Below, piece by piece: positions 1 through 64,000 of a DNA stretch of 64,000 nt. The stretch spans positions 94,094 through 158,093 of the forward strand of contig CAWIXR010000005.1 in assembly GCA_963840145.1 (NCBI GenBank), read 5' to 3'. A model generated the notes under the pieces. The model had not been told where the DNA came from. It was given only the letters and a program-made list of their open reading frames with translations, and made no database searches. The position numbers and the translations under genes are program-made. The DNA comes from an uncultured Chloroflexia bacterium. GTDB lineage: Bacteria; Chloroflexota; Limnocylindria; QHBO01. The first letter of the stretch is position 1. Every line of letters begins with the position of its first letter.

Positions 1-939
1 CTGCTGTGGACGGGCGAATGGAGGACCGATGCGCACCTCGCCTGCGCCCCGCTCCCCGCGGAGGTGCTCGAGGTCCTGCGCCGCCTGCCACCGTCCACCG
101 GCGCGATGGACGCGCTGCGCACCGCGATCTCGGCGTGGGGGGCGGTCAACGGGACGGAGTGGCCGCCGACCGTCGAGCAGGCTCGTGCCATCACCGCGGT
201 CGCACCCTCGGCGCTGGCCGCATTCGCGCGCCTGCGCGACGGCCTCGAGCCGATCGACCCCGACCCGTCGCTCGGCATGGCGGCCGGGTTCCTCCAGCAG
301 GTGCGTGGCGAGCCGCCGGACGAGGCATCGGCCCGGGCGCTCGATGCGTACTTCGTCGTCGGCGCCGAGCACGGCTTCAACGCTTCGACCTTCACGGCCC
401 GCGTGATCATCAGCACGCACTCGGACATCGCCTCGGCGGTGACCGGCGCGATCGGTGCGCTGAAGGGACCGTGGCACGGCGGCGCGCCGTCGGCGGTCGT
501 CGATCAGCTGCACGAGATGGGCTCCGTCGACCAGGCCGAGGCCTGGATCCGCGGAACCCTGGCGCGCGGTGAGCGGCTGATGGGCTTCGGCCACCGGGTG
601 TATCGCGCTTACGACCCGAGGGCGGCGGCCCTGCGCTCCGTGGCGGAGGGGATGGCCGGGGTCGCCGGCTGGCTCGACAAGGCGGTGGCGGTCGAGGAGA
701 TCGCGCTGCGCGTGCTCGCCGAGCACAAGCCGGACTACCCGATCAAGACGAACGTCGAGTACTACGCCGCCGCCGTGCTGCAGGGCGTCGGGCTCCCGCC
801 CAATCTGTTCCCGGCCACGTTCGCGCTGGCGCGCCACGCCGGCTGGACGGCGCACTGCCTCGAGCAGGCCGAGGCCAACGTCCTGATCCGCCCCGACGTG
901 CGGTACGTCGGGCCTGCCGAGCGGCACCTACCCGCCTAG
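1..939 (+). CDS. citrate synthase, 5'-truncated by the window edge
   Basis: The ORF (track start 64) stays open back to nt 1. The translation has the citrate synthase C-terminal signature GFGHRVY and conserved H/D catalytic residues. Confidence 0.85.
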
Positions 940-2163
940 CCGCTCCTCGAGCAGGCGGCGTTCCGCCGGGTTTGCGACGAGCTCCAGCGCGCGCAGGTCC
1001 GAAACGCGGGCCTCATCGGTCCGGCCCTGGCGTCTGAGCAGCTCGCCGCGCGCGGCGTGAAAGAGGTGGTATCCGTCGAGGCGGTCCGCCAGCGGATCGA
1101 GGGCGGCGAGCCCGGCCTCCGGCCCGTCGCGCTCGGCGAGGGCGAGCGCTCGGTTCAGCCCGACCACCGGGGTCGGCTCGCGCCGATACAGCGCGTCGTA
1201 GAGCGGCACGATCTCGTCCCACGGCGTGGCGTCCCAGCTTGGCGCGCGGGCATGGGCCACGAGGATCGCGGCCTGGAGCTGGTAGCTGCCGGGCCGCTCC
1301 ATCGCCTCGGCCCGCTGGAGCAGCGACTCCGCCTCGCCGATCGCGGGCTGATCCCAGCGTGAGCGGTCCTGGTCGCGCAGCAGGACGATCGAGCCGTCGT
1401 CGCCGAAGCGCGCGTCGACGCGGGCGAGGTGCACGCGCATCAGGGCCAGCAGGCCGAGCACCTCGGGCTCGCCGGGCATGAGCCGGGCGACGAGCGAGGT
1501 GAGCCACTCGGCGTCGCGGGCAAGCTCGCGCCGCTCGGCGACGTCGCCGGACGTTGTCAGGTAGCCCTCGTTGAAGATGAGGTAGAGCACGCTGAGCACC
1601 TCGCCCAGGCGCGCCGGCAGCTCGGCGGCATCAGGCACGCGATAGGGGATGCCCGCGTCGCGGATCTTGCGCTTGGCCCGCACGAGGCGCTGCGCGATCG
1701 TCGCCTCGGGCACGAGGAAGGCCCGCGCGACGGCCGGCGTCTCGAGGCCGCCGATCGTGCGCAGCGTCAGCGCGACCTGCGCCTCCCGGCTCAGCGCGGG
1801 GTGGCAGCAGGTGAAGAGCAGCGGCAGGCGGTCGTCGGCCTCCATCGGCCCACCGGTCTCGACGCCGGCGTCGAAGGCGCTCGCCTCGCGCGTCAGCTCC
1901 GCCATCCGCTCGCGGTAGCGGGCCTGGCGTCGAAGCCGGTCGACCGCCTTGCGGCGCGCCGCGGTCATCAGCCACGCGCCGGGGTTGCGAGGGATGCCGT
2001 CGACGCTCCAGTGCTCGAGGGCGCTCACCGCCGCGTCCTGGACGAGCTCCTCGGCCAGGTCCCAGTCGCGCAGGATGCGCACCAGCGCGCCGGTGAGGCG
2101 GCCGCGCTCGTCGCGCAGAACCTCGGACAGGCGCGCGTCGACGGTGGCGCGGTCGGTGGTCAT
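928..2163 (-). CDS. ECF-type RNA polymerase sigma-70 family factor with long C-terminal (DUF6596-like) extension
   Basis: 411 aa. N-terminal sigma region 2/4 features (DxxLxQD, helix-turn-helix) plus a C-terminal TPR-like domain typical of ~400 aa ECF sigma factors. Confidence 0.7.
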
Positions 2164-2174
2164 CGAGACCGATT

Positions 2175-3194
2175 GTGCCCGCGGACGAGATCGGCCGCTC
2201 GCGTCAGAATGCGGTGGTGACCTCTCCTGCCCGGCGGCCGCCGTCGACGGTCGCCGTCGTCGCCGCGCTCCTCACCGTCTACATCCTGTGGGGCTCGACC
2301 TACCTCGGCATCGCGGTGATGATCGAGACGATGCCGCCGCTGCTGGCGGCAGGCGCACGGTACGGCTCGGCCGGGCTGATCATGCTCGCGGTGCTGGTCG
2401 CCCACGCCCGACTGCGGCCGGGGGCATCCCTGGAGCGGCCGACCGCGATCCAGTGGCGCACCGCGGCGATTGTCGGGACGCTCTTGCTGCTCGGTGGCAA
2501 CGGCGGGGTCGTCCTCGGCGAGCTCTTCATCCCGACCGGCGTCGCCGCGGTCCTCGTCGCCACCGTGCCGATCTGGCTGGCGGTGTTCGACGCGGCCATC
2601 ACCCGCCGGCGGCCGGGTGGCCTCGTCATCGGCGGGCTCGTGGCCGGCATCGCCGGCGTCGCGGTGCTGCTCGTGCCCTTCGAGGGCTTCGGCAAGCTCG
2701 ACCCGCTCGGCATCGCGCTCGTGCTCGGCGGCGCGATCGCGTGGTCGCTCGGCTCGCTGTACGCCCGCTACAACCCGCTGCCGCGATCGGCACTGCTCGG
2801 CACCGGCATGGAGATGCTGCTCGGCGGCCTCGCGCTGATCGTCGGCGGCGTGCTGCTCGGCGAGGTCGGACGGACCGATGTCGCCGAGTTCTCGTCGGCA
2901 TCGGTCATCGCCTTCTTCTACCTCGTCGTCTTCGGCTCGATCGTGGCGTTCACCGCCTACACCTGGCTCCTCGCCAACGTGTCCGTCTCGACGGTGGCGA
3001 CGTACGCCTACGTCAACCCGATCGTGGCCGTGGCCCTCGGCGCCATCTTCTACGCGGAGCCGATCACGCCGCGCACCGTCATCGCGGCGGTCCTGATCAT
3101 CGGCGCGGTGGTGGCGATGGTCTCCGGACGGCCGCGCGAGACCGAGGAGCCGCGGCGGATCGCCGAGGGCGCAATCGAGCCCGACCGGGCCTGA
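2175..3194 (+). CDS. EamA/DMT family transporter
   Basis: 10-TM hydrophobic profile with duplicated EamA halves. The true start may be an internal GTG. Confidence 0.7.
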
Positions 3195-3228
3195 CCGATG
3201 GCACCGATCCTGCGCGTCCGCGCAGACC

Positions 3229-3514
3229 GATGACGGAGCCGATCGTCTCCTGCAGCCCCACCGAGTCCGGCTGGCATTGCACGGTGACGCTCGGGTCCGA
3301 TCCTGGCGCGACCGTCCACGAGGTGAGCGTCGACCGCGAGGTCCTCGACGACCTCGCGCCGGGCGCCACGCCCGAGGAGCTCGTCCGCGTGTCGTTCGCG
3401 TTCCTGCTGGAGCGCGAGCCGCGCGAGTCGATCATGCGGCAGTTCGAGCTCCCGATCATCGGCCGCTTCTTCGGCGACTACCGCGACGAGATGCTCCGCC
3501 GCATGCTCCCCTAG
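3229..3514 (+). CDS. hypothetical small protein
   Basis: ATG-initiated 95-aa ORF with coding-like composition. No recognisable domain. Confidence 0.4.
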
Positions 3515-3996
3515 GCCGGCGGCCGCGGGTGCATCGCCCGCGACCCGGCGACCCGCACCCGGTCGAAGCCCGACGGGAAGACGACGAGGTTCCAGGCATC
3601 GCCGAGCGCCGCGGACGGCACGATCAGCCCGTCGGCGCCCAGCTCCCGGGCCTTCCCCGACAGGCCCTGGGCCCGCGACCGCGCCCCGGTCAGCTGCCCA
3701 TCGGTGATTCCGAGCTGCTCGGCCAGCCCGGGACGCCGGAGATCGACGACGGCGAGGCCGTCGACCTCGATCCGCCACAGGCGACGGCGCTCGTCGGCCG
3801 GATCGATCGCCCCGCGCGTCGCCGTCTGCCACTCGGCCCAGACCGTCGCCGGCTCGAGCGACGCGTAGAGCGGCCACGGTTCGCCGGGCCGGTGGTAGCG
3901 CCCCTCGGTCGGCGCCGGCCGGTCTGGCGGCGTGGCCGGGATGTCGACGCCGGTCTGGCGGTGCGCCCGTCCGCTGAAGCGGCTGATCGGGTTCAG
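3511..3996 (-). CDS. RES-domain toxin (MbcT/ParT-like NAD+-targeting toxin) with a non-canonical start
   Basis: My minus-strand translation reads ...ISRFSGRAHRQTG...GRYHRPGEPWPLYASLEPATVWAEW...LIVPSAALGDAWNLVVFP..., matching the RES conserved R/Y/E/S segments. The stop overlaps the plus-strand gene at 3511. The first ~120 codons contain no ATG/GTG/TTG. A CTG at 3994-3996 forms a CTGA overlap with the antitoxin stop. Confidence 0.65.
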   Translation of the reverse strand: MNPISRFSGRAHRQTGVDIPATPPDRPAPTEGRYHRPGEPWPLYASLEPATVWAEWQTATRGAIDPADERRRLWRIEVDGLAVVDLRRPGLAEQLGITDGQLTGARSRAQGLSGKARELGADGLIVPSAALGDAWNLVVFPSGFDRVRVAGSRAMHPRPPA

Positions 3997-4319
3997 ACGT
4001 AGTCCCCAACGACGTACGACTCGGCGGCCGCGCGAACGGCGTCGAAGTCGCCATCGGCCAGGCGCTCGACCGGGCGAGCCCAGCGCAGGTGGACGTTCGG
4101 GGCCTCCAGCCAGGCGCGCTTGGCGGCATCGGTCATGCCGCGGCCGAGAAGGTCGAGGATCGCCTGGAGCTCGCCGATCCGGTCCCGATAGCGGGACTGC
4201 GGGGCCTGCCCGCTGCGCCAGCGCTCGGCGGTGCGGACGTTTGCGCCGGTCGCCCGCGCGATGAAGCGCGCCGGGAAGAGGCGCACGAGGCGCGGTGACG
4301 GTGCGGCACGAACGGTCAT
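3993..4319 (-). CDS. Xre-family antitoxin with DUF2384 (MbcA/ParS-like) toxin-binding domain
   Basis: 108 aa. The C-terminal ...AWLEAPNVHLRWARPVERLADGDFDAVRAAAES matches the DUF2384 consensus. It lies immediately upstream of the RES ORF. Confidence 0.7.
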   Translation of the reverse strand: MTVRAAPSPRLVRLFPARFIARATGANVRTAERWRSGQAPQSRYRDRIGELQAILDLLGRGMTDAAKRAWLEAPNVHLRWARPVERLADGDFDAVRAAAESYVVGDYV

Positions 4320-4331
4320 GGCGATAGGGTA

Positions 4332-4362
4332 ATGCCGGTAGAAATGCCGGTCAAGATGCCGG
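4332..4362. repeat. three direct ATGCCGG (minus strand CCGGCAT) repeats at 12-bp periodicity upstream of the TA operon
   Basis: ATGCCGG at 4332-38, 4344-50 and 4356-62. On the minus strand they sit 13-45 nt upstream of the antitoxin start codon (4319). Confidence 0.4.
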
Positions 4363-4670
4363 GATCACGGCGCGCCCCGACGTGGATAATGCCTGCCGTG
4401 AGCGAAGTGATGGTCCGGACCTACGCCGGCAAGAACCAGATGGACGCCGCGCGGCTGTACGCGGAGGACGCCCCAAACCTCGCGACCGAGGGCTGGGTCC
4501 CGGTCACCCAGGAATGGGTCGCCGACGAGTGGTCGTTCGCGGCGGTCGCCGTGGCGGCCCTGCTCGTCCTCGTCGGCATCGGGATCATCCTGCTGGCGGC
4601 GATGGCCGTCATCAAGCCGACGCGGACGCTCCTGGTCACGTATCGGCGGGAGACCGCGGCGGCGGCCTGA
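4332..4670 (+). CDS. hypothetical C-terminally membrane-anchored protein
   Basis: ORF with a C-terminal TM helix. The N-terminus as drawn overlaps the repeat array, so the true start is probably an internal ATG (~4389 or 4410). Confidence 0.4.
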   Translation: MPVEMPVKMPGSRRAPTWIMPAVSEVMVRTYAGKNQMDAARLYAEDAPNLATEGWVPVTQEWVADEWSFAAVAVAALLVLVGIGIILLAAMAVIKPTRTLLVTYRRETAAAA

Positions 4671-4679
4671 CGCGTCGGG

Positions 4680-4701
4680 GCTATCATCACCGTCCCATGA
4701 C
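4680..4701. promoter_or_regulatory. conserved 22-nt pre-start element GCTATCATCACCGTCCCATGAC
   Basis: Near-identical copy (21 of 22 nt) at 5446-5467. Both contain the start codon of an OFOR gene and a TATCAT -10-like hexamer 9 nt upstream of the ATG. Confidence 0.4.
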
Positions 4702-5002
4702 TGCCGAGCAGCCCGCGGCGTCGGGCCAGTCCGCCATCGGCTTCGGCTCCGGGATCAGCGACGATCACCGGGACGGCATCCGCTGGGTCGACTACACGAA
4801 CATCAGCTGGAACCCGGTCTTCTGCAAGCGCTGCGACATCTGCGTCGAGATCTGCCCGAAGGCGACGCTCGTCCTGCGCAACGATGCGATCATCGAGGAG
4901 GAGAACTGCATCCTCTGCGGCCTCTGTGAGCGCTACTGCCCGGACCTGGCCATCGAGATGATCCCGGAGGCGGTCACCGCCCACGCCGCAAAGGAGAAGT
5001 GA
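4697..5002 (+). CDS. 4Fe-4S dicluster ferredoxin, delta subunit of 2-oxoacid:ferredoxin oxidoreductase
   Basis: Two CxxCxxCxxxCP motifs. It lies immediately upstream of the OFOR alpha/beta/gamma genes. Confidence 0.8.
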   Translation: MTAEQPAASGQSAIGFGSGISDDHRDGIRWVDYTNISWNPVFCKRCDICVEICPKATLVLRNDAIIEEENCILCGLCERYCPDLAIEMIPEAVTAHAAKEK

Positions 5003-5439
5003 GCCGGCGCCTGATCGGCTACCCGACCGGCTGGACGCTGGCCGTTTTCGACGAGGCCGATGCGGCCGAGGCCGCCGGGGCCGAGCTCGCCGCATCCGGC
5101 ATCGCTGCCGACGACGTGATTCTGCTGGCGGGATCGGACGCCACCGAGCGGATGAGCCGGCTCGGTGCCTCGTCCGGCGTCAGCGCGCGGATGCGGCGCG
5201 CGATGCAGTTCATGACGATGGACCAGCTGCCCGACCTCCACGTCTACGAGCTTGCCCTGGAGGGCGGCCGCCCGGTGCTGGGCATCCGGATCGGCGACGG
5301 CGACCGGCGGCGCGCCGCCACCGAGGTGATCCGCCGCCACGGCGGGCACTTCGTGAACCGATTCGGCGCGTGGGCGACCGAGGAGATATCCCCGTGGCGT
5401 GGCGAGATGCCCAGGCTGCCGCAGCACATGCAGCGCTGA
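4999..5439 (+). CDS. hypothetical protein, YflT/general-stress-protein-like
   Basis: 146 aa. ATGA overlap with the ferredoxin stop. Weak resemblance to the YflT family. It is inserted between the OFOR delta and alpha genes. Confidence 0.45.
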   Translation: MSRRLIGYPTGWTLAVFDEADAAEAAGAELAASGIAADDVILLAGSDATERMSRLGASSGVSARMRRAMQFMTMDQLPDLHVYELALEGGRPVLGIRIGDGDRRRAATEVIRRHGGHFVNRFGAWATEEISPWRGEMPRLPQHMQR

Positions 5440-5462
5440 GCGGCCGCTATCATCGCCGTCCC

Positions 5463-6599
5463 ATGACCCGGAAGCTGACGCAGGGCAACGAGGCGGTCTT
5501 TCGCGGTGCGCTGGCCGCCGGCGCGAGCTACTACGCCGGCTACCCGATCAGCCCGTCCACCGAGATCCTCAACATCGCCTCGGGCCACGCTGCCGAGCAC
5601 CCCGAGTTCCGATTCCTCCAGGCGGAGGACGAGATCGCGTCGGCCAACGCCGTCATCGGCGCCTCGTTGGCGGGCGCGAAGTCGTTCACCGCGACCTCCG
5701 GCCCGGGCTTCAGCCTCATGCAGGAGGCGGTCGGCTACGCCCAGAAGGTCGGCGTGCCCTCGGTCTTCGTCAATGTCATGCGCGTCGGCCCGGCGACCGG
5801 GATGCCGACGATGCCCGGCCAGGGCGACATCATGCAGGTCAAGTGGGGCAGCACCGGCGACTACACCCCGCTCGCGTTCTACCCCAACGGCGTGGAAGAA
5901 GCGTTCCGCGTCACCGTCGACGCCTTCAACGCCGCCGAGGAGTCCCGCTCGCCGGTCGTCGTCCTGTCCGACACGTTCGTCGCGCACCTCAACGAGGTCG
6001 TCGACCTCGACGAGATCGCCGGCTCCGTCTCGGTCATCGACCGTTCGATGCCACCGCTCGGCGACTTCATCGATACGCCGCGCTTCTTCGCCGGCGTGCT
6101 GATGTACGAGCACGGGCCGAACGCGGGCGAGCCGGCCACGGCCGACGCGGACGAGTACCTGCGCCAGTTCTACGAGGCCAAGCACCGCCATCTCGAGGTC
6201 GCCGCGCGCTACGCGCAGTTCGAGCACGGATGGAACGTCGAGGCCGATGTCCTGGTCGTCTGCTACGGGATCGTCTCGCGTGTCGCGGCGCCGCTGCGCG
6301 ACGAGTTCGCCCTCTTCCGGCCGATCCGAATCTTCCCGATGCTCTCGGCCGAGCTGGCCGGCATTGCCGATCGGTACCGCGAGGTGGTCGTGGTGGAGGC
6401 GAACGACGGCCAGTACGCGGACCTCGTGGAGCTTGCGCTGCATCGGCCGGTCAAGCGCGTGCCGCTGCTCGGCGGCCGCATCTCGCTCGAGGCCGTGCGC
6501 GAGGGGATCGACCGCGTGCTGTCGGGTGGGCCATCGGAGCCTCCGATTCCGCCGCAGCCGGCGGAGCCCGGCCCGCGGGCGCCGCTGGGGGTGGGCTGA
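5463..6599 (+). CDS. 2-oxoacid:ferredoxin oxidoreductase alpha subunit (KorA/PorA-like)
   Basis: N-terminal GYPISPSTEI and a pyruvate-flavodoxin/ferredoxin oxidoreductase core. Confidence 0.85.
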   Translation: MTRKLTQGNEAVFRGALAAGASYYAGYPISPSTEILNIASGHAAEHPEFRFLQAEDEIASANAVIGASLAGAKSFTATSGPGFSLMQEAVGYAQKVGVPSVFVNVMRVGPATGMPTMPGQGDIMQVKWGSTGDYTPLAFYPNGVEEAFRVTVDAFNAAEESRSPVVVLSDTFVAHLNEVVDLDEIAGSVSVIDRSMPPLGDFIDTPRFFAGVLMYEHGPNAGEPATADADEYLRQFYEAKHRHLEVAARYAQFEHGWNVEADVLVVCYGIVSRVAAPLRDEFALFRPIRIFPMLSAELAGIADRYREVVVVEANDGQYADLVELALHRPVKRVPLLGGRISLEAVREGIDRVLSGGPSEPPIPPQPAEPGPRAPLGVG

Positions 6600-6613
6600 T
6601 GAGCGGTTGGCAG

Positions 6614-6629
6614 AGTATATACATATATA
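6614..6629. promoter_or_regulatory. GTATATACATATATAC element, copy 1 of 3
   Basis: Lies between the OFOR alpha stop (6599) and the beta start (6651). Confidence 0.4.
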
Positions 6630-6650
6630 CGCGGCCGCCGGAGACGCCAC

Positions 6651-8090
6651 ATGCCTGAGGCACCGATGGCCGAGATGACCTACAAGGATCGGCTCAAGGT
6701 CGACCTGTTCCCGACGATCTGGTGCCCGGGCTGCGGGATCGGCACGATCATGATGATGCTGGCGATGGTGCTCGACGAGATGAAGCTCGACGAGCGCAAC
6801 ACCGTCATCGTGACCGGGATCGGCTGCACCGGCCGGATGGGCGGCTACCTCAAGCACGAGGCCGTCTACACCCTCCACGGCCGCACGCTGCCGGTCGCCG
6901 AGGCGATCAAGGCAGTCAGGCCGGAGATGAACGTCATCGTCGTGGCCGGCGACGGCGACACGGCCAGCATCGGCGGCAACCACCTGATCCACAGCATCAG
7001 GCGCAACGCGCCGGTCACGGTGCTCTGCAACAACAACGAGATCTACGGCCTCACCGGCGGTCAGACCGGGCCGACGACGCCGACCGGCACGAAGACCCTC
7101 TCGAGCCCCGGCGGCAACCCGAACACCCCGATCAACCTCCAGGGCCTCGTCCGGTCCTCGCCACATGCGCTCTACGCGAAGACGACGGTCTACCACCAGC
7201 TGCACATGCGCAACGTGATCGCCGAAGCGATCGAGTGGCCCGGCTTCAGCTTCGTCGACATCACCAGCCAGTGCATCGAGAACAACGGGCGGCGCATCGG
7301 CTTCGCGAGCGCGAACGAGATGCTCACGTTCTACCGCAAGACCTACAAGCGCGCGCCGAAGGACGCAACGCAGCTCAACGCCTTCGAGATCGGCGTCGTC
7401 TATCCGGCGGCGCACCCGGAGAGCAACGGGAACGGCCATCATCCGGCGTCACTCCCTGACCAGCCCGCCGGACCGATGACGTCCGCCACCGAGTCGCCCG
7501 GCGAGGGCGGCGCCACGGCGCCCGAGGCGGCGACGGCCGTCGTCGAGCGACCACCGGCGACCGATGACGAGAAGGCGCGCAAGCGCGCCGAGGCCCAGGA
7601 GAAGGCGGCGCTCATGGCGAAGCTGTCGCCCGAGATCAAGGTCCGCCTCGCGAAGAAGGAGCTGACCCTCGCGCAGGCACTGGCCGATGCCGGCGTGGAG
7701 ATCCCCGAGTCGATGCGGACGGGCGCATCGGCGCCGGATGACGTGGCCCAGCCCGCCGGCGTGGTCGAGACGTCAGCGAGCGGCACAGATCCACACTCGG
7801 AGGCGAAGTCGGAGCTCGATGCGCAGAAGGCGGAGGCGGCCGCGGAGGCGCGCGACCTCGTCGGCGGCCAGCCCGGCGGCGACACCCAGCCGGTCGCGCC
7901 GCGGACCGTGGAGGATGCGGCGCCCGCATCGGTCAGTCCGCCTGCCGATCCGGCCGAGGCCAAGAAGGCCGAGGCGCAGCGCAAGCTGGCGATCATGCAG
8001 AAGCTGCCGTCCGAGCTGAAGCTGCGGGTCGCCAAGCGCGAGATCAGCCTGGAGGACGCGATGCGCGAGGCCGGCGTCGAGCCCGAATGA
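6651..8090 (+). CDS. 2-oxoacid:ferredoxin oxidoreductase beta subunit (TPP-binding) with ~220-aa Ala/Glu/Lys-rich C-terminal extension
   Basis: WCPGCG... GDG TPP-binding core in the first ~260 aa. It is followed by a low-complexity tail carrying two ~45-aa repeats. Confidence 0.8.
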   Translation: MPEAPMAEMTYKDRLKVDLFPTIWCPGCGIGTIMMMLAMVLDEMKLDERNTVIVTGIGCTGRMGGYLKHEAVYTLHGRTLPVAEAIKAVRPEMNVIVVAGDGDTASIGGNHLIHSIRRNAPVTVLCNNNEIYGLTGGQTGPTTPTGTKTLSSPGGNPNTPINLQGLVRSSPHALYAKTTVYHQLHMRNVIAEAIEWPGFSFVDITSQCIENNGRRIGFASANEMLTFYRKTYKRAPKDATQLNAFEIGVVYPAAHPESNGNGHHPASLPDQPAGPMTSATESPGEGGATAPEAATAVVERPPATDDEKARKRAEAQEKAALMAKLSPEIKVRLAKKELTLAQALADAGVEIPESMRTGASAPDDVAQPAGVVETSASGTDPHSEAKSELDAQKAEAAAEARDLVGGQPGGDTQPVAPRTVEDAAPASVSPPADPAEAKKAEAQRKLAIMQKLPSELKLRVAKREISLEDAMREAGVEPE

Positions 8091-8641
8091 GCACGAAGAT
8101 CGCGCTGGACGGGGTCGGCGGGCAGGGCGTGCGGCTGATCGCCGGCGTCATGGGCGCGCTGCTGGCCCGGATGGGCAAGGAAGTCACCGTGCTGTTCGAC
8201 TACGACTCGAGCGTGCGCGGCAGCATGAGCGACGCGTTCCTGATCTTCGACGACCAGCCGATCGCGAATCCCGTCGTCGAGGAGGCCGACATCATGCTGA
8301 AGCTCGCCGACAAGGGGCACCTGCGCATCAGCGGGCGCAAGGTCGTCGCCGACCTGGGCCTCGATGTCCCCGGTGCCGAGCAGATCCCGTTCGCCTCGCT
8401 CGGGTCGCAGCACTTCGGCAAGGAGCTTTTCGGCAACATGATCGCGCTCGGTCGGCTGCTGAGGCTGGCGCAGATCGACTGGGACGACGAGGCCATTCGC
8501 GAGTCGCTGCCGCGCCGCTACGTCGACGAGAACCTCGCCGCCATCCGGTTCGGCTACGACCTGACCGATGACGAGATCGCGCGCCTGGCCGCCGCGGCTC
8601 CGCCGAGCCGCTTCCAGATGAACACCGCGGCCACCAGCTAG
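8087..8641 (+). CDS. 2-oxoacid:ferredoxin oxidoreductase gamma subunit
   Basis: ATGA overlap with the beta subunit. Has the LDGVGGQG motif of Por/Kor gamma subunits. Confidence 0.8.
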
Positions 8642-8651
8642 GGCCCGATCG

Positions 8652-9764
8652 ATGGAGCAGCCGGCCGCCCGTCTCGAGCTCGACGCGATCCGGCACGCCC
8701 CGAAGGTCCTCCTCCACGATCACCTCGATGGCGGGCTGCGGCCCGGCACGGTGATCGAGCTCGCGGCGGAGGCCGGCTACCGCGAGCTGCCGACGACCGA
8801 TCCCGACGAGCTCGCCAAGTGGTTCACGTCGGGCGCCGACCGCAAGGCGCTCGAGCTCTACCTCGAGGGATTTCGGCATACGACCGCGGTGATGCAGACG
8901 CGCGACGCGATCGAGCGGGTGAGCGCCGAGTGCGTCGAGGACCTCGCCGCGGACGGCATCGTCTACGCCGAGGTGCGCATGGCCCCGGAGCTCCTGACCG
9001 ATGGCGGCCTGACCCTTGACGAGTCGGTCGAGGCGATGCTGGCGGGCTTCAGTCGCGGATCTGAAGGTCGGCCGATCACCGTCGGCCTGATCGTCACCGC
9101 GATGCGCCAGGCCGCACGCTCCGTCGAGATCGCCGAGGTGGCGGTCCGCCACCGCGATAACGGCGTGGTCGGGTTCGACATCGCCGGACCGGAGGCGGGC
9201 TACCCGCCGACGCGGCACCTTGACGCCTTCAACCTCATCGCCCACGAGAACTTCCACTTCACGATCCACGCCGGCGAGGGCTTCGGGCTTCCGTCGATCT
9301 GGGAGGCGCTGCAGTGGTGCGGCGCCGAGCGGCTCGGCCACGGCGTGCGCATCGTCGACGACATCACGCTGCGCCCCGACGGCCGCGTGGCGCTCGGGCG
9401 GCTCGCCTCGTACGTGCGCGACACGCGCGTGCCCCTCGAGATGTGCCCGACCTCGAACGTGCACACCGGGGCCGCGCCCTCGATCGAGGAGCATCCGATC
9501 GACCTGCTGCGCCGCCTGCGCTTCCGGGTCACCGTCAACACCGACAACCGGCTGATGAGCGGCATCACCCTGAGCTCGGAGTTCGCGACGCTGGTCCGCG
9601 CGTTCGGCATCGGCCTGGACGACATGGAGTGGCTGACGTTGAACGCGATGAAGTCGGCGTTCTGGCCGTTCGACGGCCGGCTGCGGATCATCAACGAGCA
9701 GATCAAGCCCGGCTACGCCTCGCTGCGCGCCGCCCAGGCAGCCGCCGACCTCGCCACCGCGTGA
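8652..9764 (+). CDS. add: adenosine deaminase
   Basis: [12 protein letters not shown] and HAGE motifs. 370 aa. Confidence 0.85.
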
Positions 9765-9865
9765 CCGTCACCGCGTAACCGCGGGCGTAACGGTTTCAGG
9801 ACCCTGTGCGCTTCCCGGGCGCACTGACGCGCCCGCGTGCCGGATCCGGAGAAAGGAGCTGTGAC

Positions 9866-10381
9866 GTGGGCAAACGCCGCTTCCGCGGGTCCATCGCCCG
9901 TTCGTCGATCATCGCGGTCCTGCTGGTGAGCATTGCGGCGGGGGTCGCGGCCTCGAACTCGAACCGCCTTCGGGCCGAGCTGCTCGGCACGAACGAGATC
10001 CCGGTCGCCGACCTCGATGGTCGCGGCAAGGCATCGGTCCGGCTCGACGTCGAAAACGGAGAGGTCTGCTTCGAGGTCTCGTTCGAGCGCGGCGGCACGG
10101 CAAACCGCGGGCACATCCACCGCGGCGACGCCACCGTCGCCAGTGGTCCGATCGTGGTCGCCTTCTTCGACCTCCAGACCGCGGCGAGCGTGAACGACCC
10201 GCGACACGACCAGCTCGAGCGGCGGAACCGCCTGAGCGGCTGCGTGGACGCGGCGCCGGCGCTCATCGCCGAGATCCAGGACAACCCGTCGGGCTTCTAC
10301 GTCAACCTGCACAACGCCAGGTTCCCGGCCGGATTCGTGCGCGGGCAGCTGCGCGCCGGCGGCGGGGCTGACGACGATTGA
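9866..10381 (+). CDS. CHRD domain-containing secreted protein
   Basis: GHIHRG...NPSGFYVNLHNARFPAGFVRGQL is the CHRD signature. The GTG start at 9866 is preceded by AAAGGAG. Confidence 0.65.
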   Translation: MGKRRFRGSIARSSIIAVLLVSIAAGVAASNSNRLRAELLGTNEIPVADLDGRGKASVRLDVENGEVCFEVSFERGGTANRGHIHRGDATVASGPIVVAFFDLQTAASVNDPRHDQLERRNRLSGCVDAAPALIAEIQDNPSGFYVNLHNARFPAGFVRGQLRAGGGADDD

Positions 10382-10419
10382 GTTCGGCTGCCTGACCTGA
10401 GCCGCGGGTCGAACGTCCG

Positions 10420-12021
10420 TCAGCCGAAGGCGAACTCCTCGGCCGTTGCCGAGGGGACGATGTCCGGCTGGCGGGCCATCCGGAAGGAGATCACCAGCCC
10501 GACGAGTGCCGCGATCAGCGGGACGAGCAAGGCGACCTGGAGGGCCAGGGGTCGAGCCTCGGTGTTGATGCGCACGACCTCGTCGGCGATCTCCTCGGGC
10601 TGCTCCGCGAGTAGGGCATCGAGCTGCGCGTTGCTCAGCAGCTGCGCGTCCTCCTCGAGCACCTCGGCGACTCGCGCCTTGTCGTCGGGGGGCAGGACCG
10701 TGCTCGCGTTCGAGAGCGACGTGAAGGCGACCGACAGCGTCGCGAGCATCACGCCACCGGCGAGGGCCAGCCCGAATGACAGGCCGAAGGAGCCGGCGGC
10801 CGAGTTCACGCCCGCCGCCTCGCTGATGCGCTCCTCCGAGATCGGTGCCAGCGTGTAGTTGTTCAGCTGCGAGACGAGCAGCCCCAGCCCGGCGCCGGCG
10901 ATCATCAGCGGGATCGCCAGCCACCAGCCGGAGTCGACGCGCGGGACGAGCGGGATGATGATCGCGATCCCGACCGCGAGCAGCACGTAGCCAATGCGGA
11001 TGATGCTGCTCGCTCGACGCTTGCCGGCCATGCGCCCGGCGAGGAGGGCGACGGCGAACATCGTCAGCGACAGCGGCGCCAGCGACAGGCCGGCCTCGAG
11101 CGCGTTGTACTCGAGCACCATCTGGAGAAAGATCGGCAGGACGATCATCATCCCGCCCAGCGCGATCTGCTGGAGCCCCTGGCCCGTGATCCCGAGCCGG
11201 AAGATCGCCGAGCGAAGGAGATCGGGGTCGAGCAACGGAGCGTTGCCGGTGCGCTTCTGGCGGAGCAGCCACCACCCCAGGCTCGCGAGCGCCACGGCGC
11301 CCACCGCCAGCAGCGCGACGACCGGTCCGCCGCCCTCCTGCCAGACCAGGATCCCGAGCACGATGCCGCCCATGCCGGCGACGCTGAGAACCGCGCCGAC
11401 GACGTCGATGCGCCGGTCACCAGTGAACGGAACGTCCTTCACGAGGCCGAGGCCGAGCAGCACGACGCCGATGATGACCGCCTCCAACGCGAACCCGACG
11501 CGCCAGGAGAGGAAGGTCGTCACGAAGCCGCCCAGGAGTGGACCGACGGCCGCCGCAATCGCGGCCGAGGCGCCGACGAGCGCGTAGACGCGCTTCTGGG
11601 CATCGCCCTCGAAGTTGCCGTGGATGAGCGACTGCATCGCCGGCAGCAGGAGCGAGGCGCCCAGCCCGCCGAGGATCGCCCAGAAGATGATGACCGTGCG
11701 CAGGTCCTGGGCAAGCGTCATCGCGATCGCCCCGACCGCGTAGCCGAGCAGCCCGAGCACGTAGGCGCGCTTCCGACCGATGAGGTCGCCGACCTTGCTG
11801 CTGATGAGGATGAACGCCGCGGAGACGAGCGCCTCGAGCGCGATCGCCGACTGGACGCCGCTCACCGTGGTACCGAGGTCCTCGACGACGGCCGAGATCG
11901 ACACGTTCATCAGCGACGTGTCGACCACCAGGACGAACATCGCTGCCGCCAGCAGGATGGCAAGACGGAAGTTCCAGGCTCCGGCTTCGGGCTCGCTCGC
12001 CGCCGCCTCCGCTGCTGTCAT
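10420..12021 (-). CDS. MFS transporter, DHA2 (EmrB/QacA) family, 14 TMS
   Basis: 533 aa with a 14-helix hydrophobic profile and GDLIGRKR-type motifs. Confidence 0.8.
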   Translation of the reverse strand: MTAAEAAASEPEAGAWNFRLAILLAAAMFVLVVDTSLMNVSISAVVEDLGTTVSGVQSAIALEALVSAAFILISSKVGDLIGRKRAYVLGLLGYAVGAIAMTLAQDLRTVIIFWAILGGLGASLLLPAMQSLIHGNFEGDAQKRVYALVGASAAIAAAVGPLLGGFVTTFLSWRVGFALEAVIIGVVLLGLGLVKDVPFTGDRRIDVVGAVLSVAGMGGIVLGILVWQEGGGPVVALLAVGAVALASLGWWLLRQKRTGNAPLLDPDLLRSAIFRLGITGQGLQQIALGGMMIVLPIFLQMVLEYNALEAGLSLAPLSLTMFAVALLAGRMAGKRRASSIIRIGYVLLAVGIAIIIPLVPRVDSGWWLAIPLMIAGAGLGLLVSQLNNYTLAPISEERISEAAGVNSAAGSFGLSFGLALAGGVMLATLSVAFTSLSNASTVLPPDDKARVAEVLEEDAQLLSNAQLDALLAEQPEEIADEVVRINTEARPLALQVALLVPLIAALVGLVISFRMARQPDIVPSATAEEFAFG

Positions 12022-12061
12022 CTGGCGCTCCTTGTCTCGATGGACTGGCTTGGGCCTGCGA

Positions 12062-12949
12062 TCATCGCACGATGGCCGACCCGGCCGCGGATGCCCGCAC
12101 CGCGTCCTCGAGGACCGCGGCCTCGTCGGGCGTCAACGCTCGCAGGGGCGCGCGCATGTCGGGGCCGACCGGGACGCCGCGCGTGCCGAGCACGTGCTTC
12201 ACCGCGGCGATGAACTGGCCGCTGGCCTCCACGTCGGCCCGCAGCTTCGCCAGGCGCACTCCAGCCTCCTCGTCGGGGGCGTCGAGCGCCTCGCGCACGA
12301 CGTCGGGGAACGCGGCCGCCATCCCGGACACCGTGCCGATCGCACCGCGCGCGACCCCGGCCGGGATCAGCGGCTCGTTGCCGATCAGCACGGGCAGCCC
12401 GAGCTCGAGGTACGGAGCCACCCGTTCGAACGGCGACTCGCTGACCTTCAATCCGGCCAGATTGTCGACGGATGCCGCGATGCGCTGGATGACCTCCACC
12501 GGCAGCGGGTAGCCCGAGCGGGCGGTGAACGCGTAGCAGTAGAACGGCAGTGGGGCGCAGGCGCGTGCGGCGGCCACGAAGTGCGCCGTCAGCGAGGCGT
12601 CGTCGAGCGGGAAGTACGGCGGCGGGATGACCGCGACCGCATCGGCCCCGAGCTCCGCGGCATCGCCGGCAAGCGCGACCGTGTCGGCCGTCGTCTGGGC
12701 GCCGGCATGGACGATGAGCGCGCCGCGCAGCGAGGCGCGGAACGCCCGGGCGACGCGGCGTCGCTCCTCGAGCGTCAGGAGGATCCCCTCGCCGGTCGTG
12801 CCGCACGCGAAGACGCCATCGGCCCCGTGCGACTCCAGGAAGGCCACGTACGGACCGATCGCCCCCTCGTCGAGCTGCGAGCCATCGTCGCGCAGCGGCG
12901 TGACGGCGGCGACGACGAGCGGCCGGTGGCCGAGATCGGTCAGGGTCAT
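12062..12949 (-). CDS. dihydrodipicolinate synthase/N-acetylneuraminate lyase family protein
   Basis: GTTGEG motif and an active-site Lys region (AGLKVS). Confidence 0.75.
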   Translation of the reverse strand: MTLTDLGHRPLVVAAVTPLRDDGSQLDEGAIGPYVAFLESHGADGVFACGTTGEGILLTLEERRRVARAFRASLRGALIVHAGAQTTADTVALAGDAAELGADAVAVIPPPYFPLDDASLTAHFVAAARACAPLPFYCYAFTARSGYPLPVEVIQRIAASVDNLAGLKVSESPFERVAPYLELGLPVLIGNEPLIPAGVARGAIGTVSGMAAAFPDVVREALDAPDEEAGVRLAKLRADVEASGQFIAAVKHVLGTRGVPVGPDMRAPLRALTPDEAAVLEDAVRASAAGSAIVR

Positions 12950-13097
12950 CCGCGGATCCTAGTGGGCAGGCATGTGCCATGCACTGCGGTATCTGTCCTC
13001 TTCGACCGGCTGCTCTCCCCCTGAGCGAGGGCCGGCCTCGGTGTAGACTCGTTCGCGCCACTCGAAGCTCGCTGGATTTGAGGGTTCTCCCAGCTCA

Positions 13098-13340
13098 ATG
13101 ACCTACGTCATCACCGAGCCGTGCATCGGCGTCAAGGACGCGTCGTGTGTCGACGTCTGCCCGGTCGATTGCATCCACGCGACCGAGGACGACGCGATGT
13201 ACTTCATCGACCCCGACGAGTGCATCGACTGCGGGGCGTGCGAGCCGGAGTGCCCGGTGACCGCGATCTTCGCCGAGGACGCAACGCCCGACGACCAGCA
13301 GCAGTACATCCAGATCAACGCCGACTACTTCAAGCGCTGA
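13098..13340 (+). CDS. ferredoxin (FdxA-type 7Fe/4Fe-4S)
   Basis: CIGVKDASCVDVCPVDCIH...CIDCGACEPECP. Confidence 0.85.
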   Translation: MTYVITEPCIGVKDASCVDVCPVDCIHATEDDAMYFIDPDECIDCGACEPECPVTAIFAEDATPDDQQQYIQINADYFKR

Positions 13341-13350
13341 GCTGCCGCAG

Positions 13351-13659
13351 ATGCCGCGACTGATCGCCCTGTACAACGCCCCCGATGATCCCGACGCCTT
13401 CGACGCCCACTACCGCGACGTCCACACCCCGATCGTCGCGCGCTACCCGAACCTGCGCGAGACGCGTTTGACGAAGCCCGCCGGCGTCGCCGGCCGTCCG
13501 CCGCCGTTCTACCTGATGGCCGAGATGGCCTTCGACTCCGACGCCGACCTCGACGAGGCGCTCACCTCCGAGGCCGGTGCCGAGAGCGCGCGCGACCTGC
13601 GCAACTTCGCGGGCGCCGGCGTCACGATGTTCGTCGCGCCCGACGGGGCCGATGCCTGA
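13351..13659 (+). CDS. EthD-family (TIGR02118) protein
   Basis: MPRLIALYNAPDDPDAFDAHYRDVHTPI matches the EthD family N-terminus. Confidence 0.6.
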   Translation: MPRLIALYNAPDDPDAFDAHYRDVHTPIVARYPNLRETRLTKPAGVAGRPPPFYLMAEMAFDSDADLDEALTSEAGAESARDLRNFAGAGVTMFVAPDGADA

Positions 13660-14608
13660 GCCCGGCTCGCCGGTCGCGTCGGATCCGTCGACCCTCGGCT
13701 ACCGCCGGATCCGCTACGCCCGTGATACCGATACCGGCGTGGCGACGGTCACGATCGATCGCCCCGAGGTGCTCAACGCCCTCGACCTGCCGACGATGAC
13801 CGAGCTCGCCTCCGCCTTCCAGCAGGCATCCTGGGACGATTCGGTGGCCGTGGTCGTGCTCACCGGCGCCGGCGACCGTGCGTTCTGCACCGGCGCGGAC
13901 CTCGACGAGCAGGCTCTGATGGGCCACACCTCGGGCGAGTACTGGCGCTGGATGGGCGCCTTCATCGAGATGCACGACCGGCTGCGGCACATCGGCAAGC
14001 CGACGATCGCCCGCATCAACGGCGCCTGTGTCGGCGGCGGCAACGAGCTGCAGATGGCCTGCGACCTCTCCGTGATCGTCGACGACGGCTACATCCGCCA
14101 CGTCGGGCCGGAGCACGGCTCGGTGCCGGCCGGCGGCGCGACGCAGTGGCTGCCGATCATCGTCGGGGACCGGCGCGCGCGCGAGATCATCATGCTGTGC
14201 GAGCCGGTCGCGCCGGCCCAGGCGTTGGAGTGGGGGTTGGTGTCGCGGGTCGCATCGCGTGCCGACCTCGATGCGGTCGTCGCCGACCTGGCCGCCAAGC
14301 TCGCCCGCAAGCTGCCCGAGGCGATGCGCTACACGAAGACCCAGCTCAACTGGTGGCGCGACCTCGTCTGGTCGCAGACCGTGCAGCACGCGCGCGACTG
14401 GCTGGCGGTCCACTCCACCGCCGACGAGACCCGTGAGGCGGTCGCCGCCTTCCACGAGAAGCGCCGGCCGCGATTCGCCGAGCTGCGAGGCCTCGAGGCA
14501 GGGGAAGGGCGCACCTGCCCGTCCTGCGGCGCGGCCGGGCTGCCGGCGTCGCATCGGTTCTGCGGGGAGTGCGCGGCAGAGCTGCCGAATCCGTGGGGAG
14601 CCGCCTGA
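13652..14608 (+). CDS. enoyl-CoA hydratase/isomerase (crotonase) family protein with C-terminal zinc-ribbon-like tail
   Basis: AFCTGADL oxyanion-hole motif. C-terminal CPSCG...CGEC motif. Confidence 0.75.
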   Translation: MPEPGSPVASDPSTLGYRRIRYARDTDTGVATVTIDRPEVLNALDLPTMTELASAFQQASWDDSVAVVVLTGAGDRAFCTGADLDEQALMGHTSGEYWRWMGAFIEMHDRLRHIGKPTIARINGACVGGGNELQMACDLSVIVDDGYIRHVGPEHGSVPAGGATQWLPIIVGDRRAREIIMLCEPVAPAQALEWGLVSRVASRADLDAVVADLAAKLARKLPEAMRYTKTQLNWWRDLVWSQTVQHARDWLAVHSTADETREAVAAFHEKRRPRFAELRGLEAGEGRTCPSCGAAGLPASHRFCGECAAELPNPWGAA

Positions 14609-14619
14609 TGGGGTCGGTC

Positions 14620-14635
14620 GTATATACATATATAC
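14620..14635. promoter_or_regulatory. GTATATACATATATAC element, copy 2 of 3
   Basis: AT-rich near-palindrome in a 72% GC genome. It sits 11 nt before the GTG start of the next crotonase gene. Confidence 0.4.
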
Positions 14636-14645
14636 TCCGCTCGCC

Positions 14646-15428
14646 GTGAACGACGAACCCCTCGTCCTCGTCGAGCGCCAGGCCGACCAGCGAACGGCCC
14701 TCGTCCGCCTCAACCGGCCGAAGCAGCTGAACGCGCTGAACGGCGCGGTCATGGACGCCCTCTGCGAGGCCCTGGAGGCGCTGGACAAGGACGACGAGGT
14801 CCGCGCGATCGTGGTGACCGGCAACGAGCGAGCCTTCGCCGCCGGCGCCGACATCGGTGAGATGGCCACCGCCACCCCCATCGACATGCTCGTCACCAAC
14901 CGAATCGGCCAGTGGGACCGGATCAGACGCATCACGAAGCCGGTGATCGCCGCGGTGAACGGCTGGGCGCTGGGCGGGGGATGCGAGCTGGCGATGACGC
15001 TCGACACGATCGTCGCCGGCGAGGGCGCGAAGTTCGGACAGCCCGAGATCAACATCGGTGTCATTCCCGGAGCCGGCGGGACGCAGCGGCTGAGCCGCGC
15101 CATCGGCAAGGCGAAGGCGATGGCCATGATCCTGACCGGCGACCCGATCTCCGCGCACGAGGCCCTCGAGGCAGGCCTCGTCGCGCAGGTCACCCAGGAC
15201 GAGCTCGTCGTCGAGGACGCGCTGGCGCTGGCCGCGAAGATGGCCACGAAGTCGCCGCTCGCCCTGCGGCTGGCGAAGGAGTCGGTCAACGCGGCCTACG
15301 AGATGAGCCTGACCGATGCGCTCGCCCACGAGCGACGCCTCTTCTACCTCCTGTTCGCCTCGGAGGACCAGAAGGAGGGGATGGCCGCCTTCGTCGAGAA
15401 GCGCACGCCCGAGTTCAAGGGCCGCTGA
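14646..15428 (+). CDS. enoyl-CoA hydratase
   Basis: GTG start. AFAAGADI oxyanion motif. ~260 aa canonical crotonase. Confidence 0.8.
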   Translation: MNDEPLVLVERQADQRTALVRLNRPKQLNALNGAVMDALCEALEALDKDDEVRAIVVTGNERAFAAGADIGEMATATPIDMLVTNRIGQWDRIRRITKPVIAAVNGWALGGGCELAMTLDTIVAGEGAKFGQPEINIGVIPGAGGTQRLSRAIGKAKAMAMILTGDPISAHEALEAGLVAQVTQDELVVEDALALAAKMATKSPLALRLAKESVNAAYEMSLTDALAHERRLFYLLFASEDQKEGMAAFVEKRTPEFKGR

Positions 15429-15432
15429 GCTC

Positions 15433-16395
15433 GTGACCCTCGGCAATCCCGACCGCCCGGTCGGCGGCCTGGCCGTCCCGCGCCCCGAGGGAGTCGACCT
15501 CCGACCGCTCGGCCGCGACGACTTCACCGATGCGCTCGCGCTCTCCCGCGAGCTGTACGCGCTCGACACCGATACCGATCCCGAGCCGCACCGGGCCGCC
15601 TATGAGGCGCTCGTCGGCGACGTCGACGCGACGCCGTTTCTGGCGATCGCCGACGGCACTCCGGCCGGCCTCATCGTCCACCGGCTCCGGCGGCGCCTGA
15701 ACCACGCCACCTTCGAGGGCTGGGTCAGCGACGTGTTCGTGCGCGAGCGCTTTCGCGGGCGTGGCATCGGCCGGCTGCTGCTCGGGGCGGCGATCGCGGA
15801 GTGGCGGCTGCGTGGCGGCCACCAGATGGAGCTGGAGGTCGGCTACGAGCGCACCGCGGCGCGCGGCCTGTACGAGGCGACCGGCTTTGTCGACCAGGGC
15901 AAGTACTTCGAGATCGGACCGATCCGGACGCGCGACATCGCCCTCGCCACGGGCCTCGAGATCCGCCCGATCGCCGACACCGATGCCGACTTCGAGGCCA
16001 CCACCCGGCTCCTGGCCGAGCTCGGCCGGCCCACGCCGAGCGACGAGAGGCTGCCGGCGCTGCGGCGAACGTACTCGCAGCACGTCGGCCGGGCCGACAC
16101 CGGGTCGCGGCTCGCGCTCCTCGACGGGACGCCGGTCGGCTTCGTCTCCCTCGAGTTTCGGCAGCCGTTCTTCACGCTCAGGCCGCAGGCCTGGATCCCG
16201 GACCTGATCGTCACCGAGGCCGCGCGCGGCCGCGACATCGGCGCGGCGCTGCTCGACGCCGCCTTTGCGGAGGCGCTGAAGCGGGACGCGTACTCGGTGG
16301 CGCTCGAGAGCGGGCACCACCGGGCGGTGGCGCATCGGCTCTACACCGCGGCCGGCATGGCCGACGTCGGGAGCTTCTACACGCTCGCTCGCTGA
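15433..16395 (+). CDS. tandem GNAT N-acetyltransferase
   Basis: Two acetyl-CoA-binding R/Q-x-x-G-x-G/A segments (RGRGIGRLL, RGRDIGAAL). Confidence 0.65.
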   Translation: MTLGNPDRPVGGLAVPRPEGVDLRPLGRDDFTDALALSRELYALDTDTDPEPHRAAYEALVGDVDATPFLAIADGTPAGLIVHRLRRRLNHATFEGWVSDVFVRERFRGRGIGRLLLGAAIAEWRLRGGHQMELEVGYERTAARGLYEATGFVDQGKYFEIGPIRTRDIALATGLEIRPIADTDADFEATTRLLAELGRPTPSDERLPALRRTYSQHVGRADTGSRLALLDGTPVGFVSLEFRQPFFTLRPQAWIPDLIVTEAARGRDIGAALLDAAFAEALKRDAYSVALESGHHRAVAHRLYTAAGMADVGSFYTLAR

Positions 16396-16482
16396 GCGAA
16401 TGGCCGGTCGGTACGCATCATGCAAGAAGGAAGGGTGCACGAGCGCGCACGGCCTACGTGTGCCCGTCCGAAGGAGGTATGA

Positions 16483-16752
16483 ATGAGCATCATTGCATGG
16501 TTGGTCGTCGGTGCGATCGCCGGCTTCATCGCCAGCCGTCTTGTCCCCGGTGACGAGGGATATGGCGTGATTGGCGGCCTGGTCGCCGGGATCGTTGGCG
16601 CCCTGTTGGGCGGTTTCCTGTTCGGCCTGCTGACCAATACGGACTGGACGACCGGGATCAACATCCCGACGCTCATCGCCGCGATCGTCGGTGCGATCAT
16701 CGTCGTGTTCCTGTGGAACATGGTGGCTCGCAACCGCGGGTCCGCGGTCTAG
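16483..16752 (+). CDS. GlsB/YeaQ/YmgE family stress-response membrane protein
   Basis: 89 aa with Gly-rich TM helices. GGAGG RBS. Confidence 0.7.
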   Translation: MSIIAWLVVGAIAGFIASRLVPGDEGYGVIGGLVAGIVGALLGGFLFGLLTNTDWTTGINIPTLIAAIVGAIIVVFLWNMVARNRGSAV

Positions 16753-16828
16753 CAGACGCCCAGACCGATGCGCCCGGCGCCTATGGCGCCGGGCGTTTTC
16801 GTTTTGGGCCGCGGCTACAATCGGCCGC

Positions 16829-17614
16829 GTGCCTGACGAGCCCGCATCGCCGCTGCTCAGCGAGGTCGCCGACGGCGTCGCGACCCTCACGCTGAACCGG
16901 CCCGATGCCCTCAACGCGCTCAACGGCCAGCTCCGCAGCGAGCTGCTGGCCGCCTTCAAGGCCGCCGCCCGTGACGGCGCGACGCGCGCCGTCTTGATCA
17001 CCGGGGCCGGCCGCGGCTTCTGTGCCGGCGCCGACCTGCGCGGCGGGAGCGCGGAGCGCGACTTCCGGACCGTGCTGACCGCCGAGTACAACCCACTGAT
17101 CGAGGCGATCCGCGGCCTTCCGAAGCCGGTCGTGGCCGCGGTCAACGGCGTCGCCGCGGGAGCCGGGGTCAGCCTGGCGCTCGCCGCCGACGTCGTCGTC
17201 GCGTCCGAAGAGGCGCGGTTCGTGCCCGCCTTCAGCCGCATCGGCCTCGTGCCCGATTCCGGCCTGGCACGCATGCTCGTTCGCACGCTCGGCCGGCACC
17301 GCGCCTTCGAGATCCTGATGGGGGAGCGCCAGCTCGGCGCGAACGAAGCCCGAGATCTCGGGCTGGTCGCGGCAGTCGTCCCTGCGGAGCGCCTGGCGGA
17401 GGCTGCGCGCGAGCTTGCGCAGCGGATGGCTGCCGGTCCCACTGCGGCGATCGGCCTGACGAAGCGGCTGCTCAATGCCGCCGAGGACGCGACCCTGCCC
17501 GAGGTGCTCGCGGCCGAGGCCGCGCTGCAGGAGCTTGCCGGCCGCACCGACGACCACGCCGAGGGCGTCGCCGCCTTCGGCGAGAAGCGCGACCCGCGGT
17601 TCGCCGGGCGGTGA
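16829..17614 (+). CDS. enoyl-CoA hydratase
   Basis: GFCAGADL motif. GTG start. Confidence 0.8.
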   Translation: MPDEPASPLLSEVADGVATLTLNRPDALNALNGQLRSELLAAFKAAARDGATRAVLITGAGRGFCAGADLRGGSAERDFRTVLTAEYNPLIEAIRGLPKPVVAAVNGVAAGAGVSLALAADVVVASEEARFVPAFSRIGLVPDSGLARMLVRTLGRHRAFEILMGERQLGANEARDLGLVAAVVPAERLAEAARELAQRMAAGPTAAIGLTKRLLNAAEDATLPEVLAAEAALQELAGRTDDHAEGVAAFGEKRDPRFAGR

Positions 17615-18819
17615 ACGAGATCCACACTGTCGGCGTGCTCGGCGCCGGCACGATGGGCGCGGGGATCGTGCAGGTCGCCGCGGAGGCCGGGCTCGGCGTC
17701 CTCGTTCACGACCCGCTCGACGGCGCCACCGAGCGCGCGCGGGAGCGCATCGGCGGTTTCCTGGAACGCAAGGTGGAGAAGGGGGAGCTGGACGCGAACG
17801 ACGCGGCCGATGCCCTCGCCCGCGTCCGTCCCGTCGACAGCATCGAGGCGCTCTCCGCCGCCGACCTCGTCGTCGAGGCCATCCCCGAGGACCTGGCCCT
17901 CAAGCGCGACGCCTTCCGTCGTCTCGACGCGACCGCGGCCAAGGGCGCGATCCTGGCGTCGAACACGAGCTCGCTGTCGATCGCCGCGATCGCCTCGATT
18001 ACCCAGCACCCGGAACGCGTCGTCGGGATGCACTTCTTCAACCCCGTGCCGCTGATGGCGCTGGTGGAGGTCATCGCCGGCCCGTCGACGACCGCCGAGG
18101 TGACCGACGCGGTCGCCATCCTTGCCCGACGCCTCGGCAAGACGCCCGTCGTCGCCGCCGACACCCCGGGCTTCATCGTCAACCGCGTGGCGCGGCCGTA
18201 CTACCTCGAGGCGTTCCGCATCGTCGGCGAGGGCGGCGCGGGCGTGGACGGGGTGGACGACGCGATGCGCGGCATCGGCTTCCGGATGGGGCCGTTCGAG
18301 CTCATCGACGCCATCGGTGCCGACGTGAACTTCGCGGTCAGCACCACGGTCTTCGAGCAGTTCTTCGGCGACCCGCGCTACCGCCCGCACCCGCTCCAGC
18401 GGACGCTCGTCGAGTCCGGGCGGCTCGGTCGCAAGTCGAATGGCGGGTGCTACGACTACTCGGCCGATGGCGAGCGCGGCGCGCCCTGGACCGGCCTCGC
18501 CCGCCGCGCCGAGGGCCCGCAGGCCGTTCGCCTCCAGCCGGCGCAGGTCGAGGCCCGCATCCTGGCCACGATCGTCAACGAGGCCGCCTCGGCGGTCGCC
18601 GACGGCGTGGCCACGCCGGAGTCGATCGACACCGCCATGCGGCTCGGCACGAACTGGCCGGATGGCCCGCTCGCCTGGGGCGAGCGCATCGGCCTTGCAT
18701 CGGTCGTCCACACGCTCGACGCCTTGCACGCCGCGGTGCCCGACGGGCGCTACCGCACCGTGCCCGTGCTGCGGTCGCTTGCCGAGTCGGGCGGCTCGTT
18801 CTTCGCGTCTCGACACTGA
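17611..18819 (+). CDS. 3-hydroxyacyl-CoA dehydrogenase (NAD-binding), long form
   Basis: GVLGAGTMGAGI Rossmann motif, HFFNP motif and a C-terminal dimerisation domain. GTGA-coupled to the upstream hydratase. Confidence 0.85.
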   Translation: MNEIHTVGVLGAGTMGAGIVQVAAEAGLGVLVHDPLDGATERARERIGGFLERKVEKGELDANDAADALARVRPVDSIEALSAADLVVEAIPEDLALKRDAFRRLDATAAKGAILASNTSSLSIAAIASITQHPERVVGMHFFNPVPLMALVEVIAGPSTTAEVTDAVAILARRLGKTPVVAADTPGFIVNRVARPYYLEAFRIVGEGGAGVDGVDDAMRGIGFRMGPFELIDAIGADVNFAVSTTVFEQFFGDPRYRPHPLQRTLVESGRLGRKSNGGCYDYSADGERGAPWTGLARRAEGPQAVRLQPAQVEARILATIVNEAASAVADGVATPESIDTAMRLGTNWPDGPLAWGERIGLASVVHTLDALHAAVPDGRYRTVPVLRSLAESGGSFFASRH

Positions 18820-18822
18820 CCG

Positions 18823-19470
18823 ATGCCGCTGAGCGGGCGGTATCGGGCCGTCATCTTCGACATGGACGGCCTGCTGCTCGACACCGAGACCCTGTGGCAC
18901 GCCGCCGAGGTCGAGCTCTTCGAGCGCCACGGCGGCGAGTTCACCTGGGACGACAAGATGGCGGTCATCGGCACGAGCTACGACTTCACCGCGGACTACT
19001 TCGCGGATCGGCTGGGCCGGCCCCGGTCCGAGGGCCCCGCGCTCGTCGAGGAGATGGTTGCCGGCATGCACGAGCGCGTGAAGCGCGCGGTCGAAGCCCG
19101 TCCGGGTGCTGTTGAGCTCGTCGAGCGCCTGCGCCAGACCGATGTCCGCATGGGACTCGCCTCGAACTCGCCGCGCGTCCTCGTCGACGACGCCCTGCGC
19201 TCCGCCGGCCTGGCCGATGCCTTCGAGGTGATCGTCACATCCGACGACGTCGCCCAGGCCAAGCCCGCGCCCGACATCTACCTGCTCGCCTGCTCGCGCC
19301 TGGGTGTCGCGCCCGCCGATGCGCTGGCGCTGGAGGACTCGCTGTCGGGCGTCACCGCCGCAAAGGCCGCCGGGCTGACGGTGATCGGCGTCCCGCAGTT
19401 CGCCGAGACCGACGTCTCCGCCGCCGACCGCGTCGTCGACTCGCTGGAGGAGCTGTTGGGCGCGCCGTGA
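18823..19470 (+). CDS. HAD-IA family hydrolase (beta-phosphoglucomutase-like)
   Basis: DMDGLLLDTE motif I and a downstream K...D motif. Confidence 0.75.
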   Translation: MPLSGRYRAVIFDMDGLLLDTETLWHAAEVELFERHGGEFTWDDKMAVIGTSYDFTADYFADRLGRPRSEGPALVEEMVAGMHERVKRAVEARPGAVELVERLRQTDVRMGLASNSPRVLVDDALRSAGLADAFEVIVTSDDVAQAKPAPDIYLLACSRLGVAPADALALEDSLSGVTAAKAAGLTVIGVPQFAETDVSAADRVVDSLEELLGAP

Positions 19471-19583
19471 GGCGCGCGTGGCGGCTGTCAGGACCTCTGC
19501 GTGACAATGTGCAGCACGACGACACGATTTCACGCGGATCCGCAACAGTCGCGGGCGCGATTCAAGCGGTCTATCCTCCACCC

Positions 19584-19808
19584 ATGTGCCGAAGCATCAA
19601 GACGCTGCGCACGGGTGCGGTCCCGGCCAGCGATGACGAGATCAGCGCCGCCGCCCTCCAGTTCGTGCGGAAGGTGAGCGGCTACCGCAAGCCATCGGCT
19701 GCGAATGAGCATGCCTTCGACGAGGCCGTGGCCGAGGTTGCCGCGGCGTCGAAGCGGCTGCTGGAGGCGGTCGCCGCCACACACCCCCACTCGCACCGCG
19801 CCGCCTGA
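19584..19808 (+). CDS. DUF2277-like small protein
   Basis: MCRSIKTLR N-terminus typical of the family. Confidence 0.5.
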   Translation: MCRSIKTLRTGAVPASDDEISAAALQFVRKVSGYRKPSAANEHAFDEAVAEVAAASKRLLEAVAATHPHSHRAA

Positions 19809-19817
19809 CCGATAGCG

Positions 19818-20408
19818 ATGGCGTTCAGCGTCTCGCAGACCGTCGAGCTCGCCCGCTGGTGGTGGACCTTCATCCTGCGCGGGGTGCTGGCGATCGCGTT
19901 CGGTGTGCTCGCATTCCTCGCGCCGGCGTGGGGCCTCGCCATCCTCGTGGCGCTCTTCGGCGCGTGGGCGTTGATCGACGGCATCACGAGCATCTGGACA
20001 GGGGTCCGCACGCGCGGCACCGATCGGAACTGGTGGCTGGAGATCCTCGAGGGCGTCGTCTCGATCCTGGCCGGCCTCATCGCCCTCGTCCTCCCGGGCC
20101 TGGCGGCCGATGTGCTGGTCCTGCTCATCGCCGCCTGGGCGATCGTGACCGGCGCGATCCAGATCTGGAACGCGATCCGCCTCCGCGATCGGATCCAGGG
20201 CGAGTTCTGGCTCGGCCTCGCGGGCGTGGCCTCCATCCTGTTCGGCGTCATCCTTTTCGCCTTCCCGGCCGCGGGCGCTCTGTCGGTGGTGTGGCTGATC
20301 GGCTCCGGCGCGATCGCCATCGGCATCTTCCTGATCATCCTCGGCTGGCGCCTGCGCGGCATCCACGAGCTCGGCAAGCTCGACGCAGCCCGCGATTACA
20401 GCCGTTGA
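19818..20408 (+). CDS. HdeD/DUF308 family membrane protein
   Basis: 6-TM protein with the repeated G..A...G motif. Confidence 0.65.
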   Translation: MAFSVSQTVELARWWWTFILRGVLAIAFGVLAFLAPAWGLAILVALFGAWALIDGITSIWTGVRTRGTDRNWWLEILEGVVSILAGLIALVLPGLAADVLVLLIAAWAIVTGAIQIWNAIRLRDRIQGEFWLGLAGVASILFGVILFAFPAAGALSVVWLIGSGAIAIGIFLIILGWRLRGIHELGKLDAARDYSR

Positions 20409-20474
20409 GGCAAGCCAGACTGGCCGTGCGACCGATGAAGACCCGTTCCTCGGTCGTGTGAACGGCCAGGAGCG

Positions 20475-21260
20475 TCAGCGCTCGCGGCCGCGGAGGCGGG
20501 TGATGAGCACTGTCAGCGCCACGGTGCCGAGCATCAGCAGCACGGCCCCGGCGATCAGCACCGGCAGCCGCTGCGCGAATCGCAGCTGCCCGTAGAGGAA
20601 GACCGGGAAGGTCGGGTCGCCCCCGACGAGGAAGATGGCCAGCGCGATCTCGTCGAAGCTGACGATGAAGCAGGTCAGCCACGCGGCGAGCAGGGTCGGC
20701 CCGATCAGCGGCAGGACGACCCGCCGCAGCGCGACCGGATAGCTCGCTCCGAGGTCCATCGCGACGTCCTCGAGGGCCGGGTCGAGGCCGGAGACCCGCG
20801 CCAGCAGGATGAGCGTGGCAAATGGAACCGCGATGACCGTGTGGCCGATCATCACCGTCAGCAGCGAGCGCGGAACGTCCACCGTCACGAACAGCAGGAA
20901 GAAGGCGACGCCGAGGACGACGTACGGGACCAGCAGCGGCAGCCCTGCCATCGCCAGCAGCACCCGCCGGCCGCGGAAGCGGAAGCGCAGCACCGCCAGC
21001 GCGACGAGAGCGCCGATCGCGGTGGCCAGGGTCGCGCTGCCGATGGCCACCAGCAACGAGTTGCGCGCCGCCGCGAGCATCGGTCCGTTGCCGATCACCG
21101 ACGCGTACCACTCGGTGGTGAAGCCGCTCAGCGGGAATGAGAGGGTCGTCGCGGCGTTGAACGAGAAGACGAAGAGCAGGCCGATCGGCAGGTACAGCAG
21201 GACGAGCATGGCGGCGTAGAAGCCGCGCAACGGCACCCGCGTGCGACCGATGCCGATCAC
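20475..21260 (-). CDS. ABC transporter permease (PotC-like)
   Basis: GTGA-overlapped start with the upstream permease. EAA loop region present. Confidence 0.75.
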   Translation of the reverse strand: MIGIGRTRVPLRGFYAAMLVLLYLPIGLLFVFSFNAATTLSFPLSGFTTEWYASVIGNGPMLAAARNSLLVAIGSATLATAIGALVALAVLRFRFRGRRVLLAMAGLPLLVPYVVLGVAFFLLFVTVDVPRSLLTVMIGHTVIAVPFATLILLARVSGLDPALEDVAMDLGASYPVALRRVVLPLIGPTLLAAWLTCFIVSFDEIALAIFLVGGDPTFPVFLYGQLRFAQRLPVLIAGAVLLMLGTVALTVLITRLRGRER

Positions 21261-22117
21261 GCCGCCACCCGCCGCAGGTCGATGATCCGCAGCGCGATCG
21301 CCACGACCACCAGGGTGAGGACGAGCATGATCATCGCCATCGCCGAGCCCATCGGCCAGTTCGCCGAGCGGGTGAAGAAGCCGTAGATGATGTTGCCGTA
21401 CATGATCCCGTCGGTCCCGCCGACGAGCTCGGGGGTGACGTATTCGCCGACGGTCGGGATGAAGACCATGAAGAACGTCGCCAGCGCGCCGGGCAGGCTC
21501 AACGGAACCGTCACGCGCCAGAATCGAGACCACGGGCCCGCGCCGAGGTCGGCCGCGGCCTCGAGGTGGTGGCGCTCGATCCGCTGCATCGCCGCGTAGA
21601 TCGGCAGCGCCGCGAACGGGATCCAGATGTAGACGAGGGTCACGATCACCGCCGGCCGGCTGTAGAGCAGCAGCTGGAGCGGCTCGTCGGTGAGGCCGAT
21701 CGCCGCGAGCAGGGAGTTGATCCCGCCTTCCGGGCCGAGCATCAGCTTCCAGGCCATCACGCGCAGCAGGTAGCTGACCGCGAACGGGATCAGGAGCAGG
21801 GTCAGGAACAGGGGAGCGCGCGAGCCGGCTCGGAACGTGAGGAAGTACGCCACCGGGTAGGCCAGCACGGTGGCCAGCCCGGCGATGATCGCGGCGGTCA
21901 GGACGGAGAGCCCGAGCAGCCGCATGAACGCGGGCGTGCCGAGCACCTCCGCGTACTGCGCGGTCGTCGGATTCCAGCCGTCGGAGGGACCGAGCGCGCC
22001 CGAGCCCTCGCGGAAGCTGAACGCCGCGATCAGCAGCAGCGGGACGAGGAAGAACGCCGCGAGCACGACGAACGGCGGCCCCGCGACGAACTTCAGGAGC
22101 CCTCGCCGCCCGAGCAC
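21257..22117 (-). CDS. ABC transporter permease (PotB-like)
   Basis: 286 aa, 6 TMS, with a spermidine/putrescine permease signature. Confidence 0.8.
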   Translation of the reverse strand: MLGRRGLLKFVAGPPFVVLAAFFLVPLLLIAAFSFREGSGALGPSDGWNPTTAQYAEVLGTPAFMRLLGLSVLTAAIIAGLATVLAYPVAYFLTFRAGSRAPLFLTLLLIPFAVSYLLRVMAWKLMLGPEGGINSLLAAIGLTDEPLQLLLYSRPAVIVTLVYIWIPFAALPIYAAMQRIERHHLEAAADLGAGPWSRFWRVTVPLSLPGALATFFMVFIPTVGEYVTPELVGGTDGIMYGNIIYGFFTRSANWPMGSAMAMIMLVLTLVVVAIALRIIDLRRVAA

Positions 22118-22148
22118 TACGCTCGTCCCTGGAAGGCGAGCCGGTCCG

Positions 22149-23210
22149 CTACTCCGCCTGCACGCGCTCCCACATCGCCGTCCACGCCGCGCGCTGCTCC
22201 TCGGTGACCAACGGGGTGAAGTTCGTCGACGCCAGGATGCTCGGATCGTCGAGGCCGAACGCCTCGATCAGCACCGGATCCTCGATCGCCTCCATCACCT
22301 CGGCGTTGGCGCAGCCGTAGTAGAAGAGCGTGACCGCGTTGCCGCAGGAGAGCTCCGCGAGCTTGAGATCGAGGAACTCGAGCGCGAGGTCGTAGCTGTC
22401 CGTATCGGCGTTGATGCCGTACAGCCCGACCCACGAGTTGCGCCCCTCCTCCGGGGTGGCGTAGGCGACCGGATCGCCGGCGGCCAGCGCGGTGGCGTAG
22501 CAGCCCTGCCAGGCATACGCGATCCAGACGGTCCCGTCCTGGACGGCCGGGCAGAGGTCCTCGTACTCGCTGGACCAGTAGAAGACGTTGAGTGGCTTCT
22601 GCGCGATCCACTCCGCCTCGATCGCGGCGAGCTGCTCCTCGGTGATCGCGGTCTCATCGTAGCCGTGGATATAGGACGAGACGGTGACGGCGCCGGGGCC
22701 GTCGTTCCACATCGAGACGTGGCCGGCGTACTCGGGGTTGAAGAGCGCGTCCCAGCTCGTGACTTCGGAGACCATCTCGGTGTTGTAGAGGATCGAGGTG
22801 AAGCCCCAGTCCCACGGGACGAAGTACTGCTTGCCGTCGATCTGGCCGAGGGCCTTGAAGTCGTCAGGGACCTTGTCCCAGTTCGTGAGCTTGCTCGTGT
22901 CGATCTCGCGGACGAGGCCCTCGTCGACGTAGAACTTCTGCCAGCCGGTGTAGAAATGGAAGATATCGGCCTGGCTGCCGCCCTGCATCAGGGCCAGGAT
23001 GTTCGCGTCGGTGTCGCCGAACTCGAAGGTCACCTCGGTCTCGGGGTTGGCCTCCGCGAAGTCGGCCCAGAAGTCCTCTGCCTCGTAGCCGCTCCACTCG
23101 AGGACGAGGAGCGAGTTCGGGGCACCTCCCAACGCACACGACGAGAGCACGAAGAGCCCGATGACGGCCGCGGTCGCGGCCTTGCGAGCAGGGTGGAACC
23201 GGTCACGCAC
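22149..23210 (-). CDS. polyamine-type ABC transporter substrate-binding lipoprotein (PotD/PotF-like)
   Basis: Signal peptide with an LSSC lipobox. PotD fold motifs. Confidence 0.75.
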   Translation of the reverse strand: MRDRFHPARKAATAAVIGLFVLSSCALGGAPNSLLVLEWSGYEAEDFWADFAEANPETEVTFEFGDTDANILALMQGGSQADIFHFYTGWQKFYVDEGLVREIDTSKLTNWDKVPDDFKALGQIDGKQYFVPWDWGFTSILYNTEMVSEVTSWDALFNPEYAGHVSMWNDGPGAVTVSSYIHGYDETAITEEQLAAIEAEWIAQKPLNVFYWSSEYEDLCPAVQDGTVWIAYAWQGCYATALAAGDPVAYATPEEGRNSWVGLYGINADTDSYDLALEFLDLKLAELSCGNAVTLFYYGCANAEVMEAIEDPVLIEAFGLDDPSILASTNFTPLVTEEQRAAWTAMWERVQAE

Positions 23211-23307
23211 GGCTGATCACCTCCGATGACCCCCCACGCGCCGAAAGCCGGGCGCTGCAATCGACGGATCCTACGTCCGCTCACGTCGGCCGGTCAACGA
23301 ATTTCGC

Positions 23308-24738
23308 CTAATGACCGATGCGGTAGCCGAGCAGCCTCGGCAGCTGCGCGGCGAGCCTGAGGTACCAGGCCGGCCGCCGGCCGGCGTCGAGCGCGTCGTC
23401 CTTGCGGATCAGCGCCTCGCGCACGATGCGGGCGCCAACGAACCGGATCGGCTCCGGCGGCAGCAGCGGCTGGCGGCGGCCGACGATCGGCATCTGGGCG
23501 ACCGGGTCGTCGGCGCCGGTCGCCAGGGCGGCGAGGATCCGTCCGGCCAGCCGCGAGGGACCCGCGCCGTTGCCGGCGAATCCGTGGGCGAAGTGAACGC
23601 GACCGTCGTGGCTCGACGCGATCTCGGGGAAGCGGTGGCCGGTGATGTCGATCGGCCCGCCCCAGGCGTCGTCGAGGCGGACGTCGCGGAGCATCGGGAA
23701 GAGGTGGTGGAAGTTGGTGGCGACGCGGGCGACCGCGCGGCGGTCATCGGTGAAGGTGGCGCCCATGCGGCCACCGTATCCGGCCGCGCCGACGCCCCCG
23801 CCGAAGGCGATTCGCCCGTCGCGCGTGGTGCGGACGTAGCTGATCGTGAAGCGCGAGTCGCTGAGGACCTCGCCGCCTGTCCAGCCGAGGTCGGCGAGGC
23901 GGTCGGGGATCGGCTCGGTGACGATCATGTAGCTGCCCCAGGCCAGGACGCGGCTGCGCAGGCCGGGCCAGCCGCTGGCCCAGGCGTTGATGGCGAGGAT
24001 TGCCTGGTCGGCGGTGACGCTTCCACCCTTGGTGCGCAGCCGCAGGCGTCCGTCCGCGTCCAGCCTCTCGACGCGGGTGCCCTCGAGGATCCGCACGCCG
24101 CGCTCGAGCAGGACGCGTCGCAGGCCGCGCGCGAGCAGCGCAGGCTGGACCGATGCCGCGCTCGGCATCAGCAGCCCCTCCCGGAAGGCCGGCGAGGCGC
24201 AGGTGCGCTGGACCGCGTCGGGCGCGACGGGTTGGAGCTGGTCGCCTTCACCGGCGGCGCGGAGGTGCTCGACGGCCTCGTCCCAGTCGTGCGGCTCGTT
24301 CGGGAAGGCGTTGATTCGCAGGTAGCCGGCTTTGACGAAGTGCGCGTCGACTCCATGGTCGGCGCACCACCCACCGATGCCGTCGACGACCTCATCGGCC
24401 TCGCGGGCGATCTGTGCCGCGGCGTCCCCGCCGAACCGATCGGTCAGGTAGCCGAGGCTCTCCCACCAGCCGTGGACGAAGCCGCCGTTGCGTCCGGAGG
24501 GCCCGCCGCCGCAGATGTCCTGCTCGAGGAGGACGATCCGCGCGTCGGGATTCCGCTTACCCAGGAAGTACGCGGTCCACATGCCGGTGTAGCCGCCGCC
24601 GACGATCGCGACGTCGGCATCGGTGTCGGATGCCAGCGCCGGGGCCGGTGGCGGATTGCCCTCGGCGGCCAGCGCCTCGCGCAGCCACCAGCTGCGCTGC
24701 CGGCCCGGGATCGGCAGGTTGGCGAGCGGCGGCCTCAA
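23308..24738 (-). CDS. FAD-dependent oxidoreductase, gamma-glutamylputrescine oxidase (PuuB)-like
   Basis: VAIVGGGYTGMWTA dinucleotide-binding motif. The start is probably a TTG at 24738 overlapping the upstream stop. The N-terminal part of the drawn 648-aa ORF is spurious. Confidence 0.65.
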   Translation of the reverse strand: MRPPLANLPIPGRQRSWWLREALAAEGNPPPAPALASDTDADVAIVGGGYTGMWTAYFLGKRNPDARIVLLEQDICGGGPSGRNGGFVHGWWESLGYLTDRFGGDAAAQIAREADEVVDGIGGWCADHGVDAHFVKAGYLRINAFPNEPHDWDEAVEHLRAAGEGDQLQPVAPDAVQRTCASPAFREGLLMPSAASVQPALLARGLRRVLLERGVRILEGTRVERLDADGRLRLRTKGGSVTADQAILAINAWASGWPGLRSRVLAWGSYMIVTEPIPDRLADLGWTGGEVLSDSRFTISYVRTTRDGRIAFGGGVGAAGYGGRMGATFTDDRRAVARVATNFHHLFPMLRDVRLDDAWGGPIDITGHRFPEIASSHDGRVHFAHGFAGNGAGPSRLAGRILAALATGADDPVAQMPIVGRRQPLLPPEPIRFVGARIVREALIRKDDALDAGRRPAWYLRLAAQLPRLLGYRIGH

Positions 24739-25199
24739 GGGCTCGTGAAGGACGGCTTCACCACCATGAGCACGATGATCGCGACGACGAGGACCGCGAG
24801 GAGGATGCCGAACACCCTTCCACGCGCCCCGAGGGCCTTGAACTCGGCCGACTCCGCGCCCCCGCCCTCGTAGGCGGCGATCTGGCGCTTCAGCGTCGGC
24901 GAGTAGAAGAGGATCGCCACCGCGCCCATGACCAGGTAGAGGCCGATGGCGACGGCGATCCAGAAGGTCGTGAACTCGTACGGGCCGATGAGGACGAGGA
25001 TGATCCCGACCACGAGCAGCCCGGCGTACGACGTGTTTGCGACGCGGTCGTCGAGGAACTTGATCCCGCGCAGCGCGAAGCCGGTGTGCTCGGGCGTGGC
25101 CGATGCCCGCGCCTGCCAGATGCCGTAGCTGATGTTCAGGCCGACGGCCACGATCGCGAACAGGATGTGCAGCGTCTTGAACCAGGGATAGAGGTCCAT
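24735..25199 (-). CDS. DUF2269-like integral membrane protein
   Basis: 154 aa, 4 TMS. Confidence 0.55.
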
Positions 25200-25269
25200 C
25201 GCGGGTCTCCTTGCGCGCCCCTCTCGCTGTGGCCGATGGTACGACCGTCGGCAACTCGCGCTAGCATCG

Positions 25270-26483
<1,214 letters not shown>

Positions 26484-26484
<1 letters not shown>

Positions 26485-27110
26485 TGACCGACAAGCGATG
26501 GATCAGTGTCGTGGCCACGGGCGAGGCGTCGGTGGCGCCGGACCTCGCGGTCGTGTCGTTCGCCGTGAGCGGCAGCGGGAAGCAGCTGGCGCCGACGCGC
26601 GACGACGTGAATGCGCGGTCGTCATCGGTCCTGGCGAAGCTTCGCGAGCTGGGCGTGGCCGATGGTGACCTGAACGCCCCCGACGTCGGCATCCACCCGG
26701 AGTACGACTACCGAAAGGGGCAGCGGCTGACCGGCTACCGCGTCGAGCGCCAGATGACGGCGAAGGTCCGCGACCTCGATGCGCTGGGTGACGTGCTCGA
26801 CGGGCTGGTGGCAGCAGGCGCGAACGAGGTGCACGGGACGCAGATGAGCGCGGCCGATCCGTCGGCGGCCGAGCACGAGGCGCTGCGCGCGGCGATCACC
26901 GCGGCGAAGGCCAAGGCCGAGGCGCTGGCCGATGCGGGCGGCGTGACGCTCGGTGGGCTCGCGCGGGTCGAAGAGGAGCCTTCGCACGGGCCGCCGATGC
27001 CGCGGATGCGGATGATGGCCGCGATGGAGTCCGCCGACGTGCCGACCGAGGTGGCGGCCGGCGACCTGACGGTGACCCGCCAGATCCGCGCCTGGTTCGA
27101 CATCGCGTAG
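26484..27110 (+). CDS. SIMPL (DUF541) domain protein
   Basis: Overlapped TGATG start. Family-typical AxGEAS...P motif and length. Confidence 0.6.
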
Positions 27111-27119
27111 CGTCCGGGT

Positions 27120-28109
27120 TCAGCCCAGGCGCAGCTTGGGGAGCACCTCGGTGCCGAACGTGTCGATGAATGCCGCCTGGTCGCGCCCGACATTGTGCAG
27201 GTAGATCTCGTCGAAGCCCATGTCCACGAAGCGCTGGATCTGGGCAGTGTGCTCGTCGAGGTCGGGGCTGATGAGCATCCGGTTGGCGAAGTTCTCGATG
27301 CGCACGAGCTTCGCCATGTTCTCGAAATCCTCGGGATTCTTGATGTCCTGCTTCGGGAACGGCATGCCGCCGTTCGGCCACTCCTTGAGCGCGTTCTGCT
27401 CGGCCTCCTCCTGCGTCGGCGCCCAGCTGATGTGGATCTGGAGCTGGGTCTTCATCGCCTCGGCGTCCTTGCCGGCCTCGGCGGCGCCCTCGCGAAACTT
27501 GTCCCACAGCATCGCGATCTTCTCGTCGGCCGCGCCGACGGTGATGATCCCGTCCGCGTATCGGCCGGTGCGCTTCGCGTTTACCGGTCCCGCGGTCGCG
27601 ACATAGATCGGGATCTTCTCGTCGGGAAGGGTGTAGAGGCGCGCGGACTCGAGGGTGAAGTAGTCGCCGTCGTGCTTGACGACCTTGCCGCTGAACAGCT
27701 TGTTGATGACCTCGATGGCCTCGAACATCATCGCGCTGCGGATGCCGACCTCCGGCCACTCGCCGCCGATGACGTGCTCGTTCAGCGCCTCGCCTGCGCC
27801 GAGCCCCAGCCAGAAGCGGCCGGGGTACATGGCTCCGAGCGTGGCGGCCGCGTGGGCAATCACCGCGGGGTGGTATCGGAAGCCCGGGCAGGTGACCGCC
27901 GTGCCGAAGGGAAGCTTCGTGCGCTGGCCGAGCGCGCCCATGAAGCTCCACGCGAAGGCCGATTGGCCCTGCTGCGGCGTCCACGGATGGAAGTGCTCGC
28001 TGACCTGGAATCCGGCGTCGAAGCCGCTGGCCTCCGCCCGCTCGGCCCAGTCGAGAAGGTCGGTCGGGTGGAACTGCTCGAGCATGCAGGCGTAGCCGAT
28101 CGTCGTCAT
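27120..28109 (-). CDS. F420-dependent LLM-class oxidoreductase, glucose-6-phosphate dehydrogenase (Fgd)-like
   Basis: Collinear similarity to FGD1 (VSEHFHPW, GTAVTCP.FRYHPAVIAHAAATLG, GLGAGEALNE). ATGA overlap with marR. Confidence 0.75.
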   Translation of the reverse strand: MTTIGYACMLEQFHPTDLLDWAERAEASGFDAGFQVSEHFHPWTPQQGQSAFAWSFMGALGQRTKLPFGTAVTCPGFRYHPAVIAHAAATLGAMYPGRFWLGLGAGEALNEHVIGGEWPEVGIRSAMMFEAIEVINKLFSGKVVKHDGDYFTLESARLYTLPDEKIPIYVATAGPVNAKRTGRYADGIITVGAADEKIAMLWDKFREGAAEAGKDAEAMKTQLQIHISWAPTQEEAEQNALKEWPNGGMPFPKQDIKNPEDFENMAKLVRIENFANRMLISPDLDEHTAQIQRFVDMGFDEIYLHNVGRDQAAFIDTFGTEVLPKLRLG

Positions 28110-28591
28110 GGCCGTAGCGTAGCCGCCTCGGCGGCGACCAGTTTCGCCAGCAGCCGGCGCAGCGTCGCGACCTCCGCATCGGTCAAGGTGGCGGTGGCCG
28201 CGCGGTTGACGCCGTCGGCAAGCGGAACCAGCTGATCTCGAAGCGTCGAGCCGCGCTCGGTGAGCGTGATGCGGCTGGCCCGCCGGTCGTTCGGGTCCGG
28301 AGCGCGGGTCACGAGGCCGTCGCGCTCCATGCGGTCGATCGTGCGCACCATCGTCGGCTGCTCGATCGCCACACGCCGGGCGAGCTGCGCCTGGGTCAGG
28401 CCATCGCTGCTCCAGAGGTGCAGCAGGACCGCCCACTGACCGATACCGACGTCGAACGTCCGAAGCTCGTCGGCAAGCTGCGCGGCGAGTGCCCGCGCCG
28501 CCCGGTTGACGAGGTAGCCGAGGCTCTCCTCGATGACGAACGTCCGCGGGCCGGGTGGCTCGCCGGTCGCGGCCTCGACGCGCCAGGTCAT
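28106..28591 (-). CDS. MarR family transcriptional regulator
   Basis: wHTH with QWAVLLHL...LTQAQLA...DRRASRITLTERG. Confidence 0.8.
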   Translation of the reverse strand: MTWRVEAATGEPPGPRTFVIEESLGYLVNRAARALAAQLADELRTFDVGIGQWAVLLHLWSSDGLTQAQLARRVAIEQPTMVRTIDRMERDGLVTRAPDPNDRRASRITLTERGSTLRDQLVPLADGVNRAATATLTDAEVATLRRLLAKLVAAEAATLRP

Positions 28592-29013
28592 CGGGCTGGT
28601 CGCTCGGGCGCGTAGATGTACCCGTCGATGTCGGCCGCTCGGAGGCCGGCGCGCTGGACGGCGTTGAAGGCCGCGAGCGCCTCCTCGACGCCGATCGCCT
28701 CCGGAGCGGCAACGTCGTACTCGACGCCACGCCAGCGGATGAGCCCGCCGCCGGCGGCGACGAGGTTGCGGTACCAGTGCGCTTCGCTGCCGAAGGCCAG
28801 CGCGAGGACGAAGCCGTCCTCGGTCCGGCGCGCGGCGACCGGCGTCTCGAACGTCCTGCCCGAGTGGCGCCCGGTGTGGCGGACGACCGAGAAGATCGGG
28901 TTCCAGCGCTTTCCGGCGAGCGGAAGCATCATGCCGGCGGTGGCACGGGCGGCACGGAGGAAGAATCCGCCCATGCGCGGCTTGCGGGTCTGGGAGAGCG
29001 GTGCGGTGGTCAT
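28588..29013 (-). CDS. deazaflavin(F420)-dependent nitroreductase family protein (DUF385)
   Basis: PNPOx-like split barrel with an AHWYRNL motif. Confidence 0.7.
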   Translation of the reverse strand: MTTAPLSQTRKPRMGGFFLRAARATAGMMLPLAGKRWNPIFSVVRHTGRHSGRTFETPVAARRTEDGFVLALAFGSEAHWYRNLVAAGGGLIRWRGVEYDVAAPEAIGVEEALAAFNAVQRAGLRAADIDGYIYAPERPAR

Positions 29014-29201
29014 CGGTTCTGGATGGTCCTTAGCATGCTACGGAGTTCTCATAGAAGGATAGCATGCTAAGTATCGGTGTCAACCCTGCCGGCGGCTCGG
29101 ACCGTGGGTGCACATCGGCCGCGCGACGGGATCGGTCCGGGCAGCTCGGTTGAGCATCGGATCAACCGATCGGTGGATGGGCGACGCATAATCCGCGGCT
29201 G

Positions 29202-29603
29202 ATGGCAGTCCGTCGGGCGGCGCTGGCCGCCACGCTCCTCCTTGCGGCATGCACGACACCGACCGGCGTCGCGGTCGACGAGTGCAACACGACCTGGACC
29301 GGGCTCGATCCGCAGATCGTGCGCGGCGGCTCCGGCGACCGCGAGAGCGTCCCGATCGCCTGCATGCGGCGCATCGACGAGCGGCGGATCAGCATCGGCT
29401 TCCAGATGCCGCCAGGCCCCGAGTGCTTCGAGCTGGCGGCCGTCGAGCTCGAGGAGTCGGCCGATGCCGCGGCGGTGACGTTGGTCGTGTCGCCGATCGG
29501 GGACGTCGGCGGCACCTGCCCGGCTGAGCCGGTGCGCACGGTGACGGAGGTCGACCTGCAGTCTCCGGTCGGCGATCGCACCCTGCTCGACGGAAGCCGG
29601 TAG
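29202..29603 (+). CDS. hypothetical lipoprotein
   Basis: Signal peptide with an LLAAC lipobox. Confidence 0.5.
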   Translation: MAVRRAALAATLLLAACTTPTGVAVDECNTTWTGLDPQIVRGGSGDRESVPIACMRRIDERRISIGFQMPPGPECFELAAVELEESADAAAVTLVVSPIGDVGGTCPAEPVRTVTEVDLQSPVGDRTLLDGSR

Positions 29604-29612
29604 CGCCCACGC

Positions 29613-29629
29613 GTATATACGTATATACG
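29613..29629. promoter_or_regulatory. GTATATACGTATATAC element, copy 3 of 3
   Basis: Tandem copy of the self-complementary 8-mer GTATATAC. It sits 26 nt before the aldH ATG. Confidence 0.4.
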
Positions 29630-29654
29630 CGGGCAACGACGCTACCATGCACCC

Positions 29655-31133
29655 ATGACCGACGCCCCCACGAAGCTCCTCATCGGCGGTGAGCTGCGCG
29701 ACGCCGCCGCCGGCGCCACCTTCGCGACGTTCGATCCGGCCCACGGCGGTGAGCTGGCGACCGTCGCCCAAGCCGGGACCGATGACGTCGACGCGGCCGT
29801 CACCGCGGCCCGCGGCGCGCTCGAGGGCGCGTGGGCGAAGACCAGCCCAGCCAAGCGGGCGCGCGCGCTGAACAGGCTGGCGCAGCTGCTCGACGAGCAG
29901 ACCGATGATCTCGCCGAGCTCGAGAGCCGCAACAACGGCAAGGCGAAGTGGCAATGCGCGGCCGAGATCAAGGTGGCGGTGGCCACGCTCGAGCTGTTCG
30001 CCGGCACCGCCCAGCACCTCTACGGCCGCTCCCACGTCGTCAACCCTGCGGTCGTCTCGTACACGCTCCGTGAGCCGGTCGGCGTGGTCGGCGCGATCAT
30101 CCCCTGGAACTACCCGCTGATGATGGCCGCCTGGAAGGTGGCGCCGGCGCTGGCGACCGGCAACACCCTGATCCTGAAGCCCGCATCGGCCACGCCGTTG
30201 ACCGCCATCCGCCTCGGCGAGCTGGCGCTCGAGGCCGGCATCCCGCCCGGCGTGCTCAACGTCATCCCCGGGCCCGGCGCCGAGGTCGGGGAGGCGATCG
30301 CCGCCCATCCGGGCATCGACAAGGTCGCCTTCACCGGCGAGACCGATACCGGCCGCCGCATCGCGGCGGCCGCCGCGGCGACACTCAAGAGAGTGTCGCT
30401 GGAGCTTGGCGGCAAGAGCCCGAACATCGTCTTCGCCGATGCGGACCTCGAGGCGGCCGTCCTCGGCTCGCTGTGGGCGATCTTCTATTCGGCCGGGCAG
30501 TCGTGCGAGGCGCGCTCGCGGATCCTCGTGCAGGACGAGGCCTACGACGCGTTCGCATCGGCCTTTGCGGAGAAGGCTCGGTCCCTTGCCGTCGGCGATC
30601 CCCTCGCCGACGAGACGAAGGTGGGCTCGCTGATCAGCCGCGCGCATGCCGATCGGGTGCGCGAGTTCATCGAGATCGGCGTGGCGGATGGCGGCGAGCT
30701 CCTGGCCGGTGGCCCGCGCGTCGAGCTGAACGGAAACCTCGACGCCGATGCGTTCGTCGCGCCGACGGTCATCGGCGGCGTCGGCAACGACGCGCGGATC
30801 GCGCAGGAGGAGGTCTTCGGCCCGGTCGTGACCCTCACCCGCTTCGGCGACGAGGCCGAGGCGGTGGCCTTCGCGAACGGCGTGCGCTACGGGTTGGCGG
30901 CGACGGTCTGGACCCAGGATGGCTCGCGCGGCCACCGCGTCGCGCAGCGGATCCGGTCGGGCGCGGTCGGCATCAACACCCCGTTCATCGCGTTTCCCGG
31001 TGTCCCGTTCGGCGGCTTCAAGGAGTCCGGCTACGGGCGCGAGCAGTCGATCGAGGCGCTCGACCTGTACACCGAGACGAAGGCGATTCTCCAGAACACC
31101 TCGCCCAAGCCGGTCAACCCGCTCGGCGTCTAG
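29655..31133 (+). CDS. NAD(P)-dependent aldehyde dehydrogenase
   Basis: Catalytic Cys (GQSCEA), ELGGKSP motif and GTGR motif. Confidence 0.9.
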   Translation: MTDAPTKLLIGGELRDAAAGATFATFDPAHGGELATVAQAGTDDVDAAVTAARGALEGAWAKTSPAKRARALNRLAQLLDEQTDDLAELESRNNGKAKWQCAAEIKVAVATLELFAGTAQHLYGRSHVVNPAVVSYTLREPVGVVGAIIPWNYPLMMAAWKVAPALATGNTLILKPASATPLTAIRLGELALEAGIPPGVLNVIPGPGAEVGEAIAAHPGIDKVAFTGETDTGRRIAAAAAATLKRVSLELGGKSPNIVFADADLEAAVLGSLWAIFYSAGQSCEARSRILVQDEAYDAFASAFAEKARSLAVGDPLADETKVGSLISRAHADRVREFIEIGVADGGELLAGGPRVELNGNLDADAFVAPTVIGGVGNDARIAQEEVFGPVVTLTRFGDEAEAVAFANGVRYGLAATVWTQDGSRGHRVAQRIRSGAVGINTPFIAFPGVPFGGFKESGYGREQSIEALDLYTETKAILQNTSPKPVNPLGV

Positions 31134-31137
31134 CCCG

Positions 31138-32022
31138 ATGACCGGTCCCGAGCGCTCCTGGTCCTCGCGCTTCCCCGAAGGCTGGTGGGGCTACCACTGG
31201 GAGCCGCCCGTGCCGATGAGCGCGGTCGAGCTGATCGGCACCCCGACGATCGACGCGCGGCTGATGGCCACGTTGTGGGCCGTTGTCGCCCGCCGCCGCA
31301 GCGTGATGCTCAGCTCCGAGGCGCCGCAGGCCGGCAAGACGACCCTGCTGAGCGCGCTCGTCGACTTCCTCCCCGCTGACACGACCGGAATCTTCGTCCG
31401 CGGCTGGTGGGAGGAGTACGACTGGCTCGACGAGATCCCGCCCGGCACCGGCTACCTGCTCATCAACGAGATGAGCGACCACCTGCCGATCTACGTCTGG
31501 GGCCGCGCCGCCCGCGGCGCGCTGATGCTGGCCGGCAAGGGCTGGGGCATCGGCGCCACCATGCACGCCGACTCGCTTCCCGAGGCCCTCGCCACCCTTC
31601 GGACCCACCTTGGCGCGACCGATGCCGACCTCGCCGGCCTCACCGTCTACCTCCAGTACTCGGCCTACCTGACGCCGGCGGGGATGTATCGGCGCATCGA
31701 GGAAGCCTGGCACCTGCGCCTGGATGCCGATGGCGCGCTGGCGCCCGTCCGGCTCGGGGCCATCGAGGGCGATCGGTCCAGTTCGCTGACCGGCGCCCAG
31801 CGTCTGCCCACGCCGCCGATGCTGTCATCGGATGGTGGCCGTGCTGCGCGGCCATTCCTCCACGACCCGGCCGCCTATGCGGTGCTCGCGACCACGCTCG
31901 GCCTGACGCCGGAGGCATTCGAGGCGGAGCTCGCGCATCGGTCTGGCTTCCTCGAGGAGCTGGCCGAGCGCGGTGTCTGCGATCCACCCGCCGTTGCCGC
32001 AGCCGTACGCGACTTCTCCTGA
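31138..32022 (+). CDS. divergent secretion-type (VirB11/CpaF/FlaI superfamily) P-loop ATPase core, stand-alone
   Basis: Walker A APQAGKTT, Asp-box-like GIFVRGWWEE, atypical Walker B YLLINEMSD and His-box GATMHADS, collinear with the CpaF ATPase domain. No N-terminal domain. The ATG is 4 nt after the aldH stop. Confidence 0.5.
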   Translation: MTGPERSWSSRFPEGWWGYHWEPPVPMSAVELIGTPTIDARLMATLWAVVARRRSVMLSSEAPQAGKTTLLSALVDFLPADTTGIFVRGWWEEYDWLDEIPPGTGYLLINEMSDHLPIYVWGRAARGALMLAGKGWGIGATMHADSLPEALATLRTHLGATDADLAGLTVYLQYSAYLTPAGMYRRIEEAWHLRLDADGALAPVRLGAIEGDRSSSLTGAQRLPTPPMLSSDGGRAARPFLHDPAAYAVLATTLGLTPEAFEAELAHRSGFLEELAERGVCDPPAVAAAVRDFS

Positions 32023-32316
32023 CTCGATCCCCGCACCACGGGACATACGCCCAAGGAGGGCAGCGCGGCGGGGAACTCCGGCGTGATCTGACCCGTGCCA
32101 CGGGAATTCGGCGACGGAGGCGGCCGTGCCTGGGAGTATCTCCCGCCCTACGGGAAGGCCATTCCGCGACGTTGACGCGGTACACTCGCCCTGTTCGCGC
32201 TCAGGCGCGTCCCTATCACGAGTGGCCCGAGAGCCCTGGCTCGCTGACGGCCCGGCAACCGACCCGCGTCCTCGCGCGGAAGCGGTGCCCCAGCCAGGAC
32301 CGATAGGAGACAGAGG
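32023..32316 (+). promoter_or_regulatory. 294-nt leader A with three TCCCG-N5-CGGGA palindromic motifs
   Basis: Copies at 32030-32044, 32092-32106 and 32142-32156. It is paralogous to leader B. Confidence 0.45.
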
Positions 32317-33426
32317 ATGACCGCTCCGCCTTCCCCGAACTCGACGACGCCCGAACGCGCCGTCCACCTGGTCGGCAGCACGCCCTTCGACGATCCCGAT
32401 GAGGCACTCGACGTCTTCTACGCGGAGCTGGGTCCGCGGTTGCGCACCGTCCCTGACGGGGAGACCGGCGAGCGCCAGAACTGGATCCAGGGGCTGATCG
32501 ATTCGTTCCGGCACCATCCCAAGCTCGAGGTCGCGCGCCACGGCGACTGGTCCGACTACGACAAGACGCCGACCTTCCGCGTCCGCCGCGGGCAGCGGTT
32601 CACCTCCGCCGACCTCGATCTTGGGTACCTGCGCCACTTCAACGAGTCGTGGCCGCTCTTCGAGCGACGGCGGACCGATGGCCAGCGCTTCCAGGTCGGC
32701 GTCCCTGGGGACTTCGACCTGTCGTCATTCACGTTCGGCCCGTCGCCGAACGGGCTTCGCTATCGAGCAGCCTTCCGGAACGCGACGCTCCGCGACATTC
32801 GCGCGATCCACGACATCGCCGGCGATGAGGTCGTCTACCAGATCGAGGTGCCCTTCGAGCTCATCATCCTGACCTTCCTGCCGCCCACCGTCGGGCGACT
32901 CGCGGCCGGCTACTTCGCCCGCGGGATCGCCGACCTCGCGCGGCGAGCACCGGAGGGAAGCCGCTGGGGCATCCACCTGTGCCTCGGCGACATGAACCAC
33001 CGTGCCTTCGGCCGGCTGCGCGACGTCGGGCCGGTCGTCTGGCTGGCGAACGCGATCGTCGGCCGATGGCCGGATGGCCGTGTCCTCGACTTCGTCCACG
33101 CGCCGCTGGCCGCGGCCGCCGAGCCGCCGCCACTCGAGCCGGAGTTCTACGCACCGCTGCGCGAGCTGCGGCTTCCCCCCGCGACGCGGTTCGTCGGGGG
33201 CTTCGTCCACGAGGGACGGACGCTTGCCGAGCAGCGGGCGCTGATGGCGCGGCTCGACGCGTTGATCGGCCGGCCCGTGGACGTCGCGTGCTCGTGCGGG
33301 CTGGGGCGACGCTCGCGCGACGACGCGCTGCGGACGATCGCGCTGGCACGGGAACTCGTCGATGGGGATCGGGCCGCGGATGAGGTCGCCGAGTTGCCGC
33401 CCGTAACCGTTGCCGCTCGCGAGTGA
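32317..33426 (+). CDS. MetE/UROD-fold protein (cobalamin-independent methionine synthase C-terminal-domain-like)
   Basis: IHLCLGD (His-x-Cys) and C-terminal VDVACSCGLGRRSRDDALRTIALAREL resemble the MetE zinc-site motifs. AGGAGA RBS. Confidence 0.5.
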   Translation: MTAPPSPNSTTPERAVHLVGSTPFDDPDEALDVFYAELGPRLRTVPDGETGERQNWIQGLIDSFRHHPKLEVARHGDWSDYDKTPTFRVRRGQRFTSADLDLGYLRHFNESWPLFERRRTDGQRFQVGVPGDFDLSSFTFGPSPNGLRYRAAFRNATLRDIRAIHDIAGDEVVYQIEVPFELIILTFLPPTVGRLAAGYFARGIADLARRAPEGSRWGIHLCLGDMNHRAFGRLRDVGPVVWLANAIVGRWPDGRVLDFVHAPLAAAAEPPPLEPEFYAPLRELRLPPATRFVGGFVHEGRTLAEQRALMARLDALIGRPVDVACSCGLGRRSRDDALRTIALARELVDGDRAADEVAELPPVTVAARE

Positions 33427-33717
33427 ACCTCGGCTCCCTTGATTCTCGCACCACGGGAGTTAGTCACAGCGAACCATCCGGGATTGCTACCTCGGTCGCG
33501 ATCTGACCCGCAGGACGGGAAGTTCGCGAAGGAGCTGGCGTTCGCTGGGCGGAACTCCCGCACCACGGGATACGCGCCGCCGAATGACGGCCAAGTGGGT
33601 GGTCGGGCAACGAGTGCTACGCTCTGGGGCGTGACCCCGAGCACCGACCGCCCGGCCGATACCACGCTTGGCGAGCTGCGCGCCGTGGGCTACCGGTCGC
33701 GCAGCGTCAAGGAGGAG
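33427..33717 (+). promoter_or_regulatory. 291-nt leader B with three TCCCG-N5-CGGGA palindromic motifs
   Basis: Copies at 33444-33458, 33506-33520 and 33556-33570. It shares blocks such as GATCTGACCCG and GGAACTCC with leader A. Confidence 0.45.
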
Positions 33718-35058
33718 ATGCGAGCCAACCTGCTGGCTCATCTCCGCGAGGGACGGACCTTCCTGCCGGGAATCCTCGGCTACGACGAGACCGTGCTGCC
33801 GCAGCTCGAGAACGCGATCCTGGCCGGACAGGACGTCATCCTGCTCGGCGAGCGCGGGCAGGCGAAGAGCCGGATCGCGCGCAGCCTCATCGGCCTGCTC
33901 GACCCGTGGCTGCCGTATGTCGCCGGCACCGAGCTCCACGACGACCCATTGCACCCGGTCTCGCCGCTCGCGCGCCGGATCCTCGCCGAGGAAGGCGACA
34001 ACGCGACCATCGGCTGGTGGGCGGCGGAGGATCGGTACAGCGAGAAGCTCAGCACCCCGGACATCAGCATCGCCGACCTCATCGGCGAGGTGGACCCGGT
34101 CAAGGTGGCCGAGGGCCGCTACCTGTCCGACGAGCTGACGATCCACTATGGGCTGCTGCCGCGCACGCATCGGGCCATCTTCAGCCTCAACGAGCTGCCG
34201 GACCTGGCCGAGCGCATCCAGGTCGGCCTGCTCAACGTGATGGAGGAGCGCGACGTCCAGGTCCGCGGCTACCGGGTGCGCCTGGAGCTCGACCTGTTCG
34301 TCATCGCCAGCGCGAACCCGGAGGACTACACGAGCCGCGGGCGGATCATCACGCCGCTGAAGGACCGATTCGGCGCGCAGATCCGGACGCACTACCCGGA
34401 GGAGAGCGACACCGAGATGGCGATCGTCGACTCGGAGGCCACCATCTTCGAGACCGATGACGACCGATCCATCCCGGTCCAGGTGCCCGGCTTCATGAAG
34501 GAGGTCATCGCGGAGCTGTCGCAGCTGGCGCGGCGATCCTCGGAGGTCAGCCAGCGCTCCGGCGTGAGCGTGCGGGTCACGATCTCGAACCACGAGACGC
34601 TTGCCGCGGCCGCACTGAAGCGTGCCGTGCGCCTCGGCGAGCCGTCGGCGGCGCCGCGGATCAGCGACCTGCCGGCGATCGTGGCCTCGACCGCGGGCAA
34701 GATCGAGCTCGAGACCCTCGGCGACGAGACGCGCGAGGATCGCGTCGTCGAGAAGCTCGTGGCCCGCGCGGTCGTCAACGTCTTCAACCGCCACTTCGCG
34801 CTCAGCGAGATGGCGCCGCTTATCGAGCGCTTCGAAGAGGAGGGCCTGCAGGCCGAGGTCGGCGAGTTCGTCCCGTCGACCGCCCACGGCTCGCTGGCCG
34901 ACGCCGTGCCCGAGCTGCGGTCGGCCGTCGCGCGGCTGGACGCCGGGGAGTCGCCGGCGGGCGTGGCCTCGGCGATCGAGTTCGTCCTCGAGGGTCTTCA
35001 CCTCAACCGGCGGTTGAACAAGGAGCGCCGCGGCGGCGGGATCCGCTACGCCCGCTGA
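33718..35058 (+). CDS. ChlI/BchI-like AAA+ protein with degenerate Walker A and Walker B motifs
   Basis: Collinear with Mg-chelatase ChlI (FLPGILGYDE..., LLPRTHRAIFSLNELPDL..., SANPEDYTSRGRIITPLKDRFG). Walker A reads GERGQAKS where ChlI has GDRGTGKS. Walker B reads FSLNE where ChlI has YIDE. AAGGAGG RBS 4 nt before the ATG. Confidence 0.6.
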   Translation: MRANLLAHLREGRTFLPGILGYDETVLPQLENAILAGQDVILLGERGQAKSRIARSLIGLLDPWLPYVAGTELHDDPLHPVSPLARRILAEEGDNATIGWWAAEDRYSEKLSTPDISIADLIGEVDPVKVAEGRYLSDELTIHYGLLPRTHRAIFSLNELPDLAERIQVGLLNVMEERDVQVRGYRVRLELDLFVIASANPEDYTSRGRIITPLKDRFGAQIRTHYPEESDTEMAIVDSEATIFETDDDRSIPVQVPGFMKEVIAELSQLARRSSEVSQRSGVSVRVTISNHETLAAAALKRAVRLGEPSAAPRISDLPAIVASTAGKIELETLGDETREDRVVEKLVARAVVNVFNRHFALSEMAPLIERFEEEGLQAEVGEFVPSTAHGSLADAVPELRSAVARLDAGESPAGVASAIEFVLEGLHLNRRLNKERRGGGIRYAR

Positions 35059-35200
35059 CGACGTAACCGGGGAGCAGCGCCCGGACGACGGATTCCCGCG
35101 CGATCGCTTCGTCGCGCTCGTCGGACGCTTCCCGAAGTACGGGCGCCTGGCGTGGCATCTCGCCCGCGACGATCGCCTGTCCGCCGCGCGAAGGGCGGCA

Positions 35201-35530
35201 TTGCTCGCCGGCACCGCCTACCTCGTCTCACCGATCGACCTGGTGCCCGGCTTCATCCCGGTCGTCGGCCAGCTCGACGACGCCCTGGTCGTGCTCCTGG
35301 CCATCCGTCACGCCTTGACCGGCCTGCCGCCGGCGGACCGCGAGGCCGCGCTCACCCGGGCCGGCCTGGATGCGCGGGCGCTCGACGACGACCTGCGAAC
35401 GATCGCGGCGACCTACGCCTGGCTGGGCCGGAAGGGGGCGCGGCTCACCTGGCGCACTGCCCGCACGCTCGCCCGTGCGGGGTCGCGGCTCGGTCATCGT
35501 CTGGCTGCTCGGGCGCGACGCGAGGGCTGA
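35201..35530 (+). CDS. DUF1232 (YkvA-like) domain protein
   Basis: SPIDLVPGFIPVVGQLDD is the family motif. The track start is a TTG. The ORF stays open and protein-like for ~45 codons further upstream with no canonical start. Confidence 0.5.
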   Translation: MLAGTAYLVSPIDLVPGFIPVVGQLDDALVVLLAIRHALTGLPPADREAALTRAGLDARALDDDLRTIAATYAWLGRKGARLTWRTARTLARAGSRLGHRLAARARREG

Positions 35531-35590
35531 TCGGTACCATCGGGCCATCCCCTCAGGCTCGACTCACCCGTAGGCTCGCCCGATGGGTGC

Positions 35591-38305
35591 GTGCCTGGCG
35601 GGGCGGAAGTCTCCTCGATGACCCTGAGCGATGAGCGTGCCGCGCGATTTGCCGCCGCTGGCGCCTATCGGCGCCTCTTCCTCGTGGCCGGCGTGGGCAT
35701 CGTCGCCCTCGTCGCGGGCGTCCTGGCGAGCGGTGGCGCACCCTGGCCGCAGCTCGTCCGCCTCGCCGCGGCTGCAATCGGCTTCGCGTTAGCGTTCCGC
35801 GGCTGGCACGCCGCGGTCGGCCGCCGCCGTCGCGTCCGCGGGTGGATCACGTTCGCGATCGGCGTCTGGCTCGTCTCCGAGACCGGCCGCCTGGTCGCGG
35901 CCTGGACCGGCGAGCCGGCCATCCTCGCCGAGCTGAGCGTCGTCGCCCTCGCTGTCGCGGCGGTCGGCACCTACATCGCCATCGTCCGCGGTCGGATGCG
36001 GCCGGCCGAGGAGGCGGCCCTCTACCTCGACCAGGCGGCCCTCTTCTTCGGGCTGATGGCCGCGGTGGTGCTCATCGGTTCGAGCGTGCTGTACGACGGC
36101 CACAGCGTGGCGGTGCTGGCGCACGGGGCCTTTTTCCTCGGCGTGCTGGCGGCGACGCTGTTGCTCGATCTCGCCACCCACACGCCGCTCCGCTTCGTGG
36201 GCCCATGGGAGATCCTCGTGGGGCTGGCGTTGGTCGCGGGCGGCTACATCGGGCTGCTGACCCGGACGGGACCGGAGACGGTGACGACGGCGCTGCAGCT
36301 GAGCGTCGCCTTCGGCGTGATTCTGGCCGGACACGGGGGCGGCCACTGGACCGATCTCGAGGCGCGATCGCCGCGATACCTCAGGGCCGCCGACACGTTG
36401 CGGAGGATCCTGCCGATCGGCAGCGCGATTCTGACCGTCGCGATCGGCGTCGTGCTGATCTGGCAGCCGGAGATGATCGCCGGACCCGCGCGCATCGGCG
36501 TGGCGGTCGCGGCCGGCACCGCCGCGCTCGCCGTGCTCGCCCGCCAGACGCTGCTGCTTTTGGATCGCGACAGGGTCATCGGCAGCGAACGCCGCCTCAG
36601 CGACGAGCTGACGGTCGCCGAGGCGCAGTACCGATCCGTCGTCGAGCGCGTGCCCGGCGTCGTCTACGTCGCCGAGGCCGGACAGCACGGTCGCTGGCAT
36701 TTCGTCAGCCCGAAGATCAAGCAACTGCTCGGCTACAGCGCCGAGGAGTGGATGGGCGATCCGACGCTCTGGATGACCCGCATGCATCCGGCCGATCGCG
36801 CCCGGATGATCCAGGCCGAGAACGACGACCTCGAGCGCGCCGACAGCCAGGGGCGCTGGGAATACCGATTGATCGCGCGCGACGGTCGCGTCGTGTGGGT
36901 CATCGACGACGAGGCGGTCATCAGCCGCGACGTCGACGGCCGGCCGATCATGGTGCAGGGCATCCTCGTCGACATCAGCGACCGCAAGGACCTGGAGGAA
37001 CAGCTTCGCCACCAGGCCCTGCACGACCCGCTCACCGGCCTGCCGAATCGGGTGCTCTTCGTGGATCGCCTCTCGCATGCCCTGGTGCGCCGCGCGCGGG
37101 CGACGAACGGTCTCGCGGTGCTGTTCGTCGACCTCGACGACTTCAAGGACGTCAACGACAGCCTCGGCCACGCGGTCGGCGACCGCCTCCTGCGCCTTGT
37201 CGCGGCGCGGCTGCGCGGCGTCCTGCGCGCCGAGGACAGCGCCGGGCGCCTGGGGGGCGACGAGTTCGCCTTCCTGCTCGAGGACGCCACCCCGGCTCGC
37301 GCCGAGCGGGTGGCCGAGCGCATCCTCGCCGCCCTTGGTGCGCCGTTCGAGCTGGGCGAGGGCAATGCGACCCTGTCGGCCAGCATCGGCATCGCGGTCC
37401 GCTCGGGACCGATCGACGAGACCGATGCCACCGCCGCGGCCGACGAGCTGCTGCGCGACGCCGACACCGCGATGTACGCCGCCAAGGCGATGGGCAAGGG
37501 CCGCGTCCGCCTCTTCGACCGCGGCATGTCCGAGCCGGCGGCCCGCCGCCGTGAGCTCGGCGCGGCCCTGGCCCGGGCCTTGGACGATGACGATCAGCTG
37601 TTCCTCGAGTACCAGCCGATCGTCGACCTGCGCAGCCGCTCGTGGTTCGGCCTCGAGGCACTCGTGCGCTGGGATCACCCGCAGCTCGGCCGCCTGATGC
37701 CCGCCGAATTCATTCCGCTGGCAGAGGAGAACCGCCTGATCAGCCGCCTCGGCGACTGGGTCCTGCGCCGCGCCTGCAGCGACCTCGCCGGCGGGAACAC
37801 GCTGGTCTCGGTCAACGTGTCCGCCCACCAGCTCGGCGGCGATCTCTCCGGCGTCGTCGCGGCCGTCCTGGCCGAGACCGGGCTGAAGCCCTCGCGCCTG
37901 ATGCTCGAGCTGACCGAGAGCACGATCGCCTCGGCCGGCGCCGGGGCCGAGGGCGAGCTCCAGGCGATCCAGGGCCTCGGCGTACGGATCGCGCTCGACG
38001 ACTTTGGATCGGGCTACTCCTCGCTCGAATACCTCGGCCGCATCCCGATCGACATCCTGAAGATCGACCGCTCGCTGGTCGAGCAGGTGCACGTCGAGCC
38101 GCAGCGCCAGGAGGTGCTGCGGGCCATCGGCCACATCGCCGAGAAGCTCGGCCTGCGCACGATCGTCGAGGGCGTCGAGCACGAGGCCCAGCGGGAGGCG
38201 CTTCTCGATCTCGGCTTCCACCATGCGCAGGGATTCCTCTTCGCCCACCCGCTGCCGCTCACCGAGGCCCTCGCCCCTCCCTCCGAGCTGTCGCGAGCTT
38301 CGTAG
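35591..38305 (+). CDS. membrane sensor protein with PAS, GGDEF and EAL domains (c-di-GMP turnover)
   Basis: ~9 N-terminal TM helices, a PAS region, GGDEF (RLGGDEFAF) and EAL (EALVRW, ELTES, DDFGSGYSS) motifs. Confidence 0.85.
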   Translation: MPGGAEVSSMTLSDERAARFAAAGAYRRLFLVAGVGIVALVAGVLASGGAPWPQLVRLAAAAIGFALAFRGWHAAVGRRRRVRGWITFAIGVWLVSETGRLVAAWTGEPAILAELSVVALAVAAVGTYIAIVRGRMRPAEEAALYLDQAALFFGLMAAVVLIGSSVLYDGHSVAVLAHGAFFLGVLAATLLLDLATHTPLRFVGPWEILVGLALVAGGYIGLLTRTGPETVTTALQLSVAFGVILAGHGGGHWTDLEARSPRYLRAADTLRRILPIGSAILTVAIGVVLIWQPEMIAGPARIGVAVAAGTAALAVLARQTLLLLDRDRVIGSERRLSDELTVAEAQYRSVVERVPGVVYVAEAGQHGRWHFVSPKIKQLLGYSAEEWMGDPTLWMTRMHPADRARMIQAENDDLERADSQGRWEYRLIARDGRVVWVIDDEAVISRDVDGRPIMVQGILVDISDRKDLEEQLRHQALHDPLTGLPNRVLFVDRLSHALVRRARATNGLAVLFVDLDDFKDVNDSLGHAVGDRLLRLVAARLRGVLRAEDSAGRLGGDEFAFLLEDATPARAERVAERILAALGAPFELGEGNATLSASIGIAVRSGPIDETDATAAADELLRDADTAMYAAKAMGKGRVRLFDRGMSEPAARRRELGAALARALDDDDQLFLEYQPIVDLRSRSWFGLEALVRWDHPQLGRLMPAEFIPLAEENRLISRLGDWVLRRACSDLAGGNTLVSVNVSAHQLGGDLSGVVAAVLAETGLKPSRLMLELTESTIASAGAGAEGELQAIQGLGVRIALDDFGSGYSSLEYLGRIPIDILKIDRSLVEQVHVEPQRQEVLRAIGHIAEKLGLRTIVEGVEHEAQREALLDLGFHHAQGFLFAHPLPLTEALAPPSELSRAS

Positions 38306-38313
38306 GCCGACGG

Positions 38314-38745
38314 CTATGCGGCGGGCTCCGCGACGAGCCGTCCCGCGTGGGCGCTCTCGGATGCATCGGCCGTCCAGTACGCGCTCGATCGCTTCGCCAG
38401 GGTGACCGCCGCATAGGTCAGGACGAGCGCGTTCACCGGATGCAGGGCCGCGACGACGGCGAAGCCCTCGAACAGCTGGTGGACGTGGACGAGCATGCCC
38501 TGCACGACGAGCAGGCCGAGGACGCCGAACACGAGACGCTTCTCCGGGACGCGGCCGACGAAGGTGGCGGCGATGAGCAGGATCGTCAGCGCACCGATGA
38601 CATGCGCCATGTTCCGATGCAGCTCGATGTTGCTGGCGCCGGCGAAGACATACAGGCCGGCGAAGAACACCTGGGTCGCGAGCGCGGCGACATACGCCCA
38701 GGCGAGGATCGGGAAGGCGCGGGTGCGGGCAACGGTGCGGACCAT
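38314..38745 (-). CDS. hypothetical integral membrane protein
   Basis: 144 aa, 4 TMS. GGAGG RBS 9 nt upstream of the internal ATG. The longer drawn ORF N-terminus is spurious. Confidence 0.5.
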   Translation of the reverse strand: MVRTVARTRAFPILAWAYVAALATQVFFAGLYVFAGASNIELHRNMAHVIGALTILLIAATFVGRVPEKRLVFGVLGLLVVQGMLVHVHQLFEGFAVVAALHPVNALVLTYAAVTLAKRSSAYWTADASESAHAGRLVAEPAA

Positions 38746-38960
38746 CGGGCAGGTGACCTCCGAATTGCATGCGGGCTGGCGTGATCGCCAGCCGGCACTG
38801 TCGCCGACGAGCCGATGCGTGGTCATCGGTCGAGTGCTGGGGAGCGGCGGAGTCCGTTTGACGTAGGACACGTCGGCCGCTCGTCCGCACGCCGGCCGCG
38901 CTGGCATGGCGTGTGCGTTAGGGGTCTGGGTAGACCACGAGCCGCAGGGGAGAATCACTC

Positions 38961-39440
38961 ATGCCATCAGGCACCGCATTCATCAAGCACGAATTCGACG
39001 AGGCCATCGCGATCCAGCAGTCGATCGTGGAGTCCGGCAGCGCCCTCAGCACTGCGCACCCGGTCGCCGCCGTGAAGCGGCAGATCGCGTCGGACCTCAA
39101 GACCGACCGCCAGCACCTGACGAAGCTCCAGCAGTTCGGCAAGCCGTACGGGGCCGCCGGCAAGCGCGAGGACGTCGCGAAGTCGATGGGCGAGCTCGCC
39201 AGCGAGACGGCTCGGAAGGCCGGCAGCGACGAGAGTGAGGCCTACGAGGCGCACGCGGTCCTGCTGAGCCTGAAGCGAAAGCAGCAGGACTCGGCCGACG
39301 CGATGATCAAGATCGCGCGCGACCGCAAGGAGACCGATCTGCGCGACGCCGCCACGAAGATGAAGCGCGAGATCAAGTCGAGCGCCGACGACCTCGCCAA
39401 GAGCCTGGCCGACTTCGCCGTCCGCATCGCCTCGGCCTGA
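38961..39440 (+). CDS. hypothetical protein, possibly ferritin-like/DUF892-type
   Basis: 159-aa soluble alpha-helical protein. Weak family resemblance only. Confidence 0.4.
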   Translation: MPSGTAFIKHEFDEAIAIQQSIVESGSALSTAHPVAAVKRQIASDLKTDRQHLTKLQQFGKPYGAAGKREDVAKSMGELASETARKAGSDESEAYEAHAVLLSLKRKQQDSADAMIKIARDRKETDLRDAATKMKREIKSSADDLAKSLADFAVRIASA

Positions 39441-39516
39441 CCGACGGGGGACAATCGACCTAATCGGTTGAAGATCGCTCACAGGAAGCGCCTGCGGTGA
39501 GCGGCGAATAGAGCGT

Positions 39517-40368
39517 CTACTCGCGCTCGCCATCAAGAAGCCGATCGACGGCGCGCTGGTACTGCTCGTCAGTCAGCGCGCCGTCTTCGTGCAGCTCCTT
39601 CAGGCGCCGGATCTCCTTCGTCATCGCGCGGCTGGATCGATCCGGCCGCGGCGGCCCCGGAGGCGCATGCGGGCTGCCGAGCGGGAAGCCCTCGCCGAAG
39701 GTCTGCTCCAACGTGCCGAGGACGCGCGACTCGATCAGCTCGCGCGTGCGCCGCGCGAACTCGGACCGCCCGTCCTCCGACGCTGGCTCGTCCGGCATCG
39801 GCTCCGGATCGCCGGCCGATGGGCTCGGCGACGCCGAGACGCCGTCGATGACGAGCTCGAAGATCGGTTCCGGCCGGTCGATGTCCTTCAGCTGGCGATC
39901 GCCCAGTGACCGAAGCTCGCAGCCCTCGCCGAGGTCGCCGGCCACGATCGAGCGGGTCGTGTCCGACAGCAGCACCTGGCCGCCAGCTCCGGTCGCGGCG
40001 ATTCGCGAGGCGCGCACGACGTCGAGGCCGGTGTAGCCCTCGTCGCCGACCGCCGGCTCGCCGGTGTGCAGGCCGAGGCGGATGCGGACCTCGACACCAC
40101 CGGGCCACGATCCCTTGGCGTGGGCGCGCGTCACCTCGACTGCGGCAGCCACGGCCTGGCGGGCGCGGACGAAGGAGTAGAAGAAGGCATCGCCCTGGGT
40201 GTCGATCTCCTGGCCTTCGTGCGCGGCGAAGATGTCGCGCACGAGCCGCCGATGCACGGCAAGCAGTTGCCCGTATTCGGTGTCGCCGAGCTGCTTGAGC
40301 AGCGCCGTGCTGCCGGCGATGTCACTGAATACGAAGGTGACCGTTCCCGAGGGTAGCGTCACGCCCAT
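39517..40368 (-). CDS. class III adenylate/guanylate cyclase with C-terminal SHOCT motif
   Basis: Cyclase homology domain (FSDIAGST...GDAFF...GLHTGE) and C-terminal EIRRLKELHEDGALTDEQYQRAV. Confidence 0.8.
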   Translation of the reverse strand: MGVTLPSGTVTFVFSDIAGSTALLKQLGDTEYGQLLAVHRRLVRDIFAAHEGQEIDTQGDAFFYSFVRARQAVAAAVEVTRAHAKGSWPGGVEVRIRLGLHTGEPAVGDEGYTGLDVVRASRIAATGAGGQVLLSDTTRSIVAGDLGEGCELRSLGDRQLKDIDRPEPIFELVIDGVSASPSPSAGDPEPMPDEPASEDGRSEFARRTRELIESRVLGTLEQTFGEGFPLGSPHAPPGPPRPDRSSRAMTKEIRRLKELHEDGALTDEQYQRAVDRLLDGERE

Positions 40369-40401
40369 CGGGCCGATAGTACCCGTGGTGTCACTGAATC
40401 G

Positions 40402-41376
40402 GTGACGGTGGCGTTGCGACCCGGCCGGCGTCGGGGTAGGGTAGCGGTCCCGATGAGTCTTCCCAGGTCGCCATTCCGTAGCCGTGCCCGACGGAGGGTT
40501 GCCAACGTCCTGGGCGCCATCGTGCTGCTCGTCGCCGGCGTGGCGCCAGTCGCCGCGTACGATCCGGCCGACCTGTTCGAGCTCGAGCCGACGCCCTCGC
40601 CGCGCCCGACGCGGGTCGTTGAACCGCCCTCCCGCCCGTCGCCGCCGCCGGCCCCCACCCCGTCACCCAACCCCACGCCGAAAGCGCCGAGCCCGCTCGG
40701 CCTCGACGTGTCGTGGCCGCAGTGCAACGACGAGCTTCCGGAGTCGTTTGGCTTCGCGGTCGTCGGCGTCAATCGCGGCCGCACGTTCAGCGAGAACGAC
40801 TGCCTCGCCACCCAGCTCGAGTGGGCTGGCCGTGGCGCCGACTACTACCTCAACACCGGCAACCCAGGACCCGATCACTCGCGCTTCTGGCCGGTCGGCC
40901 AGTCGGACCCGGTCGCCTGCACCCGGCGCGAGGACGACACCCGTGATTGCGCCTACCTCTACGGCTGGAACGCCGCGGCCGATGGCTACGAGCGCGTGCT
41001 GGCTGCGCACGTCGCACTCGGCTGGGCCGAGGCGGGCGCAGACCGCGTCCCCGGCGACGCGACCTGGTGGCTGGACGTCGAGACCGCCAACAGCTGGCGC
41101 GGCGACCGCTCGCTGAACGTCGCCACACTCCACGGGGCGGTCGACTTCCTCGAGTCGATGGACGTCGCCGAGGTCGGCTTCTACTCGACGCCACTGCTGT
41201 GGTGGCGCGTCACCTTGGGCACGAACGACTTCGCCGACTACCCGGCCTGGCACGCGGGCGGACTCACCCGGGCCGGTGCGCAGGATCATTGCGAGCACGA
41301 TGCCTTCACCGGCGGCGAGCTGCGCATGGTCCAGTGGGTCGAGGACGGGCTCGACCGAAACCTGCGCTGCCCGTAA
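40402..41376 (+). CDS. secreted Rv2525c-like glycoside-hydrolase-fold (GH25-like/DUF1906) protein with Pro-rich linker
   Basis: Arg-rich, Tat-like signal. LGLDVSWPQCN...FAVVGVNRG resembles the DUF1906/Rv2525c family. Confidence 0.55.
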   Translation: MTVALRPGRRRGRVAVPMSLPRSPFRSRARRRVANVLGAIVLLVAGVAPVAAYDPADLFELEPTPSPRPTRVVEPPSRPSPPPAPTPSPNPTPKAPSPLGLDVSWPQCNDELPESFGFAVVGVNRGRTFSENDCLATQLEWAGRGADYYLNTGNPGPDHSRFWPVGQSDPVACTRREDDTRDCAYLYGWNAAADGYERVLAAHVALGWAEAGADRVPGDATWWLDVETANSWRGDRSLNVATLHGAVDFLESMDVAEVGFYSTPLLWWRVTLGTNDFADYPAWHAGGLTRAGAQDHCEHDAFTGGELRMVQWVEDGLDRNLRCP

Positions 41377-41386
41377 CGGGCTCGCG

Positions 41387-42664
41387 TCAGGCGGCCGGCG
41401 CCTCGGCGGCGGGCGTATCGGCCTCGTCGGCGGTGATCGGGTCGGACTTCGCGTTCTCGCGCCGCGCGAGCAGCGCGAACGGCAGGGCCAGCGCCTGGAT
41501 CCCGGCCGCCGCCAGGTACGACGTGCCGTAGCCGAACGCATCGGCCGTGCGACCGAGCACAGGCTGGATGACCACGCCGCCGGTCGAGCCCATCAGCGAG
41601 TCGAACGAGAGCACCGTCGCCCGCTGCTCGGAGGGGATCAGCGGGTTGATGAACGCGCGGCGCATCGGCTCCTCGATGGCGGCGATCACGCACCAGGTGA
41701 CCAGGATCACGAGCGCCACCACGAAGCTGTCGGTGAGGCCGATGCCGGCCAGCAGCAGCACGCTGCCCGCGGTGGCGAAGATGATGAAGTGGGTGCGGCG
41801 GCTGACGAAGCGTCGGACGAACGGCACCGCGAAGCCGCCGAGGATCTGGGCGCCGGCCACGATCGCCGCCGCCAGGCCGGCGATGCTGTACGCGTTCGGG
41901 TCGCCGTACAGCTCGAGCAGGTACGGCTGGAAGGCGTAGAAGGCGTAGAAGCCGACGCCCGTGCTGAACGGCGCGGCCAGCATCAGCCAGCGCACCGGCC
42001 GGTTGCGCAGGCCGCCGTCGACCGCACCCGTGACGACGTTGCGCACCGCCCTCACCGGGCTCGCCTCGCGATCAGGTTTGAAGCCGATGTCGTGCATGAA
42101 GCGCCACGCCACCAAGAGGGTGATCCCGAGCATCGCGGCCCGCACGATGTACGGCACGCCGAGGTCGGTGAGCTGCGCGATCACGCCGCCGAGGACCGTG
42201 CCGACGAGCATCGCACCGCCGCCCACCATCTGGGCGCGGCCGAAGACCGTCTCGAGGTCCTTCGTGTAGCCGGTCGCCGTCAGCGCGTCGACGAGCCAGG
42301 CCTCGGTGGCGCCCGAGAAGAAGGTGAACCCCAGCCCCAGCAGGGCCGATGCGATCGCCCAGCCCCAGAACGGCGCGCTCACGTTCCACATGTACAGGTA
42401 CAGCAGCGTCGAGAGCAGCAGCGTCGCCGCACCGAGGAGGAAGCTGAAGCGACGACCGCGGGTATCGGCGATGACGCCGGTCGGGACCTCGAAGATCACC
42501 TGGCCGACGCTGAAGAAGGCGTTCGCCGCGAAGGCCTCCGCGTTGCTCAGCCCGGCATCCAGCAGGAAGAGCGTGTTGACGCCCCAGATGAACGAGGCGG
42601 CCAGCGTCGTCAGCAGCGTCAGGACGAGGTAGACCCGCTGGACGGATCGGGCCGCATCGGTCAT
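41387..42664 (-). CDS. MFS transporter
   Basis: 425 aa, 12 TMS, with a DTRGRR-type loop motif. Confidence 0.8.
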   Translation of the reverse strand: MTDAARSVQRVYLVLTLLTTLAASFIWGVNTLFLLDAGLSNAEAFAANAFFSVGQVIFEVPTGVIADTRGRRFSFLLGAATLLLSTLLYLYMWNVSAPFWGWAIASALLGLGFTFFSGATEAWLVDALTATGYTKDLETVFGRAQMVGGGAMLVGTVLGGVIAQLTDLGVPYIVRAAMLGITLLVAWRFMHDIGFKPDREASPVRAVRNVVTGAVDGGLRNRPVRWLMLAAPFSTGVGFYAFYAFQPYLLELYGDPNAYSIAGLAAAIVAGAQILGGFAVPFVRRFVSRRTHFIIFATAGSVLLLAGIGLTDSFVVALVILVTWCVIAAIEEPMRRAFINPLIPSEQRATVLSFDSLMGSTGGVVIQPVLGRTADAFGYGTSYLAAAGIQALALPFALLARRENAKSDPITADEADTPAAEAPAA

Positions 42665-42673
42665 TCGGGCACT

Positions 42674-43090
42674 CTAATCCTGCTCCGGCGCTCTACCAAT
42701 CGACGCGCCATCGGTCGGTGCCGGGGACCGCTTCGTCAGGAGCATGCGCGCCGCGACGACGAGCAGCACGACGGCGAACAGGCGTTGGAGGAGCTGGTCG
42801 TCGATCGACAGCGCGGAGAGGCTGCCGATGGCCGCACCGATGATCCCGCCGGCGGCCACCATCGCCGCGTCGCGCACCACGAGCCGCCCGCGGCGGTAGT
42901 GCGTCAACGAGCCGGCAAGCGCGGCCGGGATGATGACCAGCAGCGAGGTGCCCTGCGCGACGTGCTGGTCGAAGCCCAGCAGCAGCACGAGGGCCGGCAC
43001 GATCAGGATGCCGCCACCGATCCCGAGCAGGCCTGCCAGGAAGCCCGCGGACAGGCCGATCGCCAGCAGCGCCAGCACGTTCTCGGGCAT
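42674..43090 (-). CDS. TauE/SafE (DUF81) family half-size membrane protein
   Basis: GIGGG motif. 4 TMS. Confidence 0.65.
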   Translation of the reverse strand: MPENVLALLAIGLSAGFLAGLLGIGGGILIVPALVLLLGFDQHVAQGTSLLVIIPAALAGSLTHYRRGRLVVRDAAMVAAGGIIGAAIGSLSALSIDDQLLQRLFAVVLLVVAARMLLTKRSPAPTDGASIGRAPEQD

Positions 43091-43461
43091 CAGCGCACCA
43101 GCAACGTGACGGCGACGACGATCAGAAAGACGGCGAAGACGCGCGCGAGGAGCACCTCGCTGAGCCGATGCATGAGCAGCGCGCCGGCCCGAACGCCAAC
43201 GAGGCTGCCCGCCGCAAGCACCACCGCCGCACCGATGTCGACGTTCGCGGCCTGGCCGAAGAGGATCGCGCCGACGATCGCGATCGGCACGATCGCCGCC
43301 AGCGAGGTCGTCTGCGCCCGATGCTGGCCGAGCCCCGCCATGACGAGCGCCGGGACCATGACCACGCCGCCGCCGATCCCGAGCAGCCCGCTGAGGATGC
43401 CCGCGCCGACGCCGATGGCGGCCAGCAGGAGTCGCGGAACCCCGCGTTCGTCGTCGGCCAT
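43090..43461 (-). CDS. TauE/SafE (DUF81) family half-size membrane protein
   Basis: GIGGG motif, 4 TMS. The stop overlaps the start of the downstream half. Confidence 0.65.
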   Translation of the reverse strand: MADDERGVPRLLLAAIGVGAGILSGLLGIGGGVVMVPALVMAGLGQHRAQTTSLAAIVPIAIVGAILFGQAANVDIGAAVVLAAGSLVGVRAGALLMHRLSEVLLARVFAVFLIVVAVTLLVR

Positions 43462-43488
43462 GCTGCGCCGCCGGTCAGGGCGTCGCGA

Positions 43489-43872
43489 CTACATCCCGCC
43501 GAAGAACTGGTTGATTCGCTCGGTGTCGTCCGAGAAGGCCCAGCGCTCGGTGATCTTCCCGTCCTTGACGTGATAGATCTCGGCCGTGCGGTACGTGAGC
43601 GACCGGTCTCCCATCGTGGCCGTCGCGGTCACCAGCGCCACCGCGTGCTCGTCGTTGGCGATCACGTCGTGGGTGTCGACGGTGATGCTGCCGCCCGATC
43701 CCATGCTCTGGTAGCGCTCCATGAGCGCCTGCTTGCCGCGGATTGGCTCGTCGCGGCCGATCTCGTGCCAGACGACGTCATCGGCGAGGTTGTCCACGGA
43801 GGCCTGCATGTCGCCGCGCTCCATGGCCTTTGCGGAGTCGCGGATCATCGCGGCGTTGGGATGGTCGGCCAT
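43489..43872 (-). CDS. NTF2/SnoaL-like family protein
   Basis: 127-aa alpha+beta cone-fold pattern. Confidence 0.55.
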   Translation of the reverse strand: MADHPNAAMIRDSAKAMERGDMQASVDNLADDVVWHEIGRDEPIRGKQALMERYQSMGSGGSITVDTHDVIANDEHAVALVTATATMGDRSLTYRTAEIYHVKDGKITERWAFSDDTERINQFFGGM

Positions 43873-44014
43873 GACGATGTCTCCTTCGTGTGAGCAGGAC
43901 GGGGACGTGATCGTAGCCTCCGCTCACCGCGGCTGGGAAGGGCCCAGCAGGCGCCGTTGATGCCGCCATCACGAATCGCGGGTAGAGTGCTGGCAACCCA
44001 CGAGGAGCCCAACC

Positions 44015-45679
44015 TTGACCGCCGTGACCCACGACGACCACGACCGCGCGCCGATCGAGCTGCCGCATCGCGTCCGCCTCGAGATCCTCGGCGCCGTCCT
44101 GCTCGGCATCTTCCTGGCGGCCCTCGACCAGACCATCGTCGGGACCGCGCTGCCGACGATCGTCACCGACCTCGAGGGCAACGACGTCTACGTGTGGGCG
44201 TTCACGGCGTACCTGCTCACCGCGACGGTGTCCGGGCCGCTGTACGGGAAGCTCTCCGACATCTTCGGCCGCCGCCCGATCTTCCTCTTCGGCGTGAGCG
44301 TCTTCCTGATCGGCTCGCTGCTGTGCGGCCTCTCCCAGGAGATGTGGCAGTTCCTGCTGTTCCGCGGCGTTCAGGGTCTCGGCGCCGGAGCGCTGTTCCC
44401 GATCGCGCTCGCGATCATCGGCGACATCTTCGCGCCGTCGGAGCGCGGCAAGTACCAGGGCTTCTTCGGCGCGGTCTTCGGCGTCAGCTCCCTGCTCGGC
44501 CCGGCCATCGGTGGACTGATCACCGACAACTTCGGCTGGCACTGGATCTTCTTCGTGAACCTCCCGATCGGTGCCGTCGTGCTGGTCGTGATCTCGCGCA
44601 CGCTGCCGACACGGCGGCTGGAGGACGCGGACCGGCACATCGACTACCTCGGCGCGGCGCTGCTGGTCGGCGCGCTCGTGCCGATTCTCATCGGCTTCAC
44701 GAACAAGCAGTTCGACGACTGGAGTGATCCCTCCGTCGGCGGGCTGATCCTGCTCGGCCTGGCCCTGGCCATTGCCTTTGTCTTCGCCGAGTCGCGCGCC
44801 CATGAGCCGATCGTTCCGCTGCGCCTCTTCCGCATCCGGACCTTCAGCGCCAGCGTGATGGCGATGTTCCTCGCAGCCATGGGCTTTTTCGCCGCGATCG
44901 TCTTCCTGCCCCGCTGGTTCCAGTTCGTGGCCGGTAGCTCGGCGACCGAGTCGGGCTATCAGATCCTGCCGCTGCTCGGCGGCCTGATCATCTCGGCTGT
45001 CGGCTCCGGCCAGCTCGTCGCGCGCACCGGCCGCTACAAGGCGCTGATCATCACCGCGCTGCTGCTGCTCGCCTTCGCGCTGTTCCTGCTGACCAACATC
45101 CGGCCCGACACGCCCCAGCCGCTCCTGTGGCTGTGGATGGCGCTGGCCGGCCTGGGCGTCGGACCGTCGTTCGCGGTCTTCACGCTGGCGGTGCAGAACG
45201 CCGTGCCGGTGCGCGACCTCGGAACCGGCACGAGCAGCCTGACCCTGTTCCAGCAGGTCGGCGGCACCGTCGGACTGGCGATCGCCGGCACGATCTTCGG
45301 CTCGACGCTGCTCGAGGAGACGCCCGCGCAGCTCGTGGAGGCCGGCGTCCCACCGGAGTTCGCCGACCAGTTCGCCAGCGCCGATGCGACCCAGTTCAAC
45401 GAGCTCACCAGCGTCGGCGACCTCGGCGCGGCGATCCTGGCGCAGGTGCCCGAGCAGTTCCAGGCGCAGGTCGAGCCGCTGATCCCGGCCATCGTCGAGG
45501 GGATCCACCAGGCGTTCTCGATCGCCACCGGCGCGACGTTCGTGGTCGGGATCGTGACCGCGCTGCTCGCGGCGCTGCTCGTCGCGGTGGTGATGCCGGC
45601 CGGAAAGATCGGCGAGCGTCAGGAGTCCGGCTGGCGCGCATCGGCCCCGAAGCCGGAGCCGCAGCCGGCCCTGGAGTAG
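44015..45679 (+). CDS. MFS transporter, DHA2 family, 14 TMS
   Basis: GKLSDIFGRRP motif and 14 hydrophobic segments. Confidence 0.8.
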   Translation: MTAVTHDDHDRAPIELPHRVRLEILGAVLLGIFLAALDQTIVGTALPTIVTDLEGNDVYVWAFTAYLLTATVSGPLYGKLSDIFGRRPIFLFGVSVFLIGSLLCGLSQEMWQFLLFRGVQGLGAGALFPIALAIIGDIFAPSERGKYQGFFGAVFGVSSLLGPAIGGLITDNFGWHWIFFVNLPIGAVVLVVISRTLPTRRLEDADRHIDYLGAALLVGALVPILIGFTNKQFDDWSDPSVGGLILLGLALAIAFVFAESRAHEPIVPLRLFRIRTFSASVMAMFLAAMGFFAAIVFLPRWFQFVAGSSATESGYQILPLLGGLIISAVGSGQLVARTGRYKALIITALLLLAFALFLLTNIRPDTPQPLLWLWMALAGLGVGPSFAVFTLAVQNAVPVRDLGTGTSSLTLFQQVGGTVGLAIAGTIFGSTLLEETPAQLVEAGVPPEFADQFASADATQFNELTSVGDLGAAILAQVPEQFQAQVEPLIPAIVEGIHQAFSIATGATFVVGIVTALLAALLVAVVMPAGKIGERQESGWRASAPKPEPQPALE

Positions 45680-45863
45680 CGCGACCTCGGCGTCGCCGGC
45701 GCGTGCTCCGATCCGTGCATTGAGCGATCGGCGTCAACCACGCCCAAAACGAGGTGGCCTACGTGAACCTCTCGATCCGCTCGGCCTCGCCTTCTTCGCA
45801 GGCGCGTTCCCGTCGGCGAAGGCGGGTTCGGGGTCCGCACCCGCTAGGCGACCGCGTCGGCGG

Positions 45864-46519
45864 TCAGTCCTGCTCGATGTCCACCGACTCGAGCACGGGC
45901 TCGGCCGCCGCGAGCGCCTCTTCCCAGCGCTCGATCGAGCCGCCGACCATGATGGCCAGCAGTCCCTCGTCGGCGTCGAAGAAGGCGATCCAGAGGCGCC
46001 GATCCGATTCGAGGGCGATCGTGCCCTGCGGCACACGCAGGAACTCGACCGCCTCGGTTCCGGCATTCTCCACCGTGATCTGGCTGCCCTCGAGGCCACC
46101 CATCTGCGACGTGCTGGTTTCGACGACCTCGAGGCCCGGGTTCGTCTCGAGGATCGCGGCCGCGTCGGCCGCATCGGCCGGCTCCTGCTCGCCGTCCTCG
46201 CCGTAGACGCCAATGGGTCGGGCGAACTGGACGGCGATGACGTGCGGGTCTGCGGCCGCGCCCTGCTGGATGGTGTAGTAGCCGTCGAAGATCTGGCGCC
46301 CGGACCACTGGTCATCGACCTCGAAGGTCACGCGCGGGGCGAAGTCGTGGCGCGTATAGCGCCCTGGGGCCAGGGTCGTGTCGCCGGTGTCGGTGATGTT
46401 CGCCACGCCGGACGGCAACGGAGACGGAGAGGGCGTGGGGGTCTCTCCCTCGGGATTCAGCATGTTGCCGCAGCCCGCCAGGATGACGAGACCCACCAGC
46501 AGGCCAATTCGACGCATCA
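45864..46519 (-). CDS. hypothetical lipoprotein
   Basis: MRRIGLLVGLVILAGC lipobox. The longer drawn ORF is spurious upstream of this ATG. Confidence 0.5.
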
Positions 46520-46677
46520 CGGGTAGATACTGCCATGCAGGGACCTTCCGTTCATTTCGCGCTCCGGCGACTGTCGTATCCGTGGATCGGTCACACGGCC
46601 GATGGCGACTGACTCCGCGCCCCGGAAACTCTCGGGCGAGGGAGACCACAAGCCATCATCCGAAGGAATTCAGACCG

Positions 46678-47142
46678 ATGTTCCGCAAGCTCACGCTCTC
46701 CGCCGTCATCGCCGCAACCGCGGTCCTGGCGCTCGCCCCCGCCGCCCTGGCCGCCGCGCCCAAGCCGAAGCCGCCGGTCGTCACCGTCGAGCCGATCAGC
46801 GACTACAACGTCCACTGGGAGTTCGACGGGACCGTCGTCCAGACCTGGACCGCCGGCACGCGCAAGTTCGTCAGCTATTCCACCGGACGTCTCGACGTGA
46901 CCGAGACCTACACGATGGACCAGACCGCCACGAAGGGCGAGATGCTCGTCTACAACAGCTCCGCGAGGATCACGTCACGCCATGTCTCGCAGGGGAACTT
47001 CACGATCCTCTACTCGGTCACCTCGCACACCGACATGCTGTGGGGCGACGGTCGCGACTGCGACATCGACTCGCGCCTGCTGGTCTCCCGCAACAACATG
47101 ATCATCAACGAGCAGATCGGTCCCGTCTGCACCACCCCGTAA
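46678..47142 (+). CDS. hypothetical secreted protein
   Basis: Signal peptide (AALAAAP). 154 aa. Confidence 0.5.
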   Translation: MFRKLTLSAVIAATAVLALAPAALAAAPKPKPPVVTVEPISDYNVHWEFDGTVVQTWTAGTRKFVSYSTGRLDVTETYTMDQTATKGEMLVYNSSARITSRHVSQGNFTILYSVTSHTDMLWGDGRDCDIDSRLLVSRNNMIINEQIGPVCTTP

Positions 47143-47243
47143 CGCTCACGCCCAGACCGATGACGCCCGCGTCCGCGCGGGCGTCATCGGTTCCTGACCG
47201 GAACCGGCATGATGCCCGGCGCAGAATACGGGGCGTGAACGCG

Positions 47244-47888
47244 GCTCCCGACGGCATCACCCTCGAGCCCGATGGCATCCCCCGCTGCTGGTGGGGCGCC
47301 GGCGACGAGCTCTATCGGCCCTACCACGACCACGAGTGGGGGAGGCCGGTCGCCGACGATCGGCGCCTCTTCGAGAAGCTCAGCCTGGAGGGCTTCATGT
47401 CCGGCCTCTCCTGGCTCACGATCCTGCGCAAGCGCGAGAATTTCCGCGCCGCCTTCGCGGGCTTCGAGATCGCGACCGTCGCATCCTTCGGTACCGATGA
47501 CGTCGACCGCCTCATGGCCGATGCGGGCATCGTGCGCCACCGCGGGAAGATCGAGGCGACCATCAACAACGCCCGCCGCTGCGGGGAGCTGCGCGACGAG
47601 TTCGGCAGCCTCGCGGCCTACGCCTGGTCCTACGAGCCAGACCCCGCGTCGCGGCCCTCGATCCTCGATCGCGAGGCGCTCATGCAGCTGCCGACGAGCC
47701 CGGAATCGGTGGCGATGAGCAAGGACCTCCGGCGTCGCGGCTGGTCCTTCGTCGGGCCGACGACCGTGTACTCGTTCATGGAGTCGATGGGCATCGTCAA
47801 CGACCACCTCGAGGGCTGCTTCGCGCGCCCCGAAGTGGAAGGGGAACGGGCTTCCTTCACGCGACCCGGGTATTCCCTGGGTGACTGA
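47244..47888 (+). CDS. tag: DNA-3-methyladenine glycosylase I
   Basis: RCWW...YHDHEWG...LSLEGFMSGLSW motifs of Tag. GTG start. Confidence 0.85.
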   Translation, partial: APDGITLEPDGIPRCWWGAGDELYRPYHDHEWGRPVADDRRLFEKLSLEGFMSGLSWLTILRKRENFRAAFAGFEIATVASFGTDDVDRLMADAGIVRHRGKIEATINNARRCGELRDEFGSLAAYAWSYEPDPASRPSILDREALMQLPTSPESVAMSKDLRRRGWSFVGPTTVYSFMESMGIVNDHLEGCFARPEVEGERASFTRPGYSLGD

Positions 47889-47989
47889 AGCGGCCACTTC
47901 TTGGCCGATACACGCACTGGGGGAATAGCCACGGCGCCGACCTCGATTCGCGGTCTGGGCGGACTGGCGGTGCCACGGATAATGGCGCC

Positions 47990-48805
47990 ATGCCGGAGCT
48001 CGAGACGCGACAGCCACTGCCACCCAACGAGGCGGACGAGGACCACTGGCGAACGTTCCTGGAGCACCCGGACTCGCTGATGGGGGTCGGCCGGCGCATC
48101 TTCAGCCGGCTACCCGCCAACCCGCGCTGTCAGCTGTGTGCGTCACCCTTCACCGGTGCCGGCGGTGCGGTCATGCGCACGATCGGGAAGCGGCAGTCGG
48201 CGGTGAATCCGAACATGTGCACGACCTGTGAGCGCCAGCTGCTGAAGCGACGCGGCGGGGCCGAGGTCGAGGCGTCGACCCTCTTCGCCGACATCCGTGG
48301 CTCGACGGAGCTCGGAGAACGCCTCTCGCCGGCGGACTTCCGTGCGACGCTCAACCGCTACTACACGGTCGCCTCGGACGTCGTGTTCGCGAACGGCGGC
48401 CTGGTCGACAAGTTCGTGGGCGACGAGCTGGTGGCTGCCTTTCCACCGTTCCTCGGCGCCAATCACGTCGAGCGGGCCATCGAGGCGGCTCGCGCACTGC
48501 TTCGCGAGACCGGACACGAGGATCCGGCCGGGCCCTGGGTCCCGGTCGGTGCGGGCGTGCATACGGGCCGGCTGTGGTTCGGGACGGTCGGCGCGGGCAG
48601 CTTCGTGGAGATCACTGTCCTGGGGGACGTGGTCAACACGACGGCGAGGATCGCGGCGGCTGCCGAGGCCGGCGAGATCCTCGTCTCAGCCGAAGCCGCG
48701 AACGCCGCGGGGCTCGATGGCGCCCTCGATCGGCGAAGCCTGGAGCTGAAGGGCAAGGAGCTTCCGACCGAGGTGGTGAGCGTCCGAGTCGGAGCGGGAG
48801 GCTAG
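47990..48805 (+). CDS. class III adenylate/guanylate cyclase with N-terminal zinc-ribbon
   Basis: CxxC...CxxC N-terminus, followed by a cyclase homology domain (FADIRGST, GDELVA, GVHTG). Confidence 0.8.
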   Translation: MPELETRQPLPPNEADEDHWRTFLEHPDSLMGVGRRIFSRLPANPRCQLCASPFTGAGGAVMRTIGKRQSAVNPNMCTTCERQLLKRRGGAEVEASTLFADIRGSTELGERLSPADFRATLNRYYTVASDVVFANGGLVDKFVGDELVAAFPPFLGANHVERAIEAARALLRETGHEDPAGPWVPVGAGVHTGRLWFGTVGAGSFVEITVLGDVVNTTARIAAAAEAGEILVSAEAANAAGLDGALDRRSLELKGKELPTEVVSVRVGAGG

Positions 48806-49002
48806 CGCCGGCGACGACGATGGCCGAGGTGCCACCGGTCGCAGAAGCGGCAGTGGTACGGGGTCACCGAGCCGTCGAAGCGCCGGTTGTGGGACGCGCT
48901 GCGCGCCTCGCCGCGGCTGACGTAGACGACCTTCGACTCGCAGGCGCGGACCCGCAGCGGCAAGTCGCGGTTGATGAACTGGCGGTAGTCGACGACGGGC
49001 AT
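48802..49002 (-). CDS. hypothetical small Cys/His-containing protein
   Basis: 66-aa ORF with a HCRFCDRWHLGH motif. It overlaps the cyclase stop by 4 nt on the opposite strand. Confidence 0.35.
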   Translation of the reverse strand: MPVVDYRQFINRDLPLRVRACESKVVYVSRGEARSASHNRRFDGSVTPYHCRFCDRWHLGHRRRRR

Positions 49003-49100
49003 GGCCCGATCGTGCGCATCGGTCGCGACAGCTCAGGCGTCGTGTTGGGCAACGGCGGTATTGACGCAACGCACCACAGGGTCCTAACTGCACGCCACGC

Positions 49101-51641
49101 ATGGGTGTTTTGCAGCGGACGGAGGCGGCCGAGCGCTCGAGGCTGCTGCGCGTCCGCGGCTACGACGTGGAGCTCGACCTGACGCGGGGCGAGGAGCTGT
49201 TCGGCTCGACTACGCGGATCGCGTTCGACTGCACCGAGCCGGGGGCGGCGACGTTCCTCGACCTTGCCGCGTCGAACGTCGAATCGGTCGTGCTCAACGG
49301 TCAACCGGTCGAGGCGGAGGCCGTCGATGGTGAGCGAATCGGCCTGGCGGCGCTGGAAGCGACCAACGAGCTCGTCGTCAGCGCGGACTGCTCCTACTCG
49401 CGGATGGGGGAGGGGCTGCATCGGTTCGTGGATCCGGCCGACGAAGAGGTCTACGTCTGGGCCGAGAGCGTCGTCAACAACGCCGGGCGCATCTTCGCCT
49501 GCTTCGACCAGCCCGACCTGAAGGCGCCGTTTCGGCTGCGAGTCCGCGCGCCGGCGCACTGGACCGTCCTCTCGAACGGCGCCGGCGAGAGCGACGGCAA
49601 CGGTTCGTGGACCTTCGAGGCCACGCCGCCGCTCTCGACGTACCTGATGGTGCTCGTCGGGGGCGCCTTCCACTCGGCGTACCAGACCCACGGCGCGATC
49701 CCGTTGGGCCTCCACGTCCGCCGTTCGCTTGGCGAGCACCTCGACTCGGATGAGCTCTTCGAGCAGACCCGCCAAGCCTTCGACTTCTACCACCGCGTCT
49801 TCGCCGTTCCGTACCCGTTCGGCAAGTACGACCAGGCCTTCCTGCCCGAGTACGAGATGGGCGCGATGGAGAACCCCGGCTGCGTGAAGTTCAGCGACAA
49901 GTTCATCTTCCGCTCGCGCGTGACCGATGACGAGCGCGCCGAACGCGCGATCACGATCGCGCACGAGATGGCGCACATGTGGTTCGGCGACCTCGTGACG
50001 ATGCGCTGGTGGGACGACCTGTGGCTGAACGAGTCGTTCGCCGAGTACATCGGCACGCTGGCGACGGACCAGTCGATGCGCTTCAGCTCTAGGTGGGCGT
50101 GGTTCTGCGCGGCGATGAAGGCCTGGGGCTACCGACAGGACGAGCTGCCCTCGACCCATCCGATCGCGGCCGATGCGCCCGACACCGAGGCGGCGCTCCT
50201 CAACCTCGACGGGATCTCGTATGCCAAGGGCGCCGGGGTCCTGAAGCAGCTCGTCGCGTGGGTCGGCTTCGACGCCTTTGTCACCGGGCTGCGGGACTAC
50301 TTCGACCGCCATGCGTACGGGAGCACGACGCTGGCCGATCTGCTCGCGGCCCTCGAGCCCGCCAGTGGCCGGGACCTCGGCGCGTGGAGCAAGGAGTGGC
50401 TCGAGACGGCCGGCGTGAACGTGTTGCGCTCGGAGATCCACGAGGACGGCGACGCGTATCGGTCGGTGGCGGTGCTCCAGGAGGCGCCGGCCGACCATCC
50501 CACGCTGCGCTCGCACCGGATCGCGATCGGCCTGTACGACCAGGACGGTGACCGTCTCGTGCGTCGCGATCGGATCGAGGTCGATGTCGTCGGCGTCCGG
50601 ACCGAGGTGCCGGCGCTCGCCGGCGTCCGCGTGCCGGACCTGCTGCTCCTCAACGACGACGACCTGACCTGGGCGAAGATCCGGCTCGACCCGCGCTCGC
50701 TGGCAACGGTCCGAGCCGGCGGGCTGTCCGGCCTCGACGACGCGCTGCCGCGCGCGCTGATCTGGGCCTCGACGTGGGACACGGCCCGCGACGCCGAGCT
50801 GCCGGCGGGAGACTACGTCTCGTTCGTGATCGGCTCGGTCGGCGCGGAGCGCGACGTCTCGCTCGTCGAGGACATTCTTGGGCGGGCCCGGTTGGCGATC
50901 GACCGATACGGCCTGCCGGACGAGCGAGACGCCCGACTCGCCGCGCTCGCGGCGCGCAGCGCCGAGCTCCTGGCCGCGGCGGAGGCGGGGAGCGACCTCC
51001 AGGTCATCTTCGCGCGCGTCTACGCTCGCTCGGCGGCCGCCGGTGACGACGCGGCCCGCATCGCCGGCTGGCTGGATGGACGCGAGGTTCCCGTCGGGCT
51101 GACCCTCGACCCCGAGCTGCGCTGGCTGATCGTCAAGCGGCTGGCCGTCATCGGTGCGGCGGATGATGCGGCCATCGCCGCCGAGCTCGAGCGCGATGCG
51201 ACCTCCCACGGCGCAGAATCGGCGACCGCGGCGCGGGTCTCACGACCGACCGCGGAGGCCAAAGCCGCGGCATGGGAGTCGGTCGCCGGCTCGGACTCCC
51301 TCTCGGTCGCGATCCTCCGCGCGACGACCGAGAACTTCTGGCACACCGAGCAGCTCGAGCTGTGCGCGCCGTACGTCGAGCCGTACCTCGCCGCGCTGCC
51401 GGGGATCTGGCGAACGCGGCCGGCAGAGGCGGCGTGGAACATCACGCGCGCGATGTTCCCGGCGCTGCTCGTCTCGCGGAACACCGTCGAGCTCGTCAGC
51501 CGCGCGCTCGACGCGGATCTCGACGACGCGCTGCGACGGGTGCTCGTCGAGGGCCGCGACGACCTCGAACGGGCGCTGCGGGCTCGCGCCGCGGACCGCG
51601 CCGATCAGCCGAGCCAGGCGATCGTCACCAGCTCGGCATAG
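49101..51641 (+). CDS. pepN: aminopeptidase N (M1 family)
   Basis: HEMAHMWFGDLVT...WLNESFAEY (HExxH + E) zinc site and GAMEN motif. Confidence 0.9.
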   Translation: MGVLQRTEAAERSRLLRVRGYDVELDLTRGEELFGSTTRIAFDCTEPGAATFLDLAASNVESVVLNGQPVEAEAVDGERIGLAALEATNELVVSADCSYSRMGEGLHRFVDPADEEVYVWAESVVNNAGRIFACFDQPDLKAPFRLRVRAPAHWTVLSNGAGESDGNGSWTFEATPPLSTYLMVLVGGAFHSAYQTHGAIPLGLHVRRSLGEHLDSDELFEQTRQAFDFYHRVFAVPYPFGKYDQAFLPEYEMGAMENPGCVKFSDKFIFRSRVTDDERAERAITIAHEMAHMWFGDLVTMRWWDDLWLNESFAEYIGTLATDQSMRFSSRWAWFCAAMKAWGYRQDELPSTHPIAADAPDTEAALLNLDGISYAKGAGVLKQLVAWVGFDAFVTGLRDYFDRHAYGSTTLADLLAALEPASGRDLGAWSKEWLETAGVNVLRSEIHEDGDAYRSVAVLQEAPADHPTLRSHRIAIGLYDQDGDRLVRRDRIEVDVVGVRTEVPALAGVRVPDLLLLNDDDLTWAKIRLDPRSLATVRAGGLSGLDDALPRALIWASTWDTARDAELPAGDYVSFVIGSVGAERDVSLVEDILGRARLAIDRYGLPDERDARLAALAARSAELLAAAEAGSDLQVIFARVYARSAAAGDDAARIAGWLDGREVPVGLTLDPELRWLIVKRLAVIGAADDAAIAAELERDATSHGAESATAARVSRPTAEAKAAAWESVAGSDSLSVAILRATTENFWHTEQLELCAPYVEPYLAALPGIWRTRPAEAAWNITRAMFPALLVSRNTVELVSRALDADLDDALRRVLVEGRDDLERALRARAADRADQPSQAIVTSSA

Positions 51642-52384
51642 AGCGCCTCGACGTCCACTGACACGCCGCGCCGGCCGAACCAGTCGCCGACGTTGGCGAC
51701 ATCCCGGTGCAGCAGCTCGAAGGCATCGGGGTTGGTCGTGAACTCCACGGCCTGCGGCAGGTCGATCACCACCAGCCGCCCCTTCCACCACAGCAGGTTG
51801 TAGGCGGACAGGTCGGCGTGGGCGAGGCCGGCCGCGGTCAGCGCACGCAGGTTGCCGGCCAGCTGCGCCCAGGCCGATGCGAGCTCATCGGCCTTCAAGC
51901 GTGCCTGCGCCAGCTTCGGTGCCGCCTCCGACTCGTCGCCGATGAACTCCATCAGGAAGCCGTCCTCGCTCTGCTCGACCGGGAACGGGACCGATACGCC
52001 CGCCTCCCAGGCACGACGGACGACCGCCCACTCCTGCATCGGCCACAGCTGGGCGGCCAGCTCGAGGCCGTGGCGGCTCTTGTTGCCGGCCGCGAGCGCG
52101 CGACGGTCGCGCGCGCCGACGTTCCAGCCCTCGCGGTACATGGCGTGGCGCCGGAACGACGACGAGTTCGAGAAGCCCTCGTCCCGGAGCTGGTCCTTGC
52201 CGGGATGGCGGATGCGGTATCGCTTGTGGGCGAGCAGGCGCGGACCGGACTCGGCGAAGCGACGCTCCACCAGGAAGATCTCGGCCTCCTTGCCGGACTT
52301 GAGGGTGCCGCGCGGGATGTCGGTGTAGGCCTCGCCATCGGGCCAGGCGAACGACGGCCCGCGCAGCGGATGCGTGACGGACAC
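51605..52384 (-). CDS. RIO1-like atypical protein kinase
   Basis: HADLSAYNLLWWKGRLVVIDLPQAV catalytic/metal-binding loop typical of RIO kinases. Confidence 0.6.
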   Translation of the reverse strand: MSVTHPLRGPSFAWPDGEAYTDIPRGTLKSGKEAEIFLVERRFAESGPRLLAHKRYRIRHPGKDQLRDEGFSNSSSFRRHAMYREGWNVGARDRRALAAGNKSRHGLELAAQLWPMQEWAVVRRAWEAGVSVPFPVEQSEDGFLMEFIGDESEAAPKLAQARLKADELASAWAQLAGNLRALTAAGLAHADLSAYNLLWWKGRLVVIDLPQAVEFTTNPDAFELLHRDVANVGDWFGRRGVSVDVEALYAELVTIAWLG

Positions 52385-52615
52385 GAGAAAACGCTCCCGT
52401 TTCGGGGTGGGACATGGGTGAATTCGTCCCGACCGCCTGGGAGCGCCGGTGCCTCAGGTCAGACCGATGAGGTCAGGCGTGCTCCGCACGGCCGGGAGGA
52501 ACGACAAGGGCGATCGTCACTGCCTTGGTCCTCCTGGTGAGATGGTTCGATGGTCGGGCGGCATGATGCCCCACCGTTACGGTTGGCGCAAGGTGCCCGG
52601 CCCTAGACTGCCACG

Positions 52616-53377
52616 GTGACCTTCGACGTGGCCGCCGATTCCTACGACCGCTTCATGGGCCGATACTCGCGCCTCCTGTCGCCGCAGATGGCCGATCTCG
52701 CTGGAATCGCAGGCGGCCAGCGCGCGCTCGACGTCGGCTGCGGCCCCGGCGCGCTGACCGAGGAGCTGGTGCGCCGTCTTGGCGCCGATGCCGTGACGGC
52801 GGTCGACCCATCCGGGCCGTTCGTCGAGGCTGCGCGTGCCCGTCACCCAGGCGTCACGGTCCTCGCGGCGAGCGCCGAGGCGCTGCCCTTCGACGATGAC
52901 GCCTTCGACGTGGCGATCGCGCAGCTCGTCGTCCACTTCATGGCCGATCCGGTCGCCGGCCTTGCCGAGATGCGTCGCGTCTCACGCCCCGGCGGCGTGG
53001 TGGCGGCCTGCGTCTGGGATCTCGCCGGCGGGCGGGCGCCGCTCAGCGACTTCTGGCGCGTTGCGCGGGAGCTCGACTCCGACGTCGCGGACGAGTCGTT
53101 GATGGCCGGCGCGCGCGAAGGCCACCTCGCCGAGCTCTTCGAGTCGGCCGGTTTCCGCGACGTCCAGCCTGCGGCTCTATCGGTCAGCCACGAGCATGCC
53201 GGATTCGACGACTGGTGGGAGCCGTACACGCTGGGCGTCGGCCCGGCCGGCAGCTACGTGGCTCGACTGGACGACGGCCATCGGGCCGCGCTTCGGGAGA
53301 GGGCGCGCGAGATGATGCCGAGCGGCCCCTTCACGCTCACCGCCTGGGCCTGGGCGGCCCGCGCCGTCAGTCCCTAG
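52616..53377 (+). CDS. class I SAM-dependent methyltransferase
   Basis: LDVGCGPG motif I. Confidence 0.8.
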   Translation: MTFDVAADSYDRFMGRYSRLLSPQMADLAGIAGGQRALDVGCGPGALTEELVRRLGADAVTAVDPSGPFVEAARARHPGVTVLAASAEALPFDDDAFDVAIAQLVVHFMADPVAGLAEMRRVSRPGGVVAACVWDLAGGRAPLSDFWRVARELDSDVADESLMAGAREGHLAELFESAGFRDVQPAALSVSHEHAGFDDWWEPYTLGVGPAGSYVARLDDGHRAALRERAREMMPSGPFTLTAWAWAARAVSP

Positions 53378-53440
53378 ACAGCGCCGCCTCGCGCGCTTCG
53401 TGCGCATCAGTGGCCGATCTATCGGCCGCGCGGTCGGTGC

Positions 53441-53460
53441 TGATAACAAAAGTGTTATCA
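53441..53460. promoter_or_regulatory. perfect inverted repeat TGATAAC-N6-GTTATCA immediately upstream of the XRE gene
   Basis: Ends 8 nt before the ATG at 53469. AT-rich island. A second palindrome GGCCGAT-CT-ATCGGCC lies at 53413-53428. Confidence 0.55.
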
Positions 53461-53468
53461 TCCGACCG

Positions 53469-53798
53469 ATGAATGCCGCACGAGCCCTTCGATACGCCCG
53501 CCGACACGCCGGCCTGACCCAGCGAGCCCTGGCCGCCAGGGCCGGCGTGCCCCAGCCGGCGATTGCTCGCATCGAGGCGGGTGCCGTTTCGCCACGGGTG
53601 GACACGCTCTCGCACTTGATCGCCGCGACCGGGAGCACGCTCGAGCTGGCTCCGAGGGTCGGCGCTGGCGTCGACCGCACGATGCTCGCGGCCACCCTGG
53701 CGATGACGCCCGAGGAACGCATCGAGGCCGCCGGCCGAGCCGGGACGAGCCTCGCGGCCTTCCGGGACGAGGTCCGACGTGGCCGGACGGGCGCCTGA
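53469..53798 (+). CDS. XRE-family HTH transcriptional regulator (putative antitoxin of an NTase module)
   Basis: GLTQRALAARAGVPQPAIARIE HTH. The alternative start at 53400 would place the operator inside the CDS. Confidence 0.7.
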   Translation: MNAARALRYARRHAGLTQRALAARAGVPQPAIARIEAGAVSPRVDTLSHLIAATGSTLELAPRVGAGVDRTMLAATLAMTPEERIEAAGRAGTSLAAFRDEVRRGRTGA

Positions 53799-54279
53799 CT
53801 TCCGGCCCGCGGAGGTCATCGGCCTCCTCGGCCGTCATGAGGTCCGCTACGTCCTGATCGGCGGCCTCGCCGCGATCACGCATGGGGCCGGCGTCGTCAC
53901 GCAGGACGTCGACGTCTGCCACGCACGCGATCCTGAGAATCTGGAGCGCCTGGCCGATGCGCTGCGCGAGGTCCACGCCGACCTCCGCGGTGCCGAGCCG
54001 GGCCTGCCGTTTCGGCTCGACGCCAAGGCGCTGGAGCGCGGGGACTCGTTCACCTTCACGACGGACGTCGGCTGGGTCGACATCCTGGGCACGCCCTCCG
54101 GCGGCGTGGGCTACGAAGAGCTGGCTCGGACGGCCGATGCGTACACGCTCTTCGGTCACCGAGTCCTGGTCGCATCGCTCGAGGACCTCATTCGGATGAA
54201 GCGAGCGGCCGGTCGCCCCAAGGACCTGCTCGCGGTGGAGGAGCTTGGCGCCCTCCGGGACGAGATCGATCGGTCCTAG
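53779..54279 (+). CDS. minimal nucleotidyltransferase (Pol-beta superfamily, AbiEii/MNT-like)
   Basis: LIGGLAAITHGAGVVTQDVDV (G[GS]...DxD) and C-terminal LEDLIRMKRAAGRPKDLLAV. 20-nt overlap with the XRE gene. Confidence 0.6.
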   Translation: MAGRAPDFRPAEVIGLLGRHEVRYVLIGGLAAITHGAGVVTQDVDVCHARDPENLERLADALREVHADLRGAEPGLPFRLDAKALERGDSFTFTTDVGWVDILGTPSGGVGYEELARTADAYTLFGHRVLVASLEDLIRMKRAAGRPKDLLAVEELGALRDEIDRS

Positions 54280-54659
54280 AAGGCCCGGGGCACGATTGTT
54301 GCGGATGCGTTGGCTCCGTCACATCAGGTGGGCAGGTGGACCGTCGTCGATTCGAGTTGCAGGTCGAGGCAGTGCTCGTCGTGTATCGCGCGCACCGTCG
54401 AACCGGGCGCCCGGAGTCGATGGGGCCTCTGCGCCAACGCAGCCACGAGATCCTGGATGGCCTCGCCTCGGAAACCGACGGCGACCCGAAACGAGCACAT
54501 CTGCTTGTGGACGCGCGGCAGGAGCTGGATGCACCGGTCGGTGACGGCCAGGACTAGTTCCGAGCGGCCTCGCCCAATAACCGTTCGACGGACTCCGTCA
54601 GCTCAGCGATCGCGAACGGTGTACGAGCAGGCATAGACCCGCGCCGATAGCATCCGGAC

Positions 54660-55073
54660 GTGGATCGTCCCGTTGCCCGCGGTTTCGTCGCCGTCTACGG
54701 CACGCTGCGCCGCGGCCAGCGCAACCACGGGCTGCTCCGCGGGGCGCCGCTGGTCGGCAGCGGCCACGTGGACGGCGTGCTGCACGAGGTGCCGCGGGCG
54801 CCGTATCGGCCGTATGCCTATCCGGCGCTCGTGGAAGGCGACGGTCGCGTGGTCGTCGAGGTCTATCCGCTCGCGGACGAGGCGATGCTGGCGACGCTCG
54901 ACGCGCTCGAGCTGTACGACCCGGCCGACGAGGCCGGATCGCAGTACGTGCGGCGGCTCGCGCGGATGTACGACCAACCGGTTGACCATGCCTACGTCTA
55001 CTTCTACAACGGCCCGCCGGAGGAGCTCGGCGACGTCATCGAGGGCGGTGACTGGGTCGCGCGAGGTAAGTAG
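54660..55073 (+). CDS. gamma-glutamylcyclotransferase (AIG2/GGCT-like) family protein
   Basis: [15 protein letters not shown]-terminal motif. Confidence 0.7.
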
Positions 55074-55107
55074 ACGACCGGCCCAATGCGACGGCGATCG
55101 GAACGCG

Positions 55108-55734
55108 CTAGCGCCGCAGGCCTCCAACCACCAGGCCGATGACGTGGGCCGCCACCTGGCGCGCGCGCTCGCGCTGGTCTGCGCGGATCCCGATCGCGCC
55201 CTCCAGGATCAGCGACGCCAGGCCATGGACCGATGACCAGGCCGTGACGGCGGCGCCGCCCGCATCGGTCCCGTCGCGCAGCAGCCCCTGGTCGGCGGCG
55301 TCCTGGACGACGGCCATCAGCGTGGCGAAGGCGCCGCCACCGGCGAGGTCGGCCTCGGTTGGCGCATCCGTGTCGGTCGATCTGCTCAGCTCGGTCCTGA
55401 ACATCAGCCGATACCGCTGCGGGTGGTCCAGCGCGAAGTCGACGTAGGCGAGGCCCATCGCCTCGAGGCGGTCGAACGGATCGTCGCCGGAGACCAATGC
55501 CGCATCGGCCAAAGCCGAGCCGAGCAGCTCGAAGCTCTCGGCCACGATCCCGCGGACCAGCGCGCCCCGATCGGCGAAGTGGTGGTAGGGGGCGGCGTGG
55601 CTCACGCCGGCGCGGCGCGCCACCTCGCGCAGGGTGAAGCCGTCCGGACCGCGCTCGGAGAGGAGCGCAAGGCCCGAGTCCAGCAGCGCCCGTCGCAGGT
55701 TGCCGTGGTGGTAGCTCGACCGCTTCGCCGTCAT
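55108..55734 (-). CDS. TetR/AcrR family transcriptional regulator
   Basis: FTLREVARRAGVSHAAPYHHF HTH. Divergent from the SDR gene. Confidence 0.85.
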   Translation of the reverse strand: MTAKRSSYHHGNLRRALLDSGLALLSERGPDGFTLREVARRAGVSHAAPYHHFADRGALVRGIVAESFELLGSALADAALVSGDDPFDRLEAMGLAYVDFALDHPQRYRLMFRTELSRSTDTDAPTEADLAGGGAFATLMAVVQDAADQGLLRDGTDAGGAAVTAWSSVHGLASLILEGAIGIRADQRERARQVAAHVIGLVVGGLRR

Positions 55735-55811
55735 GAACTTGACACCGTCTAGATACGGTCCTAGGATCGCTATCTTACCACTGACTAGATTAGCGCGGAA
55801 GGACGAAACCA

Positions 55812-56714
55812 ATGAGCACGGACCAGGAGCTGCACGTCGTCATCGGTGGCACCGGCGCCATCGGCGGAGCGGTCGTCGAGGAGCTATCGCGGCGCGGACG
55901 CCGCGTCCGCGCAATCGGCCGCAAGGACGGCGACCTCATGGACAGCCGGCAGGCGATCGACGCCGTCGCGGGCGCATCGGTCGTGTACGCCTGTGCCGCT
56001 CCGGAGTACACGCGCTGGGTTGAGGAGTTTCCGACGCTCCAGGCGAACGTCGCGGACGCCGCGGAGGCGGCGGGGGCGAGGCTCGTCGTCGTCGAGAACC
56101 TGTACATGTACGGGCCGACGGATGGACCCATGACCGAGTCGACGCCGATGGCGGCGACCGGCAAGAAGGGTGGCCTGCGAGCCCGGCTCAGCAACGAGCT
56201 CTTAGAGCGGCATGCCGGCGGCAGGCTGCGCGTCGCGATCGGCCGAGCGTCCGACTATTACGGCCCGCGCGCCGTCAATTCGGCGGTCGGGGAGCAGTTC
56301 TTCGGCGCCGTGGCGCGCGGCAAGGCGCCCCGCTGGATGGGCCGTCTGGACCAGCCGCACGCGCTCTCGTTCCTTCCCGACATCGCCGCCGGGCTCGTGA
56401 CCCTCGGCGAGCATCCTGAGGGCGACGGCCAGGCCTGGCACCTGCCTGTCAGCCCTGCGCTGAGCGGCGCGGAGTGGTCCGAGCGGACTGCGGCGATCGT
56501 CGGGCGCCCGGTGCGGCCGTCGCGGGTGACGCGGCCGATGCTCCTCGGCCTCGGTCTATTCATGCCGCTGCTGCGGGAGCTGCGCGAGACGCTGTACCAG
56601 TGGGAGCGTCCATGGGTCGTCGACGACTCGAAATTCCGCACCGCGTTCGACGTCGGCGCCACGGACGCCGACGAGGCGATCCGCCGGTCACTCGATTGGT
56701 TCGATCGGCGCTGA
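55812..56714 (+). CDS. NAD(P)-dependent epimerase/dehydratase (atypical SDR/NmrA-like) family protein
   Basis: VIGGTGAIG Rossmann motif. Confidence 0.75.
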   Translation: MSTDQELHVVIGGTGAIGGAVVEELSRRGRRVRAIGRKDGDLMDSRQAIDAVAGASVVYACAAPEYTRWVEEFPTLQANVADAAEAAGARLVVVENLYMYGPTDGPMTESTPMAATGKKGGLRARLSNELLERHAGGRLRVAIGRASDYYGPRAVNSAVGEQFFGAVARGKAPRWMGRLDQPHALSFLPDIAAGLVTLGEHPEGDGQAWHLPVSPALSGAEWSERTAAIVGRPVRPSRVTRPMLLGLGLFMPLLRELRETLYQWERPWVVDDSKFRTAFDVGATDADEAIRRSLDWFDRR

Positions 56715-56760
56715 CGCGCTAGCCTTTGGGTCCACGTCAACGCACTCACAGGAGGGGAAT

Positions 56761-57603
56761 GTGTCCGTGACAGCACGCGCCGGGCGACGCGGGATCGTCG
56801 CCACCATCACCGCGCTCGTCCTGGTCCTCACCGCGCTCGTCCAATCGGTTGCGGCCGCGCCGAAGCCCGAGCCGCGCATCATCGGGGGCGAGCCCGCCGA
56901 CTTCGGGGAGTACCCGTTCATGGTCGCGCTCCTCTTCGAGCCAACGGCCGGCAACGACTTCCAGAAGCAGTTCTGCGGCGGATCGCTGATCGCCTCGCGC
57001 TGGGTCCTGACCGCGGCGCATTGTGCCGACTTCCTGGCAGGGCCGGAGGAGGTGGCCGTGGCCGTCAGCCGCACTCACCTCAACAGCACCGAGGGCCAGC
57101 GGATCGCGGTCCGATCGATCCACATCCATCCCGATTACGACCCGAACCAGATCTCTCCCGACGTCGCGCTGCTCGAGCTTGCCAGGCCGGTGAGGGGCAT
57201 CACGCCCATTCGGCTGGCCGGACCGAGCGACAACGGCTTCGAGATCGCCGGGACCCAGCTGACCGTCATCGGCTGGGGCAACACCTCGAAGACCGGACAG
57301 GCGAGCTTCCCGAACGAGCTTCGCGAGGTCGTCGTGCCGGTGGTGGCCGACGCGACGTGCGACACGGCGTATCACGGCTTCGTGACGGTCGAGACGCAGC
57401 TATGCGCGGGCCAGAAGGGGGTCGACAGCTGCGGTGGCGACAGCGGCGGGCCGCTGTTCGCGACCACGTCGAGCGGCACTCGGATCCAGGTAGGGATCGT
57501 GTCCTACGGCATCGGGTGCGCCAAGCAGCGCTACCCCGGCGTGTACACCGAGGTCAACAGCCCGACGGTTCGCAGCTTCATCGCCGAGGTCGCCGGGGTC
57601 TAG
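56761..57603 (+). CDS. secreted trypsin-like serine protease (S1 family)
   Basis: Signal peptide, IIGG mature N-terminus, TAAHC (His), DVALL (Asp), GDSGGP (Ser). Confidence 0.85.
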   Translation: MSVTARAGRRGIVATITALVLVLTALVQSVAAAPKPEPRIIGGEPADFGEYPFMVALLFEPTAGNDFQKQFCGGSLIASRWVLTAAHCADFLAGPEEVAVAVSRTHLNSTEGQRIAVRSIHIHPDYDPNQISPDVALLELARPVRGITPIRLAGPSDNGFEIAGTQLTVIGWGNTSKTGQASFPNELREVVVPVVADATCDTAYHGFVTVETQLCAGQKGVDSCGGDSGGPLFATTSSGTRIQVGIVSYGIGCAKQRYPGVYTEVNSPTVRSFIAEVAGV

Positions 57604-57627
57604 GCAAGCCCAGACCGATCGACCTCG

Positions 57628-57735
57628 ATGCGACCGACAGTCGCCCGGGCGCTGCCGCCGCTCGCCATCGCGTTCGCGCTGGTGGCGTGCGCTGGCGGCG
57701 CATCGGTCCCGTCGCCGGAGGTCCCCGACCGATGA
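57628..57735 (+). pseudogene. lipoprotein signal-peptide remnant (truncated after 35 codons)
   Basis: MRPTVARALPPLAIAFALVACAGG..., then a stop 14 codons after the lipobox. Confidence 0.3.
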
Positions 57736-57964
57736 CCTAGGCGCCCCGTTCTTGTTCCAGCGCGCCGTCGTGCTCGTGCCTCCGGTCGATCTCTGGTATG
57801 TCGACTGGTACTCCGACTTCGGCGACGAGGGCGGAGATCGCCAGGGCTTCCTCCCGTTCGTCCGCTCGTTCATTCCGGCTCCCGACTTCGGAGACGAGGA
57901 GGGAGCCTTACGATGCGGCTGCGGCCCAATCCGTTTCGGAGGCGTGGACGAAACTGTCAGGGAT

Positions 57965-57982
57965 TATATCGATAGTGATATA
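57965..57982. promoter_or_regulatory. 18-bp element TATATCGATAGTGATATA (upstream copy), candidate operator
   Basis: Ends 8 nt before the ATG at 57991. Contains the palindrome TATCGATA. Identical copy at 58729-58746. Confidence 0.45.
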
Positions 57983-57990
57983 TTCGGTGA

Positions 57991-58689
57991 ATGGACGCGA
58001 CGGCGATCGGACCGACGGTCAGGTGGGCGCGCAAACGCGCCGGTATGACCCAGCACGAGCTCGCGCAGGCGACGGGCCTGCCCCAGCCGAGCATCGCGCG
58101 AATCGAGAGCGGAGCGGTGGTCCCGCGGACGGCGACGCTGATCACCATCCTGCACGCCGCCGGGCACCGGCTCGCCATTGAACCGATCGGTTCAGTGGTG
58201 GATCGCGAGGCCATCCGCAGACAGTTGGCCCTGACTGTGCCGCGACGCACGCAACTTGCACTCGGGCGCGCTGCGAAGGACCCGATGACCAGTCCCGTTC
58301 GGATCCTGCGTCGGCTGCGCCGCTTCAGCGTGCCGTTCGTGCTGGTCGGCGACCTGGCGGAAGTCGCGCACGGCGCGCTCGGGAAGGTCGGCGGTCTCAT
58401 CGAGGTCTGCGTCGCGACGACTGATATCGCCCGCGAGCGGCTCGAGCTCGCCAGGAAAGACCTTGGCGAGTCAGCCGATCCCAGCCGCCTGCACGTCCTG
58501 ACCAGCACCGTCGCCGGCGACGACTATGACGTGCTCGTTCGCAATGCCGTCCGCTTGCGGGTGGACGCGGGATTGCTCGTACCGGTCGCAGCCGTCCAGG
58601 ACCTGATCCGCGTCCGACGTGCGCGCCGCGCACCCGACGACGAGGCGGCAGCGGCTACCCTCGCCGCCATCCTCGACGAGTCGGCCTAG
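57991..58689 (+). CDS. fused XRE-HTH / nucleotidyltransferase-like protein (paralogue of the 53469-54279 module, NTase motif degenerate)
   Basis: N-terminal GMTQHELAQATGLPQPSIARIE. C-terminal FVLVGDLAEVAHGA...QDLIRVRRARRAPDD is collinear with the split NTase but lacks the DxD pair. Confidence 0.6.
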   Translation: MDATAIGPTVRWARKRAGMTQHELAQATGLPQPSIARIESGAVVPRTATLITILHAAGHRLAIEPIGSVVDREAIRRQLALTVPRRTQLALGRAAKDPMTSPVRILRRLRRFSVPFVLVGDLAEVAHGALGKVGGLIEVCVATTDIARERLELARKDLGESADPSRLHVLTSTVAGDDYDVLVRNAVRLRVDAGLLVPVAAVQDLIRVRRARRAPDDEAAAATLAAILDESA

Positions 58690-58728
58690 TCAGCTCGTTT
58701 CCTGGGCGTTGTTGCCCCTGTCGACGAA

Positions 58729-58746
58729 TATATCGATAGTGATATA
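58729..58746. repeat. 18-bp element TATATCGATAGTGATATA (downstream copy)
   Basis: Perfect direct repeat of 57965-57982. It lies between convergent gene ends. Confidence 0.45.
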
Positions 58747-58769
58747 AGCGCTGACAGAATGGAAAGCCC

Positions 58770-59633
58770 CTACGACTCCGTTGCGGGCTCCACCTCGTAC
58801 ACCCGCCGCGGCTCCGACAGTCCCTTCAACTCCTGGTCGCCGCGGTCGATGAACTCGATGGCCGAGCCCGCCAGCAGCTCGCGCGTCGCCCACGACGCGT
58901 AGACCGTGCCCGCGCCGGCAAGGTCGGCAATGCGAGCCGCGATGTGGACGCCGACGCCGCGGACGTTGCCGCCCTCCTGCTCGATCTCGCCGGTATGGAC
59001 GCCCGCCCGAACCTCGAGACCGATCTCCGATGTGACCCGGCTGATCTCAAGCGCTGCGCGGATCGCCCGCTCGGCGCCGTCGAAGAGGGCAACGAACCCG
59101 TCGCCGGTCGTCGACACCTCGCGGCCGCGGAACCGGTCGAGCAGGTCTCGCACCGCTCGATCGTGCCGCGCCAGCAGGTCGCGCCAGGCTCCGTCGCCCA
59201 GCTCGAGCGCCCGAGCCGTCGAGTTGACGATGTCGGTCACCAGGAGCGTGGTGACGATCCGATCGAAATCGCCGCCTTCCGCCTGGCCGAAGGCCACGCT
59301 CGGCTGCCACTCGAGATTCACGTACGGCTCGTCGCCCTCGATCCAGGAGTCGTGGCCGGCCGGGATCTCGTAGAACTGGCCCGCCTCGACCGCGAGCTCG
59401 GCGCCCTCGCGCGTCCGGACGCGCATCCGTCCGGAGAGGCAGACCCCGATGTGGTGGTACTCGCACAGCTCCGTGCGCGAGATCGGCTGGATCGACTCGC
59501 TCCAGCGCCATCCCGGCTGGAGGATCGAGCGACCGATGCGGATCTCGCCCAGGTCGTACGTCTCGAGGCGGCCGAACGGGACCTCGCGCACGCTGTCGGG
59601 CTCGCCGAAGGGCCGGCGCTGCAGCTTGACCAT
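58770..59633 (-). CDS. class III adenylate/guanylate cyclase with N-terminal cupin-like domain
   Basis: Cyclase homology domain (VTDIVNST...TGDGFVALF...GVHTGE). Confidence 0.75.
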
Positions 59634-59692
59634 GACATGCCCACGATAGACGGCCAGAGCGCTCAGGCGGCACCAGCCTTAGGATTCGACGC

Positions 59693-61568
<1,876 letters not shown>

Positions 61569-61598
61569 GGGTTTGCGGCGGTCGCCACAATACGCGGC

Positions 61599-64000
61599 GT
61601 GACGATGAGCGACGAGCGGAGGCTCGTTACGGTGCTGTTCGCCGACCTCGTCGGCTTCACCGGACGCGCCGAGTCGACCGATCCCGAGCAGGTCCGCGAA
61701 CTCCAGCGCTCGTACTTCGGCGCGGTGGCCGCGGAGGTGGAGCGGTACGGGGGCAGCGTCGAGAAGTACATCGGTGACGCGGTCATGGCGCTGTTCGGCG
61801 TGCCGCAGGCTCACGACGACGACGCCGAGCGCGCGCTCCATGCGGCGGCCGCGATCCGCGAGGCGGTGGCCGCGCTCGACGAAGGGCTCGAGGTCCGCAT
61901 CGGCGTCAACACCGGCGAGGTGGTCGGCGGTCCGGGCGGGCCGAACCAGGGCGAGTACAGCGTGAGCGGCGACGCGGTGAACGTCGCGGCACGCCTCCAG
62001 CAGAGCGCGCAGCCGAGCGAGGTGCTGGTCGGCGGCACGACTCGCCGTCTCGCATACGAGGCATTCGACTTCGCGCCTCGCGAGTCCATGGCGGTGAAGG
62101 GGCGGACCGATACCGTCGAGGCATGGCGACTGGAGTCGGCGGTGGCCGAGCGCCGGCGCGCTCGCGGCGGCGAGGCCCGGCTCGTCGGACGGGAGCGAGA
62201 GCTGGCCGCGCTGGAATCGGCCATCGAGGAGGCGCGCGAGGGCCGCGGCATGATGGTTGCGCTGGTGGGGGAGCCGGGAATCGGCAAGAGCCGGCTTGCG
62301 CTCGAGCTCCTGCGGCGCGCGGAGACGAGCGGCTTTGCAACGGCCTGGACCTCGTCGCGGTCGTATGCCTCGGCGTTTCCGTATCACCTCGTCGGGCAGC
62401 TCGTGCCGCAGCTCCTTCGCGTTCCGGACGGCCGCACGGACATGAAGACCGATGCAGCGCTGCGCGCCGCCGTGACCGACGTCGACGGGGCGACGATCGC
62501 GACGTGGGCGCGCGTCCTGGACGACGTCCTGGGCACCGCCGCCGCGAGTACGCTCGAGCTCGCCGATCTCTCACCGGCCGGGAAGCAGCGGGTTCTCGTG
62601 CAGGCGATCGGTGCAATCCTGGCCGCTCGCTCCGCGACCATTCCGACGCTACTCGTGCTCGACGACCTCCACTGGGCCGACCCGGCGAGCCTGGCGGTCA
62701 TCGAGGAGCTGTTGGCGATCGTGCCGGAGCTGCGCGTCGCGCTGCTCGCCACGTACCGCTCGACCTGGTCGCACGGCTGGGAGGGCCGCAGCGCGTACGA
62801 GCAGATCAACCTCCGCCCGTTGCGGCCGGACGACGCGCGGCGGATGGCCGCCGAGCTCGCGACGGGCGCGCCGATGGCGGACGAGGTGACCGAGCAGGTC
62901 CTCGAGCGATCGGGCGGCAACCCGCTCTTCCTCGAGGAGCTCGTCCAGGGCGAGCGCGAAACGGCGACCGGGGAGCGCGGCGCCACTGCCCAGCTGCCGG
63001 CGTCGATCCACGAGATGCTGCTCGCCCGGCTCGACGCGCTTCCGGCCGAAGTGCGGCGCGTGCTCCAGCTTGCCGCGGTCGTCGGAGCCGAGTTCGGTGA
63101 GCGAACGGTCGGCGACCTCGCGGAGACCGAGGCCACGAACACCGACGACGCGCTGCGTACCCTCCAGCGGGCAGAGCTGGTCCAGGCGCGCGGCGCCGAC
63201 ACGACCGATCGGACCTTCGTCTTCCGCCACCCGCTTATCCACGAGGTGGCATACGGGAGCCTCCTCACCAGTGCGCGGCGAACCCTGCACGGCCGCGTTG
63301 GACGGTGGCTCGAGGAGCACGGAGGCGAGGATCGCGTGAACGAGCTCGCGCGCCACTTCGACCACAGCGACGACCGGGAGCGTGCCCGCCGCTACCTCCG
63401 CCTCGCCGGCGAGCGGGCCCACGCACTCAACGCCAGCCGCGAGGCGTTCGACTGGTTCCGCGCCGCCGCAGAGGCGCATGCCGACGAGCCCGAAAAGCGC
63501 GCCGAGATGCTCGAGGCGGCCGCGCAGGAGATCTACCTCCTGGGAGACACCGGCGAGGCGAGCGAGATCCAGCGGGAGGCGATCGGCATCCACGAGTCGG
63601 CCGGCAACGACCGCGCCGCCGCGCGCGCGCGGATCTGGCACGGACGATACATCTGGCTCCTCGGCGACCCCGACGAGGCCGAGCGGCAGAACGCGCTCGC
63701 CGTCGAGGGACTCGAGCGGCACGGCCCGAGCCCCGAGCTGGCCATGGCCTACAGCTTCCGCGCGCAGAGCCTGATGCTCGTACCGAACTTCCCGGAGGCC
63801 GAAGGGTGGGCGCGCAAGGCGATCGCCGTCGCCGAGGCGACCGGTGCCACCGCTGCGTTGATCCACGCCACGAACAATCTCGGCACGTGCCTCATCGGTC
63901 GGTCGGATGCGCAGGGCGTCGAGTACCTCCGCCGGAGCCGCGACCTCGCCCTCGAGCACCACTTGTCCGACGAGGTGGGTCGCGCCAACAACAACCTGTC
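61599..64000 (+). CDS. multidomain adenylate cyclase - STAND/AAA ATPase - TPR regulator, 3'-truncated by the window edge
   Basis: I translated it directly from the sequence. It has a cyclase domain (VTVLFADLVGFT...GDAVMALFG...GVNTGEV), a P-loop (GEPGIGKSR) and helical repeats. It runs open to nt 64000, which is why it is absent from the ORF track. Confidence 0.8.
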   Translation, partial: MTMSDERRLVTVLFADLVGFTGRAESTDPEQVRELQRSYFGAVAAEVERYGGSVEKYIGDAVMALFGVPQAHDDDAERALHAAAAIREAVAALDEGLEVRIGVNTGEVVGGPGGPNQGEYSVSGDAVNVAARLQQSAQPSEVLVGGTTRRLAYEAFDFAPRESMAVKGRTDTVEAWRLESAVAERRRARGGEARLVGRERELAALESAIEEAREGRGMMVALVGEPGIGKSRLALELLRRAETSGFATAWTSSRSYASAFPYHLVGQLVPQLLRVPDGRTDMKTDAALRAAVTDVDGATIATWARVLDDVLGTAAASTLELADLSPAGKQRVLVQAIGAILAARSATIPTLLVLDDLHWADPASLAVIEELLAIVPELRVALLATYRSTWSHGWEGRSAYEQINLRPLRPDDARRMAAELATGAPMADEVTEQVLERSGGNPLFLEELVQGERETATGERGATAQLPASIHEMLLARLDALPAEVRRVLQLAAVVGAEFGERTVGDLAETEATNTDDALRTLQRAELVQARGADTTDRTFVFRHPLIHEVAYGSLLTSARRTLHGRVGRWLEEHGGEDRVNELARHFDHSDDRERARRYLRLAGERAHALNASREAFDWFRAAAEAHADEPEKRAEMLEAAAQEIYLLGDTGEASEIQREAIGIHESAGNDRAAARARIWHGRYIWLLGDPDEAERQNALAVEGLERHGPSPELAMAYSFRAQSLMLVPNFPEAEGWARKAIAVAEATGATAALIHATNNLGTCLIGRSDAQGVEYLRRSRDLALEHHLSDEVGRANNNL

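Follow-up and report, generated by a model that had tools for sequence, protein, structure and literature searches.

Nucleotidyltransferase toxins and their partners

Nucleotidyltransferase (NTase) toxins of the MenT and AbiEii kind have been studied as translation-blocking toxins in Mycobacterium tuberculosis and as effectors of abortive infection, and the antitoxins with which they are paired are diverse. The described system that comes closest to the locus analysed here is MenAT1 (Rv0078B-Rv0078A) of M. tuberculosis. Its toxin, MenT1, is an experimentally validated tRNA-NTase in which the substitutions D41A or K137A abolish toxicity and in which D152 is also needed (PMC10435456), and its residue T39 undergoes an antitoxin-induced auto-phosphorylation that a single helix can trigger (PMC11375011). 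MenT3 and MenT4 are larger toxins than MenT1 (PMC10435456, PMC11375011). In AbiE the antitoxin joins a DNA-binding domain to a C-terminal antitoxicity region and the operon is negatively autoregulated (PMC8406773, PMC11375011).

Minimal Pol-beta NTases also occur in two-gene modules of the MNT-HEPN type (type VII toxin-antitoxin), in which the HEPN RNase acts as toxin and the NTase as its antitoxin. A pairing with an XRE protein appears once, under the domain-pair label 'Xre-MNT', in a study of toxin-antitoxin (TA) systems in Streptococcus suis that reported a single pair on weak evidence (PMC8406773). Autorepression of this pair, Xress-MNTss, was shown by EMSA and reporter assays, and MNTss was described as a kanamycin-NTase-like protein, toxic only when directed to the periplasm (PMC8406773). 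The Geobacillus and Makarova 2009 papers treat MNT-HEPN only and describe no XRE-NTase pair, nor does the 2026 RelS-RelI paper; the MenAT and AbiE literature examined describes no XRE partner, and a literature search for NetFlax with an NTase and an HTH found nothing.

An overlapping and obligately linked gene pair

The module described here lies in a 64,000-nt stretch of DNA, the window, and has the following coding features:

53469-53798, plus strand: XRE-family gene, 109 aa, ATG start at 53469, encoding an HTH_3 domain, a conserved extension and a basic tail
53779-54279, plus strand: NTase gene, 166 aa, GTG start, encoding a minimal Pol-beta-fold nucleotidyltransferase of Pfam DUF6036
53769-53772, plus strand: Shine-Dalgarno-like GAGG, read directly from the sequence, 6 nt before the NTase GTG and within the 3' end of the XRE gene

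The two genes overlap by 20 nt, and their reading frames of 109 and 166 aa were found where the original prediction, made from the letters of the window, had placed them. It had also described a local AT-rich island, which is borne out by a GC content that falls to 0.52-0.57 against about 0.72 in the surroundings. The position of the GAGG inside the XRE gene implies that translation of the NTase is coupled to that of its partner, and overlaps of 17-20 nt or of 4 nt (ATGA/GTGA) recur in nearly all related loci. A longer XRE reading frame from GTG 53400 (132 aa; a mechanical ORF) was discarded in favour of ATG 53469, since the alignment of homologues begins at the ATG and the stretch before it shows no conservation as protein and includes the operator; an independent gene call also picked this ATG. 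Long antisense ORFs (e.g., 53458-54159, minus strand, 233 aa) were taken as high-GC artefacts because they are without family matches and absent from the output of the independent gene caller. The neighbours of the module are a methyltransferase gene upstream and a GGACT gene, and the XRE protein, the NTase and 84 relatives gave no HEPN match. No tRNA gene or Rfam family was found in the window, which thus offers no hint of an integration site.

The xre and NTase genes overlap within a single operon, and their linkage is obligate in two phyla. An XRE homologue lies directly upstream of the NTase gene and on the same strand in 84 of 84 related loci from metagenome-assembled genomes (MAGs) of Chloroflexota and Actinomycetota. 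The locus search used a closer alignment (A2), which biases the 80 loci obtained to relatives of at least 52% identity. The survey of co-occurrence proposed with the original prediction therefore came out in favour of a true pair. Two plasmid loci come in addition, one from Mycolicibacterium rufum JCM 16372 (a MOBF plasmid) and one from Miltoncostaea oceani (a plasmid record), whose NTase carries the annotation 'hypothetical protein'. The NTase family itself is large, with 6,023 proteins at E<=1e-3 in a database clustered at 90% identity and 1,981 clusters (50% identity) at E<=1e-10.

Many module loci are stably and vertically inherited at syntenic positions, and genomic position is in part variable. 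Flanks are shared with another locus in 26 of 45 loci and unique in 19. Among related genomes the module can flank one methyltransferase gene on either side, the window and locus L001 differ in where it stands relative to genes that they share, and a MAG may hold two copies (L009 and L052 come from one assembly). Contexts consist mostly of ordinary metabolic genes and not of defence islands; the neighbourhoods of L001, L004 and L091 are rich in TA genes. At L004 a TIR gene (CAP12/PCTIR) lies 1.2 kb upstream of the module. No homologue was found in a phage collection.

The NTase is a distant relative of MenT1

By family profile and structural model, the NTase is a distant homologue of MenT1 with an intact Pol-beta active-site signature. 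Searching the PDB with the single sequence returned only noise, and the match to MenT1 needed a profile; built from the family (alignment A4, 84 sequences), this profile found MenT1 chain 8an4_A (E=4.3e-6) over residues 8-157 of 166. The AlphaFold model (pLDDT 96.7, pTM 0.91) has the Pol-beta nucleotidyltransferase fold, and Foldseek related it with probability 1.0 to MenT1, TM1012, LnuA and ANT(2''). Its best match was TM1012 (PDB 2ewr, E=2e-6), and MenT1 chain 8an5_B was matched at E=5e-6, with a TMq of 0.67 and 24% identity. TM1012 is titled only 'putative nucleotidyltransferase' and Pfam describes DUF6036 and DUF2204 as of unknown function, so these matches add no functional information; a literature search on DUF6036 found no publications. 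The closest characterised homologue is the toxin MenT1, of the AbiEii/DUF1814 superfamily, and no housekeeping enzyme, an outcome that favours the original prediction.

Residues conserved in alignment A4 are G28-G29, T41-x-D43-x-D45, D101, K141, R146 and D149. The G[GS]...DxD motif named in the original prediction (LIGGLAAITHGAGVVTQDVDV, residues 26-46) is indeed intact: it spans motifs I-II, I27-G28-G29 and T41-Q-D43-V-D45, with G28 invariant, G29, T41, D43 and D45 at least 90% conserved in the 84 sequences, and T41 and D43 aligned to T39 and D41 of MenT1. Motif III is represented by D101 (WVDIL), at least 90% conserved, which is located on model strand E98-103 and aligns with vvDLL of MenT1. 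Motif IV was claimed to be AbiEii-like. The segment KRAAGRPKDL is there at residues 141-150, supplying K141 (at least 90% conserved and equivalent to MenT1 K137), R146, K148 and an invariant D149, but the second Asp of the motif, the D152 that is essential for toxicity of MenT1, is replaced by Ala (A152) in a column that is not conserved among relatives. The motif is therefore incomplete, unlike in AbiEii, MenT3 and MenT4. The window NTase is similar in size to MenT1 (166 aa, with 184-196 residues in solved MenT1 chains), with which it also has in common the fold, the T-x-D-x-D motif, the third Asp and the K...R.xD helix.

The match to DUF6036 (PF19502) is marginal (24.9 bits, gathering cut-off 23.6), and 65 of the 84 relatives match this family, at best with E=4e-11. 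Pfam AbiEii (PF08843) was not matched by the window NTase at E<=1 and the PADLOC AbiEii model only at E=0.018, while a fused relative (P0172) scored 32 bits against the AbiEii cut-off of 22.5. Neither the window NTase nor the 84 relatives matched NTP_transf_2.

The XRE protein carries an NTase-linked extension

Residues ~4-60 of the XRE protein constitute an HTH_3 DNA-binding domain (Pfam HTH_3, E=4e-12; HTH_31 also matched), for which the best NCBIfam match was the couple_hipB/Y4mF antitoxin (1.4e-10, below the cut-off of that model). A profile search of the PDB recovered only XRE-type HTH chains, among them HigA 6af3_B (6.6e-13) and HipB, over residues 7-64 only; MenA1 was not found. Downstream of this domain lies a further conserved region:

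53649-53768, plus strand: region coding the C-terminal extension, residues 61-100, with the conserved motif PRxGxGVDRTLIRxxLxLSPxxR

The extension (residues ~61-100), which is followed by the basic tail, showed no detectable resemblance to chains in the PDB, MenA1 among them. Its alignment (A5) shows R70 and R84 to be invariant and R63, G65, D69, L77 and P81 to be at least 90% conserved, and in the model of a fused homologue (P0125) it takes the form of two helices, 71-77 and 82-99 (pLDDT 92-95). The same motif occurs directly N-terminal of the NTase in fusions without an HTH, and an HMM of the extension matched 9 of 12 such N-termini (E from 2e-11 to 8e-5) and no reversed decoy. Judged from these sequences, the part of the XRE protein that is linked to the NTase would be the ~40-aa extension rather than the HTH, and the extension (residues 61-100), always present with the NTase, is a candidate element for binding or neutralising it.

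This architecture can be set against those of the described partners. As in MenAT1, the partner gene is upstream in the same operon and the partner element is short and helical; MenA1, however, has 68 aa and lacks a DNA-binding domain, whereas the partner here is an XRE-HTH repressor with a C-terminal extension, and fused forms are common, unlike in MenAT1. With AbiEi-AbiEii, MenAT3 and MenAT4 the module shares a toxin superfamily of NTases and would share an antitoxin made of a DNA-binding domain and a C-terminal antitoxicity region, and a negatively autoregulated operon, yet AbiEi, MenA3 and MenA4 are winged-HTH proteins of COG5340 with ~200 aa and not XRE/Cro-type HTH proteins of 109 aa. 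The HTH is most similar to HigA and HipB, whose genes are also upstream of the partner and whose palindromic operators, like the N6-spaced one described below, sit over the promoter; the partner here is an NTase instead of a kinase or RNase, and the extension is specific to the XRE-NTase family. An HTH_3/XRE partner thus fits none of the described classes of NTase antitoxin (COG5340 AbiEi/MenA3/MenA4, COG4861, MenA1-like). The original prediction had used this partner to set the module apart from AbiE and MNT-HEPN pairs, a distinction that holds, but the 'Xre-MNT' label for such a pair was already in use (PMC8406773). Xress-MNTss also has an XRE repressor upstream of a small NTase, a likeness at the level of domain classes.

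A probable operator over a -10-like element

Three further features lie upstream of the XRE gene:

53441-53460: putative operator, the perfect palindrome TGATAAC-N6-GTTATCA, ending 8 nt before the XRE ATG
53453-53461, plus strand: putative extended -10 element TGtTATCAT, within the right arm of the operator and 6-7 nt before the XRE start codon
53412-53427: second palindrome, GGCCGAT-CT-ATCGGCC, G+C-rich, 35 nt past the stop of the upstream methyltransferase gene

The 20-bp perfect inverted repeat was confirmed at the predicted place, and may be read as 7-N6-7 or as 8-N4-8 (TGATAACA/TGTTATCA). Even at a tolerance of 3 mismatches it is unique in the window, and none of 100 shuffles produced a match; a relaxed search of the 64 kb returned just two sites with 1 mismatch, as many as were obtained in 3 of 100 shuffles. 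At the equivalent position, 63 of 81 related loci have at least 6 of 7 arm pairs and 28 of the 81 have perfect arms; among control 70-mers the respective shares are 14.6% and 0.9%. The consensus over these loci is TGATAnC-N6-GnTATCA, and complementary bases occupy its positions 6 and 15 in 48 of 63 sites (~31% expected from base frequencies). The variant present tracks the sequence of the XRE recognition helix across loci: GATAGC sites pair with PQ[SA]T[VI][AG]RIE, GATAAC sites with PQPAIARIE, GATACC sites with ..AKIE, and GATGTC/GATATC sites with ..ISRIE. From this pattern, the palindrome at 53441-53460 is predicted to be the binding site of an XRE dimer. The HipB operator, TATCC-N8-GGATA, has a similar geometry.

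The right arm also bears on transcription. A TANNNT element ends 6-8 nt before the XRE start in 66 of 80 loci, compared with 0.4% at random positions, and in 43 of those 66 it carries a TGn extension (0.06% at random); a Shine-Dalgarno-like motif precedes the XRE start in only 1 of 80 loci. No E. coli-type -35/-10 promoter pair was found upstream of the XRE gene, which we do not read as absence of a promoter because the leaderless signal made of a -10 element only is strong. An operator arm that doubles as an extended -10 element so close to the start codon implies a self-repressed mRNA, which we infer to be leaderless.

The second palindrome exists, 1 nt away from the 53413-28 first given for it. 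Its sequence was not found conserved in other loci, and those at a similar position in L001 and L004 are different palindromes without shared sequence. Candidate roles are a terminator-like hairpin of the upstream methyltransferase gene, where no T-run terminator was found, and an accessory site.

Fused and catalytically dead forms

N-terminal extensions are present on ~29 of the top 150 representative NTase clusters. When 10 longer NTase matches were scanned, 9 proved to be HTH-NTase fusions, all with catalytic motifs kept, and the tenth an NTase-enoyl-CoA hydratase fusion. About 11 fusions join the extension to the NTase without an HTH, one of them standing alone inside an mla operon. There is also a conserved paralogous family of fused XRE-pseudo-NTases, in which D43 is changed to a hydrophobic residue and K141 to Arg, and the window holds one of its kind:

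57991-58689: fused pseudo-NTase paralogue, catalytically dead by sequence, in the same window as the module

The frequency of natural fusions weakens the classical model of a labile antitoxin, to which an 'antitoxin' permanently tethered to its toxin is a poor fit.

A model of the module and its alternatives

Most likely, the module belongs to an uncharacterised branch of a known toxin-antitoxin family and is not a new kind of system. The reading that we favour, at somewhat better than an even chance, is that of an autoregulated two-gene toxin-antitoxin system of the MenAT/AbiE type with a new, XRE-type antitoxin, as suggested by sequence comparison and structural models. The extended -10 TGtTATCAT would direct a transcript that begins with the A of ATG 53469 and so lacks a leader; an XRE dimer would bind TGATAAC-N6-GTTATCA and switch off its own operon, since the right half-site of the operator is the -10 element; and translation of the NTase would be coupled to that of XRE through the 20-nt overlap and the internal GAGG. 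When free, the NTase may add nucleotides to RNA 3' ends and so arrest translation, the likeliest targets being, by analogy with MenT1, the acceptor ends of tRNA. The helical C-terminal extension of XRE would bind the enzyme and keep it inactive, either by blocking the active site or, as MenA1 does with T39 of MenT1, by inducing auto-phosphorylation of T41. Physiological roles considered include stabilisation of a plasmid or locus, stress response and abortive phage defence.

The layout features of type II TA systems (two-gene operon, antitoxin first, overlap, palindromic promoter operator and conserved linkage) are present. The TA reading is favoured by the 84/84 linkage, the conserved operator, the leaderless layout, the HigA/HipB-like HTH, the homology to MenT1 and the extension as partner, and further by the two copies in one MAG, the plasmid copies and the shifting position at the methyltransferase gene. 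It is weakened by the loss of D152 of MenT1, the unmatched AbiEii model, the equal numbers of relatives that match AbiEii and the aminoglycoside ANT(2'') family (14 of 84 each) and the frequent fusions, as well as by the syntenic inheritance of many loci and the lack of a phage homologue. The suggestion that an XRE protein and a Pol-beta NTase make up a TA-like or Abi-like module nevertheless gains support from the relationship to MenT1 and the universal pairing.

The alternative that survives best, itself unlikely, is that HTH, extension and NTase are basically one protein, a one-component regulator split in its linker and devoted to transcriptional control. Its NTase would be a sensor or modifier that tunes DNA binding by the HTH, through a nucleotide or ligand or through nucleotidylylation of itself or of XRE. 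The split in the window corresponds exactly to the low-confidence linker (pLDDT 76) of the fused HTH-extension-NTase model of P0125, whose whole-protein pTM of 0.82 suggests a fixed arrangement of domains; fusions are frequent and retain catalytic motifs, the fused pseudo-NTase paralogues show that the fold can serve without catalysis, and many loci are syntenic and vertically inherited. Against a regulator stands the fact that the only operator found in the 64 kb is the module's own; the window shows no regulon, as would befit a self-contained module. Moreover, catalytic residues are strongly conserved in the split form, the nearest characterised relative of the NTase is a toxin, and the extension-NTase fusions that lack an HTH cannot be transcription factors.

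Within the toxin-antitoxin reading, a primary role in abortive-infection phage defence, like that of AbiE, is a special case to which we give rather little credence. On a phage cue the NTase would come free of the XRE extension, whether the two are separate proteins or fused, and would then stop translation. The NTase belongs to the superfamily of AbiEii, the fused forms fit a single chain that is released by a trigger, as in fused toxin-antitoxin defence proteins, and both the TIR gene near L004 and the TA-rich surroundings of three loci point the same way. However, no PADLOC model was convincingly matched, contexts are mostly metabolic, many loci are inherited vertically in synteny, and a search of a phage collection found neither related phage-borne copies nor hints of counter-defence.

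Very improbable is an NTase that inactivates a small molecule in the manner of ANT(2'')-Ia or LnuA while the XRE protein merely represses it. This alternative, raised for small NTase modules by Makarova et al. 2009, draws on Foldseek matches to proteins of similar size (LnuA, E=6e-4, TMq 0.59; ANT(2'')-Ia, TMq 0.5-0.54) and on the 14 of 84 relatives that touch Pfam Aminoglyc_resit at E<=0.01, as many as match AbiEii at that threshold. But these structural similarities are weaker than that to MenT1, the window NTase itself has no Aminoglyc_resit match, the profile search of the PDB gives MenT1 and neither ANT(2'') nor LnuA, the KxxxxRxKD helix resembles that of AbiEii, there is no sign of inducer-type regulation, and the NTase has an obligate coupled partner whose extension also occurs fused to the enzyme. 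We know of no resistance NTase with an obligate, translationally coupled partner of which the same can be said.

Significance of the XRE-NTase family

Read as toxin-antitoxin modules, the XRE-NTase pairs add to the NTase toxins a large branch, mostly from uncultured, soil Chloroflexota and Actinomycetota, whose members are called 'hypothetical protein' by current annotation pipelines. The family offers a clean predicted operator that doubles as the -10 element of a leaderless promoter, and its short conserved partner motif provides a way to ask if antitoxin-induced auto-phosphorylation is general.

A bolder proposal, which we rate as improbable, is that the motif G[VI]D[RL][TS]L[IL]R..L.L[ST]P..R (~35-40 aa) marks a portable and previously unrecognised element of NTase control that acts in cis when it shares a chain with the NTase (with or without an HTH) and in trans when it is part of a separate XRE protein, forcing auto-phosphorylation of the conserved Thr beside the DxD motif as MenA1 does. 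If this were true, the family would be a record of single-chain, self-inhibited NTases and split toxin-antitoxin pairs turning into one another, and the paralogue at 57991-58689 would be a derived regulator or decoy, engaged in cross-talk with the active pair. Among its natural members the family has split, fused and catalytically dead forms side by side.

Architecture of the locus

The module consists of an XRE regulator gene and an overlapping gene for a Pol-beta-fold nucleotidyltransferase (NTase), in a region of ~72% G+C. The gene pair, overlap and operator palindrome of the original prediction were borne out by the open reading frames, by an independent gene caller that returned both genes and their overlap identically on the public contig, and by shuffled sequences, none of which (0/100) contained such a palindrome. 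Even when three mismatches are tolerated, the operator sequence occurs only once across the 64-kb window. The second palindrome proposed is also present, its position shifted by 1 nt, the sole correction needed.

Features of the module region
Ends at 53377, plus strand: class I methyltransferase gene, upstream neighbour of the module
53412-53427: G+C-rich palindrome GGCCGAT-CT-ATCGGCC
Around 53440-53499: A+T-rich dip (GC 0.52-0.57)
53441-53460: perfect palindrome TGATAAC-N6-GTTATCA, also readable as 8-N4-8
53453-53461, plus strand: -10-like element TGT-TATCAT, then 7 nt, then A53469
53469-53798, plus strand: XRE gene, ATG start, 109 aa
53779-54279, plus strand: NTase gene, GTG start, 166 aa, 20-nt overlap with the XRE gene

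The GTG of the NTase is preceded by GAGG, 6 nt away and inside the XRE gene, which argues for translational coupling of the NTase. A 73-aa ORF just 3' of the NTase (54336-54557, plus strand), a gene call on the public contig, has no Pfam family and is absent downstream of the module in the related loci L001-L004; it therefore lies outside the module.

Operator and promoter

A conserved, co-varying operator lies over a -10-like element. A 7-N6-7 palindrome in which 6 or more of the pairs are complementary precedes the XRE start in 63/81 loci versus 14.6% of control 70-mers, and it is perfect in 28/81 versus 0.9%. The consensus is TGATAnC-N6-GnTATCA, and its variable sixth base pairs with its partner in 48 of the 63 sites, where ~31% would be expected from base frequencies. 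Operator variants also go with particular recognition helices in the cognate XRE proteins, a correlation inflated by the shared ancestry of the loci. Together, arm covariation and helix tracking are good indirect evidence that an XRE dimer would read the palindrome.

Operator half-sites and recognition helices of the cognate XRE proteins
GATAGC: PQ[SA]T[VI][AG]RIE
GATAAC: PQPAIARIE
GATACC: ..AKIE
GATGTC or GATATC: ..ISRIE

The extended -10 element TGnTATCAT is the right arm of the operator plus one base. TANNNT ending 6-8 nt before the start codon occurs in 66/80 loci (0.4% at random positions), with the TGn extension in 43 of those 66 (0.06% at random), and a Shine-Dalgarno-like motif precedes the XRE start in only 1/80. 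In one subgroup (L024, L026, L028, L030, L041, L063 and L064) the palindrome TGATAGC-N6-GCTATCA lies ~20 nt further upstream and a separate -10-like TGnTACACT/TATGCT lies 6-7 nt ahead of the start codon, placing the operator beside the -10 and not over it.

Elsewhere in the window, the short gap between ORFs 28588-29013 and 29067-30935, reported as oppositely oriented and both minus-strand candidates, holds the 10-bp palindrome TAGCATGCTA twice (29030-29071, copies 30 bp apart). The site matches the relaxed operator pattern with 1 mismatch, and the pair probably serves an unrelated regulator as operator.

The nucleotidyltransferase

The NTase lies narrowly above the Pfam DUF6036 threshold (24.9 versus 23.6 bits), a family that Pfam describes as of unknown function and for which a literature search found no papers. 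It has no NCBIfam model, its PADLOC match to AbiEii is weak (E=0.018), and both model score and motif IV place it outside Pfam AbiEii. The module lacks HEPN and NTP_transf_2, which sets it apart from MNT-HEPN systems, and none of the 84 NTase relatives matches the MNT family of those systems; the relatives match DUF6036 (65), DUF2204 (44), AbiEii (14) and the ANT(2'') family (14).

The AlphaFold model, with 84 homologues as input, is very confident (pLDDT 96.7). In a Foldseek search of the PDB it matches best TM1012 (E=2e-6), titled 'putative nucleotidyltransferase', and MenT1 (8an5_B, E=5e-6, TMq 0.67, 24% identity), the tRNA-NTase toxin of M. tuberculosis; LnuA and ANT(2'')-Ia score lower. 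The family profile also matches MenT1 (E=4.3e-6, residues 8-157), aligning T41, D43 and K141 with MenT1 T39, D41 and K137. In MenT1, D41A and K137A abolish toxicity (PMC10435456), and antitoxin-induced auto-phosphorylation takes place at T39 (PMC11375011). Across the 84 aligned sequences G28, G98 and D149 are invariant, and G29, T41, D43, D45, D101, K141 and R146 are conserved at >=90%. Judged from these alignments, the catalytic signature is intact and the protein is homologous to a validated toxin. One defining residue is missing: Ala152 stands at the position of MenT1 D152, which is likewise required for toxicity (PMC10435456).

The XRE extension and its fusions

The XRE protein matches Pfam HTH_3 (4e-12), and its nearest NCBIfam model is the HipB-like Y4mF antitoxin, with a score under the model cut-off. 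A profile of 28 orthologues matches the antitoxins HigA (6af3, 6.6e-13), HipB and HigA2 over residues 7-64 only. Beyond this lies a conserved extension (residues ~61-100, PRxGxGVDRTLIRxxLxLSPxxR, with R70 and R84 invariant), for which the XRE profile search found no match in the PDB.

About 29 of the 150 best NTase representative clusters are lengthened at the N-terminus. Nine of ten longer matches scanned are HTH_3-NTase fusions, all keeping the GG...TxDxD and K...R.KD motifs, and the remaining one (P0220) joins the NTase to an enoyl-CoA hydratase. About 11 further NTases have no HTH and carry G[VI]D[LR][TS]L..L.L[ST]P.ER directly N-terminal of the NTase:

HTH-less extension-NTases
P0270 (L087 2355-3008), P0156, P0161, P0163, P0165, P0169, P0206, P0235, P0246, P0181, P0124

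An HMM of XRE residues 60-100 recognised 9/12 N-termini of HTH-less fusions (E 2e-11 to 8e-5), whereas reversed decoys gave no match. The model of a fused homologue, P0125, has high confidence along its whole length (pLDDT 94.6, pTM 0.82) and resolves the extension into helices 71-77 and 82-99; its lower-confidence linker coincides exactly with the split point of the window genes. Consequently, the constant companion of the NTase is the extension and not the HTH. MenA1, the antitoxin of MenT1, is short and helical, as the extension is in the P0125 model, although sequence similarity between them was not detected. P0270 is solitary, lying between mlaE and an mla ABC ATPase gene with no adjoining regulator gene.

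A fused paralogue in the window

Features of the fused paralogue
57965-57982: palindrome TATATC-N6-GATATA, overlapping TGa-TATATT, 6 nt from the ATG
57991-58689, plus strand: fused XRE-NTase paralogue, single gene, 232 aa

The N-terminal part shares 48% identity with the XRE protein, and the C-terminal part 30% with the NTase (E=9e-9). A hydrophobic residue stands in place of D43 and Arg in place of K141, and the central insert is missing, changes from which we infer a probable loss of catalysis. The losses are conserved in a family of at least 120 clusters, which accompanies the split pair in several MAGs. As read from its sequence, the promoter would be of the same leaderless design as that of the XRE-NTase pair. 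A BipA/TypA-like GTPase gene follows the paralogue immediately in two loci (L089 and L090); in the window an oppositely oriented cyclase gene lies between them.

Distribution and genomic context

NTase relatives number 6,023 at E<=1e-3 in a 90%-clustered database, and clusters at 50% identity number 6,677 at E<=1e-3, including 1,981 at E<=1e-10. Scanning one genome per species gave 312 relatives; the best 80 of these come nearly all from MAGs of Chloroflexota (Limnocylindria, 'Chloroflexia' bins) and Actinomycetota. Operon linkage is obligate, with an XRE homologue directly upstream of the NTase on the same strand in 84/84 loci. In the closest group the overlap is 17-20 nt, and most of the rest have one of 4 nt (ATGA or GTGA). 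Neighbourhood comparison of related loci revealed no third conserved gene. The pair also occurs in cultured hosts, on a Mycolicibacterium rufum plasmid of the MOBF type and in a Miltoncostaea oceani plasmid record, annotated in both as 'helix-turn-helix transcriptional regulator' and 'hypothetical protein'. No NTase homologue was found in the phage collection searched.

Flanks are common to another locus in 26/45 loci, indicating vertically inherited groups, and unique in 19/45. The window (51605-55073) and L001 (1703-8906) have in common a RIO1 kinase ... methyltransferase ... GGACT neighbourhood, with extra genes (GerE-Kelch, DUF2461, cyclase) in L001. The methyltransferase gene is upstream of the module in the window versus downstream in L001 and L016, and the opposite order in window and L001 points to a local rearrangement at the module. 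Further toxin-antitoxin genes (PemK/MazF, MazE-PIN, VapB-like with PIN) lie a few kb from the module or fused paralogue in several MAGs (L091 3238-4980; L001 1015-1662; L004 586-1109 and 9489-10213), which appear rich in such modules. At L004 4691-5548 the XRE frame lacks its usual stop and continues through the NTase gene, in an alternative frame, for 285 aa, and no XRE gene was called there. Either a sequencing frameshift or a genuine loss may explain the missing stop. A TIR-domain gene (CAP12/PCTIR) lies ~1.2 kb upstream.

Interpretation and relation to known systems

We lean slightly towards an autoregulated module of the MenAT/AbiE kind, in which the NTase is the toxin and the XRE protein the antitoxin. 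The mRNA would be leaderless, starting at the first base of the XRE start codon, and the XRE protein would repress its own operon by occluding the -10. The NTase would nucleotidylate RNA, probably tRNA 3' ends, and the extension may neutralise it sterically or through T41 auto-phosphorylation. Several points count against this toxin-antitoxin reading: fusions are frequent, extension-NTase genes occur on their own, an equivalent of D152 is missing, the family assignment is marginal and vertical inheritance is substantial. Three rivals therefore stay alive. That HTH, extension and NTase constitute one functional protein, a regulator, is unlikely. An abortive-infection role, a physiological sub-case of the toxin-antitoxin reading, has a smaller chance still. 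A small-molecule NTase, to which the lower-scoring LnuA and ANT(2'')-Ia matches would be relevant, is less likely than a regulator and altogether improbable.

In its putative toxin the module most closely resembles MenAT1, and in the DNA-binding half of its putative antitoxin HipB and HigA. 'Xre-MNT' is already a toxin-antitoxin domain-pair label, with one weakly supported example from Streptococcus suis (PMC8406773), and the MenT/AbiE partners listed in PMC10435456 and PMC11375011 are of the COG5340, COG4861 and MenA1 types, XRE not being among them. What distinguishes the module is the predicted leaderless design in which operator equals promoter, an extension motif that is portable, and a fused, probably dead paralogue in the same genome.

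Follow-up and report, generated by a model that had tools for sequence, protein, structure and literature searches.

Why should a gene for a putative DNA-binding protein, in a GC-rich genome, be bracketed by two perfect and AT-rich copies of the same 18-nt sequence? The question arises in a 64,000-nt stretch of DNA (the window), for which an earlier note proposed either a single-gene cassette inserted by site-specific recombination or a duplicated operator. Perfect AT-rich direct repeats around a helix-turn-helix (HTH) gene in such a genome are likelier to be operators than insertion scars. We propose, with a probability of roughly 0.68, that each 18-mer is the centre of one copy of a cis element, and that this element is the cognate operator of the regulator encoded between the two copies. 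In this reading, that the protein binds DNA and represses, where transcription starts and what the downstream copy does are predictions from sequence. The features on which the argument draws are as follows.

53441..54279, plus strand: split XRE-nucleotidyltransferase (NTase) module, with an XRE gene at 53469-53798 and an overlapping NTase gene at 53779-54279
57604..57948, no strand assigned: gene-poor stretch upstream of copy 1, with a lipobox ORF and a 24-nt direct repeat
57949..57998 (50-nt register), plus strand: element copy 1; exact core match 57965-57982, nhmmer E 1.3e-13
57954-62: left outer arm of copy 1, CTGTCAGGG
57976..57984, plus strand: predicted extended -10 box (TG 57976-77, TATATT 57979-84)
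57991..58689, plus strand: fused regulator gene, 232 aa; ORF, Pfam HTH_3, BLASTP matches to both split genes
58713..58762, plus strand: element copy 2; core 58729-58746, nhmmer E 4.5e-12
58770..59633, minus strand: cupin plus class III adenylate/guanylate cyclase gene; Pfam Guanylate_cyc and Cupin_2, tblastn synteny
59680..61465, plus strand: typA/bipA; tblastn 89-94% identity to bipA of related loci

Two copies of a long palindrome around one gene

The sequence TATATCGATAGTGATATA occurs exactly twice in the 64 kb, on the plus strand at 57965-57982 and 58729-58746; exact matching confirmed these repeats, and no further match was found in the window even at three mismatches, against a chance expectation of 0. 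Each 18-mer is the core of a ~50-bp palindrome, CGAAACTGTCAGCGAA-TATATC-GnTAGT-GATATA-TCCGCTGACAGTTTCG, which we located with an nhmmer profile built from 28 element copies, and in degenerate form the repeat is longer, spanning 59 nt (57932-57990 and 58696-58754, 73% identical). Between the two copies the core is identical at 18 of 18 positions and the flanks of the 59-nt repeat at 25 of 41; given that flank identity, the chance of a perfect core is by our own arithmetic 0.61^18, about 1e-4. The outer arms include the heptamers CTGTCAG (57954-60) and CTGACAG (58751-57), which had been noticed as an inverted repeat lying outside the 18-mers. The letters are indeed present, but both copies are long palindromes in their own right, with the heptamers as outer arms, and these do not mark the ends of a cassette.

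In copy 1 part of the right outer arm is taken over by a TGA and by the ATG start codon. Copy 2, with outer arms CTGTCGACG and CGCTGACAG, lies where the fused gene and the cyclase gene converge, within the 80 nt that separate their stop codons, and contains an ATGGA remnant at 58759. Homology between the two copies that reaches into coding sequence was not found in the window; it does extend into coding sequence in two related loci (L013 and L007), and the copy at 6860 of L011 precedes a real HTH paralogue. We also weighed whether CGATAG...AGCGCT (59644-59664), which lies between the cyclase gene and bipA, is what is left of a third copy. This was rejected, since AGCGCT is part of the conserved leader of bipA and nhmmer gave no match at that place.

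Upstream of copy 1 the truncated lipoprotein remnant of the earlier note is present as a 35-aa ORF with a lipobox (LVAC) at 57628-57735, accompanied by the 24-nt direct repeat (57813-36 and 57882-905). No homologue of this ORF or of the gene-poor stretch was found in related loci, where tblastx gave GC-rich noise only, and 10 of the 14 differences from a 99.6%-identical strain between 57550 and 59750 fall within it. The stretch is probably unconstrained remnant DNA.

A fused protein with an altered nucleotidyltransferase-like domain

The 232-aa product is homologous to both genes of the split module, which bears out its description as a fused paralogue. It comprises an XRE/HipB-like HTH (residues ~3-57), a helical linker (~72-95) and a MenT/DUF6036-like domain with a putative NTase fold (~100-232). 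The XRE assignment of the N-terminus was confirmed by matches to Pfam HTH_3 (E 1.6e-10, 41.3 bits, cutoff 23) and HTH_31 (37.6 bits, cutoff 27), and it shares 47% identity with the XRE protein of the split module (E 1e-15); in the alignment that the note had called for, the C-terminus runs collinear with the NTase of that module (53779-54279; 31% identity, E 2e-10). The C-domain had no match in Pfam, NCBIfam or PADLOC, and neither the window protein nor P0001 had an exact match on look-up. In an AlphaFold model of the fused protein (pLDDT 90), Foldseek related the N-terminus to HipB, ClgR and C.BclI, and the nearest solved fold for the C-terminus was MenT1 (8an4/8an5; probability 1.0, E 6e-3, TM 0.35-0.43 over ~155 columns).

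The split pair at 53469-54279 has the two-gene layout of a toxin-antitoxin module with motifs intact, its NTase (putative toxin) displaying T-x-D-x-D and K..RPKD and scoring 24.9 bits against DUF6036 (cutoff 23.6). To compare the two forms, seven split NTases were aligned with eight fused proteins and catalytic motifs I-IV (hGG/S, [ST]xDxD, a third acidic residue and K...R.KD) were sought. The fused C-domain was found without T-x-D-x-D, the third acidic motif and the motif IV lysines: T-x-D-x-D has become x-x-L-I-E, a 26-aa segment is lost, and the lysines are replaced by Arg, Asp or Glu. The reported loss of the metal-binding DxD thus holds for the catalytic motifs but not for every carboxylate, as DVD aligns to LIE and the second acidic residue is retained as Glu138. 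This is the sole residue kept at motif II; it is invariant in a 21-sequence alignment (A1), and the L007 orthologue apparently lacks it. Because motif II, the 26-aa segment and the motif IV lysines are gone, the domain is probably catalytically dead, and the fused protein does not provide the separate active toxin of type II, IV or VII modules.

It should be emphasized, however, that 'degenerate', apt for the motifs, does not mean decaying. More than 261 full-length relatives exist at 55-73% identity, the family is conserved as judged from these sequences, and its members hardly differ in the recognition-helix region, PQPSIARIE, a constancy that matches the conserved core of the element. Wider fused relatives match DUF6036, DUF2204 or AbiEii and retain the active site; the wider family of fused proteins includes intact, intermediate and dead active sites, a series that offers natural material on how toxin domains turn regulatory. 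A literature search on DUF6036 found nothing. The fused protein is most likely an uncharacterised regulator that derives from a toxin-antitoxin pair and carries a dead enzyme half.

The element in related loci

Across related genomes the 18-mer core recurs in 45 copies at 24 loci. In all 19 orthologous loci examined, from uncultured Limnocylindria/Chloroflexota, the distance from the end of the upstream copy to the start codon (ATG or GTG) is exactly 8 nt whatever the upstream content, with an in-frame TGA ahead of the start and no Shine-Dalgarno sequence. The offset is maintained even in distant orthologues in which the arms vary (TATGGC-N6-GCTATA in L012, TATGAT-N6-GATATA in L010).

This pattern is operator-like and, by the refutation criterion that the note itself had set, it tells against the 18-mer as an insertion boundary. 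It could be argued that the gene is a single-gene cassette and the 18-mers its duplicated att-like ends: perfect direct repeats surround exactly one gene, gene order near the locus differs among related genomes, and the core has an 11-6-11-like architecture that, we presume, recalls tyrosine-recombinase sites. The gene and its upstream copy, however, are constant in the 19 loci, whereas trypsin, methyltransferase, cyclase, globin and toxin-antitoxin neighbours vary around them; the 8-nt offset is fixed irrespective of the upstream DNA; four loci without a downstream copy (L003, L088, L089 and L001) still carry the gene; and the flanks beyond the core have diverged. The empty-site comparison found the gene in every related locus, with no locus lacking it, and the layout in the 99.6%-identical conspecific strain (L090, found through cluster member P0121) is identical to that of the window. 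A recombinase is absent from the called genes within ~6 kb, and no recombinase domain was seen among those in 12.7 kb of L090 or in L087-L089. The cassette proposal is therefore close to refuted and we regard it as highly improbable, whereas the alternative offered with it, an operator duplication, fits the data.

Most loci contain additional copies in intergenic regions nearby. A copy stands directly past the regulator stop in seven loci, as in the window, and in four of these it lies between the gene and typA/bipA (downstream copies precede bipA in L006, L013, L086 and L087, and occur also in L008 and L011). Other copies occupy divergent promoter gaps (L089, L003, L008 at 2769, L087 at 11870 and L005 at 4673), and convergent gaps are occupied as well; only a DNA binding site accounts for both. 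None was detected in the five loci that have the split module only (L015-L019). A scan of metagenomes for the exact 18-mer returned 48 matches, but outer arms and high GC were seen in only L041, L043 and L071, the remainder being chance matches in low-GC contigs; similarly, 91 core-only matches to TATATCNNTAGTGATATA in viral sequences were judged chance, and none contained the full element. The likeness of cores within versus between genomes, a measure of concerted evolution or of co-evolution with the regulator, was not significant (p = 0.16), a result that counts against the operator reading, and that claim was dropped.

The near-perfect 50-bp palindrome might instead be a REP-like intergenic element, an RNA or DNA hairpin that acts as a terminator without a U-tract or as an mRNA stabiliser and that spread by duplication, its link to the regulator being secondary. 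Folding is compatible with this: an orphan copy at 7642 of L003 folds at -19.1 kcal/mol (z -6.8), and copy 2 of the window, at -15.5 to -17 kcal/mol (z about -4), is the dominant hairpin of its convergent gap. Many copies lie 9-55 nt past stop codons or between convergent genes, and duplication is visible in L007 (a 122-bp tandem) and in L013. Mismatches in the arms, however, are uncompensated, with no covariation (74.6% of cells pair versus 74.3% when shuffled; score 0.111 versus 0.108), so that what is conserved in the arms is their sequence, as expected of a protein site; an RNA structure is accordingly less favoured than a DNA binding site. The copies in divergent promoter gaps stand where no termination takes place, and a leaderless start would mean that the regulator's upstream copy is not transcribed as a hairpin. 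The hairpin is AT-rich at its centre and has no U-tract, the intrinsic terminator scan gave 0 terminator-like sites, and an Rfam search of 57400-59900 found no match. Copies are sparse and concentrated near the gene (in the window 2 over 64 kb, both at the gene, and 0 in L015-L019); no RAYT-like gene was seen, and the flanked gene encodes an HTH protein, not a Y1 transposase. We consider the REP-like reading unlikely.

The neighbourhood of the gene raises a further alternative. The regulator adjoins typA/bipA, its usual downstream neighbour, in 10 loci; in the window the cyclase gene stands between copy 2 and bipA (which has a frameshift near 61040-61070), and homology to L013, L001 and L087 resumes only at 59651-59677. 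In L003 and L089 the cyclase orthologue lies upstream of the regulator and divergent from it, thus on the opposite side from the window. The elements could be recombination hot spots or module boundaries, pdif- or attC-like, that shuffle single genes and toxin-antitoxin pairs near typA, with the regulator possibly binding the sites. Six elements in L087 bracket a methyltransferase, the regulator, bipA, the split toxin-antitoxin module and further genes; elements in L008 bracket an RHH-MazF pair; the methyltransferase block has moved between element-bearing positions; and breakpoints among L087, L001, L006 and the window coincide with element-bearing intergenic regions, an observation that counts against the operator reading. 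On the other hand, there is no linked recombinase, repeats of 40-60 bp can rearrange passively by homologous recombination, neither the insertions in L001 nor the cyclase insertion in the window is flanked by two elements, and shuffling gives no reason for the constant promoter geometry of the regulator gene. Such shuffling seems to us distinctly unlikely. Two bolder versions are to be regarded with equal scepticism: that Limnocylindria have a small, flexible array of genes around typA, which gains, loses and moves trypsin-like protease, methyltransferase, cyclase, XRE-NTase, RHH-MazF and PIN genes, the ~50-bp palindromes being not only operators but its boundaries or recombination sites and the fused HTH-pseudoNTase the element-binding factor; or that the dead NTase senses the active MenT-like toxin or nucleotides, and would couple a tRNA-targeting toxin to transcription of typA, a ribosomal GTPase gene.

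A predicted operator and its relation to known regulators

The reading that we favour, the element as operator of the fused regulator, rests in part on the geometry of copy 1. The predicted extended -10 box is separated from the ATG at 57991 by six nt, CGGTGA, which hold the in-frame TGA, and no Shine-Dalgarno sequence precedes the start. In 44 aligned copies the columns TAGTGATATA vary little or not at all, and with two further bases they make TGnTATAnn. So short a distance between box and ATG would place the start of transcription at the start codon or beside it, and the mRNA would be leaderless. At the level of sequence, TATATC-N6-GATATA shares positions with TGnTATATT and stops 8 nt short of the start codon, an arrangement conserved in 19 of 19 orthologues. 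A regulator dimer on this site would block the promoter, resulting in negative autoregulation. A leaderless, self-repressed promoter supplied by copy 1 fits these data, and the predicted arrangement is one of ordinary operator and promoter logic. A promoter scan gave only a minus-strand match, at copy 1, because the scan required a -35 box. An ECF-sigma-like reading of the left arm (GAAAC-N15-CGTT) was set aside because CGAAAC is restricted to one subclade.

The split module follows the same design with a different palindrome, TGATAAC-AAAAGT-GTTATCA at 53441-60, likewise 8 nt before its ATG (53469); palindromes of this type are also found in L015, L018 and L087. A two-gene XRE-NTase (MenT/DUF6036-like) toxin-antitoxin module probably gave rise to the fused protein by gene fusion, and the NTase domain, without its catalytic residues, presumably serves in dimerisation or signal sensing. 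Copy 2 would be a second binding site under selection. In the closest relatives its equivalent lies between the regulator gene and typA/bipA, and in the window lineage the cyclase gene intervenes; copy 2, now parted from bipA, would accordingly serve the regulator gene from its 3' end, either as a roadblock or as an auxiliary operator that may loop to copy 1; alternatively, it would be a regulated promoter that is now antisense into the cyclase gene.

Several observations sit less easily with the operator reading. Comparison of leaders indicates that typA/bipA has its own conserved -10-like box (TAGGAT-N7-ATG, 59680-59695), so the element is not needed by bipA. Several copies, including copy 2 of the window, lie between convergent genes that need no promoter, and they form the principal predicted hairpin there (-15.5 to -17 kcal/mol, z about -4); at least one copy, that of L041, is more than 11 kb from any regulator gene. 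Finally, a ~50-bp palindrome far exceeds what one HTH dimer needs, and the outer arms are unaccounted for.

If the proposal is correct, a toxin-antitoxin module has been domesticated into a one-polypeptide transcription factor, built of an antitoxin HTH and a later-inactivated toxin domain, and a recognisable cis element, conserved across an uncultured soil class, has been copied to genes around typA/bipA. It would also give Limnocylindria, a class without genetics, a regulon that can be tested and a predicted architecture for a leaderless promoter.

Negative autoregulation is the classic logic of XRE/HipB-type antitoxins (HipB, HigA and Y4mF), and hipBA has several TATCC-N8-GGATA operators. 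Similar to these, the HTH described here matches HipB/HigA structures and the NCBIfam Y4mF antitoxin model, its palindrome with TATC/GATA half-sites overlaps its own promoter, and there is more than one operator copy. In contrast with them, the fused protein has no separate downstream toxin gene, its toxin-like domain being fused and catalytically degenerate; the start appears to be leaderless; the ~50-bp palindrome has conserved outer arms; and extra copies are found at neighbouring genes, one of them downstream of the gene itself. The lambda cI gene lies between the OL and OR operators, an arrangement that allows cooperative binding or looping, and the regulator likewise lies between two of its own predicted operators. 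Unlike lambda cI, it does not lie in a prophage, its two copies point the same way, and the downstream one faces no evident gene in the window.

The C-domain is allied to the MenT/AbiEii NTase toxins (MenT1 Rv0078A; DUF6036, DUF2204 and AbiEii) through its homology to the split DUF6036 NTase. Residues D41 and K137 are essential in MenT1 (PMC10435456), but their equivalents are not conserved in the fused protein, whose C-domain differs from the MenT toxins also in lacking the 26-aa segment and the third acidic motif and in going unrecognised by Pfam. A further comparison is with the COG2856-Xre (ImmA/IrrE-like) proteins, in which Xre is fused to a toxin-related domain (Makarova et al. 2009; PMC2701414). 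Here the partner is a putative NTase fold rather than a Zn protease, and the active site has been lost in the window branch; in both, an Xre HTH and its partner domain occur either as separate genes or as one polypeptide, and the fusion is a regulator, a predicted one in the present case.

The repeats as copies of a palindromic, probable promoter element

The gene between the two repeats most probably encodes an XRE-type repressor that controls its own expression, stems from a toxin-antitoxin module and is accompanied by two copies of its cognate operator/promoter, a reading to which we assign a probability of roughly two-thirds. Copy 1 would act at the leaderless start of this regulator gene, and copy 2 would be retained downstream. 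The features of the window are as follows (L-numbers denote related loci, and a number after one is a position within it).

53441-53471: palindrome TGATAAC-AAAAGT-GTTATCA of the split module
53469-53798: split XRE gene
53779-54279: split NTase gene
56761-57603: trypsin-like protease gene
57605-57887: gene-poor stretch
57965-82: core of copy 1
57991-58689: regulator gene (232 aa)
58729-46: core of copy 2
59693-61565: typA/bipA

The identical 18-nt elements that the earlier note saw flanking the gene are exact matches (TATATCGATAGTGATATA), and this GC-rich window contains no third site even when three mismatches are allowed, with 0 expected by chance. The repeats extend in degenerate form to 59 nt (73% identity), and in orthologous loci gathered from MAGs and metagenomes a repeat-derived profile found 45 copies across 24 loci, with a palindromic consensus of ~50 bp, CGAAACTGTCAGCGAA-TATATC-GnTAGT-GATATA-TCCGCTGACAGTTTCG. 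The inverted repeat CTGTCAG/CTGACAG, described as lying outside the repeats, is present but simply forms the outer arms of each palindromic copy. Metagenome matches to the exact 18-mer were mostly chance occurrences in AT-rich contigs; three were genuine: two orphans, and one copy standing 5' of an orthologue with 58% identity. No full element was found in viral contigs.

All 19 orthologous loci have a copy whose end is exactly 8 nt 5' of the regulator ATG/GTG, an offset kept in distant orthologues with altered arms (TATGGC-N6-GCTATA in L012, TATGAT-N6-GATATA in L010). An in-frame TGA immediately precedes the start codon in these 19 loci, and no Shine-Dalgarno sequence occurs before it. With two further bases, the nearly invariant TAGTGATATA spells an extended -10 box, TGnTATAnn, the hexamer of which ends 6 nt 5' of the start codon. 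A leaderless mRNA would have this geometry, and the transcription start of the regulator gene is inferred from it, while protein-level conservation of residues 1-18 indicates that translation begins at that codon. Both this geometry and the recurrence of the element across loci fit the second option of the earlier note, a duplicated operator. The split paralogue is of like design but has another palindrome, exactly 8 nt 5' of ATG 53469, which is also found in L015, L018 and L087 (8762-8784). Half-sites of the two palindromes have xATAxC in common, making cross-talk between the split and fused systems conceivable; a decoy role for the fused protein, proposed in the earlier note, is a hypothesis.

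Several loci carry further copies. In L007 an element (2650-2699) lies 8 nt 5' of the GTG of the orthologue of the window protease gene, which may thus be under the same control as the regulator; the window trypsin gene has no element. The promoter region of L007 is also duplicated (4837-5008), a 122-bp tandem copy comprising the element and first codons, and orphan copies in L013 (13-120 and 5665-5760) carry 40-57 nt of degenerate 5' regulator coding sequence. A second element in L011 (6860-7110) precedes an HTH-only paralogue, 68% identical to regulator residues 5-69, whose frame seems to be out of step with the GTG that lies 8 nt past the core.

Binding site, hairpin or boundary

The element could instead be a REP-like hairpin. 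Copy 2 is the dominant hairpin of its 80-nt convergent gap, and a secondary role as terminator or roadblock is therefore possible; the locus has no Rfam match and no canonical terminator. Pair counts over the 17-bp stem in 44 copies, set against shuffles, revealed no covariation (paired cells 74.6% vs 74.3% shuffled; score 0.111 vs 0.108), indicating that the arms are conserved as sequence. Furthermore, copies occupy divergent promoter gaps (L089, L003, L008 2769, L087 11870, L005 4673) and convergent gaps (window copy 2, L008 1527, L041, L087 9692), and a protein-binding DNA site is the only reading that would account for both. In the regulator family the recognition-helix region (PQPSIARIE) hardly varies, matching the conserved element core. 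The REP-like reading is improbable.

Rearrangement breakpoints coincide with elements, which could accordingly mark the boundaries of recombination modules, although we judge this less probable still. Least credible is the att-flanked cassette, the single gene inserted by site-specific recombination that the earlier note proposed. It is the regulator gene and its upstream copy that stay constant, the gene adjoining typA in 10 loci, while the neighbours vary (trypsin-like protease, methyltransferase, cyclase, globin, toxin-antitoxin pairs). No related locus without the gene was found, no recombinase is among the genes called within ~6 kb of it, and the 18-mer recurs as a putative generic operator, a result that the earlier note itself had named as refuting the cassette. 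All three alternatives rank below the autoregulated repressor, although the latter does not by itself account for the outer arms of the palindrome, for orphan copies in convergent gaps or for breakpoints coinciding with elements.

Elements in L087 (5049-11914) bracket the methyltransferase, regulator, bipA and split XRE-NTase in turn, and one precedes a 78-aa/PIN pair; those in L008 (754-3627) bracket an RHH-MazF-like pair (2890-3544) and adjoin an ADP-ribosylglycohydrolase gene.

A conspecific strain (99.6% nucleotide identity) has an identical layout, and most of its differences fall within the gene-poor stretch, which therefore looks unconstrained. A 35-aa ORF here (57628-57735) encodes a lipoprotein signal with the lipobox LVAC, stops early and is without homologues in related loci. 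It differs between the strains by three substitutions and one indel, as a decaying remnant might. The gene-poor DNA also contains a direct repeat of 24 nt, CCGACTTCGG(C/A)GACGAGG..GGAG (57813-57836 and 57882-57905, 69-nt spacing), which encodes in one frame the repeated peptide DFGDE(G/E)G.

The downstream copy and bipA

A second copy lies at most ~80 nt from the regulator stop in seven loci: the window, L006, L013, L086 (the closest relative, 73% identity), L087, L008 and L011. In L006, L013, L086 and L087 it stands between the regulator and typA/bipA, 68-88 nt 5' of the bipA start; in L003, L088 and L089 a gap of 10-48 nt, containing no copy, separates the two genes. An opposite-strand cupin-cyclase gene separates copy 2 from bipA in the window, where homology to relatives picks up again only at 59651-59677, in the bipA leader. 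In L003 and L089 the cyclase orthologue lies upstream in divergent orientation and shares a flipped element copy with the regulator gene. The cores of copies 1 and 2 agree at 18/18 positions and the flanking parts of the 59-nt repeat at 25/41; at flank identity, simple arithmetic gives such a core a chance of 0.61^18, ~1e-4, which argues that it was maintained as a putative binding site and is not a recent duplicate.

The bipA gene keeps TAnnAT-N7-ATG in all loci compared (window 59680-59695, TAGGAT-N7-ATG; L013 5762-5779; L003 5725-5744; L006 5756-5777), suggesting a leaderless promoter of its own that does not depend on the element. A frameshift splits the window bipA near 61040-61070, where the tblastn alignment of L087 BipA changes frame (residues 449-459). 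In L001 and L089 bipA is split in a comparable way, as is the trypsin gene in L090, the conspecific locus; these breaks probably reflect long-read assembly indels, not pseudogenes.

A degenerate fusion protein

The proposed domain structure was borne out. The N-terminus is an XRE HTH (Pfam HTH_3, E 1.6e-10), 47% identical to the split XRE protein (E 1e-15), and the C-terminus aligns significantly and collinearly with the split NTase, a borderline DUF6036 member (31% identity, E 2e-10). More than 261 full-length homologues share 55-73% identity, the named ones belonging to Candidatus Limnocylindria/Chloroflexota. Across window 55112-61556, compared with L006 and L087, nucleotide identity is 73-75% for the regulator gene (protein 62-65%), against 82-91% (protein 86-93%) for the flanking TetR, NmrA, trypsin and bipA; by this measure evolution is faster in the regulator than in the genes around it.

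The reported loss of the metal-binding DxD holds in part. When seven split NTases were aligned with eight fused proteins, DVD faced LIE and T-x-D-x-D became x-x-[LIV]-[IV]-E; the motif is replaced, but Glu138 is retained there, invariant in a 21-sequence alignment, with one orthologue (L007) apparently lacking it. The fused family has also lost a 26-aa segment and the third acidic motif, and the Lys residues of K..RPKD are Arg, Asp or Glu. The domain is under purifying selection all the same, with E124, G128, D204, R207 and R209 invariant in the 21 sequences.

When 1.8 billion representatives were searched with a profile, many fused HTH-NTase proteins emerged, including relatives with intact motifs (P0147, P0150, P0161, P0175; weak DUF6036, DUF2204 or AbiEii matches) and intermediate ones (P0140, P0146, P0197), implying that fusion preceded inactivation. 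The regulator is one degenerate branch of this wider, uncharacterised family. The window, L087 and L088 each carry both a split and a fused form no more than a few kb from each other; in the L013/L015 genome the distance between the two is ~14 kb.

In the AlphaFold model (pLDDT 90) two linker helices join the HTH to an alpha/beta domain. Foldseek matched the N-terminus to HipB and other XRE antitoxins and the C-terminus to the M. tuberculosis NTase toxin MenT1, for which the Asp and Lys at the equivalent positions are essential (PMC10435456); given the motif losses, the fused domain is thus very probably inactive as an NTase.
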